A stretch of 64,000 nt of DNA, from positions 202,333 through 266,332 of the forward strand of contig JAXGMI010000003.1 of NCBI GenBank assembly GCA_040768745.1, read 5' to 3'. Positions within the stretch are counted from its first letter, which is position 1, and each line of letters begins with the position of its first letter. Shown piece by piece: positions 1 through 64,000 of the stretch. The notes beneath the pieces are model-generated. The model was not told where the DNA came from and did no database searches. It saw only the letters and a list, made by a program, of their open reading frames with translations. Made by a program: the position numbers and the translations under genes. The stretch comes from Desulfomicrobium sp. (GTDB lineage Bacteria; Desulfobacterota; Desulfovibrionia; Desulfovibrionales; Desulfomicrobiaceae).

Positions 1-1179
1 GATGATGCGGTACCCGTTGCCGCCGAAGAACGCGTTCATGTTGTCGAAATAGCCGCGTCCGCCGTACAGGAAGACACTGTCGTAGCCCCGCGCCTCCAGC
101 TGCCGGCCGAGGCTCGCGTACCCGGTTTCCCGGCCCAGGCGTTTGACGATGGACCGTCCGGGAGTCGGGGGCACGGACAGGGTGATGGCCTCCAAGCCCC
201 GGTCCGTGCGCGTGCCTGTCGCGAAGAAATTGCTGAAAAAGAGGCTCTCGGGCTTCAGTCGGTCCAGATTCGGGGTCAGGTTGCGTGTATCGCCGAAACA
301 GCCGAGATATTTCGCGCTCAAGCTCTCGATCGTGACGACGATGACGTTGAGCCGCCGAAAGGCACCCGGATTGTCGATTTCACGGCGGATGTCCTGGGGG
401 TCGTCGCCGACGAAGCGGGCGCCGGGTTCGGCCACCTCCCGGCGAAGCAGCGCCCCGACTTCCTCACCTGGCAGCGTGGCGTAGAGCTGGGAGTAGTCGA
501 GTTCGTTGTTGCGAAACGCCGCAAAGAACTGGAACGGGCCGTTGGCCGCGAGTTCGCGTTGCGTGGTGCTTCCGCCTGCGGCGAAGTCCTGCCCCGCGAA
601 AACGGTCACGAGCAGGCTCGCCCCGGCCACGGCCGCGAAAAGCAGGCCGCGGCCGCGCCGCGACAGCAGGGGCGCCCCAATGGCCCGGTCCATGACCTTG
701 CCCGACAGGGCGACCCCGGCCGCCGAGAGCACGACGAGCATGGCCAGGAGGGGATAGACGGGGTACGATTCCAGAATGTTGTTGATGACTTCGTTCGAAT
801 AGACGAGGTAGTCGACGGCGATGAAGTTGAAGCGGACGCCGAACTCGTCCCAGAACAGCCATTCCGAGACGGCCGTGAAGAGCATGACGAAGAGGCTGAG
901 CCCCATCAGGCCTCGCAGCAGGCCCCGGTGCCACCCGGATTCCCAGGCCGATGCCGGGCACAGGGCGAAATGCAGGGCCACGGGCAGCGCCGCGTAGCTG
1001 AGAAAACTCAGGTCGTGGACCAGGCCGAGGCCGAAGATACCCAGCATGCCGAGCACGCCGGTATTGACATCGCCTAGGTGACTTGCCAGCAAGACGAGGC
1101 GTGTCAGAAAAAAAACGGCCAGCCAGGCGCCCAGGATGATGGCCAAACAGCGAACCTGGGCATATCGTGAAAGGGACAT
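1..1179 (-). CDS. LTA synthase-family / sulfatase membrane protein (runs off the window start)
   Basis: Manual translation (absent from the ORF track): N-terminal TM helices, then EWLFWDEFGVRFNFIAVDYL, NVIVVTIESLS, TPNLD, FATGTRTDRGLEA; GGAGGA RBS 6 nt upstream of the ATG at 1179. Confidence 0.85.
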   Translation of the reverse strand, partial: MSLSRYAQVRCLAIILGAWLAVFFLTRLVLLASHLGDVNTGVLGMLGIFGLGLVHDLSFLSYAALPVALHFALCPASAWESGWHRGLLRGLMGLSLFVMLFTAVSEWLFWDEFGVRFNFIAVDYLVYSNEVINNILESYPVYPLLAMLVVLSAAGVALSGKVMDRAIGAPLLSRRGRGLLFAAVAGASLLVTVFAGQDFAAGGSTTQRELAANGPFQFFAAFRNNELDYSQLYATLPGEEVGALLRREVAEPGARFVGDDPQDIRREIDNPGAFRRLNVIVVTIESLSAKYLGCFGDTRNLTPNLDRLKPESLFFSNFFATGTRTDRGLEAITLSVPPTPGRSIVKRLGRETGYASLGRQLEARGYDSVFLYGGRGYFDNMNAFFGGNGYRII

Positions 1180-1243
1180 GTACATTCCTCCGTGGTGTTG
1201 TCCCGTGCTATGCCCCTGGCCGTGAGCCGAATGTCGTGCTGTC

Positions 1244-1259
1244 GTGAAAAATTCGTGAA
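1244..1259 (-). promoter_or_regulatory. ColR-box-like direct repeat for an OmpR-family regulator
   Basis: TTCACGAATTTTTCAC on the minus strand; TCGTGAA repeated 11 bp apart in the divergent intergenic region. Confidence 0.5.
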
Positions 1260-1282
1260 TCCCCAATCCAAGGTCCGCATCC

Positions 1283-1966
1283 ATGCGCATCCTGATCGTT
1301 GAAGACAACCCCGACATCCTCGCCAACGTGCTCGATTACCTCCAGCTCAAGGGCTACACCGTCGACTGCGCCCAGGACGGGCTCGGAGGCCTGCACCTGG
1401 CCGTGACCCAGGCCTACGACCTGATCGTGCTGGACGTCATGCTGCCCGGCATCGACGGCTACCAGATCTGCAAACGTCTGCGCGAGGATGCCCGGCTCGA
1501 CGTCCCGATCATCATGCTCACCGCCCGCGACACGCTGGACGACCGCATCCGCGGGTTCAGCACCGGCGCCGACGACTACCTCGTCAAACCCTTCGCCCTG
1601 TCAGAGCTCCACGCGCGCATCCAGGCCGTGCTGCGTCGGGCCAGGGGGGGACGGGGCCATGAATTGCGGGTCGGCGACCTTTCCTTCGACGTGGAGACCC
1701 TGCAGGTGCGGCGTGCGGACAGAACGCTCAAACCGCACCCTTTCGGGCTGAAGCTCCTGGAGATCCTGATGCGCAAAAGCCCGGCCGTGGTCCGCCGCGA
1801 GGAACTGGAGCGCGAACTCTGGGGCGACGATTGCCCGGACAGCGACAGCCTGCGCAGCCACATCCACCAGCTGCGCCAGGTCGTGGACAAGCCCTTCAAT
1901 TCTCCGTTGCTGCACACGGTGCACGGCATCGGGTACCGTCTGGCGGAGAAGGCCGATGACCTCTAG
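1283..1966 (+). CDS. OmpR-family response regulator (ColR-like)
   Basis: Receiver domain (VED, LDVMLPG, ADDYLVKPF) plus winged helix (LHTVHGIGY). Confidence 0.92.
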   Translation: MRILIVEDNPDILANVLDYLQLKGYTVDCAQDGLGGLHLAVTQAYDLIVLDVMLPGIDGYQICKRLREDARLDVPIIMLTARDTLDDRIRGFSTGADDYLVKPFALSELHARIQAVLRRARGGRGHELRVGDLSFDVETLQVRRADRTLKPHPFGLKLLEILMRKSPAVVRREELERELWGDDCPDSDSLRSHIHQLRQVVDKPFNSPLLHTVHGIGYRLAEKADDL

Positions 1967-3215
1967 ACTCCCCTTCTCCCAGCGCATCGTCATCGCCTTC
2001 GTGCTCATGACGATGGTCGTCAGCGGCTCCTTTTCCCTGGGGATCGTGGCCGTCGTCCATTTTGTCGAAGATCAGCTCATCTCAAAAGAGCTGTACGGCA
2101 AACTGAACATGGTCCTCCACGAGGACATCAAGGCCGGCAGGGAGCCGCGGCTCGACGCCCGAACCCGCTTTTTTGCCTCGAACTCGGCCAGTCACCCCAT
2201 CCCGGAGCGTTTCTCGGACTATCCCGATGGGTTCACGGAGATCGAGGAAGAGGACGAGGCTGCCTACATCTATGTCCTGGAGGTCAACGGTTCGCGGTAC
2301 ATGCTCCTGCAGGACCAGCGGGAGTTTGAAAACAGGGAGGAGATTCTTTTCTCGGTGGTTCTGGCGGGCTTTCTGCTCTGCATCGTCTGCGCCTGGGGGA
2401 TCGGCGTGGTCATGGCCAGACAGGTCATGGAGCCGGTGGCACGGCTCGCCGGACAGGTCCGGCACCCCGACCAGCTCGCCACCCGCACTGCCCCCCTGGC
2501 CCCGGGCTATGCGGACGACGAGATCGGGCATCTGGCCGCCGCCTTCGACACGACCCTCGGCCAGCTCCGCAGGTCCATCGAACGCGAGCGCCTCTTCACC
2601 AGCGATGTCAGCCATGAGCTGCGCACACCGCTGATGGTCATCTCCACATCGTGCGAGCTGCTGCTCGAAAACCCGCTGCAGGTCGCCCAGCGCGGGCAGG
2701 TCGAACGCATCGCCCGGGCCGCGCGGGACATGAACGACCTGGTCCGGACGTTTCTGCTCCTCGCGCGGTCAGGCCCGGCCGAAACCGCCGAGACGACCAC
2801 GCTGGCCGAGGTCGCGCGGGAACAGGCCGAACTGTGGGGGCCGTCGATCCGCGCCAAGGGGCTCGCTTTCGAGTTGATTGACGAAGGGGCTGGCACGGCC
2901 GGCCACAACCCGACGTTCCTGCGCACGGCCATGGCCAACCTGTTGCGCAACGCGCTGCACTACACGGCCAGTGGAACGGTGCGCGTCATCCTGGAGCGGG
3001 ACGGGTTCCGGGTCGAAGACACGGGCATGGGCATTCCCGCCCACGAGCGGGACCACATCTTCGAGCCCTTTGTGCGCGGTACGGCCACCAGGGGGCTGGG
3101 ACTGGGGCTCGGACTGTCACTGGTGAAACGCATCTGCGAGCGCAACGGCTGGACGATTACCGCCTCTGAAATGCAGCCGAAAGGGAGCTGTTTCAAGGTT
3201 TCGTTCTCGGCGTAG
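1956..3215 (+). CDS. HAMP sensor histidine kinase (ColS-like)
   Basis: Two TM segments, SHELRTPL H-box, NLLRNA N-box, DTGMG, GLGLGLGL; overlaps the regulator gene. Confidence 0.92.
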   Translation: MTSRLPFSQRIVIAFVLMTMVVSGSFSLGIVAVVHFVEDQLISKELYGKLNMVLHEDIKAGREPRLDARTRFFASNSASHPIPERFSDYPDGFTEIEEEDEAAYIYVLEVNGSRYMLLQDQREFENREEILFSVVLAGFLLCIVCAWGIGVVMARQVMEPVARLAGQVRHPDQLATRTAPLAPGYADDEIGHLAAAFDTTLGQLRRSIERERLFTSDVSHELRTPLMVISTSCELLLENPLQVAQRGQVERIARAARDMNDLVRTFLLLARSGPAETAETTTLAEVAREQAELWGPSIRAKGLAFELIDEGAGTAGHNPTFLRTAMANLLRNALHYTASGTVRVILERDGFRVEDTGMGIPAHERDHIFEPFVRGTATRGLGLGLGLSLVKRICERNGWTITASEMQPKGSCFKVSFSA

Positions 3216-3370
3216 AGCTGATATGTGGAATATGGCGGCTGACATCCTTCCCTGCGACGACTGACTTGGGTCGGCAAAACGTTCAGCCCGCCGGGCCGGC
3301 TCCATTGGACGCCCCGGCGTTAGACATCTATCCAACCTCGACCTGCAACCCGCATCAGGGAGATACAGTC

Positions 3371-3676
3371 ATGTTTGTTGTCATTGTCGATGTCCTGGTC
3401 AGAGCCCAATTCGTGAACCAATTCCGCGAAGCGGTCATCCGTCAGGGCGAGAACTCCCTGGCCCTCGAGCCCGGCTGCCTGGGCTTTGACATCCTGCAGG
3501 ACCCTGACAACCCTGCGCTCTTCACCCTGGTGGAAACGTATGAAGACGCGCCGGCGTTCTACGAAACGCACCGCCGCACGCCGCATTTTCAGGCCTACGC
3601 CACAACCACGGCCCCCTGGGTGGAAACGAAAAACCTGCGCCCCTTGGCCAGAATCTGGCCAAGTCTGAAGAAATGA
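3371..3676 (+). CDS. ABM-domain (antibiotic biosynthesis monooxygenase / LsrG-like) protein
   Basis: EPGCLGFDI...F.L.E.Y...HRRTPHF pattern; GGAG RBS. Confidence 0.8.
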   Translation: MFVVIVDVLVRAQFVNQFREAVIRQGENSLALEPGCLGFDILQDPDNPALFTLVETYEDAPAFYETHRRTPHFQAYATTTAPWVETKNLRPLARIWPSLKK

Positions 3677-3726
3677 GAACATGGCAGGAGGTTCGGAGCG
3701 CGGAGGCCCGATACCCGAGGTAGGCC

Positions 3727-4380
3727 TTATTTGAGATACTTGATGGCGAAAAAACCCAGAATGGCGAGCAGGACCAGGGCTGAGGCCGCCAACTCGAAGT
3801 GCTTGTCCAGAAAGGGCCTGATCCTGGCTCCGAACAGACGGATGAGGCCGGCCACGAGAAAAAACCGGAAGCCCCTGCCCAGCACCGAAGCCAGCAGAAA
3901 AGGGGCCACATCAAAACGCATCATGCCAGAGGCGATGGTGAATACCTTGTAGGGGATGGGAGTCACGGCCGCGATGAGTACGCCCCAGAAACCGTAGTCC
4001 CGGTACCAGACCCGGACGGCTTCGACCACGGACTCGCCGTGGTAGAAACGGACAATGGCTTGCCCCACGACATCCCACAGGCCCCAGCCGATGGAGTAGC
4101 CCAGCACCCCTCCGGCTACCGAGGCCACGGTGCACCACAGCGCCAGACGGAACCACCGCGTGGGCGTGGAAAAACAGAGGGCAATGAGCAGCACATCCGG
4201 GGGGACCGGGAAAAAAGAGCTCTCGGCGAAGGACAGAACCACCAGGGCGGGCAGGGCATAGGGCGTGGCGGCCCAATGCAGGGTCCAGTAGTAGAGTTTA
4301 CGCAGGGGATTTCGTGTGCCGCGGGCCTGCGCATCCAGGCCTTCCTCGACCGGAATCTCAAAAGGTGCTTGGTGTGTCAT
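3727..4380 (-). CDS. YqaA/DedA-family membrane protein
   Basis: SFAESSFFPVPPDVLL, TPIPYKVFTI, GRGFRFF motifs. Confidence 0.88.
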   Translation of the reverse strand: MTHQAPFEIPVEEGLDAQARGTRNPLRKLYYWTLHWAATPYALPALVVLSFAESSFFPVPPDVLLIALCFSTPTRWFRLALWCTVASVAGGVLGYSIGWGLWDVVGQAIVRFYHGESVVEAVRVWYRDYGFWGVLIAAVTPIPYKVFTIASGMMRFDVAPFLLASVLGRGFRFFLVAGLIRLFGARIRPFLDKHFELAASALVLLAILGFFAIKYLK

Positions 4381-4500
4381 GACGCCGGCAGACCAGCACA
4401 AATCCGAGCGGATCACAACAGAAAAGTCATGTCTCGGCATCAACGAGCCCCAATGTTGTCTCCTTAACCTCATGGGCAGTCGTCCACATCCAAACCAACC

Positions 4501-5349
4501 ATGCCCCAGCCAAATGCGAAAACTGTTCCCTCCCCTGCACAGGCGTTCAAAACCGAACCCCCTGGCGCCATGTTCTGGCCTGTACCAGCACTTCTGGCCT
4601 GGGTGGGAGCCTGGGGGATTTTTTCTGGTCTGTACATCCTGGGCGCCCCTGTCTGGCTTTGCGCCATTCTGGCCACTGGATTTGGACTGGGGGCAGGCCG
4701 GAGGGGTACCACACCCTGGAGACGACTCTGCGTTGCCGGAGGCTTTCCCCTCTCCTTCTGCGCCACGCAGATTGGTTCCCAAATGCCGGCCTGGGTCTGG
4801 CTCGTGGCCATGGTTTTTTTGATTCTCTGCTATCCATTAAATATATGGAAGGATGCGCCCCTTTTCCCCACGCCCAAAGGCATTCTGGACGGAATCCAAA
4901 CCTTCGCACCCTTGCCCCGCGGGGCACGCATTCTCGACGCCGGATGCGGCCTGGGAGACGGTCTTCGCGAGTTGCACCGAATCTTCCCCGAGGCACGGCT
5001 CATCGGGTGGGAATGGAGCTGAGCTCTGCGTCTTCTGTGCGGGATACGTTGCCCCTTCGCCACGGTGCGCAGGGCGGATATGTGGAGCGGGGACTGGAGC
5101 GATTTCGAGATGGTCTATATGTTCCAGCGGCCTGAGAGCATGGAGCGGGCGGCCCGCAAGGCCCAGGCTGAACTCCGCCCCGGGGCGCTCCTGCTCAGTC
5201 TTGAATTCCAGGCTGTCGGCCTCACGCCCGTGGCAGTGTTGAAAAACCGGATCGACAAGCCGGTTTGGATCTACCGCATGACAGATGAACTCTCGGGCCA
5301 ACGGCATGGGGCAGGAAATTCTGGCCCATGCACTCAGGAAACCGGCTGA
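4501..5349 (+). pseudogene. Membrane-anchored class I SAM methyltransferase interrupted by an in-frame TGA (5020-5022)
   Basis: DAPLFPTP and ILDAGCGLGDG before the stop; the same frame continues ALRLLCGIRCPFATVRRADMWSGDWSDFEMVYMFQRPESM...LSLEF. Confidence 0.7.
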
Positions 5350-5553
5350 CAACGCGGGGAAAAAGATCCCCGCGCATGGCAAGTTATTTTTTTATCCATA
5401 TTTACGGAGCATTGGAGCAGAATCCAGCATACGGGGCGAAATGCTCCTGTGGGGAAAAACACCCCAGCCCAACTCAATTTTTTTTCCGGATTTGACATCG
5501 TCCGGCCCCCTGCCCTGACCCGCCAAAAATTCTATATTTATTTTTATACATAA

Positions 5554-5566
5554 AATCAAATAGTTA
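5554..5566 (+). promoter_or_regulatory. IHF binding site
   Basis: AATCAAATAGTTA matches WATCAANNNNTTR, with an upstream AT tract. Confidence 0.7.
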
Positions 5567-5620
5567 AAAAATACCATCCGCACGTATGCGAGACGATTCC
5601 GCCACGCAGTCCTGCTCTGT

Positions 5621-5636
5621 TGGCACGGGCGTTGCT
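5621..5636 (+). promoter_or_regulatory. sigma54 (-24/-12) promoter
   Basis: TGGCACGGGCGTTGCT = TGGCAC-N5-TTGCW. Confidence 0.85.
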
Positions 5637-5717
5637 TTTGAGGTCCGGAGTCCGAGAGCCCGGGGTGTATGACCGAGGGGGATCGGCCTCAGGCCAGATC
5701 GTCAAGGAGGATGGAGT

Positions 5718-6149
5718 GTGACCGACGCCAATATTTTGCTGGTCGATGACGATGCGCAGTTCATCGACGTCATGAAGAAACGCCTGACCATGCGCCAGAT
5801 GGAGGTGTTTCACGCAAGCAGTGGCGAGGAGGCCATGCATAAGCTTGCGATGCACGGCGAAATCGAGGTGGTCATCCTTGACGTGAAGCTTCCCGGTCAG
5901 AGCGGTATCGAGATTTTGCGGATCATCAAGCAGCAGCATCCCCTGGTGGAGGTCATCATGCTCACCGGGCACGGCACCCTTGAGTCCGCCATAGACGGAA
6001 TGCGCCTGGGTGCAGCAGACTATCTGATGAAACCCTGTAACATCGATGTGCTGGTGGAAAAGGTCAAGGAAGCAGTGGAGAAAAAGCGTCGGCATGAAGA
6101 AAAAATCGTCGACGCGCGCGTTCGCGAATTCGCCAGCCGCAGAGGCTGA
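5718..6149 (+). CDS. Single-domain response regulator
   Basis: LLVDDD, LDVKLPG, MLTGHG, DYLMKP. Confidence 0.9.
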   Translation: MTDANILLVDDDAQFIDVMKKRLTMRQMEVFHASSGEEAMHKLAMHGEIEVVILDVKLPGQSGIEILRIIKQQHPLVEVIMLTGHGTLESAIDGMRLGAADYLMKPCNIDVLVEKVKEAVEKKRRHEEKIVDARVREFASRRG

Positions 6150-6162
6150 CAGGGTTGGCCAG

Positions 6163-6579
6163 ATGAGCGCGGGCACAATCAGGGTTCTTCTTGTCGATGA
6201 CGAAACCCAGTTTGCGGCGATCCTGGCCAAGCGACTGCGCAGAAAAGGGTTTGTGGTGACGATGGCAGGCAGCGGCCCGGAAGGTTTGGGCCAGCTCGAA
6301 ACCGATCCGGTCGATGTGGTGGTCCTGGACGTGAACATGCCCGGCATGGATGGAATTCAGGTCCTGCGCGAGATCAGAATGCGCCATCCTCTGGTCCAGA
6401 TTCTCATGCTGACGGGCCATGCGGACATGGAATCGGCCATCTCGGGCATGGCCATGGGAGCCTACGACTACTTGATGAAGCCAGCGGACCTGGAAGACCT
6501 GGTCCGCAAGCTCCGCGATGCTGGCGATCGGAGCAGACAATTGGATGAGGAAAGCGGGTTGGATGTGCCACCTGCATGA
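6163..6579 (+). CDS. Single-domain response regulator
   Basis: LLVDDE, LDVNMPG, MLTGHA, DYLMKP. Confidence 0.9.
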   Translation: MSAGTIRVLLVDDETQFAAILAKRLRRKGFVVTMAGSGPEGLGQLETDPVDVVVLDVNMPGMDGIQVLREIRMRHPLVQILMLTGHADMESAISGMAMGAYDYLMKPADLEDLVRKLRDAGDRSRQLDEESGLDVPPA

Positions 6580-6619
6580 ATTCTTAAGGACTTGAGAAAA
6601 AGAGGAGGCGGTAACACGT

Positions 6620-7897
6620 ATGGGATTCTTCAAACAATGGGGTTCATTCATGGTAGAGGGCTCTCGGTCCTTTGCCCGGTGGGAAGTGGAAAACGCCCGC
6701 GTGATTCTAGGCGATAAACGGCGGATCTGGCTGCTCGCCCTGCTGCTCATCCCCTGTGTCCTGGGCGGATGGGCCTTTGCGGATGAAATCGGCAAAGCCC
6801 TGCCCAGCGCCATTGGCGGCAAGGAAGCCTACAGCCCGTCCTACTACAGCATGTTCATCTTTCTGGTGTCCATCTTCGTCGGCGTCGGCGCGGGACTGAT
6901 CTCCGGCTGCATCGGTGCGGGCGGCGGCTTCATCATCGCCCCGGCCCTTATGAGCGCCGGCGTCAAGGGTATTCTGGCCGTCGGCACGGACCTCTTCCAT
7001 ATCTTCGCCAAGGCTATCATGGGTTCGGTCCTGCACCGCAAGATGGGCAACGTCTCGGTGCCTCTGGCCTTCGTCTTCCTGATCGGCGCCATCGTCGGCA
7101 CGACGGTGGGCGCAGGCATCAACCGTTTTCTGTACAACGTCAACCCGGTGCTGAGCGACACATTCATTACCGTCGTGTACACGATCATGCTCGGCTTTCT
7201 GGGTTTCTATGGCATGTATGACTATTTCAGCGCCAAGAAGGCCGGGGTCAAGGGTGGCGCCCACGACGCCAAAGAAGGCGCGTCCATGACGGGCATCGCC
7301 CAGAAACTGCAGAGCATCACCCTGCCGCCCATGGTCACCTTCGACCAGGGCCTTATCCCGGGCGGCCGCAAGATTTCCTGGCTGTTCCTGGTCCTGTCCG
7401 GCGCCCTGGTCGGCATGGCCGCGGGCATCATGGGTGTGGGCGGGGGCTTTCTGACCTTCCCCATCTTCGTCTATATCCTGGGCGTGTCCTCCCTGACCAC
7501 CGTCGGCACGGACATCTTCCAGATCGTGTTCACCGCCGGCTACGGGGCCATCACCCAGTACGCCATCTACGGATTCATCTTCTACACCCTGGCCATGGGC
7601 ATGCTGCTCGGGTCCCTGGTTGGCATCCAGATCGGGGCACTGGTGACCAAGGTCGTGCCAGGTATCACCATTCGCGGCTTCTTCGCCGTCTCGGTCATGG
7701 CTGGCTTCGTGAACCGGTTCTTCGCCCTGCCCAAGAAACTGGTCAGCATGGAAATCCTGCCTGCCTCCTGGGCTGGCCTGGCCAAGGGCATGGACACCGT
7801 TGGCATGTACCTGTTCTTCATCGTCATCGCCCTGTTCGGCATCTGGGTGTTTAGTGCGTTTTTCAAGAATATCAAGACACTGAAGTATAAGGATTGA
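6620..7897 (+). CDS. TauE/SafE-family (sulfite exporter-like) permease
   Basis: Duplicated GxIGAGGGF / GIMGVGGGF and AVGTDL / TVGTDI motifs; many TM helices. Confidence 0.88.
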   Translation: MGFFKQWGSFMVEGSRSFARWEVENARVILGDKRRIWLLALLLIPCVLGGWAFADEIGKALPSAIGGKEAYSPSYYSMFIFLVSIFVGVGAGLISGCIGAGGGFIIAPALMSAGVKGILAVGTDLFHIFAKAIMGSVLHRKMGNVSVPLAFVFLIGAIVGTTVGAGINRFLYNVNPVLSDTFITVVYTIMLGFLGFYGMYDYFSAKKAGVKGGAHDAKEGASMTGIAQKLQSITLPPMVTFDQGLIPGGRKISWLFLVLSGALVGMAAGIMGVGGGFLTFPIFVYILGVSSLTTVGTDIFQIVFTAGYGAITQYAIYGFIFYTLAMGMLLGSLVGIQIGALVTKVVPGITIRGFFAVSVMAGFVNRFFALPKKLVSMEILPASWAGLAKGMDTVGMYLFFIVIALFGIWVFSAFFKNIKTLKYKD

Positions 7898-7901
7898 TCA
7901 T

Positions 7902-8603
7902 ATGATTCATAACAAGAAGGAATTCAACCTGGGCATTGCCCTCCTTGTGCTCTTCTTCATCGTCCTCTTCGCCATGTTCCAGCCGCTTTTCGACGGGCAT
8001 AACGCCATGGCCTACCTGGACAACCTGTACAACTCCATCTCCAAGGGGTCGGCCCACTACGTGGATGCCCTGAAGGAGGAGGCCAAGACACTGGCTGGCT
8101 ACAATGTCAAGGTAACCATGAACATGGAAGATGAAGCCCAGGCCGCCGACAGCGTGGCCCTCATCACTGCCGCCGGAGGGACGGCCTCGGCCCAGGGCAA
8201 GGCACTGACCATCAACGGCGACTATGTTGCCATCCTCAACGCATGTCTGAATGATGCGGACAAGCTGTACAACAACGACAGCGCGGCCCTGAAGGCCAAG
8301 TATCCGGCATTGGCGGGCAAGGACGACAGGCAGGCCGTGTACAACTGGTACAAGATCCTCGGCGGCTTCGACAAGGAATTGAAAAAACAGGAGGCCTTTG
8401 CCCAGGCCAAAGTCGCCTTCAATGTCAATTCCAAGGTGGTGGAAACGGCCTACAACTATTACAAGGTCGTGCCGGAACAGATCAAAAACAAGATTGGCAT
8501 CGTCATCTTTTCCCTGGTGTTCTATGTCATCTATACCATGTGGTATGGCTTCGCCATCCTGTTCGTCTTCGAAGGCTGGGGCCTGAAGATCAGCGGGCAT
8601 TAG
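7902..8603 (+). CDS. Membrane protein (2 TM, periplasmic domain), TauE-associated
   Basis: N- and C-terminal hydrophobic helices; starts 4 nt after the TauE stop. Confidence 0.75.
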   Translation: MIHNKKEFNLGIALLVLFFIVLFAMFQPLFDGHNAMAYLDNLYNSISKGSAHYVDALKEEAKTLAGYNVKVTMNMEDEAQAADSVALITAAGGTASAQGKALTINGDYVAILNACLNDADKLYNNDSAALKAKYPALAGKDDRQAVYNWYKILGGFDKELKKQEAFAQAKVAFNVNSKVVETAYNYYKVVPEQIKNKIGIVIFSLVFYVIYTMWYGFAILFVFEGWGLKISGH

Positions 8604-8630
8604 GCCACAGAAACCTGTTCCCCGTTTTGC

Positions 8631-8661
8631 AACGCGGTCCCCTTGGGGGCCGCGTTTTTTT
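8631..8661 (+). terminator. Rho-independent terminator
   Basis: AACGCGGTCCCC-TT-GGGGGCCGCGTT followed by a T run. Confidence 0.8.
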
Positions 8662-8714
8662 GTTTGGACCCATGCACAAGCCTTTGCTAGGAAGGCCAGG
8701 AGCCTGGGGGGCAC

Positions 8715-10214
8715 ATGAACCTTTCCGAATACTACAATGCCGTGATGGAATTGAGCCACGGCATCGTCATCACCCTGGACGAAACCGGGCGGATCATCCA
8801 CGGCAATTCCCGGTTCGAGGTGGTTTCCGGATACTTGACCAGCCAGATCGCCGGATTGGACTGGTTTGAAACCTGCGTAGATCAGAGACATCGGGCCAAG
8901 GCCAAGGCCGAATTCGCCGGCATTGCCGAACGGGGGCGCCTGTCCCTCATGAAGGGTTCTCTGCGGACCAAGGATGGCCGCACGGTCTATATCGACTGGA
9001 ACATGAAGCCCTTGTTCGATTCCCAACGCCGACTGGTCAGCGTCCTGTGCGTAGGTCAGGACGTGACCGCCCACGTCGAACGCCAACGAAAGCTGATGCA
9101 TGAACAGGACCGCCTCATGGCCCTGAACAAAGAGCTCTCCTGCCTGCACGCCATGAACAGGATCGTGGCCAACATGGACAGCGACCTGCCGGACATTCTG
9201 CACGAGATCCTGGCCCTCATCCCCCCCTCTTTCCAGTATCCCGAATTCACGGGAGTACGCCTGGTTTTGGACGGCCATTCCCTATTCAGCGGACAATACG
9301 CCCCCGAGGCCCATTCCCGCATGGAGCAGAGCGTGATGGTGCACAAGGTCAAACGGGGACATCTGAGCGTCAGCCTCCAAGGTGCCACCCAGGACGGGAT
9401 TTCCCATGCCTTTCTGCCCACTGAATGTGAGCTCCTTTCAGCCCTGGCCAAGCACGTGGGCTGGATCATCACCAAGCGCGAGGCCATGGACACCAAAAGA
9501 AACCTGGAGCGCCAACTTCAGCATGCCGACCGTCTGGCCAAGATCGGCCAGTTTGCGGCGGGCGTGGCCCATGAACTGAACGAACCCCTGGCCAATATTT
9601 TGGGATTCGCGCAACTGGCCGCGCAGACCCCCGACCTGCCCTCCCAAGTGTCCAGGGATCTGGACAATATCGTCAAGTCCGCCCTGCACAGCCGGGAAAT
9701 CATCAAGAAGCTGATGATCTTTGGCCGCCAGGTTCCGCTGCAGAAGAGCATGGTCGACATGAATCAGGTCATCCGGGACACCCTGTATTTCATCGAAACG
9801 GGTGCGGCGAGGAACAACATTGGCATCCATTTGGACCTGAGCGAGGACTTGCCGGACATTATGGGCGACCCCCAGCACCTGAAACAGGTCATGGTCAACC
9901 TCATGGTCAACGCCATTCATGCCATGCCCGACGGGGGAACCTTGACCATCCGCACTCTGTCCTTCAACCACGACGTCTATCTCCTGGTGGAAGACTCCGG
10001 CGTGGGCATGGAGACCGAGGTGCTGCGGCAGATCTTCAATCCCTTCTTCACCACCAAGGATTCTGACCAGGGAACCGGATTGGGTCTGGCCGTGGTGCAC
10101 GGCATAGTCTCCGCCCATGGCGGGATCATCGACGTGGTCAGCGAACCGGGTCGGGGAACGCGGTTCGAGATCACGTTTCCCTGCGCCGATCCTGCCTCGG
10201 CGGCACAGGATTGA
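8715..10214 (+). CDS. PAS-domain sensor histidine kinase (NtrB-like)
   Basis: N-terminal PAS, AHELNEPL, NLMVNA, DSGVG, PFFTTK, GTGLGL. Confidence 0.92.
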   Translation: MNLSEYYNAVMELSHGIVITLDETGRIIHGNSRFEVVSGYLTSQIAGLDWFETCVDQRHRAKAKAEFAGIAERGRLSLMKGSLRTKDGRTVYIDWNMKPLFDSQRRLVSVLCVGQDVTAHVERQRKLMHEQDRLMALNKELSCLHAMNRIVANMDSDLPDILHEILALIPPSFQYPEFTGVRLVLDGHSLFSGQYAPEAHSRMEQSVMVHKVKRGHLSVSLQGATQDGISHAFLPTECELLSALAKHVGWIITKREAMDTKRNLERQLQHADRLAKIGQFAAGVAHELNEPLANILGFAQLAAQTPDLPSQVSRDLDNIVKSALHSREIIKKLMIFGRQVPLQKSMVDMNQVIRDTLYFIETGAARNNIGIHLDLSEDLPDIMGDPQHLKQVMVNLMVNAIHAMPDGGTLTIRTLSFNHDVYLLVEDSGVGMETEVLRQIFNPFFTTKDSDQGTGLGLAVVHGIVSAHGGIIDVVSEPGRGTRFEITFPCADPASAAQD

Positions 10215-10230
10215 ACGGGAAGAACACGAC

Positions 10231-11565
10231 ATGCAAGAACAAAGAATGACGATTCTGGCCGTGGATGACAGTCCGGCAACCCTGGAAGTCATCTCGCGTC
10301 ATCTCAACGGAGCCGGCTATCAGATCCATACCTGCGGCAGCGTGGAGGAGGCCGGGGACTTCCTCGATGCCGTGAGCGTCGATCTGGTCATTACAGACTT
10401 CAAGATGCCAAAATCCAGCGGCCTGGACCTGATCAAATACGTGCGCGAGAACTTCAAGGATACGGAAATCATGATGATCACTGGCTATCCGTCCATTTCC
10501 GGAGCCGTGGAGGCCATGCGCGACGGGGCAGGTGAATATCTGGCAAAGCCCTTCACCGGGGAGGAACTCCTCGCCGTGGTGCGGCGGATCCTGGACAAGC
10601 AGGCCAGGCGACGGGCGGTGCACGCCGGAACACAGGAGATTGCCACCCACGGTATCATCGGGGAGTGTCCGGAAATGCGCACGGTCTTCGACCTGATCCG
10701 CAAGGCCTCCCAGACCAGCGCCAACGTCTTCATCTCCGGGGAGTCGGGCACGGGCAAGGAGCTGGTGGCCCGGGCCGTGCACTACAACAGCGACCGCCGA
10801 GCCTCGGCCTTCGTGCCTGTCAACTGCACGGCCATCCCGGACACGCTCCTGGAAAGCGAGCTCTTTGGCCACGTCAAGGGCGCCTTCACTGGCGCCAGGG
10901 ACAGCCGGGCCGGATTTTTCGAGATCGCCAACGGAGGGACCATTTTTCTGGACGAGATCGGGGATGCCAGCCCCAGTCTGCAGGCCAAGCTGCTGCGGGT
11001 CATGCAGAGCAAGGAGTTCTGCATGGTCGGATCGTCGCGGACCCGCACCGTGGATACCCGCATCATTGCGGCCACGCACCAGAATCTGCGCCAGCTGGTC
11101 CAGCAGGGTCTGTTCCGGGAAGATCTCTTCTACCGCATTCATGTCATCGAAATCCGCCTGCCATCCCTGGCTGAGCGTGGGAACGACATCCTGCTCCTGG
11201 CCAATCATTTTCTGAATAAATTCGCTTCGGACATGGGCCGGCCCGCACCGCGCCTGACCGACGAAGCCCTGACGGCCCTTATGCACTACCCCTGGCCGGG
11301 AAACGTGCGGGAACTGGAAAATCTGCTGCAACGGCTTGTCATCATCGGGGAAGGGGATGACATCGACATCACCGACCTGCCGGAAACCATGCGCTTCACC
11401 ATCAGCCGACACCGCTTCGGGGAAAAGACCCTGGCCGAAGTGGAGGCCGAACATATCCGCTGCGTCCTGGCCGGAACAGGGGACAACAAGACCCGCGCCG
11501 CCGAGATCCTGGGTATCGACCGCAAGACCCTGCGCGAAAAGCTCAAGCGCCTGGGGTTGGGCTGA
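10231..11565 (+). CDS. sigma54-dependent response regulator (NtrC family)
   Basis: Receiver, GESGTGKE, GAFTGA, FLDEIG, WPGNVREL, Fis HTH. Confidence 0.95.
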   Translation: MQEQRMTILAVDDSPATLEVISRHLNGAGYQIHTCGSVEEAGDFLDAVSVDLVITDFKMPKSSGLDLIKYVRENFKDTEIMMITGYPSISGAVEAMRDGAGEYLAKPFTGEELLAVVRRILDKQARRRAVHAGTQEIATHGIIGECPEMRTVFDLIRKASQTSANVFISGESGTGKELVARAVHYNSDRRASAFVPVNCTAIPDTLLESELFGHVKGAFTGARDSRAGFFEIANGGTIFLDEIGDASPSLQAKLLRVMQSKEFCMVGSSRTRTVDTRIIAATHQNLRQLVQQGLFREDLFYRIHVIEIRLPSLAERGNDILLLANHFLNKFASDMGRPAPRLTDEALTALMHYPWPGNVRELENLLQRLVIIGEGDDIDITDLPETMRFTISRHRFGEKTLAEVEAEHIRCVLAGTGDNKTRAAEILGIDRKTLREKLKRLGLG

Positions 11566-11697
11566 CCCCACTCCCACACGCTTTTTTATCTGGCTTCACT
11601 CCGACTCAACCCAAAAAACCGTTCATGGGAAGTGATTCGAACCGCGGTCGGGTATACAGGTCCTCCACATCCACGGACGTGGCATATGGGAAAACAA

Positions 11698-11740
11698 GAG
11701 ATCCGATCATGGCTGGACGTGCTGACCATGATCGGATCTC
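11698..11740. terminator. 15-bp inverted repeat between convergent genes
   Basis: GAGATCCGATCATGG-N13-CCATGATCGGATCTC. Confidence 0.5.
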
Positions 11741-11795
11741 CTTCATCCACCGTTGGCGGTCGAATGGGCCGGCCCATGAAAGATCGACCCCCTGA

Positions 11796-13214
11796 TCAAT
11801 ATGCCGAAAGGCCTCCTTTCTCCTCCCAGCCTCCGCCCAGGGCAGCGAAGAGCTCCACCAGGGTGAACTTCCGGGCCAGACGGACGGACAGCAGGTCCTG
11901 GCGGGCCGCAAACAGGGTCCGTTCGGCGTCATGCACCGCAAAAGCGCTTTCGAGTCCCGCCTGATAGCGCTGATCAACCAGGATTCTGCTCTGCCCGGCG
12001 CTGTGCACGCGCCGGGCTTGGGCCTCGACCTGTCCCGCGTACCCCTGATTTTTGGCCAGGGCATCGGCCACTTCCCGGAACGCGTTTTGAATGATTTGCT
12101 CGTACCGGGCAATGCGGATCTTCTGTTCCGCCTTGGCTGCGTCCAGCCTGGCCCTGTTCCGCCCCGCGTCAAAGATGGGCATGGTCACACTTGGCACGAA
12201 AGCCCAGGTCCGTTGGGCCGAGTCAAAGAGATCTGTCAGCTCCAGACTGACCAGGCCGGCCGTGGTGGTCAGACCGATGCGCGGGAAAAAAGCGGCCCTG
12301 GCCGCCCCGATCTCGGCCCCGGCGGCCCAGAGCAGATGTTCTGTTTCCAGAATGTCCGGCCGTCGGGTCAGCAGATCCGAGGGCAGACCAGGGGCGATGG
12401 ATTCCCTGACGGCCACGTCGTCGATGACCTGGGCCGGCAGCTTCAGACCCGATACCGGAACCCCGACCAGGACGGCCAGGGCGTTTTCATCCATGGCCAC
12501 CTGGGCCTTCAGACGGGCGACCTCGGCTTGGGCCACGGCCACGACTTCCTCCGCCTGATGGCGTTCCAGTTCCGTGGCCAGACCGTTGGCCAGCTTGGCC
12601 ATGGTCAGGTCAAGGCTCGCCTGACGGCTTCTGAGGGTATCCCGGGACAAGGCCAGATTCTCGCGATCCCCGGCCAAGGCCAAATACACCCGGGCGATCT
12701 GCGATACCAGACTGATGTGTACCGCCCGTCGGGCTTCTTCCGTGGCCAGATACTGTTCCAGGGCCGACTCCTCCAGGTTCCTCACCCGCCCGAAGAAATC
12801 CAGTTCAAAGGACGTGACCCCCAGACCCACACTCCACTGCCGGTCGATACCCTCGATCCCGCTGCGCAAATCAGCAGGGAACCGGGTCGTCGATGTCCGG
12901 CCCGAAGCGTCCACGTTTGGAATACGGTCGGCGCGGGCGATTCCGAACTGGGCCATGGCCTTGTCCATGGCCAGGGCAGCCTGCCTGAGGCTTCTGTTCT
13001 CGTTCAGGGCAGTGCTGATGAGTTCCTGCAGGGCCGGGTCCAGGAAAACGTCACGCCAGCCCAGTTGCCCCACGTCACTCCCGGTGGCGTTGAATTGGGC
13101 CCGCTCGAGCCAGTCACCAGGCACCGGCATGTCCGGACGCTCCCGCTCAGGGGCCAAACTGGCGCAACCAGTCAGAATCATGAGCATAAGGATCAGAATC
13201 AGTCTTCTTCGCAT
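11796..13214 (-). CDS. RND efflux outer membrane lipoprotein (OprM/NodT family)
   Basis: Lipobox [31 protein letters not shown]. Confidence 0.93.
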
Positions 13215-16200
13215 GGGTGGCCTCCCGGAATGATGGCTCGGCATGTGGTGTTTTTCGGATTCCTGCGGGAGATGCCCAGCCGGGCCACAATGACAAAGAA
13301 GACCGGAATGAGCAGGGAACCGACGATGGTGGAGGCGATGGTGCCGCCGATGACACCCGTCCCGATGGAGTTCTGCCCTCCGGATCCCGCCCCGGAACTG
13401 AGGGCCAGGGGCAGCACGCCCAGAGCAAAGGCCAGGGAGGTCATGAGAATGGGCCGCAGGCGCTGCCGGGCCGCCTCGACCACGGCCTGCATGAGCTCCA
13501 TGCCGGATTCGGTCAGGCTTTTGGCGAACTCGACGATGAGGATGGCGTTTTTGGCCGCCAAGCCCATGGTCGTCAGCAGTCCGACCTGGAAGTACACGTC
13601 GTTGGTCAGACCGCGCAGGCTGACGGCCGCCAGGGCGCCGAGCACGCCGATGGGTATGACCAGGATGACCGACGCGGGCAGACTCCAGCTTTCGTACAGA
13701 GCCGCCAGACACAAGAAGACCACGACGATGGAGAGCGTGTAGAGCATGAGTGTTTGCGATCCGGCCTGGCGTTCCTGAAAGGACAGGCCGGTCCAGGAAT
13801 AGCCGATGCCCTCGGGTAGCTGTTCGGCCAGACTCTCCATGGTCGCCATGGCCTGGCCCGAGCTCTTGCCCGGAGCTGGCATGCCGAGGATCTGCATGGC
13901 CGGAACGCCGTTGTAGCGTTCCAGACGGGGCGAGCCTGATGTCCAGTGGGCCGTGGCAAAGCTGGACATGGGCACCATCTGGCCTTCACGACCGCGCACG
14001 TGCCAGCGGCCAAGATCCTCCGGCATCATGCGGTAGGGCGCCTCGCCCTGCATGATGACTTTTTTCACGCGGCCCTTGTCCAGAAAATCGTTCACATAGG
14101 AACTGCCCCAGGCCGTGGCGATGACGCTGGTTACGTCGGACACGGCCAGACCCAGGGCGCTGGCCTTGTCCCAGTCGATATCGATGCGGTACTGCGGCGT
14201 GTCGTCCAGGCCGTTGGGCCGGACCATGGCCAGATCTGGATGCTGGCTGGCCATGCCCAGGAGTTGGTTGCGGGCGGCCGTGAGCTTTTCATGGCCCAGG
14301 CCCGCCCTGTCCTGCAGTTCGAAATCGAAACCCTGTGCGTTGCCAAGTTCCAGGACAGCGGGTGGTGAAAACGCGAAAACTTGTGCGTCACGGAACTGTG
14401 AGAATACGGCCATAGCCCGCCCTGCAACGGCTTTGACCCTGAGACCGGGGCTCTTGCGCTGGCTCCAGTCCTTGAGACGAACAAAACACATGGCCGTGTT
14501 CTGGCCGCTGCCTGCAAAACTGAAGCCGGCCACGGCCATGAGTGATTCGATGGCATCCTTTTCACTTTCCAGGAAGTGATGTTCAATGCGCTCCAACACA
14601 TCCAGGGTGCGCTCCTGGGTCGAACCGATGGGCAACTGGACCTGCACGAAGAGGATGCCTTGATCCTCGTCGGGCAAAAATCCCGTGGGCAGGCGCTGAA
14701 AAAGGAAGATCATGCCGCCCAGGATGAGGGCGAACAGAACCAGGGATCGTCCCCAATTCCGGGTCATACCGCCGACCAGTCCCTGATAGCCTTTGGCCGT
14801 GCGGTCAAAACCACGGTTGAACCACCCGAAAAAGCCGCGCTTGCCTTGTCCGGACTTGGCCGGCTTGAGCATGGTCGCGCACAGGGCCGGGGTCAGGATC
14901 AAGGCCACCAGAACCGAAAGCACCATGGCCGAGACGATGGTGATGGAAAACTGCCTGTAAATCACGCCGGTAGAGCCGCCGAAGAAGGCCATGGGCACGA
15001 AGACTGCCGAGAGCACCAGGGCGATGCCCACCAGGGCCCCGGAGATCTGGGTCATGGACAGGTGGGTTGCGTCCCTGGCCGAGAGGCCGTCCTCGTGCAT
15101 GATGCGCTCCACGTTCTCGACCACGACGATGGCGTCGTCCACCAGCAGGCCGATGGCCAGGACCATGGCGAACATGGTCAGGGTGTTGATGGAGAAGCCG
15201 AAGGCCGCCAGCACCCCGAAGGTGCCCAGGAGCACCACGGGCACGGCGATGGTCGGAATGAGGGTGGCGCGCAAGTTCTGCAGGAAGAGGTACATGACCA
15301 GAAAGACCAGGGCCACGGCTTCGAGCAGGGTGCGCACCACCTCCTCGATGGAGATGCGTACGAAGGGTGTGGTGTCGAAGGCAACCACCGCCTTCATGCC
15401 GACCGGGAAGGTCGGACTGATACTTTTAATATAGTTGTCAACGGCTTGCACGGTTTTGAGGGCGTTGGCCCCGGTGGCCAGCTTGATGGCCGTGGCTGCA
15501 GCCGGCTGGCCGCTGAATCGGGACACGACTTGGGAGTTTTCGGCTCCCAGCTCCACCTTGGCCACGTCGCCCAGCCGCACGGTGGATCCGTCTGTGTTCA
15601 CCTTCAGCAGAATGTCCCGGAACTGCTCCGGGGTCTGCAGGCGGTCCTGGACGCTGACCGTGAAGTTGATGCGCTGGTCCTCCACCGAGGGCAGGCCGCC
15701 CAGCTGCCCGGCCGAGACCTGGGCGTTCTGGGCCCTGATGGCCGCGGCCACGTCGGTTGGGGTCAGGCTGTAGGTGTGCAGTTTGTCGGGGTTGAGCCAG
15801 ATGCGCATGGCGTGCTGGGACCCGAACAGGGTGACCTCGCCCACGCCCTCGACGCGACTCAGGCCGTCCAGGACATTGGCGGCCACGTAGTCGGCCAGCT
15901 GCGCCCTGGACATGGACCCGTCCTCGGACACGAAGCCCAGGACCTGCACGAAGTTCTTGACCGCCTTGGTGACCTGCACGCCCTGGGCCTGCACTTCCTG
16001 GGGCAGCAGGGCCATGGCCAGCTGCAGCTTGTTCTGCACCTGGACCTGGGCGATGTCGGGGTTGGTGCCGGCCTTGAAGGTCAGGGTGATGGTGGCCTGG
16101 CCCGAAGATTCGCTGGTCGAGGACATGTAGTCGAGGTTGTCGATGCCCTTCATCTTCTGCTCGATGACCTGGGTCACCGCGTCTTCGAGCGTCTTGGCCG

Positions 16201-16357
16201 ACGCGCCGGGATAGGTCGCGCTGATGGCCACGGACGGCGGGGCGATGGGCGGGTACTGCGAGATGGGCAGGCCGAAGATGGACAGGACGCCGGCCAGCAT
16301 GGTGGTGATGGCCAGAACCCAGGCGAAGACCGGCCGGTTGATGAAAAAATGAGCCAT
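13199..16357 (-). CDS. RND efflux permease (AcrB/MexB family)
   Basis: [39 protein letters not shown]. Confidence 0.96.
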
Positions 16358-16453
16358 GATATCTCCTTCTCTTTCCGGCTGGGGGCGCGGAATCCGTTCC
16401 CGTCCCGGCTGGGCCGGGGCAACGGGGAGCGGGTTCAGTAGCCTGAAGTAAAA

Positions 16454-17602
16454 CTAGTTGGCGGACTGGCGAATACGGACCTGGGTGCCCGGACGGGCCT
16501 TCTGCAGACCCTCGACCACCACGCGGTCGCCGGCGGCCAGGCCCTGACGCACGATCCAGTCACCGCCCACGGCGCGGTCCAGCTGCAGGGGGCGGGCGGC
16601 GATGATATCCCCGGCGTCCACGACCATGGCCATGGCCTGACCCTGGGCGTTGCGGACCACGGCCTGCTGCGGGATGAGCATGGCTGCGGACAGCACACCC
16701 TCCTCGACAATGGCCCGCACGTACATGCCGGGCAGCAGGTCCCGCTTGGGGTTGGGAAAAACGGCCCGCAGGGTTACGGATCCGGTCCCCTGATCCACGC
16801 TGGCCTCGGCCAGCTGCAGGGTGCCATCATGCGCATAGTCCGTGCCGTCCTCGAGGATGAGGCGGACCTTTGTTGCCGACGTCCCGGAGGCCTGTACAGC
16901 TCCGGATTCCAGAGCCCTCTTCAGGCGTAAGAGTTCCACGTTGGATTGGGTCAGGTCGACATAGATGGGGTCGAGCTGCTGTACCGTGGCCAGGGCCTGA
17001 GCCTGATTGGCGGTGACCAGGGCCCCGGGGGTCACGGCTGAACGGCCGATGCGTCCACTGATGGGCGAGACCACCTTGGTCCGCTGCAGATCGATGCGGG
17101 TTGCTTCCAGTTCGGCTTGGGCCGAGGAGACATTGGCCTTGGCCAGGGCCAGGGCGGCCTGGACCTCGTCATGGTCCTGCTGGCTGACGGCTTTGGTCCG
17201 GATCAGTTCGGCATAGCGGACAGCCTTGAGGCGGGCAGGCTCCAGTTCGGCCTTGGCCTTGGCCACCGCGGCCGTGGCCCGGGCCACGGCCACCTCGTAG
17301 GTGTCGGGATCGATCTGGTACAGGAGTTGTCCGCTTTTGACTTCCGTGCCCTCGGCGAAGACCCGCTTCTGGATGATGCCGCCGACCTGGGGCCGGATTT
17401 CAGCCACCTGGTACACAGCCGTGCGTCCAGGCAGTTCAGACGTCAGCCGGACCTCCCGCTCCTGCATGGTCACCACGACCACCTCGGGGACTGGTTTGGC
17501 CGCGGCCGGGGTGGGCTGATCGGCCTGGGATGGTTTGTTCCAGGCCAGATATCCAAGGGAGACGACTGCCAGCACGGCAACGGAGACAAGTATCTTTTTC
17601 AT
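16454..17602 (-). CDS. RND periplasmic adaptor (AcrA/MexA family)
   Basis: AEIRPQVGGII, SPISGRIG, FPNPKRDLLPGMYV. Confidence 0.95.
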   Translation of the reverse strand: MKKILVSVAVLAVVSLGYLAWNKPSQADQPTPAAAKPVPEVVVVTMQEREVRLTSELPGRTAVYQVAEIRPQVGGIIQKRVFAEGTEVKSGQLLYQIDPDTYEVAVARATAAVAKAKAELEPARLKAVRYAELIRTKAVSQQDHDEVQAALALAKANVSSAQAELEATRIDLQRTKVVSPISGRIGRSAVTPGALVTANQAQALATVQQLDPIYVDLTQSNVELLRLKRALESGAVQASGTSATKVRLILEDGTDYAHDGTLQLAEASVDQGTGSVTLRAVFPNPKRDLLPGMYVRAIVEEGVLSAAMLIPQQAVVRNAQGQAMAMVVDAGDIIAARPLQLDRAVGGDWIVRQGLAAGDRVVVEGLQKARPGTQVRIRQSAN

Positions 17603-17666
17603 TCTTTCCTTCCTGCGCTGATTGCTGCGAACGATGTGCGCACAACTTCACTTCTGGTCAAAAAAA

Positions 17667-18263
17667 TCAGGGAGAAACGGCCCGGAGGAACATTTTCCAG
17701 TTGGCCTCGGCCTGGGTCTTGGGGTCTATCATGTCTCCCCTCCGGCTGAAGAGGATGGCAATGGTCAGGAACTGACCCAGAAATTGGATGAAAATCTGGT
17801 CAGCGTCGATGTCACGACGGATTTCCCCGTCCTCCTGCCCTTGCCGGATGATTGCGGAAACCTGCGCCTGGTGCAGCATGTGGTCGGACTGCAATCTCTC
17901 CCGCAGGTGTGGCTCCTCAATCCACAACGAGTCGGAAAGGAGCAGGTTGGGCAATGCCCGATATCGCTGGATGACGCTGACATGCAGATCATAGCAGCGC
18001 CGCAATTTGGTCAACGCCGAACCCGGTTCCTTGATGGCCATGCCTATGGCCTTGGTTTTGACGTCATCCAGCAGATCCAGGACACTGGCCAGGATATCGG
18101 CCTTCCCCCCGGAAAAATGCCTGTACAGAGCCGGGGGTGTCAGGCCAACGGACCTGGCCACGTTCCGCGCGGTGAGAGCGCCGACGCCCTGCTCCGCCAC
18201 CAGTGCGAGAGCTGCCTCGGCAATCTGTTCACGCCGAATTGTCGTTGTCATACGTTTTGCCAT
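17667..18263 (-). CDS. TetR/AcrR-family regulator
   Basis: RREQIAEAA...LTARNVARSVGLTPPALYRHF HTH. Confidence 0.92.
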   Translation of the reverse strand: MAKRMTTTIRREQIAEAALALVAEQGVGALTARNVARSVGLTPPALYRHFSGGKADILASVLDLLDDVKTKAIGMAIKEPGSALTKLRRCYDLHVSVIQRYRALPNLLLSDSLWIEEPHLRERLQSDHMLHQAQVSAIIRQGQEDGEIRRDIDADQIFIQFLGQFLTIAILFSRRGDMIDPKTQAEANWKMFLRAVSP

Positions 18264-18272
18264 GGCGCGCTA

Positions 18273-18288
18273 GTTAACGATCGTTCAC
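18273..18288. promoter_or_regulatory. Probable TetR operator
   Basis: Near-palindrome GTTAACGATCGTTCAC lying in the promoter spacer just upstream of the TetR start. Confidence 0.6.
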
Positions 18289-18494
18289 TTTGTCGTCAAG
18301 ACAATTTATCCACTTTTTCTGCTGGAATTTGCAGGCCTGCCTGCAGGGGATGGCCCGATGTGCTGGTGCGTGGAGTTGGAAAAATGGGAATTCCATTTTT
18401 CCGGGAATGATTTTTGTGGTGCTGTGATCGGAGGCGATGGGGACGGGGAAAAGCCAGGGTTTTCTCTTGCAAGGTCTGAAAAATTCTTTTATTA

Positions 18495-18513
18495 GTTAAG
18501 AATAATTCCTAAT
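18495..18513 (+). promoter_or_regulatory. PerR-box-like operator
   Basis: GTTAAGAATAATTCCTAAT resembles the AGGAAT-N-ATTCCT palindrome; directly upstream of rubrerythrin. Confidence 0.6.
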
Positions 18514-18535
18514 AAATAATAAAAGGAGAACATTG

Positions 18536-19030
18536 ATGAGTAAGACAACCGACAATCTGAAGACTGCCTTTGCCGGAGAATCCCAGGCCAACCGCAAATA
18601 TCTCGCCTTTGCCAGGAAGGCTGAAGAGGACGGGCTGTCCCAGGTTGCCAAACTGTTCCGCGCCGCGGCAGAGGCGGAAACCATCCATGCCCATGCCCAT
18701 TTGCGGCTCATGAAGGGGATCGGTACCACGGCCGAGAACCTGAAAGAGGCCGTGGCCGGGGAAACCTACGAATTCAAATCCATGTATCCGGAAATGATCG
18801 CCGACGCCCAGGCCGAAGGCGAAAAAGCCGCCGAGCGCTATTTCGTCTTTGCCAACAAGGCCGAGGAGTGCCACGCCACCCTGTACGCCAAGGCGGCCAA
18901 GATGCTGGGGGACCTCCCGGCTGTGGACTACTATGTCTGCAGCGTGTGCGGCCATATTCACGAGGGTCAGCCCGCGGACAAATGCCCCATCTGCGGAGCT
19001 GCGCCCAAGGCGTACAACAAGGTGGCCTAG
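18536..19030 (+). CDS. rbr: Rubrerythrin
   Basis: AFAGESQANRKY, EAETIH, EECH diiron motifs; C-terminal CSVCGH...CPICG rubredoxin-like domain. Confidence 0.93.
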   Translation: MSKTTDNLKTAFAGESQANRKYLAFARKAEEDGLSQVAKLFRAAAEAETIHAHAHLRLMKGIGTTAENLKEAVAGETYEFKSMYPEMIADAQAEGEKAAERYFVFANKAEECHATLYAKAAKMLGDLPAVDYYVCSVCGHIHEGQPADKCPICGAAPKAYNKVA

Positions 19031-19062
19031 ATACAGGCCTTTCCTCGGGCATTGGGTTCTGT

Positions 19063-19095
19063 CGCCGCATCCCGGATCCGGGATGCGGCGTTTTT
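19063..19095 (+). terminator. Rho-independent terminator
   Basis: Perfect 28-bp palindrome CGCCGCATCCCGGATCCGGGATGCGGCG + TTTTT. Confidence 0.75.
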
Positions 19096-19126
19096 CATGG
19101 ATCGCCCAGAAAAATGCCCGGCCCGC

Positions 19127-20734
19127 TCAGGTGTGCTGCTCTTTTCTGACCGGAGGGGCGGTGGGTCTTCCCTTGGCCTTGGTGAAGACGAGGCCGCCGT
19201 CCTTGCCTCTGCGGTTGAACATGGAAAGCACCTTCTCCGCCTCCTGGAACGGCAGCGAGACAAAGGCGAACGTCTCCATGATCTGGATGTCCCAGACCTT
19301 GCGGGACGGAATATGACAGTTCTCGTCCAGGAAGGTCAGCAGGCGTTTGGGGGTCAGACCATCCTTGCGTCCCTGGGCCACGAAGAGCCTGGTCTTGCCC
19401 TTCTTGTCCACCACGAAGGCGTCTTCGATCTCCTTGTAGTTGGACTCGTCCAGCTCCTCCTGGAACATGTACTGCAACAGCGCGGCCAGGGTTTCGCGCG
19501 GCTTGCTCTGCTCCAGCAGCTCCTGGGCCATACCCAGAAATTCCAGCTCAGGCTCGGTGGCCACGATGGCCCTGAGTTCCGTCCTGATGCGATCCTTCTT
19601 CATCTTGATGACATCGCTGACCTTGGGCAGACGCGCCTTGCGGATGTCGGTCTTGGCCTGCTTGCTGATGAACTGCAGGCGCCTGTATTCCGACGGCGTG
19701 ATGAAGGTGATGGCGATGCCCTCCTTCCCCGCCCTCCCCGTGCGACCCACGCGGTGCACATAGGATTCCGGATCATGGGGCAGGTCAAAGTTGATGACGT
19801 GGGTCAGGTCATGCACGTCGATGCCCCTGGCGGCCACGTCCGTGGCCACCAGGATGGTCACCAGCCGCTTCTTGAACTTGCCGAGAATTTTTTCGCGCAG
19901 GCTTTGGGAAATGTCCCCGTGCAGGGCGTCGGCGTCATAGCCCCGTTCCATCAGACGCTGGGCCACCGCATCGGCGTCGATCTTGGTCCGGGCGAAGACC
20001 AGCCCGTAGAAGTCCTCTTCCATGTCGATGATCCGGCAAAGGGCCTCGAACTTGTCGCTGGCGGAAACCTCAAAATAGATCTGGTCGGTCTGGTCGGCCG
20101 TGAGCTGCTCGGACACGGCCCGGATGACCTGGTACTCGCCCATGTACTTTTTGGCGATGCGCAGGATCTCGGGCGGCATGGTGGCGGAGAAGAGCATGGT
20201 CCGCTTGTCGGCATTGGTCTGCTCCATGATCTCGCGCACGTCGTCGAGAAACCCCATGTTCAGCATTTCGTCTGCCTCGTCCAGGATCAAAAAGCGAATG
20301 CCTGAAAGATCCAGGCTGCCCCGGCGCAAATGGTCGAGCACCCGGCCCGGAGTGCCCACGACCACGGACACACCCCTTTTGAGGTTGCGGAGCTGGATCT
20401 CCATGGACTGCCCCCCATAGATGGGGGCGATGTGCACGGCCCGCCCGCCGCGCAGGGAATTGACTTCCTCGGCCACCTGGATGGCCAACTCGCGGGTCGG
20501 GGTCAGGACAAGGGCCTGCACGCTGCGCAGGCCTTCATCCAGAAGTTCCAGCAGCGGCAAACCGAAGGCGGCTGTCTTGCCCGTCCCGGTCTGAGCCTGG
20601 GCCACGATGTCATTGACCCCGGCCAATACGGCCGGAATGGTCTTGATCTGAATGGGGGTGGGCTCTTCGAACCCCTTGCGGGACAGAGCCTGGATGGTCA
20701 GGTCGGACAGACCCAAATCGGAAAAACTGGTCAT
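19127..20734 (-). CDS. DEAD-box RNA helicase (DeaD/CshA-like, C-terminal DbpA-type RNA-binding domain)
   Basis: Q motif, AQTGTGKT, PTRELA, DEAD, SAT, HRVGRTGR. Confidence 0.95.
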   Translation of the reverse strand: MTSFSDLGLSDLTIQALSRKGFEEPTPIQIKTIPAVLAGVNDIVAQAQTGTGKTAAFGLPLLELLDEGLRSVQALVLTPTRELAIQVAEEVNSLRGGRAVHIAPIYGGQSMEIQLRNLKRGVSVVVGTPGRVLDHLRRGSLDLSGIRFLILDEADEMLNMGFLDDVREIMEQTNADKRTMLFSATMPPEILRIAKKYMGEYQVIRAVSEQLTADQTDQIYFEVSASDKFEALCRIIDMEEDFYGLVFARTKIDADAVAQRLMERGYDADALHGDISQSLREKILGKFKKRLVTILVATDVAARGIDVHDLTHVINFDLPHDPESYVHRVGRTGRAGKEGIAITFITPSEYRRLQFISKQAKTDIRKARLPKVSDVIKMKKDRIRTELRAIVATEPELEFLGMAQELLEQSKPRETLAALLQYMFQEELDESNYKEIEDAFVVDKKGKTRLFVAQGRKDGLTPKRLLTFLDENCHIPSRKVWDIQIMETFAFVSLPFQEAEKVLSMFNRRGKDGGLVFTKAKGRPTAPPVRKEQHT

Positions 20735-20965
20735 GATGCTTCCTCGCGAGCCGTGGGCCTCGCAGTCAGAATTGCCCGGCTCTGGAACCGGGCCCTCACC
20801 ATGAGGCCGACTGTCCAAGACGGGAGATGCATTTCGGAAAAAACCGGATCTGGGGGCGAAAGCGCGTAAAAGACGGGTCGCAGAGGGGTAAAGCCCTTTG
20901 GGAAATGCCCAGGGCACATACGCGATGAACAGGGGCTTGGCAAGGTCAAAAAAACGGACGAATGG

Positions 20966-21940
20966 TCAGCGCTGCCAGGCGATAACGGCCAGACTCTCCA
21001 ATTCCTCGGACAGGCCCAGGGCCTGGGTCATGGTTTCGCCCCAGCAGACCAAGCCGTGGTTGTCCATGAACACGGCCCCGAATTCCCGGCTGGCCAGGCC
21101 CACTGCCCTCCCCAGCTCGGACGTGCCGGGGGCGAACGCCGGGATGCGGGTCAACTTGGCGGCGAAAACATGACCCTCGAAAAGCGGCAGGTTCAGCAAC
21201 GGACCGTCCCCGCGCAGGGACAGCCCGATGAGCCTTGGGGGATGGGTATGCACAACCGCCTGGGCCTTGGGCTGGTTCCGGTACACTTCAAGATGCACTG
21301 CCAACTCCGAAGAGGGGCGGGCCGAGGACAGCGTCTTTCCGCTGTCCAGGTCGGCCACGGCCAGGTCCCGGGTTCCGAGATGCCCCTTGGCGCTGCCCGC
21401 GGCCGTGATGACCACGCGGCTTCCCTGGCGCATGCTGATGTTGCCGTTGAACCCTGCGAACAGGCCGCGCATCCAGCCGTCCCGCCCGGCCTGCAGGATG
21501 GCCTGTCCCATGTCCGGATTGACCAGGGCCGGAAAATCGCTCTGCCCTGGCCCACAGGCATTGTCCGGCTTGATGTCGATGACGGGCGTACCGTCGATGA
21601 CCTCCAGGGGGTGGACCTGCAGGCGCAGACCCTCGCGGCCGGTGATGCGTACCGAGTGCAGCCCGATGGGCGTAGGCCGATCCGGGGAGCGGGTCGAGAA
21701 GATGCCGCGCAGGGGCAGGTCGCGGTTGCCCTTGGGATGACAGCGCAGGACGCTCTGGTCGGCCTGATGCATCCAGGTCAGGACCAGGATCGCATCCCCG
21801 ACCTGCAGATCCGTGGCGGCGGGTTCGAATTCGGGTCGCAGCTCGACCCACACCGGAGGCAACCCTGCCTCCCCGTATTTGGGGCATTCCTCCCGGGTCA
21901 GGAGGTGGGAACGGACGGTGCCGATAATGTGCGGGGTCAT
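20966..21940 (-). CDS. Fusion: TrmO/TsaA tRNA m6t6A37 methyltransferase domain + class II aldolase/adducin domain
   Basis: N-term GIFSTRSPDRPTPIGL and DGTPVIDIKP; C-term GNISMR, PSSELAVH, HTHP, NHG. Confidence 0.85.
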   Translation of the reverse strand: MTPHIIGTVRSHLLTREECPKYGEAGLPPVWVELRPEFEPAATDLQVGDAILVLTWMHQADQSVLRCHPKGNRDLPLRGIFSTRSPDRPTPIGLHSVRITGREGLRLQVHPLEVIDGTPVIDIKPDNACGPGQSDFPALVNPDMGQAILQAGRDGWMRGLFAGFNGNISMRQGSRVVITAAGSAKGHLGTRDLAVADLDSGKTLSSARPSSELAVHLEVYRNQPKAQAVVHTHPPRLIGLSLRGDGPLLNLPLFEGHVFAAKLTRIPAFAPGTSELGRAVGLASREFGAVFMDNHGLVCWGETMTQALGLSEELESLAVIAWQR

Positions 21941-22160
21941 GAGGGGTCCTTGGTTCGCTGTTCTGCCCGAATCTGAACTTTACACGTATCCCCCGCGATT
22001 TTCTTCGTCAAACCCAGACCATGCCGCCGCGGCCGTGGAGTGCGGTCTTCCGGTCCAGGACGGTGTTCAGGCCCCTTGTGCATTCCGGTGCAACCCTTGA
22101 ATTGACATCCAGCCGGTGCTAGCGTTGCCCAACATCACAACCCTCAACGCCGGAACGCAC

Positions 22161-23012
22161 ATGGACAGATTTTCCACCAGCCTCCTGGGAGAGGCCAAGA
22201 CCCTGCTCCTGTCCACGGACGGGTCCCGCTTCAGCGACGGAGCTTTGCAGGAAGCCATTTTCTTCGGCCAGTCCTGCTCCGCCCGCGTGGTTGTTCTGCA
22301 TGTGGTCAAAATCGAGTCCGAATCCCTCAAATCAGCCAATTCCTTTGTCATCCGCAAGCAGCAGGAGATCACTCCGTATCTTGAGCAGATCCGGAAAATG
22401 GCCAGGGACAGCGGGGTGGAGTGCGATACCGTGGTGGTGGGTTCCTCTGTCCCCGAACACGCCATCATCGAGCAGGCCCGCTTGCGGGGGGCCGATGTCA
22501 TTCTCATGGGCCGCCATGGCCGGGCCGGCCGTCTCTACCTGATGGTCGGCAGCATGACGGCCAAGGTCATCGGGCTGGGCTTCCCCATGGTTCTGGTGGT
22601 CCCCAGCGAGGCCCTCATCACCGGGAGCCACGTGCTCGTGGCTGTCGACGACTCCCCCAGCAGCCGATTGGCCGTCGAGGAGGCCATGAGCCTGGGAATG
22701 TGCTGCGTGACGCTGGAGCGGCTGACCTTCGTGGCTGTGGCCAAACGGCAAAGCGGGCTCGACGCGGCCCGGCGGATGGTCGGGGACATCTGCAGCCAGG
22801 GCCGGCAGAAATGGCCCCACCTCCACTTCGAGGCCGTGGCCGCCGTCGGCCACCCCTCGAATATCATCGTGCGCGCCGCCGAGGAGCGGGGTGTGGACAT
22901 GATCATGATCGGGGGGGTGAACAGCAGCCCCCTGCCGAGGATGTTCACGGGCCGGGTGACCAAGGAGGTCTGCGGCTGGGCGCATTGCGCGGTGCTGGTG
23001 GTCACCGCCTAG
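22161..23012 (+). CDS. Universal stress protein (tandem USP domains)
   Basis: LLSTDGSRFS...ILMGRHG...GSMTAKVI and VAVDDS...MIMIGG...GRVTKEV...AVLVV. Confidence 0.9.
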   Translation: MDRFSTSLLGEAKTLLLSTDGSRFSDGALQEAIFFGQSCSARVVVLHVVKIESESLKSANSFVIRKQQEITPYLEQIRKMARDSGVECDTVVVGSSVPEHAIIEQARLRGADVILMGRHGRAGRLYLMVGSMTAKVIGLGFPMVLVVPSEALITGSHVLVAVDDSPSSRLAVEEAMSLGMCCVTLERLTFVAVAKRQSGLDAARRMVGDICSQGRQKWPHLHFEAVAAVGHPSNIIVRAAEERGVDMIMIGGVNSSPLPRMFTGRVTKEVCGWAHCAVLVVTA

Positions 23013-23074
23013 GAGCCCTTCCAAAATCCGTTCTGGACTGCGTTGCTCGCCGGAACGAATTTTGAACAGGCTCC
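23012..23074. repeat. 63-bp miniature inverted-repeat element
   Basis: GGAGCCCTTCCAAAATCCGTTC ... GAACGAATTTTGAACAGGCTCC (18/22 complementary). Confidence 0.5.
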
Positions 23075-23164
23075 GTTTTCAACAGGATAGTTTTCAGAAG
23101 AGGTTTGCAGGTGCGTTTCAGGGGCCTGGCCTCTTCTTCGAATCATCTGGCAAGGAACAGTCTC

Positions 23165-25285
23165 ATGTCGGTCAGGCTTCTGCGATTCTTTCCTTTTCTC
23201 GCTTGGTTTCCGCTCAGTGCGCTGACGCTGCGGGCCGACCTGATGGCCGGCGTCACCGGCGCCCTGGTCCTCGTGCCCAAGGCCATGGCCTATGCCCAGC
23301 TGTCGGGTCTGCCACTCTACTTCGGCCTGTACACGGCCTTCGTACCTGCCATCGTCGGGGCCCTGTGGGGATCTTCCAGACAGCTCGCCACGGGACCCGT
23401 GGCCATCGTTTCCCTCATGACCGCGGCAGCCGTCAGCCCCCTGGCCGTGTCCAACACCCCGGAGTACATCGGCCTGGCCTTGCTGCTGACCTTCCTGGTC
23501 GGGCTCATCCAGCTCCTGCTGGGCGTGCTCAAGCTGGGGACCATCGTCAATTTCGTTTCCCACCCGGTCATCCTCGGTTTCATGAACGCTGCCGCCATCA
23601 TCATCGGCCTGTCCCAACTGGATCAGCTCCTGGGCATCCCCAAAGGCCGCAGCGATTTTTTTCTGAAAGACGTCTGGGATATGCTCTGGCTCCTCCCGCA
23701 TACGCATCTGCCGACCCTGGGCATGAGCGTGCTGGGCCTGACGCTCCTGATCGGCATCAAAAAGATCCCTGCCCTGTCCAAGGCCAGCGTCCTCGTCGCC
23801 GTGGTCATCGCCACCCTGGTCAGCGGTCTCGTCGGCTACGACCAGCGAGGCACGGCGGAGCTGTCGGACATCGAAACGCCCCAGGCCCGCGAACTGGTCG
23901 CCCAGTACCAGGAGAGCCTGCAGAGGATGGAGTTGGTCGCGGCCGACATCTCCGCCCTTTCGTCGCTGCAGAGGCAGGCCGAGAAGCACGACCAGGCCTG
24001 GGTGGCCGCCGGGCTGCGGCACCGGGTCGAGCTGGCCCGCCTGGACATGCGCTCCCTGGAGAAACGGCACAACGAGCTCCTGCGCGGGGTGCGGCAATTG
24101 CGCTTCGTGCGCCCAGAAGGCGAGGAGGCGGGAAGGCTCTACCAGCTGGGGGCCGTCCCGGTCGACATGAAGACGGACAACCGGGCCTGGCACATCAAGG
24201 GCATCGAAGACGGGGTCATGAAGCTCACGGGCGGAGGCGAAGTGGTGGGCGTCGTCCCGGGGGGACTGCCTTCATTGCGCCTGCCGGCCATGAACCTCGA
24301 TGCCGCCCTGCAGCTCATGTCCGCGGCCCTGATCATTGCCCTGGTGGCCTTCATGGAGTCCATTTCCATGGCCAAGGCCATGGCCAGCAAGGCCAGGCAG
24401 CACGTCGATCCCAACCAGGAACTCATCGGCCAGGGGCTGGCCAACATCGGGGGCTCCCTGTTCCAGTCCTACCCGGCCTGCGGATCCTTCACCGGGTCGG
24501 CCATCAATCTGCAGGCCGGGGCCAAAACCGGCCTGGCCATGGTTTTCAACGGCCTCTTCGTGGGCATCACCCTGCTCTTCTTCACGCCCTGGCTCTACCA
24601 TCTGCCCAAGGCCGTGCTGGCTGTCATCATCGTCCTGGCCGTGACGGGCCTTCTCACCCCCCACGCCTTCATGCACAGCTGGAAGGCCAACCGCGGGGAC
24701 GGGATCGTGGCTGCCGTGACTTTTGTCGTCACCCTGCTGGCCGCCCCGCACCTGGACCGCGGCATCATGGTCGGTGCGGCCCTGTCCATCGGCCTCTACC
24801 TCTACCGGACCATGGCCCCGCGCGTGGCCATCCTCGGCCGCTACGCCGACGGCACCCTGCGCGACGTGCACGTCCATCCCACACTGGCCACCTCGGACCT
24901 GGTCACCGTCATGCGCTTCGACGGGTCCCTCTATTTTGCCAACGTGGCGCACTTCGAGGACGCGGTACTCAAGGCCGTGGCCGACCACAAGGAAACCAAA
25001 TTCCTGCTGGTGATCGGAGACGCCATCAATTTCCTGGATTCTTCCGGGGAAGAGATGCTGCAGAGCCTGGTCGGCCAGCTCAGGGAGGCTGGCGTGGAGC
25101 CCGTCTTTTCGGGCCTCAAGAAACAGGTCCTGGACGTCATGCGCGCCACCAGCCTGTACAAACGCATCGGTGACGAGAACATCTTCGCCACGGAATGCCA
25201 GGCTCTGAAAGCCATTCTGCACAGACTGGGGACGCAGGTCGAGGACGACGCCCTTTTCGCCCACGTCAAGGCCATGGTCTGCTGA
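23165..25285 (+). CDS. SulP/SLC26 anion transporter with STAS domain
   Basis: DLMAGVT, PKAMAYAQL, GSSRQLATGP, DPNQELIGQG, DGSLYFAN. Confidence 0.93.
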   Translation: MSVRLLRFFPFLAWFPLSALTLRADLMAGVTGALVLVPKAMAYAQLSGLPLYFGLYTAFVPAIVGALWGSSRQLATGPVAIVSLMTAAAVSPLAVSNTPEYIGLALLLTFLVGLIQLLLGVLKLGTIVNFVSHPVILGFMNAAAIIIGLSQLDQLLGIPKGRSDFFLKDVWDMLWLLPHTHLPTLGMSVLGLTLLIGIKKIPALSKASVLVAVVIATLVSGLVGYDQRGTAELSDIETPQARELVAQYQESLQRMELVAADISALSSLQRQAEKHDQAWVAAGLRHRVELARLDMRSLEKRHNELLRGVRQLRFVRPEGEEAGRLYQLGAVPVDMKTDNRAWHIKGIEDGVMKLTGGGEVVGVVPGGLPSLRLPAMNLDAALQLMSAALIIALVAFMESISMAKAMASKARQHVDPNQELIGQGLANIGGSLFQSYPACGSFTGSAINLQAGAKTGLAMVFNGLFVGITLLFFTPWLYHLPKAVLAVIIVLAVTGLLTPHAFMHSWKANRGDGIVAAVTFVVTLLAAPHLDRGIMVGAALSIGLYLYRTMAPRVAILGRYADGTLRDVHVHPTLATSDLVTVMRFDGSLYFANVAHFEDAVLKAVADHKETKFLLVIGDAINFLDSSGEEMLQSLVGQLREAGVEPVFSGLKKQVLDVMRATSLYKRIGDENIFATECQALKAILHRLGTQVEDDALFAHVKAMVC

Positions 25286-25345
25286 CCGGGAGAGGGCATT
25301 TTCACCGCATGAGAATGGGGCGCCGGCATGGCCGGGGCCCCTTTT

Positions 25346-27517
25346 TCATTCCAGCTCGACGAAATCCTCGATGATGAGTTTCAGGCCGAAGCCGGGGAAG
25401 TTGATCTTGTACTTGTTGGGTTCCACCCGCGAGACGACCTTGCCCCGGCCAAAGATCCTGTGCCTGCAGTACGTGCCCTGCACCGGGGTCTGGGCGCCGG
25501 GTCCGCTCCCCGCTTGGTCCTGGTCTGAGCCCCCGTTGGCGTCCGAAATCTGCTGCGGAGCGGAGAGACCCGATGCGCGGCGGGGCGCAGGCTGTGTCTG
25601 CAGCCCGACCCCCCCGGTGAACTGTTCGCGGTAGCGGGCCAGCAAATGCGACGGGATGTCCTGCAGGAAGGGGCTGATCCGCGCCGGCGTGGTGCCCGCC
25701 AGTTCCCTGCTGTACAGGGTTTCAGGGGAAAAAAGACTCAGATGCTCCCTGGCCCGGGTGCAGGCCACGTACAGAAGCCGTCGCTCCTCCTCGAAATCAT
25801 CGCTGTCGTTCAAGGCATGCCGGGACGGGAAGCGGTCCTCCACCAGGTCGATGACCAGGACGGCGTCCCATTCCAAGCCTTTGGCCGAGTGGACCGTGGA
25901 CAGGGTTATGGCCTGGCCGCGCGCCTCCTCGGCCTCGGGGCTGTCCAGGCTCAGATCCCCCAGGAAGCCCGCAATGTCCTCGTAGCCCAGTGCGATCTGG
26001 ACCAGCTCTTCCAGCCCGGCTTCCCGGCGAGGGTAGTCGTCCGGGAATTTTTCCCTCAGAACCGGCAGGTAGTATTCCAGGATGAAGGTGATGGCCGTGG
26101 ACGGCTGCATGGCCTGGGTCCGCAAGGTGTCCAGGACGCGGAACAGCCGTTCCAGTTCCGGTCTCCTGGCCCGCTGGGCCTTCAGAAAGGTTTGGTCGTT
26201 GAGCATGGCTGCCCGATAGAGTTTCTGGGCGCTCTTGGGACCGATGCCCGGCACGTTGCCGAGGATGCGCTGCCAGGCTGGGAGGTCAGCGGCGTTCTGG
26301 CTGATGCGCAGACAGGCCAGGACATCCTTGATATGCGCGGCTTCGGAAAATTTGATTCCCCCGTATTTGCGGAAAGCCAGGCCCATCTTGTTCAGCTCGA
26401 CCTCCACATGGTATGATTGATATCCTGCCCGGAACAATACGGCGATCTGGTCCAGGGGATGGATCCGGGCCAGGTCCACGACCTTTGCCGTGACCAGCCT
26501 GGCCTGGCTGCGGTCCGAAAAGGGCAGGATGTGTTCGGGCAAGGTCGAGCCCGGCTTTTCCGAAAAAAGACGCTTGGTGAACTTGTCCCGGAATCCGTCC
26601 AGGATGGAATTGGTCAGCTCCAGGATGGGCTGCGTCGAGCGGTAGTTCTGCTCCAGCTTGATGATCCTGGCGCCGGGAAAAACCTTGGGAAAATCGAGGA
26701 TGTTGCGCACATTGGCGCCGCGGAAGGCGTAGATGGACTGGGCGTCGTCGCCCACGGCCATGACGTTGGGGGCCGGGCTTTCGGGATCGGTCAACAACCC
26801 CACCAGTCTGGCCTGGACCAGGTTGGTGTCCTGGTACTCGTCGATCATGATGTGGGAAATGGACGCGGCCACGGTCTGGCGCACATGGGGGTGTCCGGCC
26901 AGCAGACGTTCCATCAGGAAGAGCAGGTCATCGTAGTCCAGCAGACCGCACTCCAGCTTGATGCGCTCGTACTCCTCCAGCAGCCTGACCAGGTCCCCCT
27001 CATAGACCCCGAGATGGTAGGCTTCCTGGCGCAGGACCTCGGACAGGGACAGCTCCTTGTTCCGGCTCTTGCTGTACAGCCCGAGGATGGTGGCCCGCTT
27101 GGGAAATTTGCGGTCGTGGCTGCCGATCTTGAGCCGGTCCTTGGCCTGGGCCAGGACGTCCTCGCCGTCGGCGCGGTCCATGACCGTCACCCCGCGCGAA
27201 AAGCCCAGCAGGCCGGCGTACTGCTTCAGCAGGGAGAAGGCGAAGCCGTGGAAGGTCCCGCCGCGCACGCTGCCCAACCCCCGATGGCCCAACAGGCCCT
27301 GGGCCCTTTCGAGCATTTCCGACGAGGCCTTGCGGGTAAAGGTCAAAAGCAGAATTTCTTCCGGGGACACGCCGCGCTCCGCGAGGCGGGCCAAACGGTA
27401 GACAATGGTCCTGGTCTTCCCTGACCCGGCTCCGGCGATGACCAGGACCGGCCCGTCCAGGGTGGTGGCGGCCTCCAACTGGGCCGGATTCAAGTCATGT
27501 TCGTAGTCGATGCGCAT
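25346..27517 (-). CDS. UvrD/PcrA/Rep-family ATP-dependent DNA helicase
   Basis: AGAGSGKT, DEYQDTN, GDDAQSIYAFRGA, NYRS, TVHSAKGLEW, EERRLLYVACTRA. Confidence 0.95.
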   Translation of the reverse strand: MRIDYEHDLNPAQLEAATTLDGPVLVIAGAGSGKTRTIVYRLARLAERGVSPEEILLLTFTRKASSEMLERAQGLLGHRGLGSVRGGTFHGFAFSLLKQYAGLLGFSRGVTVMDRADGEDVLAQAKDRLKIGSHDRKFPKRATILGLYSKSRNKELSLSEVLRQEAYHLGVYEGDLVRLLEEYERIKLECGLLDYDDLLFLMERLLAGHPHVRQTVAASISHIMIDEYQDTNLVQARLVGLLTDPESPAPNVMAVGDDAQSIYAFRGANVRNILDFPKVFPGARIIKLEQNYRSTQPILELTNSILDGFRDKFTKRLFSEKPGSTLPEHILPFSDRSQARLVTAKVVDLARIHPLDQIAVLFRAGYQSYHVEVELNKMGLAFRKYGGIKFSEAAHIKDVLACLRISQNAADLPAWQRILGNVPGIGPKSAQKLYRAAMLNDQTFLKAQRARRPELERLFRVLDTLRTQAMQPSTAITFILEYYLPVLREKFPDDYPRREAGLEELVQIALGYEDIAGFLGDLSLDSPEAEEARGQAITLSTVHSAKGLEWDAVLVIDLVEDRFPSRHALNDSDDFEEERRLLYVACTRAREHLSLFSPETLYSRELAGTTPARISPFLQDIPSHLLARYREQFTGGVGLQTQPAPRRASGLSAPQQISDANGGSDQDQAGSGPGAQTPVQGTYCRHRIFGRGKVVSRVEPNKYKINFPGFGLKLIIEDFVELE

Positions 27518-27523
27518 GGTGGT

Positions 27524-28828
27524 TCAGAAGTCGAGGATGGTGGAAGAAATGCCGAAATACTCCAGGATGGCCCGCCCCACATGGGTGGGCGTGCGGGCCG
27601 GGGCCGCGGCGGAGTCGAAAAAGAACACGTCGTCGGGGGTGTGCATGCCCTGACGGCCGAAATGGCCGAACATGGCCTGGCGGCCGAACTTGCCTTTCAG
27701 GTCGAACCCAGGCTCCGGGACCAGGACGAGGTCCGGGGCCAGATGAGCCTGGGGTCCGTGATACAGGTCCGCCCCCCTGTGGACCTGGCGGATGATCCGA
27801 CGGCCCTGCCAGGTCAAGCCGCGCAGGGCCTCGCTCAGCTCTGTGGCAAGGTGCTTCGCATCGGACCGGGACAACTGCCCCCGGGCAAAGCGCTCCCTGG
27901 AGTGCATGTAGACGCGACCGGGGTCAAGGGCAAAGGCCCGCGTGGACGGCGCCATGGCCTCTGTGTCCCACTCGCTCTGGGGCGGTCGGGAAAAATGCAA
28001 CAACCCTTGACCCTTGAGCCAGACGTTGAGATCCACCTCCTGCAGCAGCGCCGTGAACCCGTGATCAGCCATCACCATCAACCGCTTGGGTCCAGGGAGT
28101 TCCTCATACCGCTCCAGGGTCTGGCCGATGAGCCGGTCCCAGGTGGCCATGAGGTTCATGACCTCAGCGCGCCAGGGATGATGGGGTTCCACCAGGGCCG
28201 GGAAGAGGAAGTGGCCCAGACGATCTGTTTCCGTCAGCACGAGCATGAACATGTCCCAGGCCAGGTCCGGCCACAGGAGATCCACGGCCTTTCCGCGGCA
28301 GGCCAGGGTGCGGTGCAGCTCGGCCAGGAGAAAGCCGGGGTCCGTGGCTCCGGCCACGGTGTCCGCCTCGACGGTGTAGCCATGATCGGCCAGGATCCCT
28401 CCCAGGGCAGGCGGATGGACCGCACCGCACAGATCCCGGGCCGGGAAACCGGCCACCAGCAGGGCCCGCATGGGCCGCACGGGCGCGAGATTCGGCATGT
28501 TGACGACCTTGGCGAACAGGCCGGCATCGGCCATGCGTTCGAATATGGTCAGCCCATGCACATGGCTGAAATCCGTGAATTCGAGATGGTATGTCTGCGG
28601 GTTGATGCGGGTGAAGCCGAAAACCCCGTGGCCGCCGGGTGGGGCGGCGGTGAAGAGTGACGTCCAGTTCACGGGAGAGAGTTCGGGCAGTTCGGCCCGG
28701 ATGGGCCGACACCCGGAGGCGTCCATGATCCTGGCCAGATGGGGCAACAGGCCTTGTTGGCAAAGGCTTTGGGCCACGGACCAGGGCAGGCCGTCCAGGC
28801 CAAGAAAAACCAGTCGGGAACCATGCAT
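27524..28828 (-). CDS. Alkaline phosphatase superfamily (type I phosphodiesterase / nucleotide pyrophosphatase)
   Basis: VFLGLDG, ELSPVNWTS, ETDRLGH, MADHGF, GMH. Confidence 0.85.
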   Translation of the reverse strand: MHGSRLVFLGLDGLPWSVAQSLCQQGLLPHLARIMDASGCRPIRAELPELSPVNWTSLFTAAPPGGHGVFGFTRINPQTYHLEFTDFSHVHGLTIFERMADAGLFAKVVNMPNLAPVRPMRALLVAGFPARDLCGAVHPPALGGILADHGYTVEADTVAGATDPGFLLAELHRTLACRGKAVDLLWPDLAWDMFMLVLTETDRLGHFLFPALVEPHHPWRAEVMNLMATWDRLIGQTLERYEELPGPKRLMVMADHGFTALLQEVDLNVWLKGQGLLHFSRPPQSEWDTEAMAPSTRAFALDPGRVYMHSRERFARGQLSRSDAKHLATELSEALRGLTWQGRRIIRQVHRGADLYHGPQAHLAPDLVLVPEPGFDLKGKFGRQAMFGHFGRQGMHTPDDVFFFDSAAAPARTPTHVGRAILEYFGISSTILDF

Positions 28829-28927
28829 GGAGGCCGTGTAGCAGGGGGGGGGATGGTTGACCAGTCCGGAATGGTCCAGGCAGCCGGAGACGCTGCACGA
28901 AACCATCCACGGCCCGAGCGGACCCCG

Positions 28928-29416
28928 TCAGGCCTGCAGCAGGGCCTGTTCCACGGCCTCGGCCACCTCGGTCCCGGTCAGGGTCTCCCCGGTCTCGAAC
29001 AGGGCCCGCTGCACGTTGATCTCGCGCATGACCCCGATGTGGTCGCGGTCCACAAACCCCTTCCAGACCGCCATGCATTTTTCCACCTGCCCCCTCCGGG
29101 CATAGGCCAATCCGAGGTACAGGCAGGCCAGGTATTCCCCCGGATGCTGTCTGGTGACCATGAGCAGGGTGTCCTTGGCCTGCACATACTCGCCCAGATG
29201 GTAATGGCACAGGCCCTGCCGCACGCGGGCCTCCTTGTGGGCCCGATTCTCCTTGAGCACTTCCTTGTAGAGGTCCCGGGCCTGGAGATAATCCTTGCGG
29301 ACGTAGGCGGCATCGGCCGCGGCAATGTCCGCCCCAATGCCGGAAACCGGCTTGTCCCCGCCTGCCTCACGCAAACGCCGGGCCATGCCGAAGAGAAGGT
29401 CGCGTCTGGAAATCAT
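28928..29416 (-). CDS. Tetratricopeptide repeat protein
   Basis: A...G..Y...G.Y..A TPR-like helices. Confidence 0.75.
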   Translation of the reverse strand: MISRRDLLFGMARRLREAGGDKPVSGIGADIAAADAAYVRKDYLQARDLYKEVLKENRAHKEARVRQGLCHYHLGEYVQAKDTLLMVTRQHPGEYLACLYLGLAYARRGQVEKCMAVWKGFVDRDHIGVMREINVQRALFETGETLTGTEVAEAVEQALLQA

Positions 29417-29564
29417 GGATACCTCTATATATATTGATGAAGGTGCGCTGAATCTAGCATGGCGGCGACGCCGTCCCGGTGTGGGCCGAGGCATGACGCC
29501 GTCCGTACGGCAGTCGACGCCGGAGACAAACGCGGCATGATCCAACCTACCCCAGTCAGGAAGA

Positions 29565-29715
29565 TGGATTCCCGCCTATCCTGACGGGCGCACGTTCGTG
29601 GGATGACGCGACGATGTGAAGGCTTGAGGTTTGCCTGCCGGACCAGCCAAGGCAGATGCCTGCCCTCGACGTCATTCCCGCGCAGGCGGGCTTGTACCCG
29701 ATAGGGTGAATCCAT
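29565..29715. repeat. Inverted pair of REP-like palindromes (CGTCATTCCCGCGMAGGCGGGAATCC type), each with an 18-nt insert
   Basis: Copies at about 29566-29608 and 29670-29715; uninterrupted copies at 34895 and 38085. Confidence 0.75.
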
Positions 29716-29942
29716 GCCTTTCAAAGCCGCCCCCATTCGCCATGCCGAGCATGGGTGCGCAACGGATCAGCGAGCCTTTTTGCGCGGCAATCCGGCCTTT
29801 CGCCGGCCTGATCCAGACCCAGTTCCGGTGAACCGCGCCCTTCTCCCCGTGCTGTTGACATTCCAAAGATTCCTTACCATGAAGAGCCACTTCAGAGTAA
29901 GAAAACCGGCACAGTCCGAAATCTGTATTCCCGGAGGGGACA

Positions 29943-31577
29943 ATGTTCAAGAGACTTCTCGTCAGCCTCGCATTCCTGCTGCTCTGCGCCGCACAGGTCT
30001 CGGCGGAGGTCAAGACCTTCGCGGTCCTGCCCTTTGGCGTGCACGGCCCGCAGGAATATCAATATCTGAGCCAGGGCATCCAGAGCATGCTGACCACCCG
30101 CCTGACCTGGCCCGACACCTTCACGCCGTTGGATGCCGGGACGGTCAAGAAGGCCGTGACTGCACCTCCCGCCGATGCCGCCGCTGCCACCAAAATCCGC
30201 CAGGCCCTGGGTACTGATTACCTGGTGTGGGGTTCCCTGACCGTCATGGGTCAGGAATGCAGCCTGGACGTCAACACGCTGGATCCTGCGGGTCAGAACA
30301 CTCCCCATCCGGTCCAGACCACCTTGAGCCAGGTCATCCCCAGTTTGGAAACCGTGTCCAAGAACATCAATGCGCAGGTCTTCGGCAAGCCCGAAACAGC
30401 CGTGGCCAAGGCCCAGCCCGCGGTCCAGCCCATGAACCAGGCCCTCATCGTCAACGAGACCCAGGGCGGTACGGCCTATGCCAACCCCTCCCTCAAGTAT
30501 CAGGACATGGATGCGAGCATGGGCCGCTGGCGCAGTCAGACCCTGCCTGTTGCCTCGCGCGGCATGGTCGTCTGCGACGGGGACGGGGACGGCAAGAATG
30601 AAGTCTTCATGCTGACCGAGACCACCCTGTTCGCCTTTCGCATTCAGCAGAACGAGATGCGCGAGGTCGCAAAGCTGGAGCTGCCCAAACATGTCAACTT
30701 CGTGCGGCTGAACAGCATCGACCTGAACCGCGACGGTCGCCACGAACTGGTCATTGCCGGGGCCATGGACAAGGACCCGCGGTCCCTTGTGGTGGGATTC
30801 GAAGGCGGGAAATTCTCCATGCAGGCCGACCGCATTCCCTACTTCCTGGGCGTTCTGAACATGCCGCCGGCCTTCACCCCCACCCTGGTGGGCCAGGGCG
30901 TGGGCCAGATGAAATACCTGGACAGCAAGATCCACCAGATGATCAAGGCCGAGGGCACGTATGCCCTCGGACCGGCCGTGGACCTGCCCATGGGCGGCAC
31001 AGTCTTCAACACGACCTTCCTCCCTTTTGAAGACGGGCACCAGATCATCATGGTCGACGACTTCGACCGCATGCGCATCTACAGCTCCACGGGCGCCCTC
31101 CTGACCGTCACCGAAGAAACCTATGCCGGGTCCAACCTGGGTGTGGAATACAGCACCGCCCCTCTCGGGCTCAACCCCCCGCGCGCCACGGAGGTTCCGC
31201 CGGACAAGGTCTTCATCCCTCTGCGGGGCATTCCCACAAACCTGGACAAGGACAAACGTTATGAACTGATCATCAGCCGGAACATCTCGGTCTCGGCCCA
31301 GATTTTCTCCAACTACCGCGACTACCCCCAGGGCGAGATCCATTCCCTGTACTGGGACGGGGTGGGCATGAGCCTGCAATGGAAGACGGCCCGCATCAAG
31401 GGCACGGTGACCGACTATGCCCTGGCCGACCTGGACAATGACGGGACCCTGGATCTGGTGGTCAACATCAACACCCACACCGGCATGGTCGGCACGGCCA
31501 AGAAAAAGACCATGATCGTGGCCTACCCCCTGGATTTGTCCCAGGCAGGGGGGACGATTCAAAAAAATGTACCGTAA
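29943..31577 (+). CDS. Secreted FG-GAP/VCBS repeat protein
   Basis: Signal peptide; DGDGDGKNE, DLNRDGRHEL, DLDNDGTLDLV repeats. Confidence 0.85.
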   Translation: MFKRLLVSLAFLLLCAAQVSAEVKTFAVLPFGVHGPQEYQYLSQGIQSMLTTRLTWPDTFTPLDAGTVKKAVTAPPADAAAATKIRQALGTDYLVWGSLTVMGQECSLDVNTLDPAGQNTPHPVQTTLSQVIPSLETVSKNINAQVFGKPETAVAKAQPAVQPMNQALIVNETQGGTAYANPSLKYQDMDASMGRWRSQTLPVASRGMVVCDGDGDGKNEVFMLTETTLFAFRIQQNEMREVAKLELPKHVNFVRLNSIDLNRDGRHELVIAGAMDKDPRSLVVGFEGGKFSMQADRIPYFLGVLNMPPAFTPTLVGQGVGQMKYLDSKIHQMIKAEGTYALGPAVDLPMGGTVFNTTFLPFEDGHQIIMVDDFDRMRIYSSTGALLTVTEETYAGSNLGVEYSTAPLGLNPPRATEVPPDKVFIPLRGIPTNLDKDKRYELIISRNISVSAQIFSNYRDYPQGEIHSLYWDGVGMSLQWKTARIKGTVTDYALADLDNDGTLDLVVNINTHTGMVGTAKKKTMIVAYPLDLSQAGGTIQKNVP

Positions 31578-31699
31578 AAAAAATTTAACTTTGAGGGAAA
31601 ATCGAGGGAAAAAAGCTTGCTTTTTGAACTCGAGTTGCCGTAGTTGAAACCCAAGCGTCAGGTAATTCGTTTGTTTTTTAATGCTAAAGGAGGAAGAGC

Positions 31700-33046
31700 A
31701 TGAAACGTTTTGCACTCGTAGCCCTGTTGGCCGCCATGATGTTTGGCATTGCCACCAGCGCTTCCGCGACCGAACTGAAAGTGAAAGGCAATTTGGACGT
31801 CTACGGATTGTGGTCGGCCAACCTGCGTGATTTCGACTCCGATGTCAGCGACGGTGACAATTTCGGCGCCACCCAGCGTATGCGCACCTACTTCACCTTC
31901 CTGGCCAACGAGAACCTGAAGGCGGTCCTGGGCCTGGAAATCAACACCGATTGGGGCCAGGGCGCCGGCGGCGACTGGGGTACTGACGGCACGACCGACA
32001 CCCGCGTCAAGCACGCCTATATCGATTTCAACTTTCCGGACACCAAGATCAACACCAAGGCCGGCCTGCAGGCTATCTCCCTGCCCGGCGTCTTCGGCAA
32101 CCCTGTTTTCAGTGACGACGCCGCTTCCGTGGTGGTCAGCGCCCCCATCACCGACATGTTCGGCCTGGCCGTCGGGTATACCCGCGGCGCAGACCGCTAC
32201 GACCCCAATGATGTCAGCTTCAACAGAAACACCGGCGAGTTTGCTGACTATCCCGACCAGGACGACATGGACATGGTCTTCCTGCTCGCCCCCATCAAGC
32301 TGGAAGGTTTCGCGGTCACTCCGTACTTCGCCTATGCCATGGTTGGCGAGAACGTGTCCTTTGCTGGCCAGCAGGGCTTGGATACCGGCAATGCCGCCTA
32401 TGGGAATTACCTCCTTGACGATTCCACCATCTGGGTTGCTGGCGCCAACGCCAAGCTGACCGTGTTCGACCCGCTGACCTTTGCCGCTGACCTGATCTAC
32501 GGCGTCGGCGAGAACGACGACTACGAGACCAAGGGCTGGTATGCCGCCCTGGCCGGGTCCTACAAGTTCTCCATGCTGACCGCCACCCTGTTCGGCACCT
32601 ACGGCACCGGCGCGGACGACGAGGACGACGAGGACAACTTCCTGCCGACCCTGGCCGAAGCCTGGGAAATCACCCCTTACCTGGGTGGCAAGCGCGCCTT
32701 CAACACCGGCTGGTCTGATACAGGCTTCTTCACCGGCACCACCGTCACCGGCCGGGATGGAACCGGTATCTGGACCGTCGGCCTGAGCTTGGACAAGATC
32801 ACCTTTGTGGACAAGCTGTCCCACAGCCTGACCTTCGCTTATGCCCAGGGCACATCCGATGAAGACGCCGACGTGCTTTTCGACGAAGACGACTCCGCCT
32901 GGGAAGTGTACATGGTCAACAAGTACATGATCTACGAAAATCTGGCCGCCATCAACGAACTGGGCTTCTTCGCCCCGGATCTCGAAGATGCCGACGATGC
33001 CGACAACTCCTACTTCGCCACCATCGGCTTCAAGTACGACTTCTAA
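31700..33046 (+). CDS. Outer membrane homotrimeric porin (Desulfovibrio type), paralog 1
   Basis: Signal peptide ASA/TELKVKG, QRMRTYF, ENLKAVLGLEI, KHAYIDF, C-terminal F. Confidence 0.88.
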   Translation: MKRFALVALLAAMMFGIATSASATELKVKGNLDVYGLWSANLRDFDSDVSDGDNFGATQRMRTYFTFLANENLKAVLGLEINTDWGQGAGGDWGTDGTTDTRVKHAYIDFNFPDTKINTKAGLQAISLPGVFGNPVFSDDAASVVVSAPITDMFGLAVGYTRGADRYDPNDVSFNRNTGEFADYPDQDDMDMVFLLAPIKLEGFAVTPYFAYAMVGENVSFAGQQGLDTGNAAYGNYLLDDSTIWVAGANAKLTVFDPLTFAADLIYGVGENDDYETKGWYAALAGSYKFSMLTATLFGTYGTGADDEDDEDNFLPTLAEAWEITPYLGGKRAFNTGWSDTGFFTGTTVTGRDGTGIWTVGLSLDKITFVDKLSHSLTFAYAQGTSDEDADVLFDEDDSAWEVYMVNKYMIYENLAAINELGFFAPDLEDADDADNSYFATIGFKYDF

Positions 33047-33072
33047 GCAAAGCCTACACACCTGACGCCTGC

Positions 33073-33106
33073 GGGCCGGAGACGCAAAACTCCGGCCCTT
33101 TTTTTT
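33073..33106 (+). terminator. Rho-independent terminator
   Basis: GGGCCGGAG-ACGCAAAA-CTCCGGCCC + T8. Confidence 0.85.
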
Positions 33107-33403
33107 CCGGCGCATCCGGTTTGAGCGGACGCGCACAGATGGGCTCTTACAGCAATACTCCGAGCTTTCGACAGAACACAGCGGGTGAACATGACGTTTG
33201 ATTCGTCTTCGCGAGGCGTCTGCGCCGTGGCGATCCATGCGGATACCTCATCTCCTCCCTGCCCTTGCCGATCGGTCGGTACATTTTTTTTAACTTTCCC
33301 TGAAAATATGCCCAAAAAGGGATTGCTTTTTGTACCTTCTTTAATCTAGAAAATTGAGTTGGCGTCAGATGTCATTCATTATTGCAAAAGGAGAAAGTGT
33401 TCT

Positions 33404-34705
33404 ATGAAACGTTGTGCACTCGTTGCTCTGCTGGCCGCCATGCTGTTCGGCCTTGCCTTCAGCGCTTCCGCCACCGAGCTGAAGGTCAAAGGCAATCTGG
33501 ACGTTCACGGCCTGTGGTCAGCAAACCTGAGAGATTTTGATTCCGACACTGCTGATGGGGACAACTACTACACCACCCAGCGCATGCGCACCTACTTCAC
33601 CTTCCTGCAGAGCGAAAACCTGAAGGCGGTCCTGGGCCTGGAAATCAACACGGACTGGGGCCAGGGCTCCGGTGGCGACTGGGGTACCGACGGCACCCTC
33701 GACACCCGCGTCAAGCACGCCTACATCGATTTCAAGTTCCCGGACACGGCCATCAACGTCAAGGCCGGTTTGCAGGGAATCTCCCTGCCGAGCATCTTCG
33801 GCAACCCGGTTTTTGATGACGACGCCGCCGCCCTGGTGGTCAGCGCCCCCATCAACGATATGTTCGGCCTGACCGTCGGGTATACCCGCGGCGCAGACCG
33901 CAACGACAATAACGATGTCAGCTTCAACAGAATGACCGGGGAGTTCACAGATTATGCCGACCAGGACGACATGGACATGGCTTTCCTGGCCGCCCCCATC
34001 ACCCTGGACGCCTTTGCCCTGACCCCCTACTTCGCCTATGCCATGATCGGCGAGAACACGGGCTATTCCTACCAGAATAATGATGACTCCACTGTGTGGA
34101 TCGTGGGTGCCAATGCGGAACTGACCGTGTTCGACCCCCTGACCTTTGCCGCTGACGTGATCTACGGCGTTGGCGAAAGCGACGACTACGAGACCAAGGG
34201 CTGGTATGCCGATCTGGCCGCGTCCTACAAGTTCTCCATGCTGACCGCCACCCTGTTCGGCACCTACGGCACCGGCGCGGACGACGAGGACGACGAAGAC
34301 AACTTCCTGCCCACCCTGGCTGAAGGCTGGGAACTGACCCCCTACCTTGGCGGCCTCCGCGCCTTCAGCACCGCTGCCTCTGACGGCTTCTTCACCGACA
34401 CCGTGGGCGTGGGCAACTCCGGAACCGGCCTGTGGACTGTCGGCGTGAAGCTGGCCGACATCACCTTTGTCGACAAGCTGTCCCACAACCTGACTGTGCT
34501 GTACGCCAGGGGCACCTCCGACGAAGACGCCGACGTGTGGTTCGACGAAGAAGACTCCGCCTGGGAAGTGTACATGGTCAACAAGTACATGATCTACGAG
34601 AACCTGGCCGCCATCAACGAACTGGGCTTCTTCGCCCTGGATCATGACGATGCGGATACCGACAACTCCTACTTCGGTTCTGTCGGCTTGTCCTACAAGT
34701 TCTAG
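33404..34705 (+). CDS. Outer membrane homotrimeric porin, paralog 2
   Basis: Highly similar to paralog 1; AAGGAG RBS; C-terminal F. Confidence 0.88.
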   Translation: MKRCALVALLAAMLFGLAFSASATELKVKGNLDVHGLWSANLRDFDSDTADGDNYYTTQRMRTYFTFLQSENLKAVLGLEINTDWGQGSGGDWGTDGTLDTRVKHAYIDFKFPDTAINVKAGLQGISLPSIFGNPVFDDDAAALVVSAPINDMFGLTVGYTRGADRNDNNDVSFNRMTGEFTDYADQDDMDMAFLAAPITLDAFALTPYFAYAMIGENTGYSYQNNDDSTVWIVGANAELTVFDPLTFAADVIYGVGESDDYETKGWYADLAASYKFSMLTATLFGTYGTGADDEDDEDNFLPTLAEGWELTPYLGGLRAFSTAASDGFFTDTVGVGNSGTGLWTVGVKLADITFVDKLSHNLTVLYARGTSDEDADVWFDEEDSAWEVYMVNKYMIYENLAAINELGFFALDHDDADTDNSYFGSVGLSYKF

Positions 34706-34732
34706 TTCTGGTTTTTTCATCTGACGCCCCAA

Positions 34733-34766
34733 GGGCCGGAGACGCAAAACTCCGGCCTTTTTTTTT
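34733..34766 (+). terminator. Rho-independent terminator (same hairpin as after porin 1)
   Basis: GGCCGGAGACGCAAAACTCCGGCC + T9. Confidence 0.85.
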
Positions 34767-34894
34767 GCCAGCAACCCGTTCATCGCTCATTAACCTGGCG
34801 TGTCCCGGTTCACGGCCGATGAAGGGTTTGACTTTTCAGGGGTTGGCGGCATAGAAAATGGCGTTGGACAATACGTCTCCCTTGGGGACGAGAC

Positions 34895-34918
34895 GGATTC
34901 CCGCGAAGGCGGGAATCC
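34895..34918. repeat. REP-like palindrome
   Basis: GGATTCCCGC-GAAG-GCGGGAATCC. Confidence 0.75.
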
Positions 34919-34970
34919 AAGTCTTTGCCCGGGCAATCCGCACGCCCGGAACAGCAACATGAGAACATCG

Positions 34971-36272
34971 ATGCCCTTACATTCCATATCCTATTCTTCT
35001 TCCCAAGATTGGCCAGCCATCTCCTCCTGGCTGTCCCGCCGGGATGCATCCGCGGACAATGTCGAACCCCTGGTGCGCGACATCCTGGCCGCTGTCCGGG
35101 AACGCGGCGACGAAGCGGTCATCGGGTATGCCAGACGGTTCGACTGCCCGACCTTCTCCGCGGAACAGCTGGCCGTGTCCGGAAAGCAGATCGCCCGCGC
35201 CCTGGACCACATCCCAGCCGAGGATGCCGGGATCATCGCCGAGGCCGCCGGCAACATCCGCTCTTTTCACGAGCATCAGAAACAGCGCTCCTGGATCACC
35301 ACCCCCGCCCCCGGCACGACCCTGGGCCAGCTCATCCTGCCTGTGGACCGGGCCGGGCTGTATGTCCCCGGCGGTCAGGGCGGGGAGACGCCCCTCATCT
35401 CCAGCCTGATGATGAACGCCATCCCGGCGCAGGTGGCCGGGGTGAAGAGCATCTGCGTGGTCAGCCCCCCCCGCAAGGACGGTTCGTTGAATCCCTATAT
35501 CCTTGCCACGGCGGCCATTCTCGGCATCGACACGGTCTTTCTGTGCGGGTCGGCCTGGGCCATTGCGGCCCTGGCCTACGGCACGGCCAGCATTCCGCGG
35601 GTCGATGTCATCGCCGGTCCTGGCAATATCTTCGTGACCACGGCCAAGCGCCTTCTGGTCGGCCAGGTCGGCATCGACATGATCGCCGGACCGAGTGAAA
35701 TCGCCATCCTGGCCGACTCCTCGGCCAACCCGAAATGGCTGGCCGCTGACATGCTCTCCCAGGCCGAGCACGACCCCCTGGCTTCAAGCCTCCTGGTTTC
35801 GCCTGATGCCGCGTTGCTGCACGCCGTCAGGGATGAACTCGCGGTCCAGCTTTCCGCCCTGCCCCGGGCCGAGATCGCGGCCAAGGCCATGTCCGACTGG
35901 AGCGCGCTGATCCAGGTGCCCAGCCTGGAAGCCGGCATGGACCTGATCAACCTGCTCGCCCCTGAGCATTTCGAGCTGTGCGTGTCCGACCCGTGGCCCC
36001 TGCTCGGCATGGTCCGCAATGCCGGCGCGGTGTTCATGGGCCACAGCACCCCCGAGCCCGTGGGCGACTATTTCGCCGGGCCCAACCACGTCCTGCCGAC
36101 CCTGTCCACGGCCCGCTTCTCCTCGGCCTTGTCCGTGGACACATTCTGCAAAAAAACAAGCCTCATCAGCACGGACATGCGGTACATGCAAACCCATGGC
36201 CGTAAAATTTCCCGTTTGGCCCGGCTGGAGGGCCTTGAAGCCCATGCCCGCAGCGTGGAGCAACGACTGTAA
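34971..36272 (+). CDS. hisD: Histidinol dehydrogenase
   Basis: GLYVPGG, IDMIAGPSE, SQAEHD, APEH, GDYFAGPNHVLPT, EGLEAHA. Confidence 0.96.
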   Translation: MPLHSISYSSSQDWPAISSWLSRRDASADNVEPLVRDILAAVRERGDEAVIGYARRFDCPTFSAEQLAVSGKQIARALDHIPAEDAGIIAEAAGNIRSFHEHQKQRSWITTPAPGTTLGQLILPVDRAGLYVPGGQGGETPLISSLMMNAIPAQVAGVKSICVVSPPRKDGSLNPYILATAAILGIDTVFLCGSAWAIAALAYGTASIPRVDVIAGPGNIFVTTAKRLLVGQVGIDMIAGPSEIAILADSSANPKWLAADMLSQAEHDPLASSLLVSPDAALLHAVRDELAVQLSALPRAEIAAKAMSDWSALIQVPSLEAGMDLINLLAPEHFELCVSDPWPLLGMVRNAGAVFMGHSTPEPVGDYFAGPNHVLPTLSTARFSSALSVDTFCKKTSLISTDMRYMQTHGRKISRLARLEGLEAHARSVEQRL

Positions 36273-36284
36273 CCCGGAGGTTGC

Positions 36285-37184
36285 ATGAACATCGTCACCA
36301 AGACCAATATCCGCGAATTCCCCCTCCTTTCGCGCGGAAAAGTTCGCGATATCTATGAAATCGATGCGCAGACCCTGCTCATCGTGACCACGGACCGCAT
36401 GTCCGCCTTTGACGTGGTCATGAACGAGGCCATCCCGTACAAAGGCGTGGTCCTGAACCGGATCACCGTGTTCTGGATGGACACATTCAAGGATCTGGTC
36501 GCCAATCACCTCCTGGCCACGGATGTGCGCGACTTCCCGGCGGCCCTGACCCCGTATCACGACCAGCTGGAAGGGCGGGCAGTGCTGGTCCGACGGGCCA
36601 GGCCCCTGCCCATCGAATGCATCGTGCGCGGCTACCTGACCGGCTCGGGCTACAAGGACTATCTCGCCACGGGCTCGGTCAGCGGCCACAAGCTCCCGGC
36701 CGGACTGGTCGACGCGGACAAGCTGGAAAAACCTCTGTTCACCCCGTCCACCAAGGCCGATCTTGGCCAGCACGACGAGAACATCAGCCTGGCCGACGCC
36801 AAATCCCGCATCGGCGAAGGACTGGTCAAAAAAGTGCAGGATCTGTCCTTGGCCATCTACTCCCGCGGCCGGGATCTGGCTGCCAGCCGTGGCATCATCA
36901 TCGCCGACACCAAATTCGAGTTTGGTCTGGACGGCAAGGAACTTCTGCTCATCGACGAGGTGCTGACCCCGGATTCCTCCCGCTTCTGGCCGGCCGGCCA
37001 GTACGCGCCTGGGAAATCCCAGCCCAGCTTCGACAAGCAGTATCTGCGGGACTGGCTGAGCGGCACCGGGTGGGACAAGACCCCGCCTCCGCCGGCTCTC
37101 CCGGCCGAAGTCATCGCCGAGACACAGAAGAAATACCTGGAAGCCTACGAACTGCTGACTGGCGAACCCTTGCAATTGCCGTAA
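36285..37184 (+). CDS. purC: SAICAR synthase
   Basis: GKVRDIY, DRMSAFD, ECIVRGY, DTKFEFG, DEVLTPDSSRFW. Confidence 0.96.
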   Translation: MNIVTKTNIREFPLLSRGKVRDIYEIDAQTLLIVTTDRMSAFDVVMNEAIPYKGVVLNRITVFWMDTFKDLVANHLLATDVRDFPAALTPYHDQLEGRAVLVRRARPLPIECIVRGYLTGSGYKDYLATGSVSGHKLPAGLVDADKLEKPLFTPSTKADLGQHDENISLADAKSRIGEGLVKKVQDLSLAIYSRGRDLAASRGIIIADTKFEFGLDGKELLLIDEVLTPDSSRFWPAGQYAPGKSQPSFDKQYLRDWLSGTGWDKTPPPPALPAEVIAETQKKYLEAYELLTGEPLQLP

Positions 37185-37197
37185 GGCGCAACCCAAC

Positions 37198-37974
37198 ATG
37201 GAGAAGCACATGCTCGTCCAAGGAAAAAAAGCTTTGATCTTCGGAGTGGCCAACGACAAGAGCATCGCCTACGCCATTGCCAAGGAACTCAAGGAGAATG
37301 GCGCATCCATTGCCCTTTCCTATGCCGGCGAGGCCCTCAAAAAACGGGTCGAACCGATTCACGAGGAACTGAACGGGGACTTCCTCTTCCAGTGCGACGT
37401 GACCGACGACCAGGCCCTGGTCCAATCCGCCGAGCTGGTGAAGGAGAAATGGGGCAATTTCGATATCCTGGTCCATTCCATAGCCTTTGCCAACCGCGAC
37501 GATCTGAAAGGCCGCTATGTCGACACGCCCCGGGCAGGGTTCCATTTGGCCATGGACATTTCGGCCTATTCCCTGGTGGCCCTGTGTCAGGCCTTTGAGA
37601 AGATGATCAATGACCACGGCTCGATCATGGCCATGACCTATTACGGGTCCGAGAAAGTCATCCCCAATTACAACATCATGGGCGTGGCCAAGGCCGCCCT
37701 GGAAACCAGCGTCCGCTATCTGGCCATGGACCTGGGCGAGCGGGGAATCCGGGTCAACGCCATCAGCGCCGGTCCCCTCAAGACCCTGGCCTCGTCCGGC
37801 ATCTCCGGCTTCAAAACCATTCTGTCCACCATCGAGGAGCGCGCCCCCCTGCGCCGCAACATCGTGCAGGAAGACGTGGGCAAGACCGGACTGTTCCTGG
37901 CCTCGGACCTGTCCCTGTCCATCACCGGGGAAGTCATCCACGTGGACTCCGGCTACAACATCATGGGGATCTGA
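37198..37974 (+). CDS. fabI: Enoyl-ACP reductase
   Basis: GVANDKSIA, HSIAFA, YNIMGVAKAALE, SAGPLKTLA. Confidence 0.95.
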   Translation: MEKHMLVQGKKALIFGVANDKSIAYAIAKELKENGASIALSYAGEALKKRVEPIHEELNGDFLFQCDVTDDQALVQSAELVKEKWGNFDILVHSIAFANRDDLKGRYVDTPRAGFHLAMDISAYSLVALCQAFEKMINDHGSIMAMTYYGSEKVIPNYNIMGVAKAALETSVRYLAMDLGERGIRVNAISAGPLKTLASSGISGFKTILSTIEERAPLRRNIVQEDVGKTGLFLASDLSLSITGEVIHVDSGYNIMGI

Positions 37975-38000
37975 TCCATTCCCGGACATCAGACGACATC

Positions 38001-38029
38001 AAACCCCTTCCCGCGAAGGGGTTTTTTTT
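38001..38029 (+). terminator. Rho-independent terminator
   Basis: AAACCCCTTC-CCGC-GAAGGGGTTT + T run. Confidence 0.85.
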
Positions 38030-38084
38030 CGCCTTCAATCCTCTTTCCGATTCATTGTTCACGACCCCGCCCCCCGATGAAGAT

Positions 38085-38230
38085 GGATTCCCGCCTTCGC
38101 GGGAATGACGCTTCCGGTCTCGTCAATTCTTCTTCCTATTCGGCCTTCCGATGAATAACGGACCGTCCGCGCAACATCCGGGCATTCCCGCGCACGTGTG
38201 CACAGCATGGGCAGGTGGGAATCCATCTTC
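38085..38230. repeat. Inverted pair of REP-like palindromes; second copy has a 19-nt insert
   Basis: GGATTCCCGCCTTCGCGGGAATGACG (38085-38110) and CATTCCCGCGC[19 nt]AGGTGGGAATCCATCTTC (38183-38230). Confidence 0.75.
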
Positions 38231-38273
38231 CTGCAGCCAACCGCGACAACAATTCCGTCCTCCAGCGCCTCAA

Positions 38274-38447
38274 GGTCCGTTGGCGGCGGGGCATTCGACC
38301 CCGTCGGCTGTCTGACTGAGCCAGGCATCGTTTGTTGAATCGTTGTCTGACGCGCGGCCTGGATTTCGCACACGACACGCAACGATTCAACTCTAAGAGG
38401 CCAGCGAAGGAGTTCCGGCGGGTCGAATGCCCCGCCGCCAACGGACC
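38274..38447. repeat. Element bounded by a perfect 28-bp inverted repeat (REPIN/MITE-like)
   Basis: GGTCCGTTGGCGGCGGGGCATTCGACCC (38274-38301) and its exact reverse complement (38420-38447). Confidence 0.8.
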
Positions 38448-38593
38448 GCCTCGCGCATACCTCACACCTCATGCCTCATACCGCTTGCATCTTCCGCAAG
38501 CCGCAGCCCCTTCCTTTCCAACCGCCACCTTGCGCCGCGCCCGAAGATGCTTATTTCCCAATACTTCAACACCATAAACCGGAGGCCACCCTC

Positions 38594-39025
38594 ATGGAAA
38601 AAATACACGCCGTCTGTCCCAACTGCCAGGCCGTCAACGCCGTGCTGGCCGAGCGCATCCCCCAGCAACCTGTCTGCGGGAAATGCGGGACCGCACTCCT
38701 GTCCGGCCATCCCGTGGATCTCACGGACCTGACCTTCGACCGCCTCATTTCCCGCTCCACCCTGCCCGTGGTGGTCGATTTCTGGGCGCCCTGGTGCGGG
38801 CCCTGCAAGATGATGGGCCCGGCCTTCGCGCAGGCCGCTGCCGCGCTGCAAGGGCAGGCGGTTCTGGCCAAACTGGACACCGAATCCCACGGAACAGTGG
38901 CGTCCAGGTTTGGAATCCAGTCCGTGCCCAGCATGATCCTGTTCCGTCAGGGCAGGGAAACAGCCCGTACGGCCGGGGCCATGCCCCCCGGGCAGATCCT
39001 GTCCTGGGTGCGCCAGCATCTCTAG
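38594..39025 (+). CDS. trxC: Thioredoxin 2 (Zn-finger N-terminus)
   Basis: CPNC...CGKC and DFWAPWCGPC. Confidence 0.93.
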   Translation: MEKIHAVCPNCQAVNAVLAERIPQQPVCGKCGTALLSGHPVDLTDLTFDRLISRSTLPVVVDFWAPWCGPCKMMGPAFAQAAAALQGQAVLAKLDTESHGTVASRFGIQSVPSMILFRQGRETARTAGAMPPGQILSWVRQHL

Positions 39026-39115
39026 ACATTGTGCGGAAACGGAAATTGCGGCACCCCGACAATTTTCCACTTGCCAAAGAAATTCGCGTGACATAGAGAC
39101 GGATTTCTCTCGCGC

Positions 39116-39207
39116 GGAGAGGTGGCCGAGTCTGGCTTAAGGCGCACGCCTGGAAAGTGTGTGTACCTTAACGGGTACCGGAGGTTCAAATCCTCTCCTC
39201 TCCGCCA
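39116..39207 (+). tRNA. tRNA-Ser(GGA)
   Basis: GGAGAGG/CCTCTCC acceptor stem, CT-GGA-AA loop, long variable arm, TTCAAATCC, CCA. Confidence 0.95.
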
Positions 39208-39219
39208 CTCCTACAAATT

Positions 39220-39310
39220 GAGCGAAGCCGGGTGGCGGAAACGCTGCCAACCCCGTCAGGTCTGAAAGGAAGCAGCGGTAACAGTTGTTTTCGGGTACCT
39301 GGCTTCCCTG
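39220..39310 (+). ncRNA. ffs: Signal recognition particle RNA (4.5S)
   Basis: Domain IV TCAGGTCTGAAAGGAAGCAGC inside a long hairpin GAAGCCGGGT...ACCTGGCTTC; ends approximate. Confidence 0.9.
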
Positions 39311-39491
39311 GCAGGTGCGACATGTTCGTTCCTGCCTTTTCTTTTTTCTCCCCCCTTGACGCCGCCCTGAATCCATCCAATGAAGAATGGATGGCATATC
39401 GACATTGAATCCATCAATGCCCCCCATTTGTGTTTTCAGTTTCAATCTGAATACAATTTCAGGTACTGCCAAAATTCCTCAAGGAGGAGCC

Positions 39492-40340
39492 GTGAAGAAA
39501 TTCTCGTTTATGGTTAGCTTGCTGATGGGGCTGGGTGTCCTGCTTCTGACCTGGCCAGACCACGCCTGTTCCGCCCGCATGGGTGGTGGGAAGTCCTTTG
39601 GGAGCAGGCCATCCTATTCCCAGAAATACCAGAAACCCGCTCCTGCGCCTGCTTCCCCGACCCAGCAGGCTGCGCCTGCCGGTTCCCCCATGGGAGGGCG
39701 CGGCATGTTCGGCGGCCTCCTGGGCGGCATGCTCATGGGCGGCCTCCTGGGATCCCTCTTTTTCGGCGGCCCGTTCACAGGCCCCTCCCTCGTGGACATC
39801 CTGCTCATCGGCGGCGGCCTGTTCCTGCTTTTTCGCTTTCTGCGCAGCCGGCAGCCGGCCATGCAGACCCCGGGCAGTCCTGCGCGGGACAGGAGCCCTG
39901 GAGGGGCATGGGACACCTTGCGCTCGGCGCAGTCCTCCCCCCAGTCCCCGAGTTCTCGCGTCCCGGCGGGATTTGACGAACAGGAGTTCCTGGACGGCGC
40001 CAAGGCCGCCTACACCCGCCTGCAGGCAGCGTGGGACGCACGCGATCTGGAGGACATCCGCCAATTCACCTCCGACGAGGTTTATGCGGAGATCCAAGCC
40101 CAGACTGCCACAGACCCCAATCCTGGCCGCACGGAAATTCTTCTGCTGGAAGCCCGGCTGCTGGAAGTGAACACCCTGGGCAACCAGACCGTGGCCACCG
40201 TTCTTTTTGACGCCATGCTGCGCGAAGGTTCTGCCCACAAGCAGGCCGAACAGGTCCGCGAGGCGTGGCATTTCAGCCGCTACGAAACAGGCGGCAGCTC
40301 GCACTGGGTCGTGGAAGGCATCCAGCAGCTGGAGCGGTAG
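39492..40340 (+). CDS. Tim44 domain-containing protein
   Basis: ARMGGGKSFGSR, Gly-rich TM, GFDEQEFL.GAK.AY..LQ.AWD, WVVEGIQQ; GTG start after AGGAGG. Confidence 0.88.
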   Translation: MKKFSFMVSLLMGLGVLLLTWPDHACSARMGGGKSFGSRPSYSQKYQKPAPAPASPTQQAAPAGSPMGGRGMFGGLLGGMLMGGLLGSLFFGGPFTGPSLVDILLIGGGLFLLFRFLRSRQPAMQTPGSPARDRSPGGAWDTLRSAQSSPQSPSSRVPAGFDEQEFLDGAKAAYTRLQAAWDARDLEDIRQFTSDEVYAEIQAQTATDPNPGRTEILLLEARLLEVNTLGNQTVATVLFDAMLREGSAHKQAEQVREAWHFSRYETGGSSHWVVEGIQQLER

Positions 40341-40566
40341 CCATGCCTGAGGATACGATCAGCTGCCCGATCTGCGGCCATCCCGCACGCATCAGCGGCA
40401 GGTGAGCCACGGCGCGCATCTTGTGCGGGTTCTGCATGAGTGACGTCCTGGCCGCCCATCATCGGGACGCCATCGAGGCCTACAAAGAAGCGCTTATTGC
40501 CGGCGCCAATCCTGACCAGACGCCGGAACATAGAATTGTCACACTCAATTGCGAAAGGGAGCAACC

Positions 40567-41319
40567 ATGAAACGCATCGTCACCCTGACCATCCTGTTCT
40601 GTTCCATTGCCTCCTCCGTACTGGCCGCAAATCCCGAGGATGCGCTCAAGGCCCTGAACCTTGGCAACCAGAAGTACGTTCTGGAGCAATCCATGGAAGG
40701 CGGACCGCTGGCTGCCGTCATTGTCGATCCGACCGTAAGCGCATCTCCTGCTGCCCTGTTCGGGCTTGCGGGTACCCAGCTGATCGCGGCCAAAACCGAT
40801 GGCACAGGGCTGGAACAGGCCCTGGGGGCCCCCCTGATTCTCATCCTCGGGACCGAGGAAAATGCCGTGTGGGCAGTCTATGCCGAAGTGCTGAAGTCCT
40901 CCGCAGATCTGATCCACGCAGTGCTCAAAGGAAAGACCGTCATCCAGGGCGCTGTCCTGACCCCTTCCACTGGCGAGGTGAAAATCCTGGGCTCCCATCC
41001 CGATCTTGTGATCATGGCCGCCCAGCACGTCCTGGGCACCCCAGCCCAGCCTGCTCCAGCTGACGCGACGCCCGCCCCCCCAGCAATGGAAAACCCCGCT
41101 GCCGGGGAATCCCCTGCAGCCCAAACCCAGGCCGATCCCGCACCGGAAGCGGCACAAGGTGAAAGCCATGCGACGCCGGTCCAAGCCGACCAGAACGCTG
41201 CCACGGCAGAAAAGCACGAAGCGCCTGCCTCTGGCGGAGGGCCTGTCGGTGTCATCATTTTCATCCTGGCCCTCATCGCCGCCGTGGTTTTCATGGATAA
41301 AACCGTGCTGAAACCCTGA
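40567..41319 (+). CDS. Degenerate beta-carbonic-anhydrase-like exported protein with C-terminal TM anchor
   Basis: Signal peptide; PEDALKALNLGNQKY and GAVLTPSTGEVKILGSHP align to the neighbouring CA; Zn-ligand motifs absent. Confidence 0.65.
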   Translation: MKRIVTLTILFCSIASSVLAANPEDALKALNLGNQKYVLEQSMEGGPLAAVIVDPTVSASPAALFGLAGTQLIAAKTDGTGLEQALGAPLILILGTEENAVWAVYAEVLKSSADLIHAVLKGKTVIQGAVLTPSTGEVKILGSHPDLVIMAAQHVLGTPAQPAPADATPAPPAMENPAAGESPAAQTQADPAPEAAQGESHATPVQADQNAATAEKHEAPASGGGPVGVIIFILALIAAVVFMDKTVLKP

Positions 41320-41365
41320 ACCAGCTCATTCGATTTCTAAATGAGAATGATGCCCGAAAAAGTCA

Positions 41366-41483
41366 TGGGTTGCCACGCGCCCTGCGGTCGCACCCTGAAG
41401 GGTATGGACTCGCAATGACGAGAAACGACTCTCGTCATCGCGCAGGGCTCGACTTTTGCGAGGAGTCTTCGACGAAGCAATCC
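41366..41483. repeat. Inverted pair of REP-like palindromes (CGTCATTGCGAG...GCAATCC type), each with an 18-nt insert
   Basis: GGGTTGCCACGCGCCCTGCGGTCGC[18]TCGCAATGACG and CGTCATCGCG[18]AGGAGTCTTCGACGAAGCAATCC. Confidence 0.7.
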
Positions 41484-41735
41484 ACGCCTTTTGAAATTAC
41501 TGCTTTGATATAGAAATTGAATGACCAGCGGCGTGCAGGGACGACTTGCGCGCCGTTTTTTTTGGCATGACGCCCATGGCCTCGCGAAAGATGCATTCTT
41601 CCGATAGGGGGACGCCTTGAAATGCGAGAGAGGTTAGGATAAGCTTGTGCAACTTTTCCCGAGCGGCACGATGCGACGGCAGCGTCACACGCAGGGGGGG
41701 TGCACATCAATTTTCACAATTGCAGGGGGTTTCGC

Positions 41736-42812
41736 ATGTTCGTCAAACGTCTTGTCCTGATCGCGTTTTTCACCTTGGCGCCAATGGTGCTCATGGCCTC
41801 TTCCGAGGCAACCCATCCTGTCAGCCCGGAACAGGGGTTGCAGATGCTGGTTGACGGCAATCTTCGCTTTTCCCTGGGCCAGGCCGCCCGTCCCAATTCT
41901 GATTTCTCCCGCCGCCTGCTGACCGCGACCAAGGGGCAGGCCCCCTTTGCCACGATCATTGCATGCTCCGACTCCCGCGTTCCGGTGGAAATTCTGTTTG
42001 ACCAGGGCGTTGGCGATCTTTTCGTCATCAAAGTCGCCGGCAATGTGGCCGACATCGATGAAATCGGGTCCGCCGAATACGGCGTGGACCATCTCGGCAC
42101 GCCGGTGTTGATGGTTCTGGGTCATACCTACTGCGGCGCTGTCACGGCCGTGACAACGGGTGCCGAAGTCCATGGCGCCATTCCCCAGCTGGTGGACAAC
42201 ATCATTCCGGCCCTGGAGAAGGCAAAACATGAGCATCCCCAGGCTGAAGGCGCCGATCTCATTGCCAAGGTCACTGATGCGAACCTCTGGCAGGCGGTGG
42301 AGGATCTGCTGACCAAAAGCCATGCCATCTCTGCCCGCGCTGCGGCAGGCAAGGTTGCCGTTGTCGGGGCCATGTATGACATTTTGAGCGGCAAGGTCAC
42401 AATTCTGGGAACGCACCCCAGGCAGGCTGAACTCCTTGCTGGCGCCAGCCATGCAGCCCCTGCTGGACATGGCGCCCATCCAGCTCCCGCCGCAGCCGCA
42501 GGCCACGCCGAACCGGCCAAGGCTGCCGCCCATGCAGAACCGGCCAAGGCTGCCGCCCATGCAGAACCGGCCAAGGCCGCGCAGGCCCCCAAGCATGCCG
42601 AACCAGCGGCCGCCCACGGCGAACAGAAAGCCGCTCCGGCCAAGGCTGTCCACGAAGCGCCAGCAGCTGAAAAAAAGGGTGATCATGCCCAGGCCGCGCA
42701 GGCCGAGGAAAAATCCGGCGGCTTCGGGTTCATGTCGTTCATCATCTTCGTTCTCCTGCTCATCGGCGCGGTCATTGTCCTGGACAAGAAGGTGCTGAAC
42801 CCCGAAAAGTAG
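41736..42812 (+). CDS. Beta-class carbonic anhydrase, exported, with Ala/His/Pro linker and C-terminal TM anchor
   Basis: CSDSRVP, GDLFVIKVAGN, GSAEYGV, LGHTYCGAV; signal peptide. Confidence 0.93.
   Translation: MFVKRLVLIAFFTLAPMVLMASSEATHPVSPEQGLQMLVDGNLRFSLGQAARPNSDFSRRLLTATKGQAPFATIIACSDSRVPVEILFDQGVGDLFVIKVAGNVADIDEIGSAEYGVDHLGTPVLMVLGHTYCGAVTAVTTGAEVHGAIPQLVDNIIPALEKAKHEHPQAEGADLIAKVTDANLWQAVEDLLTKSHAISARAAAGKVAVVGAMYDILSGKVTILGTHPRQAELLAGASHAAPAGHGAHPAPAAAAGHAEPAKAAAHAEPAKAAAHAEPAKAAQAPKHAEPAAAHGEQKAAPAKAVHEAPAAEKKGDHAQAAQAEEKSGGFGFMSFIIFVLLLIGAVIVLDKKVLNPEK
42504..42584 (+). repeat. 27-bp coding tandem repeat x3 (HAEPAKAAA)
   Basis: Units start at 42504, 42531 and 42558. Confidence 0.9.
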
Positions 42813-43175
42813 CAGATCAGATCTCTCTTCATCCATCCGGGGAGGGCAACCTCCCCGGCCCCTTGACCGCCCCCCGCTGGGTGAGATCCGGCATGACCGC
42901 ACCCGGTTTTCCAATTCAGAGGCTTTTTCAGCATTCTCGACCCCCAGGACCCGCCACCGCAGCGCGTCCTTTGTCGCGAGGCCGCGACCCGTGGACGTCC
43001 CCGCCCTGCGCTGGTCCCTTGCTGTTCCTCAATCGGGCGCAGGGACTGGTCCCGGGGAGAGAGGGGGCAGCCCCTGCCAAGACATTCCGCGTTGCGGGCG
43101 TACTGTTGGCAGGTGGACAAAATTCTAAACGCAAAAAGGCTTACAAGAAAATTTCCTGCAAGCCTTTGTTTTTCC

Positions 43176-43252
43176 TGGTCGGGGCGACTGGACTCGAACC
43201 AGCGACCCTCGGTTCCCAAAACCGATGCGCTACCAAACTGCGCTACGCCCCG
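43176..43252 (-). tRNA. tRNA-Pro(TGG)
   Basis: CGGGGCGTAGCGCAGTTTGGTAGCGC...TT-TGG-GA...GGTTCGAGTCC...CGCCCCGACCA. Confidence 0.95.
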
Positions 43253-43354
43253 AAGAGCGAAATCACTACACATCCCGGCTTTGCACTGTCAACAGCTTTC
43301 TCCTGGAGAAACCTGATCCTGGACAGTTTCTGATTCCGACCGTAGACCCCAGCC

Positions 43355-44137
43355 ATGCCACCCGTCATCGCTCTGCTCACAGATTTCGGCCATGTGGACC
43401 CCTATGTCGGACAGATGAAAGGAACGATCCTCCAGCATGCCCCCGGGGCGGTCATCGTGGATCTTTGCCACGAGATCCTGCCGCACAATGCAGGACAGGC
43501 CGGATTCCTGCTCCAGGCCAGCCGCCACCACTTTCCCCGCAACGCCATTTTCGTCTGCGTCGTCGATCCGGAAGTGGGCTTTCAGCGCAACCTCCTCCTG
43601 GCCCGCCAGGCGGAGCAGCTTTTTCTGGCCCCCGACAACGGCCTGCTCAGCTTTCTTGGGGACCTGGAGACGTCCTGGTGGACGATCGAACCCGGCCCTG
43701 CAACCCCATGTCACACATTCCACGGCCGGGACATCCTGGCCCCGGCGGCTGGCAATCTGGCCATGGGCGCAGACCCTGCATCCCTGGGCAGACCCATGGC
43801 CCGGCCCGGAGTGAGGCGGTCTCCCATTTTCTGGGCAATCCCGGAAGACGACACCTTCCCTTGCCGCGTCCTGCATGTGGACCGGTTCGGCAACTGCCTG
43901 CTCAACCTGCGCAGTGCAGATTTTTCCATGACCGGACACCCCTGGCGCCTCGAAAACGGCACCCTTGTCAAGGAGGCCCGCACCTACGCCGACCTCGCTC
44001 CGGAGGAGTATGGCCTTCTGGCCGGCAGCCAGGGCGTCATGGAACTGGCCCTGAACCAGGATTCATGCGCGAGACGCCTCGGCCTCGCCCCCGGGGACGC
44101 GCTGCACCTGATCAGCACTCGACCGGGACGGCCATGA
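43355..44137 (+). CDS. SAM hydroxide adenosyltransferase (DUF62, chlorinase/fluorinase family)
   Basis: LLTDFG..D.YVG.MKG, VVDPEVG, APDNGLL, TFHGRDILAP, VDRFGN. Confidence 0.92.
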   Translation: MPPVIALLTDFGHVDPYVGQMKGTILQHAPGAVIVDLCHEILPHNAGQAGFLLQASRHHFPRNAIFVCVVDPEVGFQRNLLLARQAEQLFLAPDNGLLSFLGDLETSWWTIEPGPATPCHTFHGRDILAPAAGNLAMGADPASLGRPMARPGVRRSPIFWAIPEDDTFPCRVLHVDRFGNCLLNLRSADFSMTGHPWRLENGTLVKEARTYADLAPEEYGLLAGSQGVMELALNQDSCARRLGLAPGDALHLISTRPGRP

Positions 44138-44880
44138 AACCCCTGGCCGATTTCCATGTGGCCCTGACCTTCCTGACCCGCCTGGGCCGCGCCCGCCTGG
44201 TCAGCCCGGCGGACATCAGCGGATCCATGTCCATGTATCCCCTGGTCGGCGCCCTCATCGGTCTCATCCTCGCACTTGCATCTTTCGCGCCCCTCTCTCC
44301 TGCTGTCCTGGCCTGGATTCTGACCGGACTGAACCTGTATGTGACCCGCGGACTGCACTGGGACGGCTGGGCCGACCTTTGGGATGGCTGGGGGAGCGGG
44401 ACCGTGGGCGAGCGCTTCTGGTCCATTGTCAAGGACAGCCGCACCGGCGCCTTCGGGGTCATGGGGCTCGTCCTCGGCCTCGGGTTGCAATCCGCCCTTT
44501 TCGAACGCGCCCTGGCCAAAGGCGCATGGACGGCCCTGATCTGGGCACCGGTTTTCGGTCGTTTCTGCTGCCTGGTGCTGGCCCGCTGGGGCAGAGGCCT
44601 GGCCAGGCCGGGACTCGGCCAGAATGCGGCACACGGCGCGACGTCCCGGGCATTGTTCGGCGCGGGCGCCACCACCCTGCTGGCCGGCTGCCTCGTGCCC
44701 TGGCCGCAGGCCGCCGCAACCGTTGTGCTGGCAGTTTTCCCCCTGGTGGCCCTGATCCGCCTGGGCCGCCGTCAGAACGGCCTGAACGGCGATTTTCTGG
44801 GCGCTGCCATCATCGCCGGCGAACTTTGCGCCCTGCTGTCTCTCTGTCTCGTTTCCGACAGCGTTCAGGCGATCTTCTGA
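44134..44880 (+). CDS. cobS: Adenosylcobinamide-GDP ribazoletransferase
   Basis: FLTRL, TRGLHWDGWAD..DG, KDSRTGAFG, GLNGDFLGA. Confidence 0.92.
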   Translation: MKPLADFHVALTFLTRLGRARLVSPADISGSMSMYPLVGALIGLILALASFAPLSPAVLAWILTGLNLYVTRGLHWDGWADLWDGWGSGTVGERFWSIVKDSRTGAFGVMGLVLGLGLQSALFERALAKGAWTALIWAPVFGRFCCLVLARWGRGLARPGLGQNAAHGATSRALFGAGATTLLAGCLVPWPQAAATVVLAVFPLVALIRLGRRQNGLNGDFLGAAIIAGELCALLSLCLVSDSVQAIF

Positions 44881-45023
44881 TCCTGAATCCGCGAATCCCC
44901 CATTCACGACCGGGGGCCGGCCCCGGGCTTCATTGACCAGGATCCCTTTTTTTAGTAGCAGCGCCCGGAACGCTCGAACTAAGTGCGTACTCAGCGACGA
45001 TTTAATTTCTACAGGAGAATGCA

Positions 45024-46106
45024 ATGGACTTCCCGCAACTCAAGATCGGAGATCTTGTAGCTAAAATTCCCATTATTCAAGGCGGCATGGGGGTCGGTAT
45101 TTCCCTTTCCGGCCTGGCTTCAGCCGTGGCCAATGAAGGGGGAATCGGCGTCATCGCCGGAGCCATGATCGGCATGGGCGAACCGGACATTGGCAGCAAT
45201 TACCGCGAAGCGAACATCCGCGCCCTCCAGCGCGAGCTGCGCAGGGCCCGCGAATTGACCAGCGGCATTCTGGGCGTGAACATCATGGTCGCCCTGACCA
45301 ACTTCAGCGATCTGGTCAAAACCTCCATCAAGGAGGGCGCGGACATCATCTTCTCCGGCGCCGGGCTGCCCCTGGATCTGCCGTCCTACATCAAGGACGG
45401 AGCCAAAACCAAGCTTGTGCCCATTGTTTCCTCGGCCCGGGCCGCCACCATCATCTGCAAAAAGTGGCTGTCCAGGTTCAACTACCTGCCTGATGCCTTC
45501 GTGGTCGAAGGACCCAAGGCCGGCGGACATCTGGGATTCAAGCCCGAAGAGATCGACAACCCGCAGTTCGCCCTGGAGGAGATCGTGCCCCAGGTCATCG
45601 AGGCTGTGCGCGAATTCGAGGCCAAGGCCGAGAGGCCAATCCCTGTCATTGCCGCTGGCGGGATCTACGACGGCGCCGACATCCACAAGTTCCTGAAGAT
45701 GGGCGCGGCCGGCGTGCAGATGGGCACCCGTTTCGTGGCCACCCACGAGTGCGACGCGGACCTGAAATTCAAGGAGACCTACATCAACGCCAAAGAAGAG
45801 GACATCCAGATCATCCAGAGCCCGGTGGGTCTGCCCGGCCGCGCGATCGTCGGCTCATTCCTGGAAGATGTGCGGAAAGGCCTCAAAAAGCCTTTCAAAT
45901 GCCCTTTCCATTGCGTTTCCTCCTGCGATCATACCAAAAGCCCGTATTGCATTGCCCTGGCCCTGGTGAATGCCAAGAAAGGGCTTTTGAAACACGGCTT
46001 CGCCTTTGCAGGGGAAAACGCCTACCGGGTAAGCGCCATCGTTTCCGTCAAGGAGCTGATCGAGTCCCTGCGCAAGGGGTATGTCGAAGCGGCCGGCGCA
46101 GCCTAG
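45024..46106 (+). CDS. Nitronate monooxygenase / FabK-like flavin oxidoreductase
   Basis: PIIQGGMGVG, SGAGLP, EGPKAGGHLG, AAGGI, GVQMGTRF. Confidence 0.88.
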   Translation: MDFPQLKIGDLVAKIPIIQGGMGVGISLSGLASAVANEGGIGVIAGAMIGMGEPDIGSNYREANIRALQRELRRARELTSGILGVNIMVALTNFSDLVKTSIKEGADIIFSGAGLPLDLPSYIKDGAKTKLVPIVSSARAATIICKKWLSRFNYLPDAFVVEGPKAGGHLGFKPEEIDNPQFALEEIVPQVIEAVREFEAKAERPIPVIAAGGIYDGADIHKFLKMGAAGVQMGTRFVATHECDADLKFKETYINAKEEDIQIIQSPVGLPGRAIVGSFLEDVRKGLKKPFKCPFHCVSSCDHTKSPYCIALALVNAKKGLLKHGFAFAGENAYRVSAIVSVKELIESLRKGYVEAAGAA

Positions 46107-46130
46107 ATTCTTTTCAGCTCCGCCCCCCTC

Positions 46131-46158
46131 AAGCCCGGTCCCCTGACCGGGTTTTTTT
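46131..46158 (+). terminator. Rho-independent terminator
   Basis: CCCGGTC-CCCT-GACCGGG + T7. Confidence 0.8.
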
Positions 46159-46185
46159 GTGCACGCTTTTTGCTTGCCCACACCC

Positions 46186-46629
46186 ATGGCGCGATCCTTT
46201 CATTTCAAGCTGGAAAAGATCCTGGACTACCGTCGCCAGGCCGAGGATCAGGCCAAGCTGGCCTTGAGCCAAGCCAGGGCAGCGGTTCGGGACCAGGTCC
46301 GCCTGCTCGACCGGGTGGAAAAGGAGCTGTCCGCCTGTGTGGCGGAAATGTCCGCACCCAGACAGATGAGCCAGGCCGACCTGTGGCTCTGGTCAGGGTG
46401 GCGCAGCAGCCTGGAACTTGACAAAAATCTGGCACAGGCAAAACTCACCCAACTGGAACTGCAGGCCGAGGCCCGGCACAAGGATCTGGTCACCAAATCC
46501 ATGCAGCGAAAGCTCCTGGAAAAACTGAAGGCCAAACAGGCGGAAAAACATGAACACGAAGAACAGCGCGCGGAGCAGAACGCCTGCGACGAAGCCGCGA
46601 CCCTCCGTCACGGGCGAACGTCTTTCTAG
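46186..46629 (+). CDS. fliJ: Flagellar export protein FliJ
   Basis: FHFKLEKILDYR...RKLLEKLK...EQ...DE coiled coil. Confidence 0.85.
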   Translation: MARSFHFKLEKILDYRRQAEDQAKLALSQARAAVRDQVRLLDRVEKELSACVAEMSAPRQMSQADLWLWSGWRSSLELDKNLAQAKLTQLELQAEARHKDLVTKSMQRKLLEKLKAKQAEKHEHEEQRAEQNACDEAATLRHGRTSF

Positions 46630-47200
46630 GCTGGCCCAGGCAATGGCCGTGCTGGCCCTGATCAAGCTGACGGTCATCTCCTTCCTGTGGATCACTCCCC
46701 GCTTCCCGCCCAGTCCCATCCTCGAACCCATGGTCATTCGCCAGGCCATGGCCGCCACGAACCCTGCCCCAGCCGAACGTCCCGTGCCGGGGCCGGCACC
46801 GTCCCCCATGGACAATGCCACGTCCGCCCAGGCTCAGGGTCCTCAAAGCACGGAACAGGCCCTGGACAAACGTGAGCGGGATCTCAGGATCCTGGAGGCC
46901 GAAGTGAACCAGAAGCTGGAAACCCTGCGTGCCCTGGAGATCAAAGTTCAATCCCTCCTCGACTCGGCCAAAGCCCTCCGGGAGGAAAAAATGCAGCACC
47001 TCGTCGATGTCTACTCGAACATGAAGCCCAGACAGGCGGCCCAGGTACTGGAGAATCTGGAAGAATCCATCGCTGTCAAGATCCTGGCAGGCATGACCGG
47101 GCGCAAGGCCGGTGAAGTCCTTTCCGCCGTCAGACCCGACAAGGCGGCCCAGCTCTCGACCGCCCTGACCAGGCTCCAGACCACCGCCAAAGGAAACTAG
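46550..47200 (+). CDS. MotE/FlbB-like (MgtE-N-like) flagellar protein
   Basis: TM, coiled coil, LVDVYSNMKPRQAAQVLE; follows fliJ; start uncertain. Confidence 0.75.
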   Translation: MNTKNSARSRTPATKPRPSVTGERLSRLAQAMAVLALIKLTVISFLWITPRFPPSPILEPMVIRQAMAATNPAPAERPVPGPAPSPMDNATSAQAQGPQSTEQALDKRERDLRILEAEVNQKLETLRALEIKVQSLLDSAKALREEKMQHLVDVYSNMKPRQAAQVLENLEESIAVKILAGMTGRKAGEVLSAVRPDKAAQLSTALTRLQTTAKGN

Positions 47201-47201
47201 C

Positions 47202-47942
47202 ATGCCGCGCATCCGCCTGACCCTGGCCTACGTCGGAACGCGCTACCGGGGATGGCAGATCCAGAACAACGGGATGACCATCCAGGGCGTCCTGGAAGAG
47301 ACCCTGTCCCGGATCTGCGAGGAGCCCATCCGGGTGCATGGATCAGGACGCACGGACTCGGGCGTGCACGCCCTGGGCCAGGTGGCCCATTTCGACGCTC
47401 CAGGGGCCAAGGCCCGCATCCCATGGCAGAAGGCCCTCAACTCCATGCTTCCGGACGACATCGCCGTGCTGGATGCCCGTGAGGCAGGCCCCGAATTCCA
47501 CGCCCGCTTTTCGGTCCGCTCCAAGCGCTACAGCTACACCATCTGGACAGAGCCGGGCTACGTCCTGCCCCAGCGCAGCCCCTTTGTCTGGCCAGTGCGG
47601 GGCATCGACCTGGAGGCCATGGACCTGGCCGCTGCGCACTTGGCCGGGACCCACGACTTCGCGGCCTTCCAGAACGCAGGAACCGAAATCAAGGGCACTG
47701 TGCGCACCCTGCAGCCCATCGTACGCACAAAGGGAATGTGGCCGTCGGAATGGGTTTTTGTCTTTCAGGCCGACGGATTTCTCAAGCAAATGGTCCGCAA
47801 CCTGATGGGTCTTCTGGTGGAGATCGGGCGGGGCGGCATGGGTTCTGCCGATGCCCAGGCTGTCCTCAATGGCCTCGACCGCCGGCGGGCCCCGGCCACG
47901 GCCCCGCCGCAGGGACTCTGCCTGGACGAAGTCATCTACTGA
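47202..47942 (+). CDS. truA: tRNA pseudouridine(38-40) synthase
   Basis: GWQIQ, GSGRTDSGVHALGQ, FHARFS, GFLKQMVR, TAPPQGL. Confidence 0.96.
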   Translation: MPRIRLTLAYVGTRYRGWQIQNNGMTIQGVLEETLSRICEEPIRVHGSGRTDSGVHALGQVAHFDAPGAKARIPWQKALNSMLPDDIAVLDAREAGPEFHARFSVRSKRYSYTIWTEPGYVLPQRSPFVWPVRGIDLEAMDLAAAHLAGTHDFAAFQNAGTEIKGTVRTLQPIVRTKGMWPSEWVFVFQADGFLKQMVRNLMGLLVEIGRGGMGSADAQAVLNGLDRRRAPATAPPQGLCLDEVIY

Positions 47943-47972
47943 GACCGCCCTGTCCCTTCGGACGGGACAACT

Positions 47973-48206
47973 TCATGCCGGGATCTTGGTCCCGGCAGAG
48001 GTGAAGGCCTTGGCGTTCATCTTGATGAACTGCCCCTTGTCGATGCCCACGGCCTTGCCGCACGGACACCAGACCTTGCCGTCCCGCTCCTCCATGTTCC
48101 AGACCCGTTCGATCCGGTCCCGGTGGCACCGGAGCACCTCACCAGGCCCCAGCTTGCGATAGCGCCACAACTTTCTGCGGCATGCGGCGCACTTGATGAC
48201 CAGCAT
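47973..48206 (-). CDS. Small Cys-rich (putative Zn-ribbon) hypothetical protein
   Basis: CAAC...CH...CPCG; starts 2 nt after the lactonase-family stop. Confidence 0.7.
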   Translation of the reverse strand: MLVIKCAACRRKLWRYRKLGPGEVLRCHRDRIERVWNMEERDGKVWCPCGKAVGIDKGQFIKMNAKAFTSAGTKIPA

Positions 48207-48208
48207 CG

Positions 48209-48955
48209 CTATTCCGGAACGCTTTCCATCCCGGCCCATTTGGGCTCGTGCAGAGGCAGGACGTGATCGGCCAGGGTCTTGGCCCGGACCAGGGTCTCGT
48301 AGGCCTGGTACGCATCAACATGGGTGCCCGGAGGAATCACCTCCATGTCCATGGCCCGGATGGCCTTGGGCGGATAGAGATTCTCCAGAATGGTGCAGAA
48401 CCCGCAGATCAGCACGCTGCCCTTGTCCGTTTCCACCCGCACGGACATGCCCCCCTCGGTGTGCGCCGGGGTGTGGATCATGGTGATGCCGGGAACAATT
48501 TCCGTGTCCTGGGACAACGCGACGATCTGTCCCCTGTCTTCCACCTCTTCGATGTAGTCTTCCAGATAGCGGAAATCGAGGGGATGCGGATCGTGGATAC
48601 GCGCAAGCTCCCGTTCGTGCACGTAGATCGTGGCGTTCTCGCACTTGAAGTCGTTCTCGCAGTGATCGTTGTGCAGATGGGTGTGCAGGATGATGTCGAT
48701 GTCTGAGGGTGCGAGCCCGTATTGCGCCAGCCCGGACTCGAAGGTGTGGATCCTCCCGCCAATGGCCCTCTCCCGTTCCTCGGAAACCACCGGGTTCATC
48801 TCACCGGTATCGACGAGAATCTTCCTGGCCCCGCCCTCCAGGTACCAGCAGTAGATGGGGATGGTGTACGAAGTGCCATAGTCGTGCTGATAGGTCATCA
48901 TGCCCTTGTCAAAGACCTTGGTGCCCATGACGATGGGATGGATGCGATAGGTCAT
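48209..48955 (-). CDS. N-acyl-homoserine lactonase-family metallo-beta-lactamase fold protein
   Basis: LVDTG, THLHNDH, TPAHT.G, PLHE; GGAGG RBS. Confidence 0.85.
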   Translation of the reverse strand: MTYRIHPIVMGTKVFDKGMMTYQHDYGTSYTIPIYCWYLEGGARKILVDTGEMNPVVSEERERAIGGRIHTFESGLAQYGLAPSDIDIILHTHLHNDHCENDFKCENATIYVHERELARIHDPHPLDFRYLEDYIEEVEDRGQIVALSQDTEIVPGITMIHTPAHTEGGMSVRVETDKGSVLICGFCTILENLYPPKAIRAMDMEVIPPGTHVDAYQAYETLVRAKTLADHVLPLHEPKWAGMESVPE

Positions 48956-49123
48956 GCGTGCCTCCGTGTTTGCACCTTGCCCGGAGCGGTGTCGCCACAG
49001 GCCAGTCCGGTACTGGTCCGGACCCCGGCCAGGCTGCCGGGGCGTCTGCATCGGCAAGGCGGAGCGGAAAGCGCTTGTTCGGCTCCGCCGCTCCGCCGCT
49101 CCGCTGTCAATCCCTCATAAACC

Positions 49124-50293
49124 CTAGATCCTGGCTGCGGTCTTCAGATCGGCGATGGCATCGGTCACTTCCCAGGGGAAGACCACATCCTCGCGGCCGA
49201 AATGGCCGTAGCATGCGCTCTGTTTGTAGAAGGGCTGGATCAGGTTCAGCCGTTTGATGATGAAATACGGGCGCAGGTCAAAGACCTCCCGCACGGCCCG
49301 GGTCAGGACCTCGTCGGGGACCACGCCCGTACCGCCCGTGGTGACCAGCACGGAAACCGGCTCGGCAACGCCGATGGCATACGCGATCTGCACCTCACAG
49401 GTTCCTGCCAAGCCTGCGGCGACGATATTCTTGGCCACGTAGCGGGCCATGTACGCACCCGAGCGGTCCACCTTGGACGGATCCTTGCCCGAGAAAGCGC
49501 CGCCCCCATGGTTGCCCATGCCTCCGTAGGTGTCGTTGATGATCTTGCGACCCGTCAGGCCGCAGTCCGCCAGGGGCCCCCCGGCCACGAACCGGCCGGT
49601 GGTGTTGATGAAGATGCGGGTCTTTTGGTCCATCATCTCGGCGGGCATGACCCTGGCGATGACCTCGCGCTTGATGCCCTCGACGATCTCCTCGTAGGTA
49701 ACGTCCGGGGTGTGCTGGGAGGACACGACCACGTTGTCGATGCGTACGGGCTTCCCCTTGCGGTATTCCACCGAGACCTGGGTCTTGCCATCGGGGCGCA
49801 GGAAGTCGAGGATTCCGGCCTTGCGGACTTCGGACAGCTTTCGGCTCAACCTGTGCGCAAAATAGATGGGCGCGGGCATCAGCGCGCTCGTTTCCGTGGT
49901 GGCGTAGCCGAACATCATGCCCTGGTCCCCGGCGCCCTGGTCCTCGGGCTTGCTGCGGTCAACGCCCATGGCGATGTCCGGAGACTGTTTGCCGATGGAT
50001 GAGAGCACCGCGCAGGTGTTGGCGTCAAAGCCCATGTCCGAACTGACGTACCCGATTTCACGCACTGTGGAGCGCACGATCTCCGGCAGATCTGCGTAGG
50101 CCTCGGTGGTGATCTCTCCGGCAATTATGGCCATTCCCGTGGTGACCAGGGTTTCGCAGGCCACCCGGGACCTGGGGTCCTGGGCGATGAGGCAGTCGAG
50201 GACGGCGTCGGAAATCTGGTCCGCAATCTTGTCCGGATGGCCCTCGGTCACGGATTCGGACGTGAACAGATAGTGGTCGGCATTGAGAATCAT
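49124..50293 (-). CDS. metK: Methionine adenosyltransferase
   Basis: [33 protein letters not shown]. Confidence 0.97.
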
Positions 50294-50319
50294 GCAAGTC
50301 TCCTTGTCTGGGGAGTGTG

Positions 50320-51741
50320 TTAATAGCGATAGTGGTCGGGCTTGAACGGGCCGGTCACGGCCACGCCGATGTAGTCGGCCTGCTCCAGGGACAGGATTTC
50401 CAGCTCCACGCCCAGGCGCGCCAGATGAAGCCGGGCGACCTCCTCGTCCAAAACCTTGGGCAGGGTCATGACCTGGGGAGGGTACTCGTTTTTGGCCAGG
50501 TCGAGCTGGGCCAGAACCTGGTTGGTGAAGGAATTTGACATGACGAAACTGGGATGACCCGTGGCACAGCCCAGATTCACCAGCCTCCCTTCGGCCAGGA
50601 CCACGAGGCTCTTGCCATTGGGCAGCGCCCATTTGTCCACCTGGGGCTTGACCGGAATCTTGGTGCATCCCGGGGTTTTTTCCAGGAAGCCCATGTCGAT
50701 CTCGTTGTCGAAATGGCCGATGTTGCAGATGATGGCTTCATCCTTCATCTGCAGCATGTGCTCGCCGCGGATGACGTGATAGTTGCCCGTGGCCGTGACA
50801 AAGATGTCCGCCTCCAGACAGCCCTTGGCCATGGTCGTCACTTCGAAGCCTTCCATGGCAGCCTGCAGGGCGCAGATGGGATCGATCTCGGTCACCAGCA
50901 CCCGGGCCCCAAATCCGCGCATGGACTGGGCGCAGCCCTTGCCCACGTCGCCATACCCGCAGACCAGGACCACTTTCCCGGCCACCATGATGTCCGTGGC
51001 CCGCTTGATGCCGTCGGCCAGGGATTCACGGCAGCCGTAAAGATTGTCGAACTTGGACTTGGTCACCGAATCATTGACGTTGACGGCCGGAAACAGGAGT
51101 TCCCCCTTTCTGGCCATCTGGTAGAGGCGGTGCACGCCGGTGGTCGTCTCCTCGGACACGCCCCGGATGCGGGAGGCGATTCTGGTCCACTTCTGGGTCC
51201 CTGTCCTGGCGCTCTCCTTCAGGCGATCCTGCACGCAGCGGAACTCCCTGTTGTCCGTGGGCAGGGACAGCAAAGCGGGGTCCTTTTCGGCCTTGACGCC
51301 CTCGTGCACGAGCAGCGTGGCGTCCCCTCCGTCATCGACGATGAGGTCCGGGCCGCTCCCGTCGGGCCAGGTCAGGGCCATCTCCGTGCACCACCAGTAG
51401 TCTTCCAGGGTTTCACCCTTCCAGGCAAAGACCTTGGCCAGACCCTGGGCCACCACGGCGGCCGCGGCATGATCCTGGGTGGAGAAGATGTTGCAGGAGG
51501 CCCAACGCACATCCGCGCCCAGGGCGTGCAAGGTCTTGATGAGCATGGCCGTCTGGATGGTCATGTGCAGGCTGCCGGTGATGCGCAGGCCCTTGAGGGG
51601 CTTCTCCCTCCCGTACTTGACGATGAGGGCCATCAGGCCGGGCATCTCCCGCTCGGACAGCTGCATCTCCTTGGCCCCCCAATCGGCCAGCCCCATGTCG
51701 GCGACCTTGTATTCCAGAGTGGGATCGATAGGTTGAATCAT
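50320..51741 (-). CDS. ahcY: Adenosylhomocysteinase
   Basis: [43 protein letters not shown]. Confidence 0.97.
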
Positions 51742-51773
51742 GAGAACTCCTGTGTAGGTGGCTCGCCCACCGG

Positions 51774-52697
51774 TTAATTCGAATATTGTGTCCGTCGGGC
51801 CGTGACCAGCAAAACGGTCAGTCCCATGTTTACGGGATGCCGCTCGCAGGCCTGACCCTGAAACCCGGCCCGGGCCATCCATGCCTCCAGGTCGTCTGCT
51901 GCAAAGCCCAGCCAGCGGTCCCCGTACCGGGTGCGCATGATCTCGTTGCCGTGGATGCAGAAATCCGCCACCACGACCTGCCCGCCTGGGCGCACCACCC
52001 GGCCCATCTCGGCAATGCCGGCCTGTGGGGAGGACAAATGGTGCAGCACCATGGACATGATGACCGCGTCGGCCTCCCCGTCACGCAGGGGGAGATGCTC
52101 CAGGTCCCCGAGGCGCAGGCTCACTCCTTCCCCCTCGGGCAGATGCCTGGACGCGGCCTCGAGCATGCGCGGGGAATTGTCCACCCCGATGACCCGCCCA
52201 GTCCGGTCCGCCAGCTCCCCCAACAGGTGACCTGGCCCGCATCCCAGGTCGACCACGGTCCCACGCTCCCGCAGCTTAACCCTGATGGTTCCGTTCAGGT
52301 CGAACTCGCCGAGGACCTCCCGGCTCAGACGATTCCAGTCCGCGGCGATCTCGTCGAAAAAGCGGACCGTCGATGTTCTGCGATCGCTCAGGACCTGAGC
52401 CGCCAAGTCCAGGTCCCCCCGGTGCGCAGGCATTTCTGCAAGTCCGGCCAGGACCGCCTGCAAAAGAGGCTGCGTCCCATTGTCCGCTCTGGCGGAATAG
52501 AAGGCCCACAGACCGTTGCGCTGGCAAGTCACGAATCCGGCGTCCATGAGAATCTTCAGGTGGCGGGAAATGCGGGACTGGCCCATGCCCATGACCTGCA
52601 CGACCTCTCCTACGTTGAGTTCGTGACGGGCCAGGACGCCCAGCAGGCGCAGCCTGGTTTCGTCGGCCAGGGCCTTGGTTTGGGTCAGCAGATTCAT
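51774..52697 (-). CDS. sahR: SahR: ArsR-family regulator with a SAM-binding methyltransferase domain
   Basis: [10 protein letters not shown]...[14 protein letters not shown] + DLGCGPG; first gene before ahcY-metK. Confidence 0.88.
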
Positions 52698-52727
52698 GAA
52701 CACCACGCCATGCGGCAGTTAATTCCT

Positions 52728-52749
52728 TATATCAAGATATGTTGATATA
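52728..52749. promoter_or_regulatory. SahR operator
   Basis: Palindrome TATATCAA-GATATG-TTGATATA upstream of sahR. Confidence 0.8.
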
Positions 52750-52840
52750 TCCGCTAACCGCATCCCTGTCTGGCGTCAAGGAACGAACTGCTCCGGGATG
52801 CGCCCTTGCCCCCGCCCTCCATGCCGATTAGGGGGGATGT

Positions 52841-53341
52841 ATGGGACAACGACAGCGTAAAATCTGCTCCACGGACGAGGCCATCTCGCTGGTCCTGGGC
52901 TCTCCCGAGGCGACCATGGAACTGGCCCTGGCCCGCCTGTGGCGCCATTGGCCCGAGGTCCTGGGCAAAAGTGTGGCCGCCATGGTCCGCCCCCTGGGAC
53001 ACCGCAAAGCCACCCTGCTCCTGGGCGCGGAAAACTCCCTGGTCATCCAGGAGTTCTCTTTTTTCGCCCCGCAGATCCTGGAAAAGGCCAACGCCTTCCT
53101 GGGCACCCGCTTCTTCCAGGAGGTGCACATCGAACTCTCCGGGGGACGCCCCACACTGGACCAGCCCCTCTTGCCGGCAGCCCCGGCAGGAGCCGTACCG
53201 CCTCGACCGGCCCCCCTGGGCAACCTGTTGCCATGCCTGCCGTCCCTGTCCCCGGTGGCCAACTGCTACCGGGCCTATGTCAAACGCTTCATCCCTGAAA
53301 TGGATACCGGAGAGGGCTTATGCGACTCGCACGACTCCTGA
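52841..53341 (+). CDS. DUF721/DciA-family protein
   Basis: LWRHWPEVLG..VA...RP...L....N....QE......IL.K.N..LG pattern. Confidence 0.7.
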   Translation: MGQRQRKICSTDEAISLVLGSPEATMELALARLWRHWPEVLGKSVAAMVRPLGHRKATLLLGAENSLVIQEFSFFAPQILEKANAFLGTRFFQEVHIELSGGRPTLDQPLLPAAPAGAVPPRPAPLGNLLPCLPSLSPVANCYRAYVKRFIPEMDTGEGLCDSHDS

Positions 53342-53958
53342 CCCTGCTGTGCGTGGTCTTCATCTGGCCCCTGGCCACCTACGCCGATGACGCCGGGATT
53401 CTGCTGGACTACGTGCCCCAGGGACGCATCGTCCGCTTCGAGGATCCCGTGCAGGTCTGGCTTGGGGGAGAGGACAGGCTGGAAGGAAAATTCTATGTGG
53501 AAACCGTGGTCTCCGAACTCCGCCGGATCATCCCAACCCTGTCCATTACCCAAACCAGTTCCAGAAGCCAGGCCAATGTCCGCGTCTACCTGACGGATTC
53601 CCAGCAGGAGTGGCGTGAGACAATCGCCAAAACCGCCGAAGGCATGGTCAACTGGCAGGAACAGGGGGAATACATCCGTGGATTCACCCGCCTCGCCTCG
53701 GGAGGCGACGGCCGCATCCGGCGGGCGGACATCGTCCTGCACCTGGACTTCCAGACTTCCGGAGGCCAGAAGCTGTGGGTCGTGCGGCACGAGTTCATGC
53801 ACGCACTGGGCATCACGAGCCACCCCAAGGACGCCCGGGATTCCGTGCTCAATTCCATGCAGGCCCAGGAGGACAAAAACGGCTCCTTCTCGGACTCGGA
53901 CATCCTGGTTCTGCAAACCATTTACAGCCCCCACACCTCGGCCGGCCGGCCACTGTGA
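53320..53958 (+). CDS. Exported zinc metallopeptidase-like protein (DUF2927/matrixin-like)
   Basis: Signal peptide; HEFMHALGITSH...SVL...SDSDILVLQTIY. Confidence 0.7.
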   Translation: MRLARLLTLLCVVFIWPLATYADDAGILLDYVPQGRIVRFEDPVQVWLGGEDRLEGKFYVETVVSELRRIIPTLSITQTSSRSQANVRVYLTDSQQEWRETIAKTAEGMVNWQEQGEYIRGFTRLASGGDGRIRRADIVLHLDFQTSGGQKLWVVRHEFMHALGITSHPKDARDSVLNSMQAQEDKNGSFSDSDILVLQTIYSPHTSAGRPL

Positions 53959-54018
53959 CCCTGTCCATGTTCCGTCTTGACAGGAAAAAAGGCTTTCCAT
54001 AAAGAAGCGTTTCCCTGC

Positions 54019-54092
54019 TGGGCGATCGTTCAACGGCAGGACAGCGGACTCTGACTCCGTCAATCTTAGTTCGAATCTAAGTCGCCCAGCCA
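54019..54092 (+). tRNA. tRNA-Gln(CTG)
   Basis: TGGGCGA/TCGCCCA stem, CT-CTG-AC, TTCGAATC, CCA. Confidence 0.95.
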
Positions 54093-54096
54093 TTCC

Positions 54097-54174
54097 GTCC
54101 CCATCGTCTAGCTAGGTCCAGGACACCGGCCTTTCACGCCGATAACAGGGGTTCAAATCCCCTTGGGGACGCCA
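54097..54174 (+). tRNA. tRNA-Glu(TTC)
   Basis: GTCCCCA/TGGGGAC stem, CT-TTC-AC, TTCAAATCC, CCA. Confidence 0.95.
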
Positions 54175-54186
54175 CATTTCCACTTC

Positions 54187-54260
54187 TGGGCGATCGTTCA
54201 ACGGCAGGACAGCGGACTCTGACTCCGTCAATCTTAGTTCGAATCTAAGTCGCCCAGCCA
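54187..54260 (+). tRNA. tRNA-Gln(CTG), identical second copy
   Basis: Same sequence as 54019-54092. Confidence 0.95.
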
Positions 54261-54264
54261 TCCC

Positions 54265-54342
54265 GTTTCCATCGTCTAGCTAGGTCCAGGACCCCGGCCT
54301 TTCACGCCGATAACAGGGGTTCAAATCCCCTTGGGGACGCCA
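54265..54342 (+). tRNA. tRNA-Glu(TTC), variant second copy
   Basis: As the first copy but 5' stem GTTTCCA and GGACCCC in place of GGACACC. Confidence 0.85.
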
Positions 54343-54395
54343 ATTACGCCATGATCGGAACCTGGCCGCACCCCTGGAGGTTCGGAGATCACCTC

Positions 54396-54423
54396 AAGCC
54401 CCGGCATCGGCCGGGGCTTTTTT
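54396..54423 (+). terminator. Rho-independent terminator of the tRNA operon
   Basis: AAGCCCCGGC-ATCG-GCCGGGGCTT + T run. Confidence 0.85.
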
Positions 54424-54639
54424 GTTCCCGCCAGGCGAAAACCTGCGGCCACGATGCCCAAGGCACGACGGCCCAGATGGCTGATCCATCTGCGCACCAG
54501 GTCCGATGCAAAGGAGAGTCGGACTGCTTGCCTTTTCAACTTGTCCTGATAGGATCCCCTTCCATTCAACTCTCTCCGGCCAGAGGGCCCCTGTGCCTTG
54601 TTGACCCCCTGAATGTCCGCCGGACCCGCAAGGAGCCCC

Positions 54640-56112
54640 ATGACGCCCGAAGACGTCGCGCCAGCATGCGCCATTCCCTCCCCCGCCGCACCTGTCAATC
54701 TGGTCATCTTCGGAGGCACCGGGGATCTGGCCGTCCGCAAGATCTTTCCGGCCCTGGCCTCCCTCTGCCGCAGCCAGCTTCTGAGCCAGGACTCCCGCAT
54801 CATTGCGGTAGGCAGAAAAGACCTGGGTCGGGAGCGCTATCTCAACCAGATCATGGAAAGGCTCGCCGGCTCCATCCCTTCTGCCTGTCTGTCCGATCTC
54901 CAGGCCCGGCTCGACTATCTGGCCATGGACCCGGACGTGCCGGGTTCAGCCCAGGTCCTGGCCGCGCATCTGGCCCGGCTCGACGCATCAGGGTCCAGGA
55001 ACCGGCTCTACTACCTGGCCGTCCCGCCCGCAGCCTACATCCCTCTGTCCAGAAACCTCGGCCAGGCGAACCTTGGCGCGGAAGCCGGCGGGAGATCCGT
55101 GCGTATCGTGGTGGAGAAGCCTTTTGGCCGGGACCTGCATTCGGCCAGGGAACTGGACGCGGTCCTGCACCAGTATTTCGAGGAACGGCAGATTTTCCGC
55201 ATCGACCACTACATGGCCAAAGAGACCGTCCAGAACGTGCTGCTCCTGCGCTTTGCCAACGCCCTCCTGGAACCGCTCTGGAATCGTCGCTACATCGATC
55301 ACATCCGCATCACGGCCGCCGAGACCCTGGGCATTGGGCACCGGGCCGGATTCTACGACCAGACCGGAGTGCTCCGGGACATGTTCCAGAACCACATGAT
55401 GATGCTGCTGGCCCTCTGCGCCATGGAGCCGCCGTCGCTCTTCGAAGCCGAACTGGTTCGCGATGAGCGGTCCAAGGTCTTCCGCGCCCTGCGGCCCCTG
55501 GATCTGAGCAGGCTGGGCGAACAGCTCGTTCTTGGGCAGTACGGCCCGGGCCTGGTCGAAGGCCAGGCTGTCCCCGGCTATCTGCAGGAGCCCGGAGTGC
55601 GGCCCGACTCGTCCACCCCGACCTTCGCCTGGATGAAGGTCTTCCTGGACAACTGGCGCTGGCAGGGCGTGCCCTTCCACCTCTGCTCGGGGAAACGCCT
55701 GGCCGGCAAGCGCACGGAGATCTCCGTGCAGTTCAAGCGCGTGCCCGTATCCATGTTCCGCAATATCCATGGCGACGCCATCGCGCCCAACCGGCTCATT
55801 CTGGGCATCCACCCGGAAGAGGTGGTCCGCATGGAAGTCCAGACCAAGGGCCCGGGTCCGCAACTCTGCCTGCGCTCCCAGTTCATGGAGTTTTCCTACG
55901 GCGCTCAGTCTGTCCTGCACCGCCTGGACGACTATGCCAAGGTCCTGCTGGACTGCATTCTCGGCGATCAGACCCTTTTCTGGCGACAGGACGCCGTGGA
56001 ACTGTGCTGGGGCTTTCTGACCCCCATCCTGGACCAGTGCGACTGCCCGGATCGCGCCATCCCCCTGCACACGTATCCTGCAGGCGGCCCAGGCCCCAAA
56101 ACCGACCAATGA
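54640..56112 (+). CDS. zwf: Glucose-6-phosphate dehydrogenase
   Basis: IFGGTGDLA, EKPFG, RIDHYMAKE, RDMFQNH, NWRWQGVPF. Confidence 0.95.
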   Translation: MTPEDVAPACAIPSPAAPVNLVIFGGTGDLAVRKIFPALASLCRSQLLSQDSRIIAVGRKDLGRERYLNQIMERLAGSIPSACLSDLQARLDYLAMDPDVPGSAQVLAAHLARLDASGSRNRLYYLAVPPAAYIPLSRNLGQANLGAEAGGRSVRIVVEKPFGRDLHSARELDAVLHQYFEERQIFRIDHYMAKETVQNVLLLRFANALLEPLWNRRYIDHIRITAAETLGIGHRAGFYDQTGVLRDMFQNHMMMLLALCAMEPPSLFEAELVRDERSKVFRALRPLDLSRLGEQLVLGQYGPGLVEGQAVPGYLQEPGVRPDSSTPTFAWMKVFLDNWRWQGVPFHLCSGKRLAGKRTEISVQFKRVPVSMFRNIHGDAIAPNRLILGIHPEEVVRMEVQTKGPGPQLCLRSQFMEFSYGAQSVLHRLDDYAKVLLDCILGDQTLFWRQDAVELCWGFLTPILDQCDCPDRAIPLHTYPAGGPGPKTDQ

Positions 56113-56834
56113 CAACCATGCGCGCCTGCCTCCAGTTTGTGGATGAACTGACGTTCGGACGCGCGGCGGCCAGCCATATCGGCCGCTGCGCGCGAAAGAC
56201 GCTGGCATGGAGGCCCGCCTTCCGCATGGCCCTGTCCGGCGGAAAAAGCCCCCTGCCGGCCTTCCATGCCCTGACCGACCCCGTCATTTTCCCGCCCCCC
56301 TTCTGGGCTCGGACACACATCTTCCTGGCCGACGAACGTCTGGGCGATCCAGGCCACGCGCATTCCAACTTCCGTTCCATCAAGGAACATCTTCTGGATC
56401 TGGTACCCATCCCGGCCGCGAACATGCACCCCGTGCCCATGCGGCCGGACCCCGAGTCCGCCGCGCGGGAATACAGCGACATCCTGCTCCAGTCCTTTGG
56501 CGGTACCCCGGTCTTCGACCTCGTGGTGCTGGGCATGGGCGCCGATGGGCACACGGCCTCCCTTTTTCCCCACGGACCGCTCCTCGCGCACACGCCCTGC
56601 ACGGTCGCCCCAGTCCCTGCACCTGACCTGGAGCCGCGTCTTCCCCGCCTGACCCTGACTCCGCTGGTTCTGAATGCCGCGCGGGAGGTCCTTTTTCTCG
56701 TTTTAGGGCAGGACAAACATGCGGCCGTGCGCGCCATCCTGGACGGGAACAGGGAACTCCCGGCAGCGCGGGTCGACGCCCGCCCGCAAACCTGGTATGT
56801 GTCTCCCCCGTTGTCAGCTGCAACGACACAATAG
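56109..56834 (+). CDS. pgl: 6-phosphogluconolactonase
   Basis: ALSGGKSP, ADER, SNF, LGMGADGHTASLFP, RLTLT. Confidence 0.93.
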   Translation: MTTMRACLQFVDELTFGRAAASHIGRCARKTLAWRPAFRMALSGGKSPLPAFHALTDPVIFPPPFWARTHIFLADERLGDPGHAHSNFRSIKEHLLDLVPIPAANMHPVPMRPDPESAAREYSDILLQSFGGTPVFDLVVLGMGADGHTASLFPHGPLLAHTPCTVAPVPAPDLEPRLPRLTLTPLVLNAAREVLFLVLGQDKHAAVRAILDGNRELPAARVDARPQTWYVSPPLSAATTQ

Positions 56835-56862
56835 AACAACCCCGTCTGACTGGAGTAGAACA

Positions 56863-57948
56863 ATGGCTGGATTCGAAGGAACAAAATGGGCGGATTTCCA
56901 GGCCCGCTACATGCTCCGCGACCAATCTTTCTCCATGGTCTCCATGGCCGACAAGGTCCCGGCCGTGTCCAGATCCATCCACTACGGCCTGTGCCTGGCC
57001 TTCGAGGGCATCCGCTATTTCGTGTCCCCCTCCGGCCACGGCGGTCTGCAGATCAGGTTTCTCAACCTGCACAAGAATCTGCAGCGGTTTCGACGATCCA
57101 TCACCTACAACCTGGGCTCGGCCCAGCAGGATATGGTGCCCACGGAAACGGAACTGGAAGCCATGATCCTGCGCTATTTCCGCAGCCCAGAAATGGCTGT
57201 TTTCATGCGGGAGATGGCCGACACCCGCGGCCAGGGGTACCTGCGGCCATTCACCGTGGATGAAGCCCAATCCATTGGCGTGACCTTCCCGGATGCCCCG
57301 TCCATCCGCATGGTCACCTGCAAATACGACCGCTACATGGGTGAACCCTTCAGCGGCGTGACCGTCCCCCACTTGGTCCGGGCGGTGGCCGCCAACGGCA
57401 CCGGATGCCTGAAGCTCGGCATCAACTATCCCTTGAGCGTGAAAGCCGTGGACGAGGCCAGAAAAGTCCTGCCCGAGGCCACCTCGGCCCTTTTCCTGGA
57501 CGACAGGCTCGATCGTCCCCTCATGGAGCGCCTCGTCACGGAATGGGACTCGTCCTGCTGCCTCATCGCGCTGACCGACGGCACGGTGGTCAAAATCCCG
57601 GACAGCCCCCTGATCCTGCCTTCGGTAACCATCGACGGCATCTGTTCCATCCTGCGCCAAAACGGAATCGCGGTGGACGAGAGAAACATCGCCTATGGGG
57701 AACTGGTCCGCCGCGGCCAGTCAGACGGAATCGCCGCCATCTGCTCCGTGGGCACGGCCGGCATCCTGAACCGGGCCCAACGTCTAGTCATGGTGGACGA
57801 GGACAACCTTCCCTGCGCGGAATACCGGGCCAGGACCGACCATCCCGTCTACCTGGCCCTGGGCCAGGCCAGACAGACGTACTGGGACATCTACCAGGAA
57901 AAAGCCCCCTTGCCGGCAGGACAGAAGCTGGAGGCATTCTCTGTGTGA
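56863..57948 (+). CDS. Class IV PLP-dependent aminotransferase (divergent IlvE-like)
   Basis: IHYG...FEGI, YLRP, LKLGINY (putative PLP Lys), ILPSVT, SVGTAG. Confidence 0.75.
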   Translation: MAGFEGTKWADFQARYMLRDQSFSMVSMADKVPAVSRSIHYGLCLAFEGIRYFVSPSGHGGLQIRFLNLHKNLQRFRRSITYNLGSAQQDMVPTETELEAMILRYFRSPEMAVFMREMADTRGQGYLRPFTVDEAQSIGVTFPDAPSIRMVTCKYDRYMGEPFSGVTVPHLVRAVAANGTGCLKLGINYPLSVKAVDEARKVLPEATSALFLDDRLDRPLMERLVTEWDSSCCLIALTDGTVVKIPDSPLILPSVTIDGICSILRQNGIAVDERNIAYGELVRRGQSDGIAAICSVGTAGILNRAQRLVMVDEDNLPCAEYRARTDHPVYLALGQARQTYWDIYQEKAPLPAGQKLEAFSV

Positions 57949-58016
57949 AGGGGTGGACAACGCTGACTTGCGGTGTTGACATCCGGTCCAAGACTCTCTA
58001 TCTGCCTTCCACGCCA

Positions 58017-58092
<76 letters not shown>

Positions 58093-58102
58093 CAGGAAAA
58101 TC

Positions 58103-58135
58103 AAGGACTTGGATATTAAAATCCAAGTCCTTTTT
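58103..58135 (+). terminator. Terminator hairpin after tRNA-Ala
   Basis: AAGGACTTGGAT-ATTAAA-ATCCAAGTCCTT + T run. Confidence 0.8.
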
Positions 58136-58237
58136 CTTTTTTCTCAAACCTTTCCCCGCACCATTCCCCGCACGGGGGCCTAAACCGAGCCCCCGCCCCG
58201 CCTTGTCTCGGGCGTTCTGGCATGGTACTTTTTCTCC

Positions 58238-58498
58238 ATGAAAAAAATCAGTCCAGATTCAGACATTTTCGAGGCAAAGTTCAAAGATCGATACGAGGCC
58301 CTCTTCCCCCAGATCGACGGCCGCCGGTATCCTGGGGATCGGAATTGGTTGGACAGGTGCTCGTCCTGGGAGCTTTTTGCGTCCGAATACGGAGAGTTCG
58401 CCGCCGAATGTCTGCGGGCCAACATGGACCAGGCGCAGCAGTTCCCCAAGCTTGCCGAACTGGTCCTTGAGGCCTGGCCGGAAAAGCCCCGAGGATAG
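58238..58498 (+). CDS. Hypothetical protein (86 aa)
   Basis: ATG-started ORF with protein-like composition; no family recognised. Confidence 0.45.
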   Translation: MKKISPDSDIFEAKFKDRYEALFPQIDGRRYPGDRNWLDRCSSWELFASEYGEFAAECLRANMDQAQQFPKLAELVLEAWPEKPRG

Positions 58499-58564
58499 CC
58501 CCCTGACCTCCCCACGGCCCGCCTGACGCGTTCCAGGCGTTCGGGAATAGAAACGGGAATTTGA

Positions 58565-59479
58565 GGGTCAGATCTTGAATCTTGAATTTTTTCGGACCAT
58601 TTCCTCTCCATGGCCCGACCACTCCGCATAGAATTTCCGGGAGCCATCTACCATGTGACATCCCGGGGCAACGCCCAGGCTCCCATTTTTCTGGACGACA
58701 TCGACAGGATCACCTTTCTCTCCGTCCTCGGACTGACAATGCGCCGGTTCAACGTGATCTGCCATGCGTATTGCCTGATGACCAACCACTTCCATCTCCT
58801 GCTTGAGACTCCAGACGCCAATCTGTCCAAGGCCATGCGCCAGTTCAACAGCGTCTACACGCAGGCATTCAACCGGCGGCATGCGCCCTGGTCACGTGCT
58901 GCAAGGGCGGTTCAAATCCATTGTCGTTGACCGGGACGCCTATCTTCTCGAACTGTGCCGATATATTGTCCTCAACCCCCTAAGGGCGCGGGATAGTCAA
59001 GGAGCCTGGAAAGTATCTATGGTCCAGTTACCGGGCCACGGCAGGGTTTCGGGAAAGAAACCGGATTTTCTGGCGCGTGGACTGGATTCTGGAACAGTTC
59101 GGCACTGATCGCGTCCAGGCCTTGGAAAGAGTGTCCGTCTTTTTGTCAAGGCAGGGCTGGATTCGAATCGCCATGGAATGACCTCAAGGACAGTGCCTGC
59201 TCGGAGACGACCCGTTTCTGGAGAAGCTTTTTCCCCTGCTCAAGGACAAAAGCGCTTTCAAGGAGATCCCTCGCATTCAGCGTTTTGCCGACCGTCCGGC
59301 CTTGGAGGAGATATTACAGGGCACAGAAGGCCGTGCGCAGCGTGACGCAGCCATCCTCAAGGCCTGCCATGTGTACGGATACACCCAGGCACACGTTGCT
59401 GCCGCGACAGGATTGCACTATTCGACGGTCAGCAAAATCATCAGGAAGATTGAATAATTCAAGATTCAAGATCTGACCC
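58565..59479 (+). mobile_element. RAYT-like Y1 transposase unit, copy 1, bounded by 24-bp inverted repeats
   Basis: GGGTCAGATCTTGAATCTTGAATT (58565-58588) and its exact reverse complement (59456-59479). Confidence 0.8.
58610..59457 (+). pseudogene. REP-associated-type tyrosine (HUH, Y1) transposase, frameshifted
   Basis: MARPLRIEFPGAIYHVTSRGN, YCLMTNHFHLL; indels versus copy 2 after about 58880. Confidence 0.8.
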
Positions 59480-59696
59480 CAGGATTTTTGAATGCGAAAA
59501 AATGCCCCGGAGCTTGTGACTCCAGGGCTTTCGTTAGTTCGTACGTATATGGGTTAGGCTATGCTGAGCAGGTACCAATAAGGATCGAAGCTTCGTTCGA
59601 CCAACCGGGCAAGCTGCTGGACGAATGGCGCGTAGTCGGCGTTCTTCCCCGCCTTGTCCGGCGGAATTCGAGCGGGCGGAATTCGAGGGAATTCGA

Positions 59697-60615
59697 GGGT
59701 CAGATCTTGAATCTTGAATTTTTGGAGATTTCCTCTCCATGGCCCGACCACTCCGCATAGAATTTCCGGGAGCCATCTACCACGTGACATCCCGGTGCAA
59801 CCGCGCCCAGGCTTCCATTTTTCTGGACGACATCGACAGGAACACCTTCCTCTCCGTCCTCGGACTGACAATGCGCCGGTTCAACGTGATCTGCCATGCG
59901 TATTGCCTGATGACCAACCACTTCCATCTCCTGCTTGAGACTCCAGACGCCAATCTGTCCAAGGCCATGCGCCAGTTCAACAGCGTCTACACGCAGGCAT
60001 TCAACCGGCGGCATGCCCGGGTTGGTCACTTGCTGCAAGGGCGGTTCAAATCCATTGTCGTTGACCGGGACGCCTATCTTCTCGAACTGTGCCGATATAT
60101 TGTCCTCAACCCCGTAAGGGCCAGGATGGTCAAGGAGCCTGGAAAGTATCCATGGTCCAGTTACCGGGCCACGGCAGGGCTAGGAAAGAAACCGGATTTT
60201 CTGGCTGTGGACTGGATTCTGGAACAGTTCGGCACTGATCGCGTCCAGGCCCGGAAAGAGTACCGTCTTTTTGTCAAGGCGGGGCTGGATTCCGAATCGC
60301 CATGGAATGACCTCCGAAAGGACAGGAATGCGCTGCTCGGAGACGACCCGTTTCTGGAGAAGCTTTTCCCCCTGCTCAAGGACAAAAGCGCTTTCAAAAA
60401 GATCCCTCGCATTCAGCGTTTTGCCGACCGTCCGGCCTTGGAGGAGATATTACAGGGCACAGAAGGCCGTGCGCAGCGTGACGCAGCCATCCTCAAGGCC
60501 TGCCATGTGTACGGATACACCCAGGCACACGTTGCTGCCGCGACAGGATTACACTATTCAACGGTCAGCAAAATCATCAGGAAGATTGAATAATTCAAGA
60601 TTCAAGATCTGACCC
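59697..60615 (+). mobile_element. RAYT-like Y1 transposase unit, copy 2, bounded by the same 24-bp inverted repeats
   Basis: IRs at 59697-59720 and 60592-60615. Confidence 0.8.
59739..60593 (+). CDS. REP-associated-type tyrosine (HUH, Y1) transposase with C-terminal HTH
   Basis: HFH motif, QGRFKS, RYIVLNPVRA (catalytic Tyr), YPWSSY, C-terminal HTH GYTQAHVA...GLHYSTVSKII. Confidence 0.88.
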   Translation: MARPLRIEFPGAIYHVTSRCNRAQASIFLDDIDRNTFLSVLGLTMRRFNVICHAYCLMTNHFHLLLETPDANLSKAMRQFNSVYTQAFNRRHARVGHLLQGRFKSIVVDRDAYLLELCRYIVLNPVRARMVKEPGKYPWSSYRATAGLGKKPDFLAVDWILEQFGTDRVQARKEYRLFVKAGLDSESPWNDLRKDRNALLGDDPFLEKLFPLLKDKSAFKKIPRIQRFADRPALEEILQGTEGRAQRDAAILKACHVYGYTQAHVAAATGLHYSTVSKIIRKIE

Positions 60616-60618
60616 TAA

Positions 60619-60828
60619 GATCTGCACGGTGGCGCTACCCGCCTTGGGCAGTCAGGTATTCCGCTTCGTGATATGATGGACCTTGCCGGGTGGAAGACGC
60701 CCGCCATGGCGTTACGCTATCAGCACAGTGGGGACGCCGGACGCCGCCGGGCAATGGCCGCGTTGGAATCCTTGACCCAGGTGGAAGCGCCCAAGGTGGT
60801 GGATCTGTTCAGCGGGAAAAAGGGCTAG
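60619..60828 (+). pseudogene. C-terminal remnant of a tyrosine recombinase/integrase
   Basis: Manual translation DLHGGATRLGQSGIPLRDMMDLAGWKTPAMALRYQH...KKG*: box II with G-W and catalytic Y; no start codon. Confidence 0.75.
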
Positions 60829-61157
60829 ACGTGAGCCGCTTGTTCGATAATTTTTTCCGCCCATTTATTGAGGCTTTGTCCTGTCATGGCCGCCTTGCGA
60901 ATGGCCGCCGCGTGAATCCGAGGATCGACCCGGAGCATCAACCGTCCGCTGGCAGGCTTTTCGGGTTTCTGTCCCAGCTTTTCACAGGCCGCGATGTAAT
61001 CATCAACGGACTCATGAAAGGCGGTTTCGAATTCGTGGACGGAGGTCGCATGGAAAACGATGGTGTCTTCAATATCCAACACCTTGCCCACAAGGATTTT
61101 GTCTTCCATGTCGAAGTCTATGCGGGCAGTGTATCCTTTGTATCTCATGGTGTTCAT
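60825..61157 (-). CDS. hicB: HicB-family antitoxin
   Basis: MRYKGYTARI, FHESVDDY, PEKPASGRLMLRV, SLNKW (RHH). Confidence 0.92.
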   Translation of the reverse strand: MNTMRYKGYTARIDFDMEDKILVGKVLDIEDTIVFHATSVHEFETAFHESVDDYIAACEKLGQKPEKPASGRLMLRVDPRIHAAAIRKAAMTGQSLNKWAEKIIEQAAHV

Positions 61158-61408
61158 GGTTTAACCCCCAGGGTTGCAAGGTATTCACGAACAGCGCGTA
61201 CGCGGTAGCGCAGGGCTTCACGCTGCGGATGTGGCCGGTGGAAGTAGGCGCGCTTGCCGTCTTTCTCGAAGGTGACGGAAGAGCCGCTACCTTCCACGAT
61301 TTGGCAGCCCAGGGCCACAAGCAAGGCTTCGATCCTGGCCCATTCAAGGCCGCCGTTCACGGGGTCGGCAAAGATAGCTTCAAGCGTCTTCCGGTGTTTG
61401 CTGTTCAT
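61154..61408 (-). CDS. hicA: HicA-family toxin
   Basis: MNSKHRKTLEAIF...W..IE.L...EGSGS...FHRPHP; ATGA overlap with hicB. Confidence 0.92.
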   Translation of the reverse strand: MNSKHRKTLEAIFADPVNGGLEWARIEALLVALGCQIVEGSGSSVTFEKDGKRAYFHRPHPQREALRYRVRAVREYLATLGVKP

Positions 61409-61653
61409 GATTGAATGATAGCGCTTTTGGCGATAAGTGCAAGCATGTTGAGTTGAGCGATTTTCCCAGGGCCTAGGGCTGGACTTGCTACCCGACCCGA
61501 AAAGCGCATGACCTGCCCCGGTTGCGCCTGACCCTGGAACTTTATGCGCGGGGCAAGGGGGCAGAGATATGGAACGATGGATTACGGGCCGTGACATTTT
61601 TAAGCGGTGGCCAGTTCATCCCCAAGAGCTTGTATTGATATGTTGGAGTCATA

Positions 61654-63200
61654 ACTCGACTTTCGGGGTTAGCCATTAGCAGCTAACAGCCTTTGTTCAT
61701 TGAAAATATAGTCGAAATTGCGCCCCAAACTGCGTATTCCGTCTCGGAAAGCCTCAAGCAGTATGCGTTCGGCCTGGCTCTGAGCTTCGCCAAGTTTCTT
61801 CAGGTTTTCCAGGGTGATGCCTAGGATTTGGCACAGCGCCTTGACGAGCGTGCAGTCCTCGGCCTCTTCGCAGCAACGATGGAATAGCAGGCCAAGGGTT
61901 CTTGGATCTTCCGTTCTGCGTTTCTCGATGCTGAGGAAGATGTATCTGGTCATCACGATGGTCGTGTGGGCGATGAGGGCATCGAAGTCCCGGCTTTGGC
62001 AGCCTTTCTCCAGTTCCAGATGCTGCTTGGCCGTGCGGAAGAATACTTCGATGTCCCAACGCTTGCCGTAAATGCGGACAACGTCTTCATCGGCAATGGT
62101 GAGGTCAGTGGTAAGCAAGGCCAGCCAGTCTTTCTTGTGCTTGTTTCGCACGAAGACGAGTTTGGCCTTGAGGCCATCCTTGAACTCAATTTGGGCGTCG
62201 GCCAGGATCCTGGCTCTGCCTCTGCGTTTGCGGATCTGGCTGTAAATCTGCGTCACGTCCATCTTCTGTCCTTCGAAGATGTAGTGGATCTTGGGCGTGC
62301 GTTTGACCATGCAGATGACGGGGATATGCTTGCACACATCGGAGATCAGGGTGGGCATGGCGAACCAACTGTCCATGAGCAGGTACTTGGCCTTGATGCC
62401 GGCCTTCAGTGCGCGCACAATCATGGGTTCAACCAGTTCTGTCGATTTGGTCATTGCCTCCTGACGCCGCCGCGCACCGCATGATCTTTTATCGAGGTCT
62501 TTGGAAACTTCCTGGTATCGTTGCTTTTTGTCCGCAGAAGATCGCAGCGCAAAGTCCAGGGGTAAAAGGGTTGATCCATCGGACCAGGCGAGGGTGAGCA
62601 ACTTGAAGCCTTTGAGGAATCGCCCGGTCGTATGGTCGTGAACCTTTGCCAGCAGTTCAACCTTCTTCGATCTGGGGCGCTCAATGGTGGAATCATCAAG
62701 AATAAGCACGGATTCGCGATCTTTGCTGGTTAACCCGTCAATGAATTCATGAACGCCAAAGGCGAGTTTGAGCAAGAATCTTCTCCAGCCGAAATTGCTT
62801 GAGCGCATGAACTCATAGATGGCATCTTTTCCGACATCGCTTTTTGGATTGATGACGATGCTTCGATAGATATTCTTTCCGATGAACGGAAGAACAAAGA
62901 TGTTCAGAAGAATAGTCAAAGCAGAATATCCTCTTGCTTTCTTAAAGCTTGAATTTCGCGCAATGGTCGCAATTCCGAACTGACTGAAAAACGAATCGAT
63001 TCTGCTCTCACATTCGTTTTTAATGAGTTGCAAATCGATGGCATTGTTTGTAGTTTGCATGTGGGGATTCCTTTTTTTGTGTTCTGTTGTGTGGTAACAA
63101 AAGAACTACTACAGAAGGAGGATCCCCTCAACAAAAATATTCAATTATTCTCGATAGATTTCTGTTTCAGCGACTTTGCTAACAACCCCGAAAGTCGAGT
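61654..63200 (-). mobile_element. Insertion sequence (IS4-superfamily DDE; exact family uncertain)
   Basis: 17-bp perfect IRs ACTCGACTTTCGGGGTT (61654-61670) / AACCCCGAAAGTCGAGT (63184-63200); AT-richer than host; no TSD visible. Confidence 0.9.
61669..63060 (-). CDS. DDE transposase
   Basis: LILDDS, LLMDSWF, YGKRWDIEVFFRTAK (Y-R-E-K signature). Confidence 0.93.
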   Translation of the reverse strand: MQTTNNAIDLQLIKNECESRIDSFFSQFGIATIARNSSFKKARGYSALTILLNIFVLPFIGKNIYRSIVINPKSDVGKDAIYEFMRSSNFGWRRFLLKLAFGVHEFIDGLTSKDRESVLILDDSTIERPRSKKVELLAKVHDHTTGRFLKGFKLLTLAWSDGSTLLPLDFALRSSADKKQRYQEVSKDLDKRSCGARRRQEAMTKSTELVEPMIVRALKAGIKAKYLLMDSWFAMPTLISDVCKHIPVICMVKRTPKIHYIFEGQKMDVTQIYSQIRKRRGRARILADAQIEFKDGLKAKLVFVRNKHKKDWLALLTTDLTIADEDVVRIYGKRWDIEVFFRTAKQHLELEKGCQSRDFDALIAHTTIVMTRYIFLSIEKRRTEDPRTLGLLFHRCCEEAEDCTLVKALCQILGITLENLKKLGEAQSQAERILLEAFRDGIRSLGRNFDYIFNEQRLLAANG

Positions 63201-64000
63201 CAGATAGGTGAATTCGGGGTCGGGATGGCGCTTGGTGTCCATGTATTCGACATGAAATTCCGGGGCGGATCCCGTCCCGGCCATGCTTTCCCTGATTCCG
63301 GCCTGGATGTCGTCGGTCCATTTGAAGCCTTCATGGTAGGAATGCAGGATCAGGACCTCGTGCCTTGCTTCGGATTTGGCATTGAAGAACCGGGTGTCGG
63401 GGGGCAGACGGTCCGGAGTGATCCGAAAACGCTCCATCCGGCGCACGTCCACTTCCAGCTGAATCCCGTCATCGTAGGTGACCGGCAGATCGGCCGGATT
63501 CTCCCCGGCCAGGATGCGGCCCGCCATGTCGGCCGCAACTCGGCCCTGCTCGTATCCGTTGGTCAGATACCCGCCGAACAGACCGTGCCCCAGGAGGAAG
63601 TTCCATACCCCGTACGTGGGCACGGGGCTGGCTTCGGAAATGGCCGTGACGGCTTCCGTGGCGTCATAGACGTTTCCTTCGCGGTCCCTGAAATAAAGCA
63701 GGAACAAGAGCCCGGTCCGCGGCCCGATTTCCCGCACCCTGTTCACCAGCTCGGGCAGGGGCAGGTCGTCGAGCACCCTTACGGGCAGGTCGCGCGGAAC
63801 ATTTTTGCGCAGCTCGGCCAAGGCCGCGAGGCCGGTGCCGGTTTTGTCGCTGATGACCAGCAGTTCGCGCATTTGGGGCTGCAACCTGCGCATCAGGCGC
63901 ACCGTGGAACTCATGTCTGCGTATTCGCGCACTCCGGTCATGTTTTTGGGCAGGGCGGGCAGAGGGTTGCTGTTCACGCCGCAGAACACGATCGGGGTGT
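63201..64000 (-). pseudogene. ABC-substrate-binding-like sensor domain protein (probably a kinase/cyclase N-terminus), truncated by the IS; start lies outside the window
   Basis: PIVFCGVN, TGVRE, GG...G.EQG..A, second repeat VLILHSYHEGFKWTD, EYMDTKR; frame runs into the IS end. Confidence 0.75.

Follow-up and report, generated by a model that had tools for sequence, protein, structure and literature searches.

Within the window, a 64,000-nucleotide stretch of a Desulfomicrobium sp. contig, lie CGTC-tagged REPs that are interrupted by copies of an 18-nt unit, together with an empty REP of the same kind (Table 1). The initial annotation had noted two 18-mers with 11 of 18 bases identical, and direct inspection of the sequence bore out both their positions and their identity. 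The unit it had delimited stands as an element, but its register had to be moved one base further 3'. The window copies by themselves leave both registers equally possible; the true one is fixed because copies L002, L004 and L009 end in A after a host G, and because of head-to-tail arrays. The length of 18 nt is given by the array period and by empty alleles, and the consensus of the unit is Y-N-N-R-TRCCC-NNNA-GGGTR. Copy 1 was inserted between GCGGG and AATCC of a CGTC-1/NTS-type REP, and copy 2 between GCGAG and CGACC; a second filled copy of the copy-2 type is present in G000 (C1:1123260). The annotated pair had a companion that was overlooked, namely a third, worn copy.

Table 1. Copies of the 18-nt element and their host REPs in the window.
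Feature	Positions	Strand	Description
Partner CGTC-1 REP of the locus-1 dimer	29565..29608	-	Host of third copy
Third element copy, worn	29577..29594	-	2 departures from consensus; in loop of partner REP, between CGAA and GGCGG
Host REP 1	29670..29714	+	CGTC-1/NTS type (CGTCATTCCCGCG..AGGCGGGAATCCA), 3' arm interrupted
Element copy 1	29691..29708	+	Leader CTTG (4 nt), stem TACCC, loop GATA, stem GGGTG
Empty CGTC-1 REP	38085..38110	-	Reference empty allele
Host REP 2	41366..41420	-	Second CGTC-tagged type (CGTCATTGCGAG...GTGGCAAYCC)
Element copy 2	41391..41408	-	Leader TCCA, stem TACCC, loop TTCA, stem GGGTG

Filled and empty host repeats

The pattern GN4TACCCN3AGGGT was matched twice in the window against 0.00 expected, but it had been derived from those same two sequences, and the bare ACCC-N4-GGGT hairpin occurs at chance level (2 observed, 1.76 expected). 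A genome-wide search with the pattern gave five matches, three of them in REPs and two chance-like. Support for the observation comes from context: for every copy, the interrupted REP is also known in an empty form. The description of the hosts as unrelated REP families was overstated; they are two types of one CGTC-tagged REP superfamily, and host REP 1 fits the definition of NTS in the available part of PMC11893778.

Nine of the 12 CGTC-1 matches in the Desulfomicrobium sp. genome are empty. The orthologous locus-1 REPs of two relatives (G018 and G014) are empty at the positions of both copy 1 and the third copy, and two others (G019 and G003) carry a similar 19-nt copy at the third-copy position. 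For locus 2, near-identical empty REPs were found in L023 and L504, and a search for the orthologous REP gave no clear one. The 18-mer occupies three distinct positions in CGTC REPs, and members of the genus also carry it inside two other families of repeats. Across the genus, 9 of 24 relatives have filled REPs of this type, and spread within the genus is partly amplification of an already filled REP. Filled REPs fold no better than shuffled sequences (z of -1.3, -1.2 and +0.3). An 18-base deletion, excised form or empty allele of the window copies was absent from the matches listed in searches of four contig runs, where assembled contigs drop rare variants.

Arrays, nested copies and taxonomic range

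Copy numbers, given here as element/control with the reversed pattern as control, were high in genomes of several phyla, as in G440 (115/0), G441 (105/0), G439 (27/4) and G442 (18/4), in a Mu-like provirus (G444, 53/0, with a strand bias of 50:3) and in an archaeal genome (G450, 29/0). Genomes searched alongside the archaeal one gave 21/4 (G451), 14/3 (G452) and 10/1 (G449), and additional carriers 41/2 (G454) and 18/1 (G456). Many of the G440 copies lie in one common host repeat, and the archaeal copies adjoin exosome genes, some of them sitting in intergenic hairpins. In a phylum-wide sample, 22 of 401 genomes matched against approximately 47 for the reversed control, with several copies only in G000 and G304; the family is therefore patchy. 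Only background was seen in the family of a Nostoc MAG (65 matches and 65 control matches in 41 genomes). Among contig matches, 43 of 120 had supporting context by crude flags, and the other 77, ambiguous or due to chance, were left out of the membership. Single matches in viral contigs (112, reversed control 40) were set aside as largely chance; about half of them represent one coding motif of small RNA-virus polymerases, with no Rfam match. Recurrent matches in coding DNA of the genus (L512-type and L522) proved to be native codons. Searches of the literature by motif letters and descriptive phrases returned no description of the family, though filled variants may appear among the REP consensus sequences tabulated in PMC3733652 and PMC11893778.

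Metagenomes contain at least 120 tandem dimers of the unit and arrays of up to nine units. Some arrays mix variants and others consist of identical units, and partial units and runs of 4-base leaders are seen at array edges. In 9 of 159 contexts an older copy has received a second, differing copy in its loop. The annotation had proposed a check for in-frame insertions in coding sequences, and this was positive, but outside the Desulfomicrobium sp. genome: one in-frame insertion is missing from all eight aligned protein homologues, and phage genes hold unique in-frame sites. Copies were also found in 5S rRNA genes. Outside the provirus, 37 copies are in sense and 50 in antisense orientation to genes, by crude ORF calls.

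The annotation had further suggested independent mobility. The filled and empty orthologous sites, the three REP positions and the two further repeat families bear this out, as do the heterogeneous arrays, the nested copies and the in-frame insertion lacking in the homologues. We conclude that the 18-nt unit is very probably mobile in its own right.

Ends, target site and a predicted dumbbell

In a set of 108 loci, collected with positions 1-4 left free in the search pattern, bases 1 and 4 are complementary (C-G or T-A) in 90, against a mean of 53 and a maximum of 67 in shuffles, and this pair has the highest mutual information (0.65 bits). When each leader type is counted once, the covariation weakens (13/31, p ~0.02), and the copies are not independent of one another. 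A hand count found the pair in 134 of 153 matches from searches with G449-G452, G454 and G456, compared with 32 of 65 in the Nostoc-family background. The commonest leaders are CTTG (28), CCTG (25), TTTA (17) and CGTG (6), and the loops include TTCA (20), TTTA (19), GTTA, GTCA and GATA, with GNRA loops also common. According to the available part of PMC9975016, CTTG, CCTG, TTTA, CGTG and TTCA are DNA type II tetraloops, with a pair between base 1 and base 4 by NMR. The match of the commonest leaders and of the loops TTCA and TTTA to such tetraloops speaks in favour of a dumbbell. Folding with ViennaRNA gave the closed form no support, with circular energies of +0.3 to +2.7 kcal/mol and no 1:4 pair, in a model that may mishandle 2-base loops. 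The stem offers no compensatory changes because its sequence is fixed.

The target has a purine at -1 in 102 of 120 cases and a pyrimidine at +1 in 91 of 120, with G, G and T enriched at -5, -3 and -2. The left flank resembles the element tail GGGTR, with a mean match of 1.61 of 4 against 0.82-1.27 in control windows; right flanks are unrelated between hosts, yet identical 18-nt ends recur. A 3-base target duplication was seen in 1 of 130 cases and a 2-base one in 18 of 130. The 18-mer also lacks terminal inverted repeats, and does not fit a DDE-type MITE, which would have them together with a target duplication of at least 2 bases. The final base of the 18-mer is often the same as that of the target (A/A in 24 of 27), so some events may involve a 1-base duplication. 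The folds of empty sites are somewhat more stable than those of shuffled sequences (-6.5 and -5.0 kcal/mol, respectively).

Five high-copy genomes were searched for a linked enzyme. None of 30 Y1 transposase loci and none of 9 reverse-transcriptase loci had an element copy within about 1.5 kb; of 16 GIY-YIG loci, 2 did. G439 gave no Y1 match despite its 27 copies, and neither it nor G441 gave a reverse-transcriptase match, both genomes being possibly incomplete. The Y1 genes inspected in G000 have repeats of other kinds; of the two small GIY-YIG genes of the Desulfomicrobium sp. genome, one is flanked by another repeat and the other by none. Clustering of 2373 frames near copies revealed no gene family shared across taxa, the clusters comprising only widespread gene families, orthologous neighbours and frames that the 18-mer or its host repeats themselves create. 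Inspection of the provirus ORF list by eye showed no likely mover.

The observations themselves cover the element boundaries, sites both filled and empty, the several hosts, arrays and nested copies, insertion in frame, the breadth of taxa, the 1:4 covariation and the target bias; a dumbbell or circle as intermediate, a DNA rather than an RNA route, and a class of enzyme are inferred. The reading we prefer, at a little short of an even chance, is that the 18-mer is a non-autonomous single-stranded-DNA micro-element released and inserted as a dumbbell by an enzyme acting in trans. The single strand is predicted to fold as a nicked 6-bp dumbbell, in which bases 5-9 would pair with 14-18, enclosing NNNA, and base 1 would pair with base 4 to close a loop of two bases that stacks on the main stem, so that the first and last bases of the element would adjoin. 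A putative strand-transfer enzyme, most likely HUH/Y1-like, would free the 18-nt dumbbell, closed or nicked, and join it into exposed DNA, either single-stranded or in a hairpin, at a purine-pyrimidine step, with fixed polarity and no duplication of at least three bases. Given that the 5' flank of the target resembles the element tail, element end and loop would themselves become new targets, giving mixed arrays and nested copies. The length of 18 would keep reading frames open. A stronger form, to which we give only about one chance in three, holds that a closed 18-nt DNA dumbbell is a mobile element common to bacteria, archaea and phages, leaving and entering DNA through one single-strand exchange at its nick, with targets paired by the 5' arm, and delivering six-codon blocks into proteins.

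Alternative routes and comparison with known systems

The micro-element reading has to be weighed against one that needs no dedicated enzyme. A DNA polymerase 3' end could switch template to another copy through a few bases resembling the tail, read through the folded dumbbell for at least one unit and then switch back; we regard this as unlikely, though slightly less so than the other alternatives. The free 3' end would come from a nick or a stalled hairpin, such as one cut by a REP-associated nuclease (RAYT or Ssn). Such switching would agree with the tail-like left flank (1.61 of 4), the enrichment of repeats and hairpins among sites, the partial units and leader runs at array edges, the lack of an enzyme linked to copies, and the 50:3 bias in the provirus, as a replication-linked process might give. 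However, right flanks are unrelated despite the same 18-nt ends, and the return switch would therefore have no homology to use; a stem sequence fixed across domains also suggests recognition by a protein.

An RNA route, in which transcribed copies are cut out or reverse-transcribed and then reinserted, seems somewhat less likely again; it has reportedly been considered for cyanobacterial SDRs. GNRA loops and the copies in 5S rRNA genes speak for it, but the many other loops (TTCA, TTTA, GTTA, GTCA, GATA) are better fitted by DNA tetraloops, and the two possibly incomplete genomes mentioned above returned no reverse transcriptase. Two native tRNA-Leu genes (L226 and L611) would also favour the route, with a match to the full 18-mer that spans anticodon stem and variable arm; the tRNA-Leu arms of the Desulfomicrobium sp. 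genome do not, and the two matches were therefore taken as chance. Moreover, the leader pairs elsewhere in the tRNA, so a tRNA origin would not yield the 1:4 covariation. An apparent insertion in a tRNA T-loop (L191) lies in a duplicated tRNA 3' end, outside the gene.

It is improbable that the 18-mer was acquired by a few repeats in one or two ancient events and has since spread only as a passenger in the amplification of those REPs and MITEs, slippage making the arrays. The filled REPs in 9 of 24 relatives, the host repeat common to many G440 copies and the arrays of identical units would fit, but the three CGTC REP positions and several unrelated hosts, the archaeal intergenic hairpins, the 5S rRNA copies and the mixed arrays do not, and insertions at unique in-frame sites in phage genes and nesting of a different variant largely refute it. 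The least credible route is double-stranded: a dimeric recombinase or nuclease would recognise its sites as duplex DNA, both in the palindromic frame R-Y-N-N-R-T and in the stem, the 1:4 covariation reflecting, with just as little probability, symmetric protein recognition rather than base pairing; purine-pyrimidine junctions at element end and target do resemble conservative site-specific exchange, but beyond them targets have little sequence in common, empty sites are somewhat more stable than shuffles, and an 18-bp duplex DNA circle is physically implausible.

The 18-mer, present in many bacterial groups, an archaeon and a phage, is thus a candidate for one of the smallest mobile pieces of DNA. 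To the question of how repeats of fewer than 30 bases spread, SDRs and CGTC REPs among them, the family brings a fixed sequence of 18 bases, a nick placed to the base, a rule for targets and the structural prediction that a 1:4 pair closes the dumbbell. It also shows a route by which six-residue blocks enter proteins and RNAs in both prokaryotic domains. If the stronger form of the dumbbell reading is true, its design, a short leader and a hairpin with a length divisible by three, may also be that of further families of micro-elements, a 24-nt unit in the provirus being a possible case, and would then define minimal mobile DNA as a general class, with a mover yet to be found.

CGTC-tagged REPs and the Neisseria NTS-SRM repeats go with Ssn GIY-YIG nucleases (PMC3733652, PMC11893778), and CGTC REPs have no known transposase according to the portion of PMC3733652 available. 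Like them, the 18-mer has four leading bases and a hairpin without a linked transposase; unlike them, it is shorter, different in sequence, a passenger inside them and unlinked to GIY-YIG genes (2/16 loci). The available portions of PMC3733652 and PMC11893778 describe no inserts of this kind in CGTC/NTS REPs. The unpaired tag of GTAG- and CGTC-tagged REPs is also missing: leaders such as CTTG, CCTG, TTTA and CGTG have complementary first and fourth bases.

As far as the excerpts 10.1101/279083 and PMC3116915 describe them, IS200/IS605 and REP/RAYT (HUH) systems have a tetranucleotide at a hairpin's 5' foot, single-stranded circular intermediates and an element end like the target. The 18-mer shares the 5' tetranucleotide and hairpin, polar insertion and the lack of target duplication (1 base being possible in some events). 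It differs in being a single hairpin of 18 nt in total, where IS200/IS605 are described with hairpins of 20-25 nt at each of two ends, in a cut that lies at the stem foot, and in flanking no Y1 transposase gene (0/30 loci). For Pseudomonas REPs, excision of singlets was reportedly sought and not found. The loop sequences are also those of DNA minidumbbells with type II tetraloops, a structural parallel that comes from repeat-expansion chemistry (PMC9975016) and is no mobile element.

By analogy, the 18-mer appears to work like the cyanobacterial SDRs: it too is a dispersed short unit with precise insertion and filled and empty sites, and is likewise tandem, nested and hosted by other repeats. 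SDR1-8 (Elhai et al. 2008) are reported to be 21-27 nt long, and nesting, heptamer-repeat hosts, a conserved structure and an unknown mover have reportedly been noted for them. By length, the 18-mer with its 18 nt is distinct from them. SDR1-8 are small dispersed repeats of Nostocaceae in which tandem copies occur (PMC5861425, PMC4390886 and PMC2884548, in the parts available). The 18-mer is at background in the Nostoc family and reaches high copy numbers in an archaeal genome, a provirus and genomes of several other phyla, and it is further distinguished from the SDRs by a covariation that would close its ends into a dumbbell.

The 18-nt unit and its host repeats

Both 18-mers of the initial annotation were present where it had placed them, with identity at 11/18 positions. 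Their length of 18 nt held, but the true unit lies one base 3' of the register first assigned; the register is fixed by copies whose final A follows a G of the host and by arrays in which units repeat head to tail with a period of 18 (four units in genome G016). The unit consensus is Y-N-N-R-T-R-C-C-C-N-N-N-A-G-G-G-T-R. The original regular expression matched twice in the window and never in shuffles, but those two 18-mers had themselves served to build it, and ACCC-N4-GGGT hairpins as such were at chance level (2 vs 1.76). Across the 3.09-Mb genome it gave five matches, three of them in REPs, while the refined consensus matched exactly at 8 places (reversed-pattern control, 3) and at 29 with one mismatch allowed (control, 37). 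Motif counts by themselves are therefore weak evidence. However, 11 of the 29 one-mismatch matches share the same three positions in CGTC-type REPs, and two further worn copies recognized by eye bring the genome's total to about 13.

Features of the window and of the same genome (contig C1)
Feature	Position (strand)	Observation
18-mer, locus 1	29691-29708 (+)
Worn third copy, locus 1	29577-29594 (-)
Filled REP, locus 2	41366..41420 (-)
18-mer, locus 2	41391-41408 (-)
Partner REP, locus 2	41433-41484
18 extra bases in partner REP	41439-41456 (-)
tRNA-Ser(GGA) variable-arm antisense	39164-39181 (-)	12/13 informative consensus positions; judged chance
Tandem gene duplication	31700-33046, 33359-34705	about 85% identity
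Tandem duplication	54010-54342	165 nt
Adjacent Y1/RAYT-like genes	58610-58930, 59739-60593	first truncated; GGGTCAGATCTTGAATCTTGAA repeats as borders; link to 18-mer not seen
REPs filled on both strands	C1:1344454-1344497, C1:515238-515281
Locus with short GIY-YIG frame (L091)	C1:899170-902388	frame of about 98 codons; inside long CCGTTCGCCCTGAGC...GTCGAAGGG repeat arrays; adjoins Y1 gene

At locus 1 the host consists of two CGTCATTCCCGCG..AGGCGGGAATCCA repeats that form a dimer; this repeat type is the NTS of PMC11893778 and, by the definition of PMC3733652, a CGTC-tagged REP. The locus 2 host, a CGTCATTGCGAG...GGCAAYCC repeat, is placed by its tag in the same CGTC superfamily, and the two hosts are thus not the unrelated families they had been taken for. 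Among 12 CGTC-1 matches in the genome, nine were empty, two were filled in the 3' arm and one in the loop. Both locus 1 repeats, filled in the window, are empty in G018 and G014, and a comparable copy occupies the loop position in G019 and G003. A search for a clear orthologue of the locus 2 REP found none; near-identical empty versions of this repeat occur at L023 and L504. The two REPs with an insert on each strand hold a pair of inverted copies, separated by seven bases, that create a much longer palindrome. The 18 extra bases in the locus 2 partner REP resemble a degraded copy of another 18-nt module, unrelated to the first and with core CAGGCTCWGCGTG, which occupies several positions in GTCATTGCGAG-type REPs here and in related genomes (L022, L023, L493, L494, L510).

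Distribution of the unit

Of 24 relatives in the genus, 9 have the filled 3'-arm form; none of 16 genomes from elsewhere in the order has it, and the control gave no matches. Other hosts within the genus are a longer MITE-like repeat, where the 18-mer follows GAAGCGTA, and the CCCCCTCC-type repeats of G007 and G020; an empty version is present alongside, at the same locus. In the phylum sample 22 of 401 genomes matched, with a higher control count; the distribution is patchy, as only the window's genome and G304 hold several copies.

Scanning one genome per species gave at least 120 matches, with supporting context in 43 of the 120 listed.

18-mer matches and reversed control in genomes chosen for already having a match (whole genomes)
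Genome	Matches	Control
Omnitrophota	115	0
Planctomycetia	105	0
Anaerolineae	41	2
Aenigmatarchaeota	29	0
Brevinematales	27	4
Solirubrobacterales	21	4
Caldilinea	18	4
G456	18	1
Aminicenantes	14	3
Thiobacillus	10	1
Anaerolineales	10	1
Sporotomaculum	5	1
G457	5	3
Alphaproteobacteria	3	0
Nostoc	2	3

Across 41 genomes of the Nostoc family the 18-mer was at background (65 matches vs 65 control). The archaeal (Aenigmatarchaeota) copies adjoin exosome Rrp41, Rrp42 and Rrp4 and other archaeal genes, and binning error is therefore excluded at those loci. Two of the Sporotomaculum matches are real, both in 5S rRNA copies (L140, L175). These also carry other short hairpin inserts, one is without part of the 5' region, and they may be pseudogenes.

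In-frame insertions in coding sequences, which the initial annotation had proposed to look for, are numerous in the genes of a 32-kb Mu-like provirus (G444) with 53 copies. Fifty of these, intergenic copies included, lie opposite to the strand of the phage genes. One provirus protein has nine extra residues, a full plus a partial unit, relative to all 8 homologues aligned of 25 found. The provirus also contains a 24-nt module (L407, L408, L370-L374), consisting of a 21-nt hairpin TCCTYGCYC-NNN-GRGCRAGGA and 3 bases, which occurs singly, in tandem or interleaved with the 18-mer, in some cases in frame; closed up, it would also be a dumbbell. A third short repeat encodes LSKQG.

Proposed dumbbell form, target sites and probable mobility

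A tandem-dimer scan of metagenomes, with bases 1-4 left free, gave at least 120 loci, and viral sequences gave 8 stretches in 3 contigs vs 1 control. Among the matches listed, arrays reached 9 units, some of mixed variants, and base 1 was complementary to base 4 in 90 of the 108 loci (of 120) with a parsable second unit (C-G 65, T-A 21; shuffles, mean 53, maximum 67), or in 13 of 31 distinct leader types (p about 0.02). A hand count gave 134/153 in ten of the selected genomes (Aenigmatarchaeota, Solirubrobacterales, Aminicenantes, Thiobacillus, Nostoc, Anaerolineae, G456, Anaerolineales, G457 and Alphaproteobacteria) vs 32/65 among Nostoc-family background matches. Identical leader middles are found inside either closing pair (CTTG/TTTA, CTCG/TTCA, CGTG/TGTA), and the stem sequence is invariant. 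The loop usually ends in A; one genome has a GAAT variant. Because the leader abuts the stem, the 1:4 pair would give a six-pair stem with base 1 beside base 18, which amounts to a nicked dumbbell. The favoured leaders, like the loops TTCA and TTTA, are DNA type II tetraloops of PMC9975016. ViennaRNA failed to recover the closed form, giving positive circular energies and no 1:4 pair.

Once worn neighbours and nested cases had been set aside, 120 non-redundant contexts were left, in which host families recur and a few chance matches are included. The unit follows a purine in 102 of them and precedes a pyrimidine in 91. Target positions -5, -3 and -2 were biased to G, G and T, resembling the unit's own tail. 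Target duplications were of three bases in 1/130 contexts and of two in 18/130; some events may involve one base, since the unit's last base tracks the target's last base above chance. A TRCCCG left flank was seen in 9/159 contexts, from few genomes, and several of these are clear insertions into an older copy of a different variant, directly behind its first loop base, an arrangement that slippage is unable to produce.

The most likely mechanism, by analogy with the IS200/IS605 and REP systems, is single-stranded peel-and-paste by a trans-acting enzyme: a putative strand-transfer enzyme would release the 18-mer from single-stranded DNA in dumbbell form and join it into an R|Y step. Copies were near 0/30 Y1, 2/16 GIY-YIG and 0/9 reverse-transcriptase loci, and no excision was listed in assembled contigs of four runs. 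Copies may instead be generated by polymerase template switching or by an RNA route. Some of the copies can be put down to pure hitchhiking on amplifying hosts, which gives no account of unique, nested and cross-domain sites. These sites support the independent mobility hinted at in the initial annotation; the 18-mer is real and, with high probability, independently mobile.

Tagged REPs and MITEs were rejected as identities for the 18-mer, and derivation from IS200 was not demonstrated. Our search, thin on subscription papers, found no published description of the family. The 18-mer behaves like the cyanobacterial SDRs but differs from them in length and in lineage.
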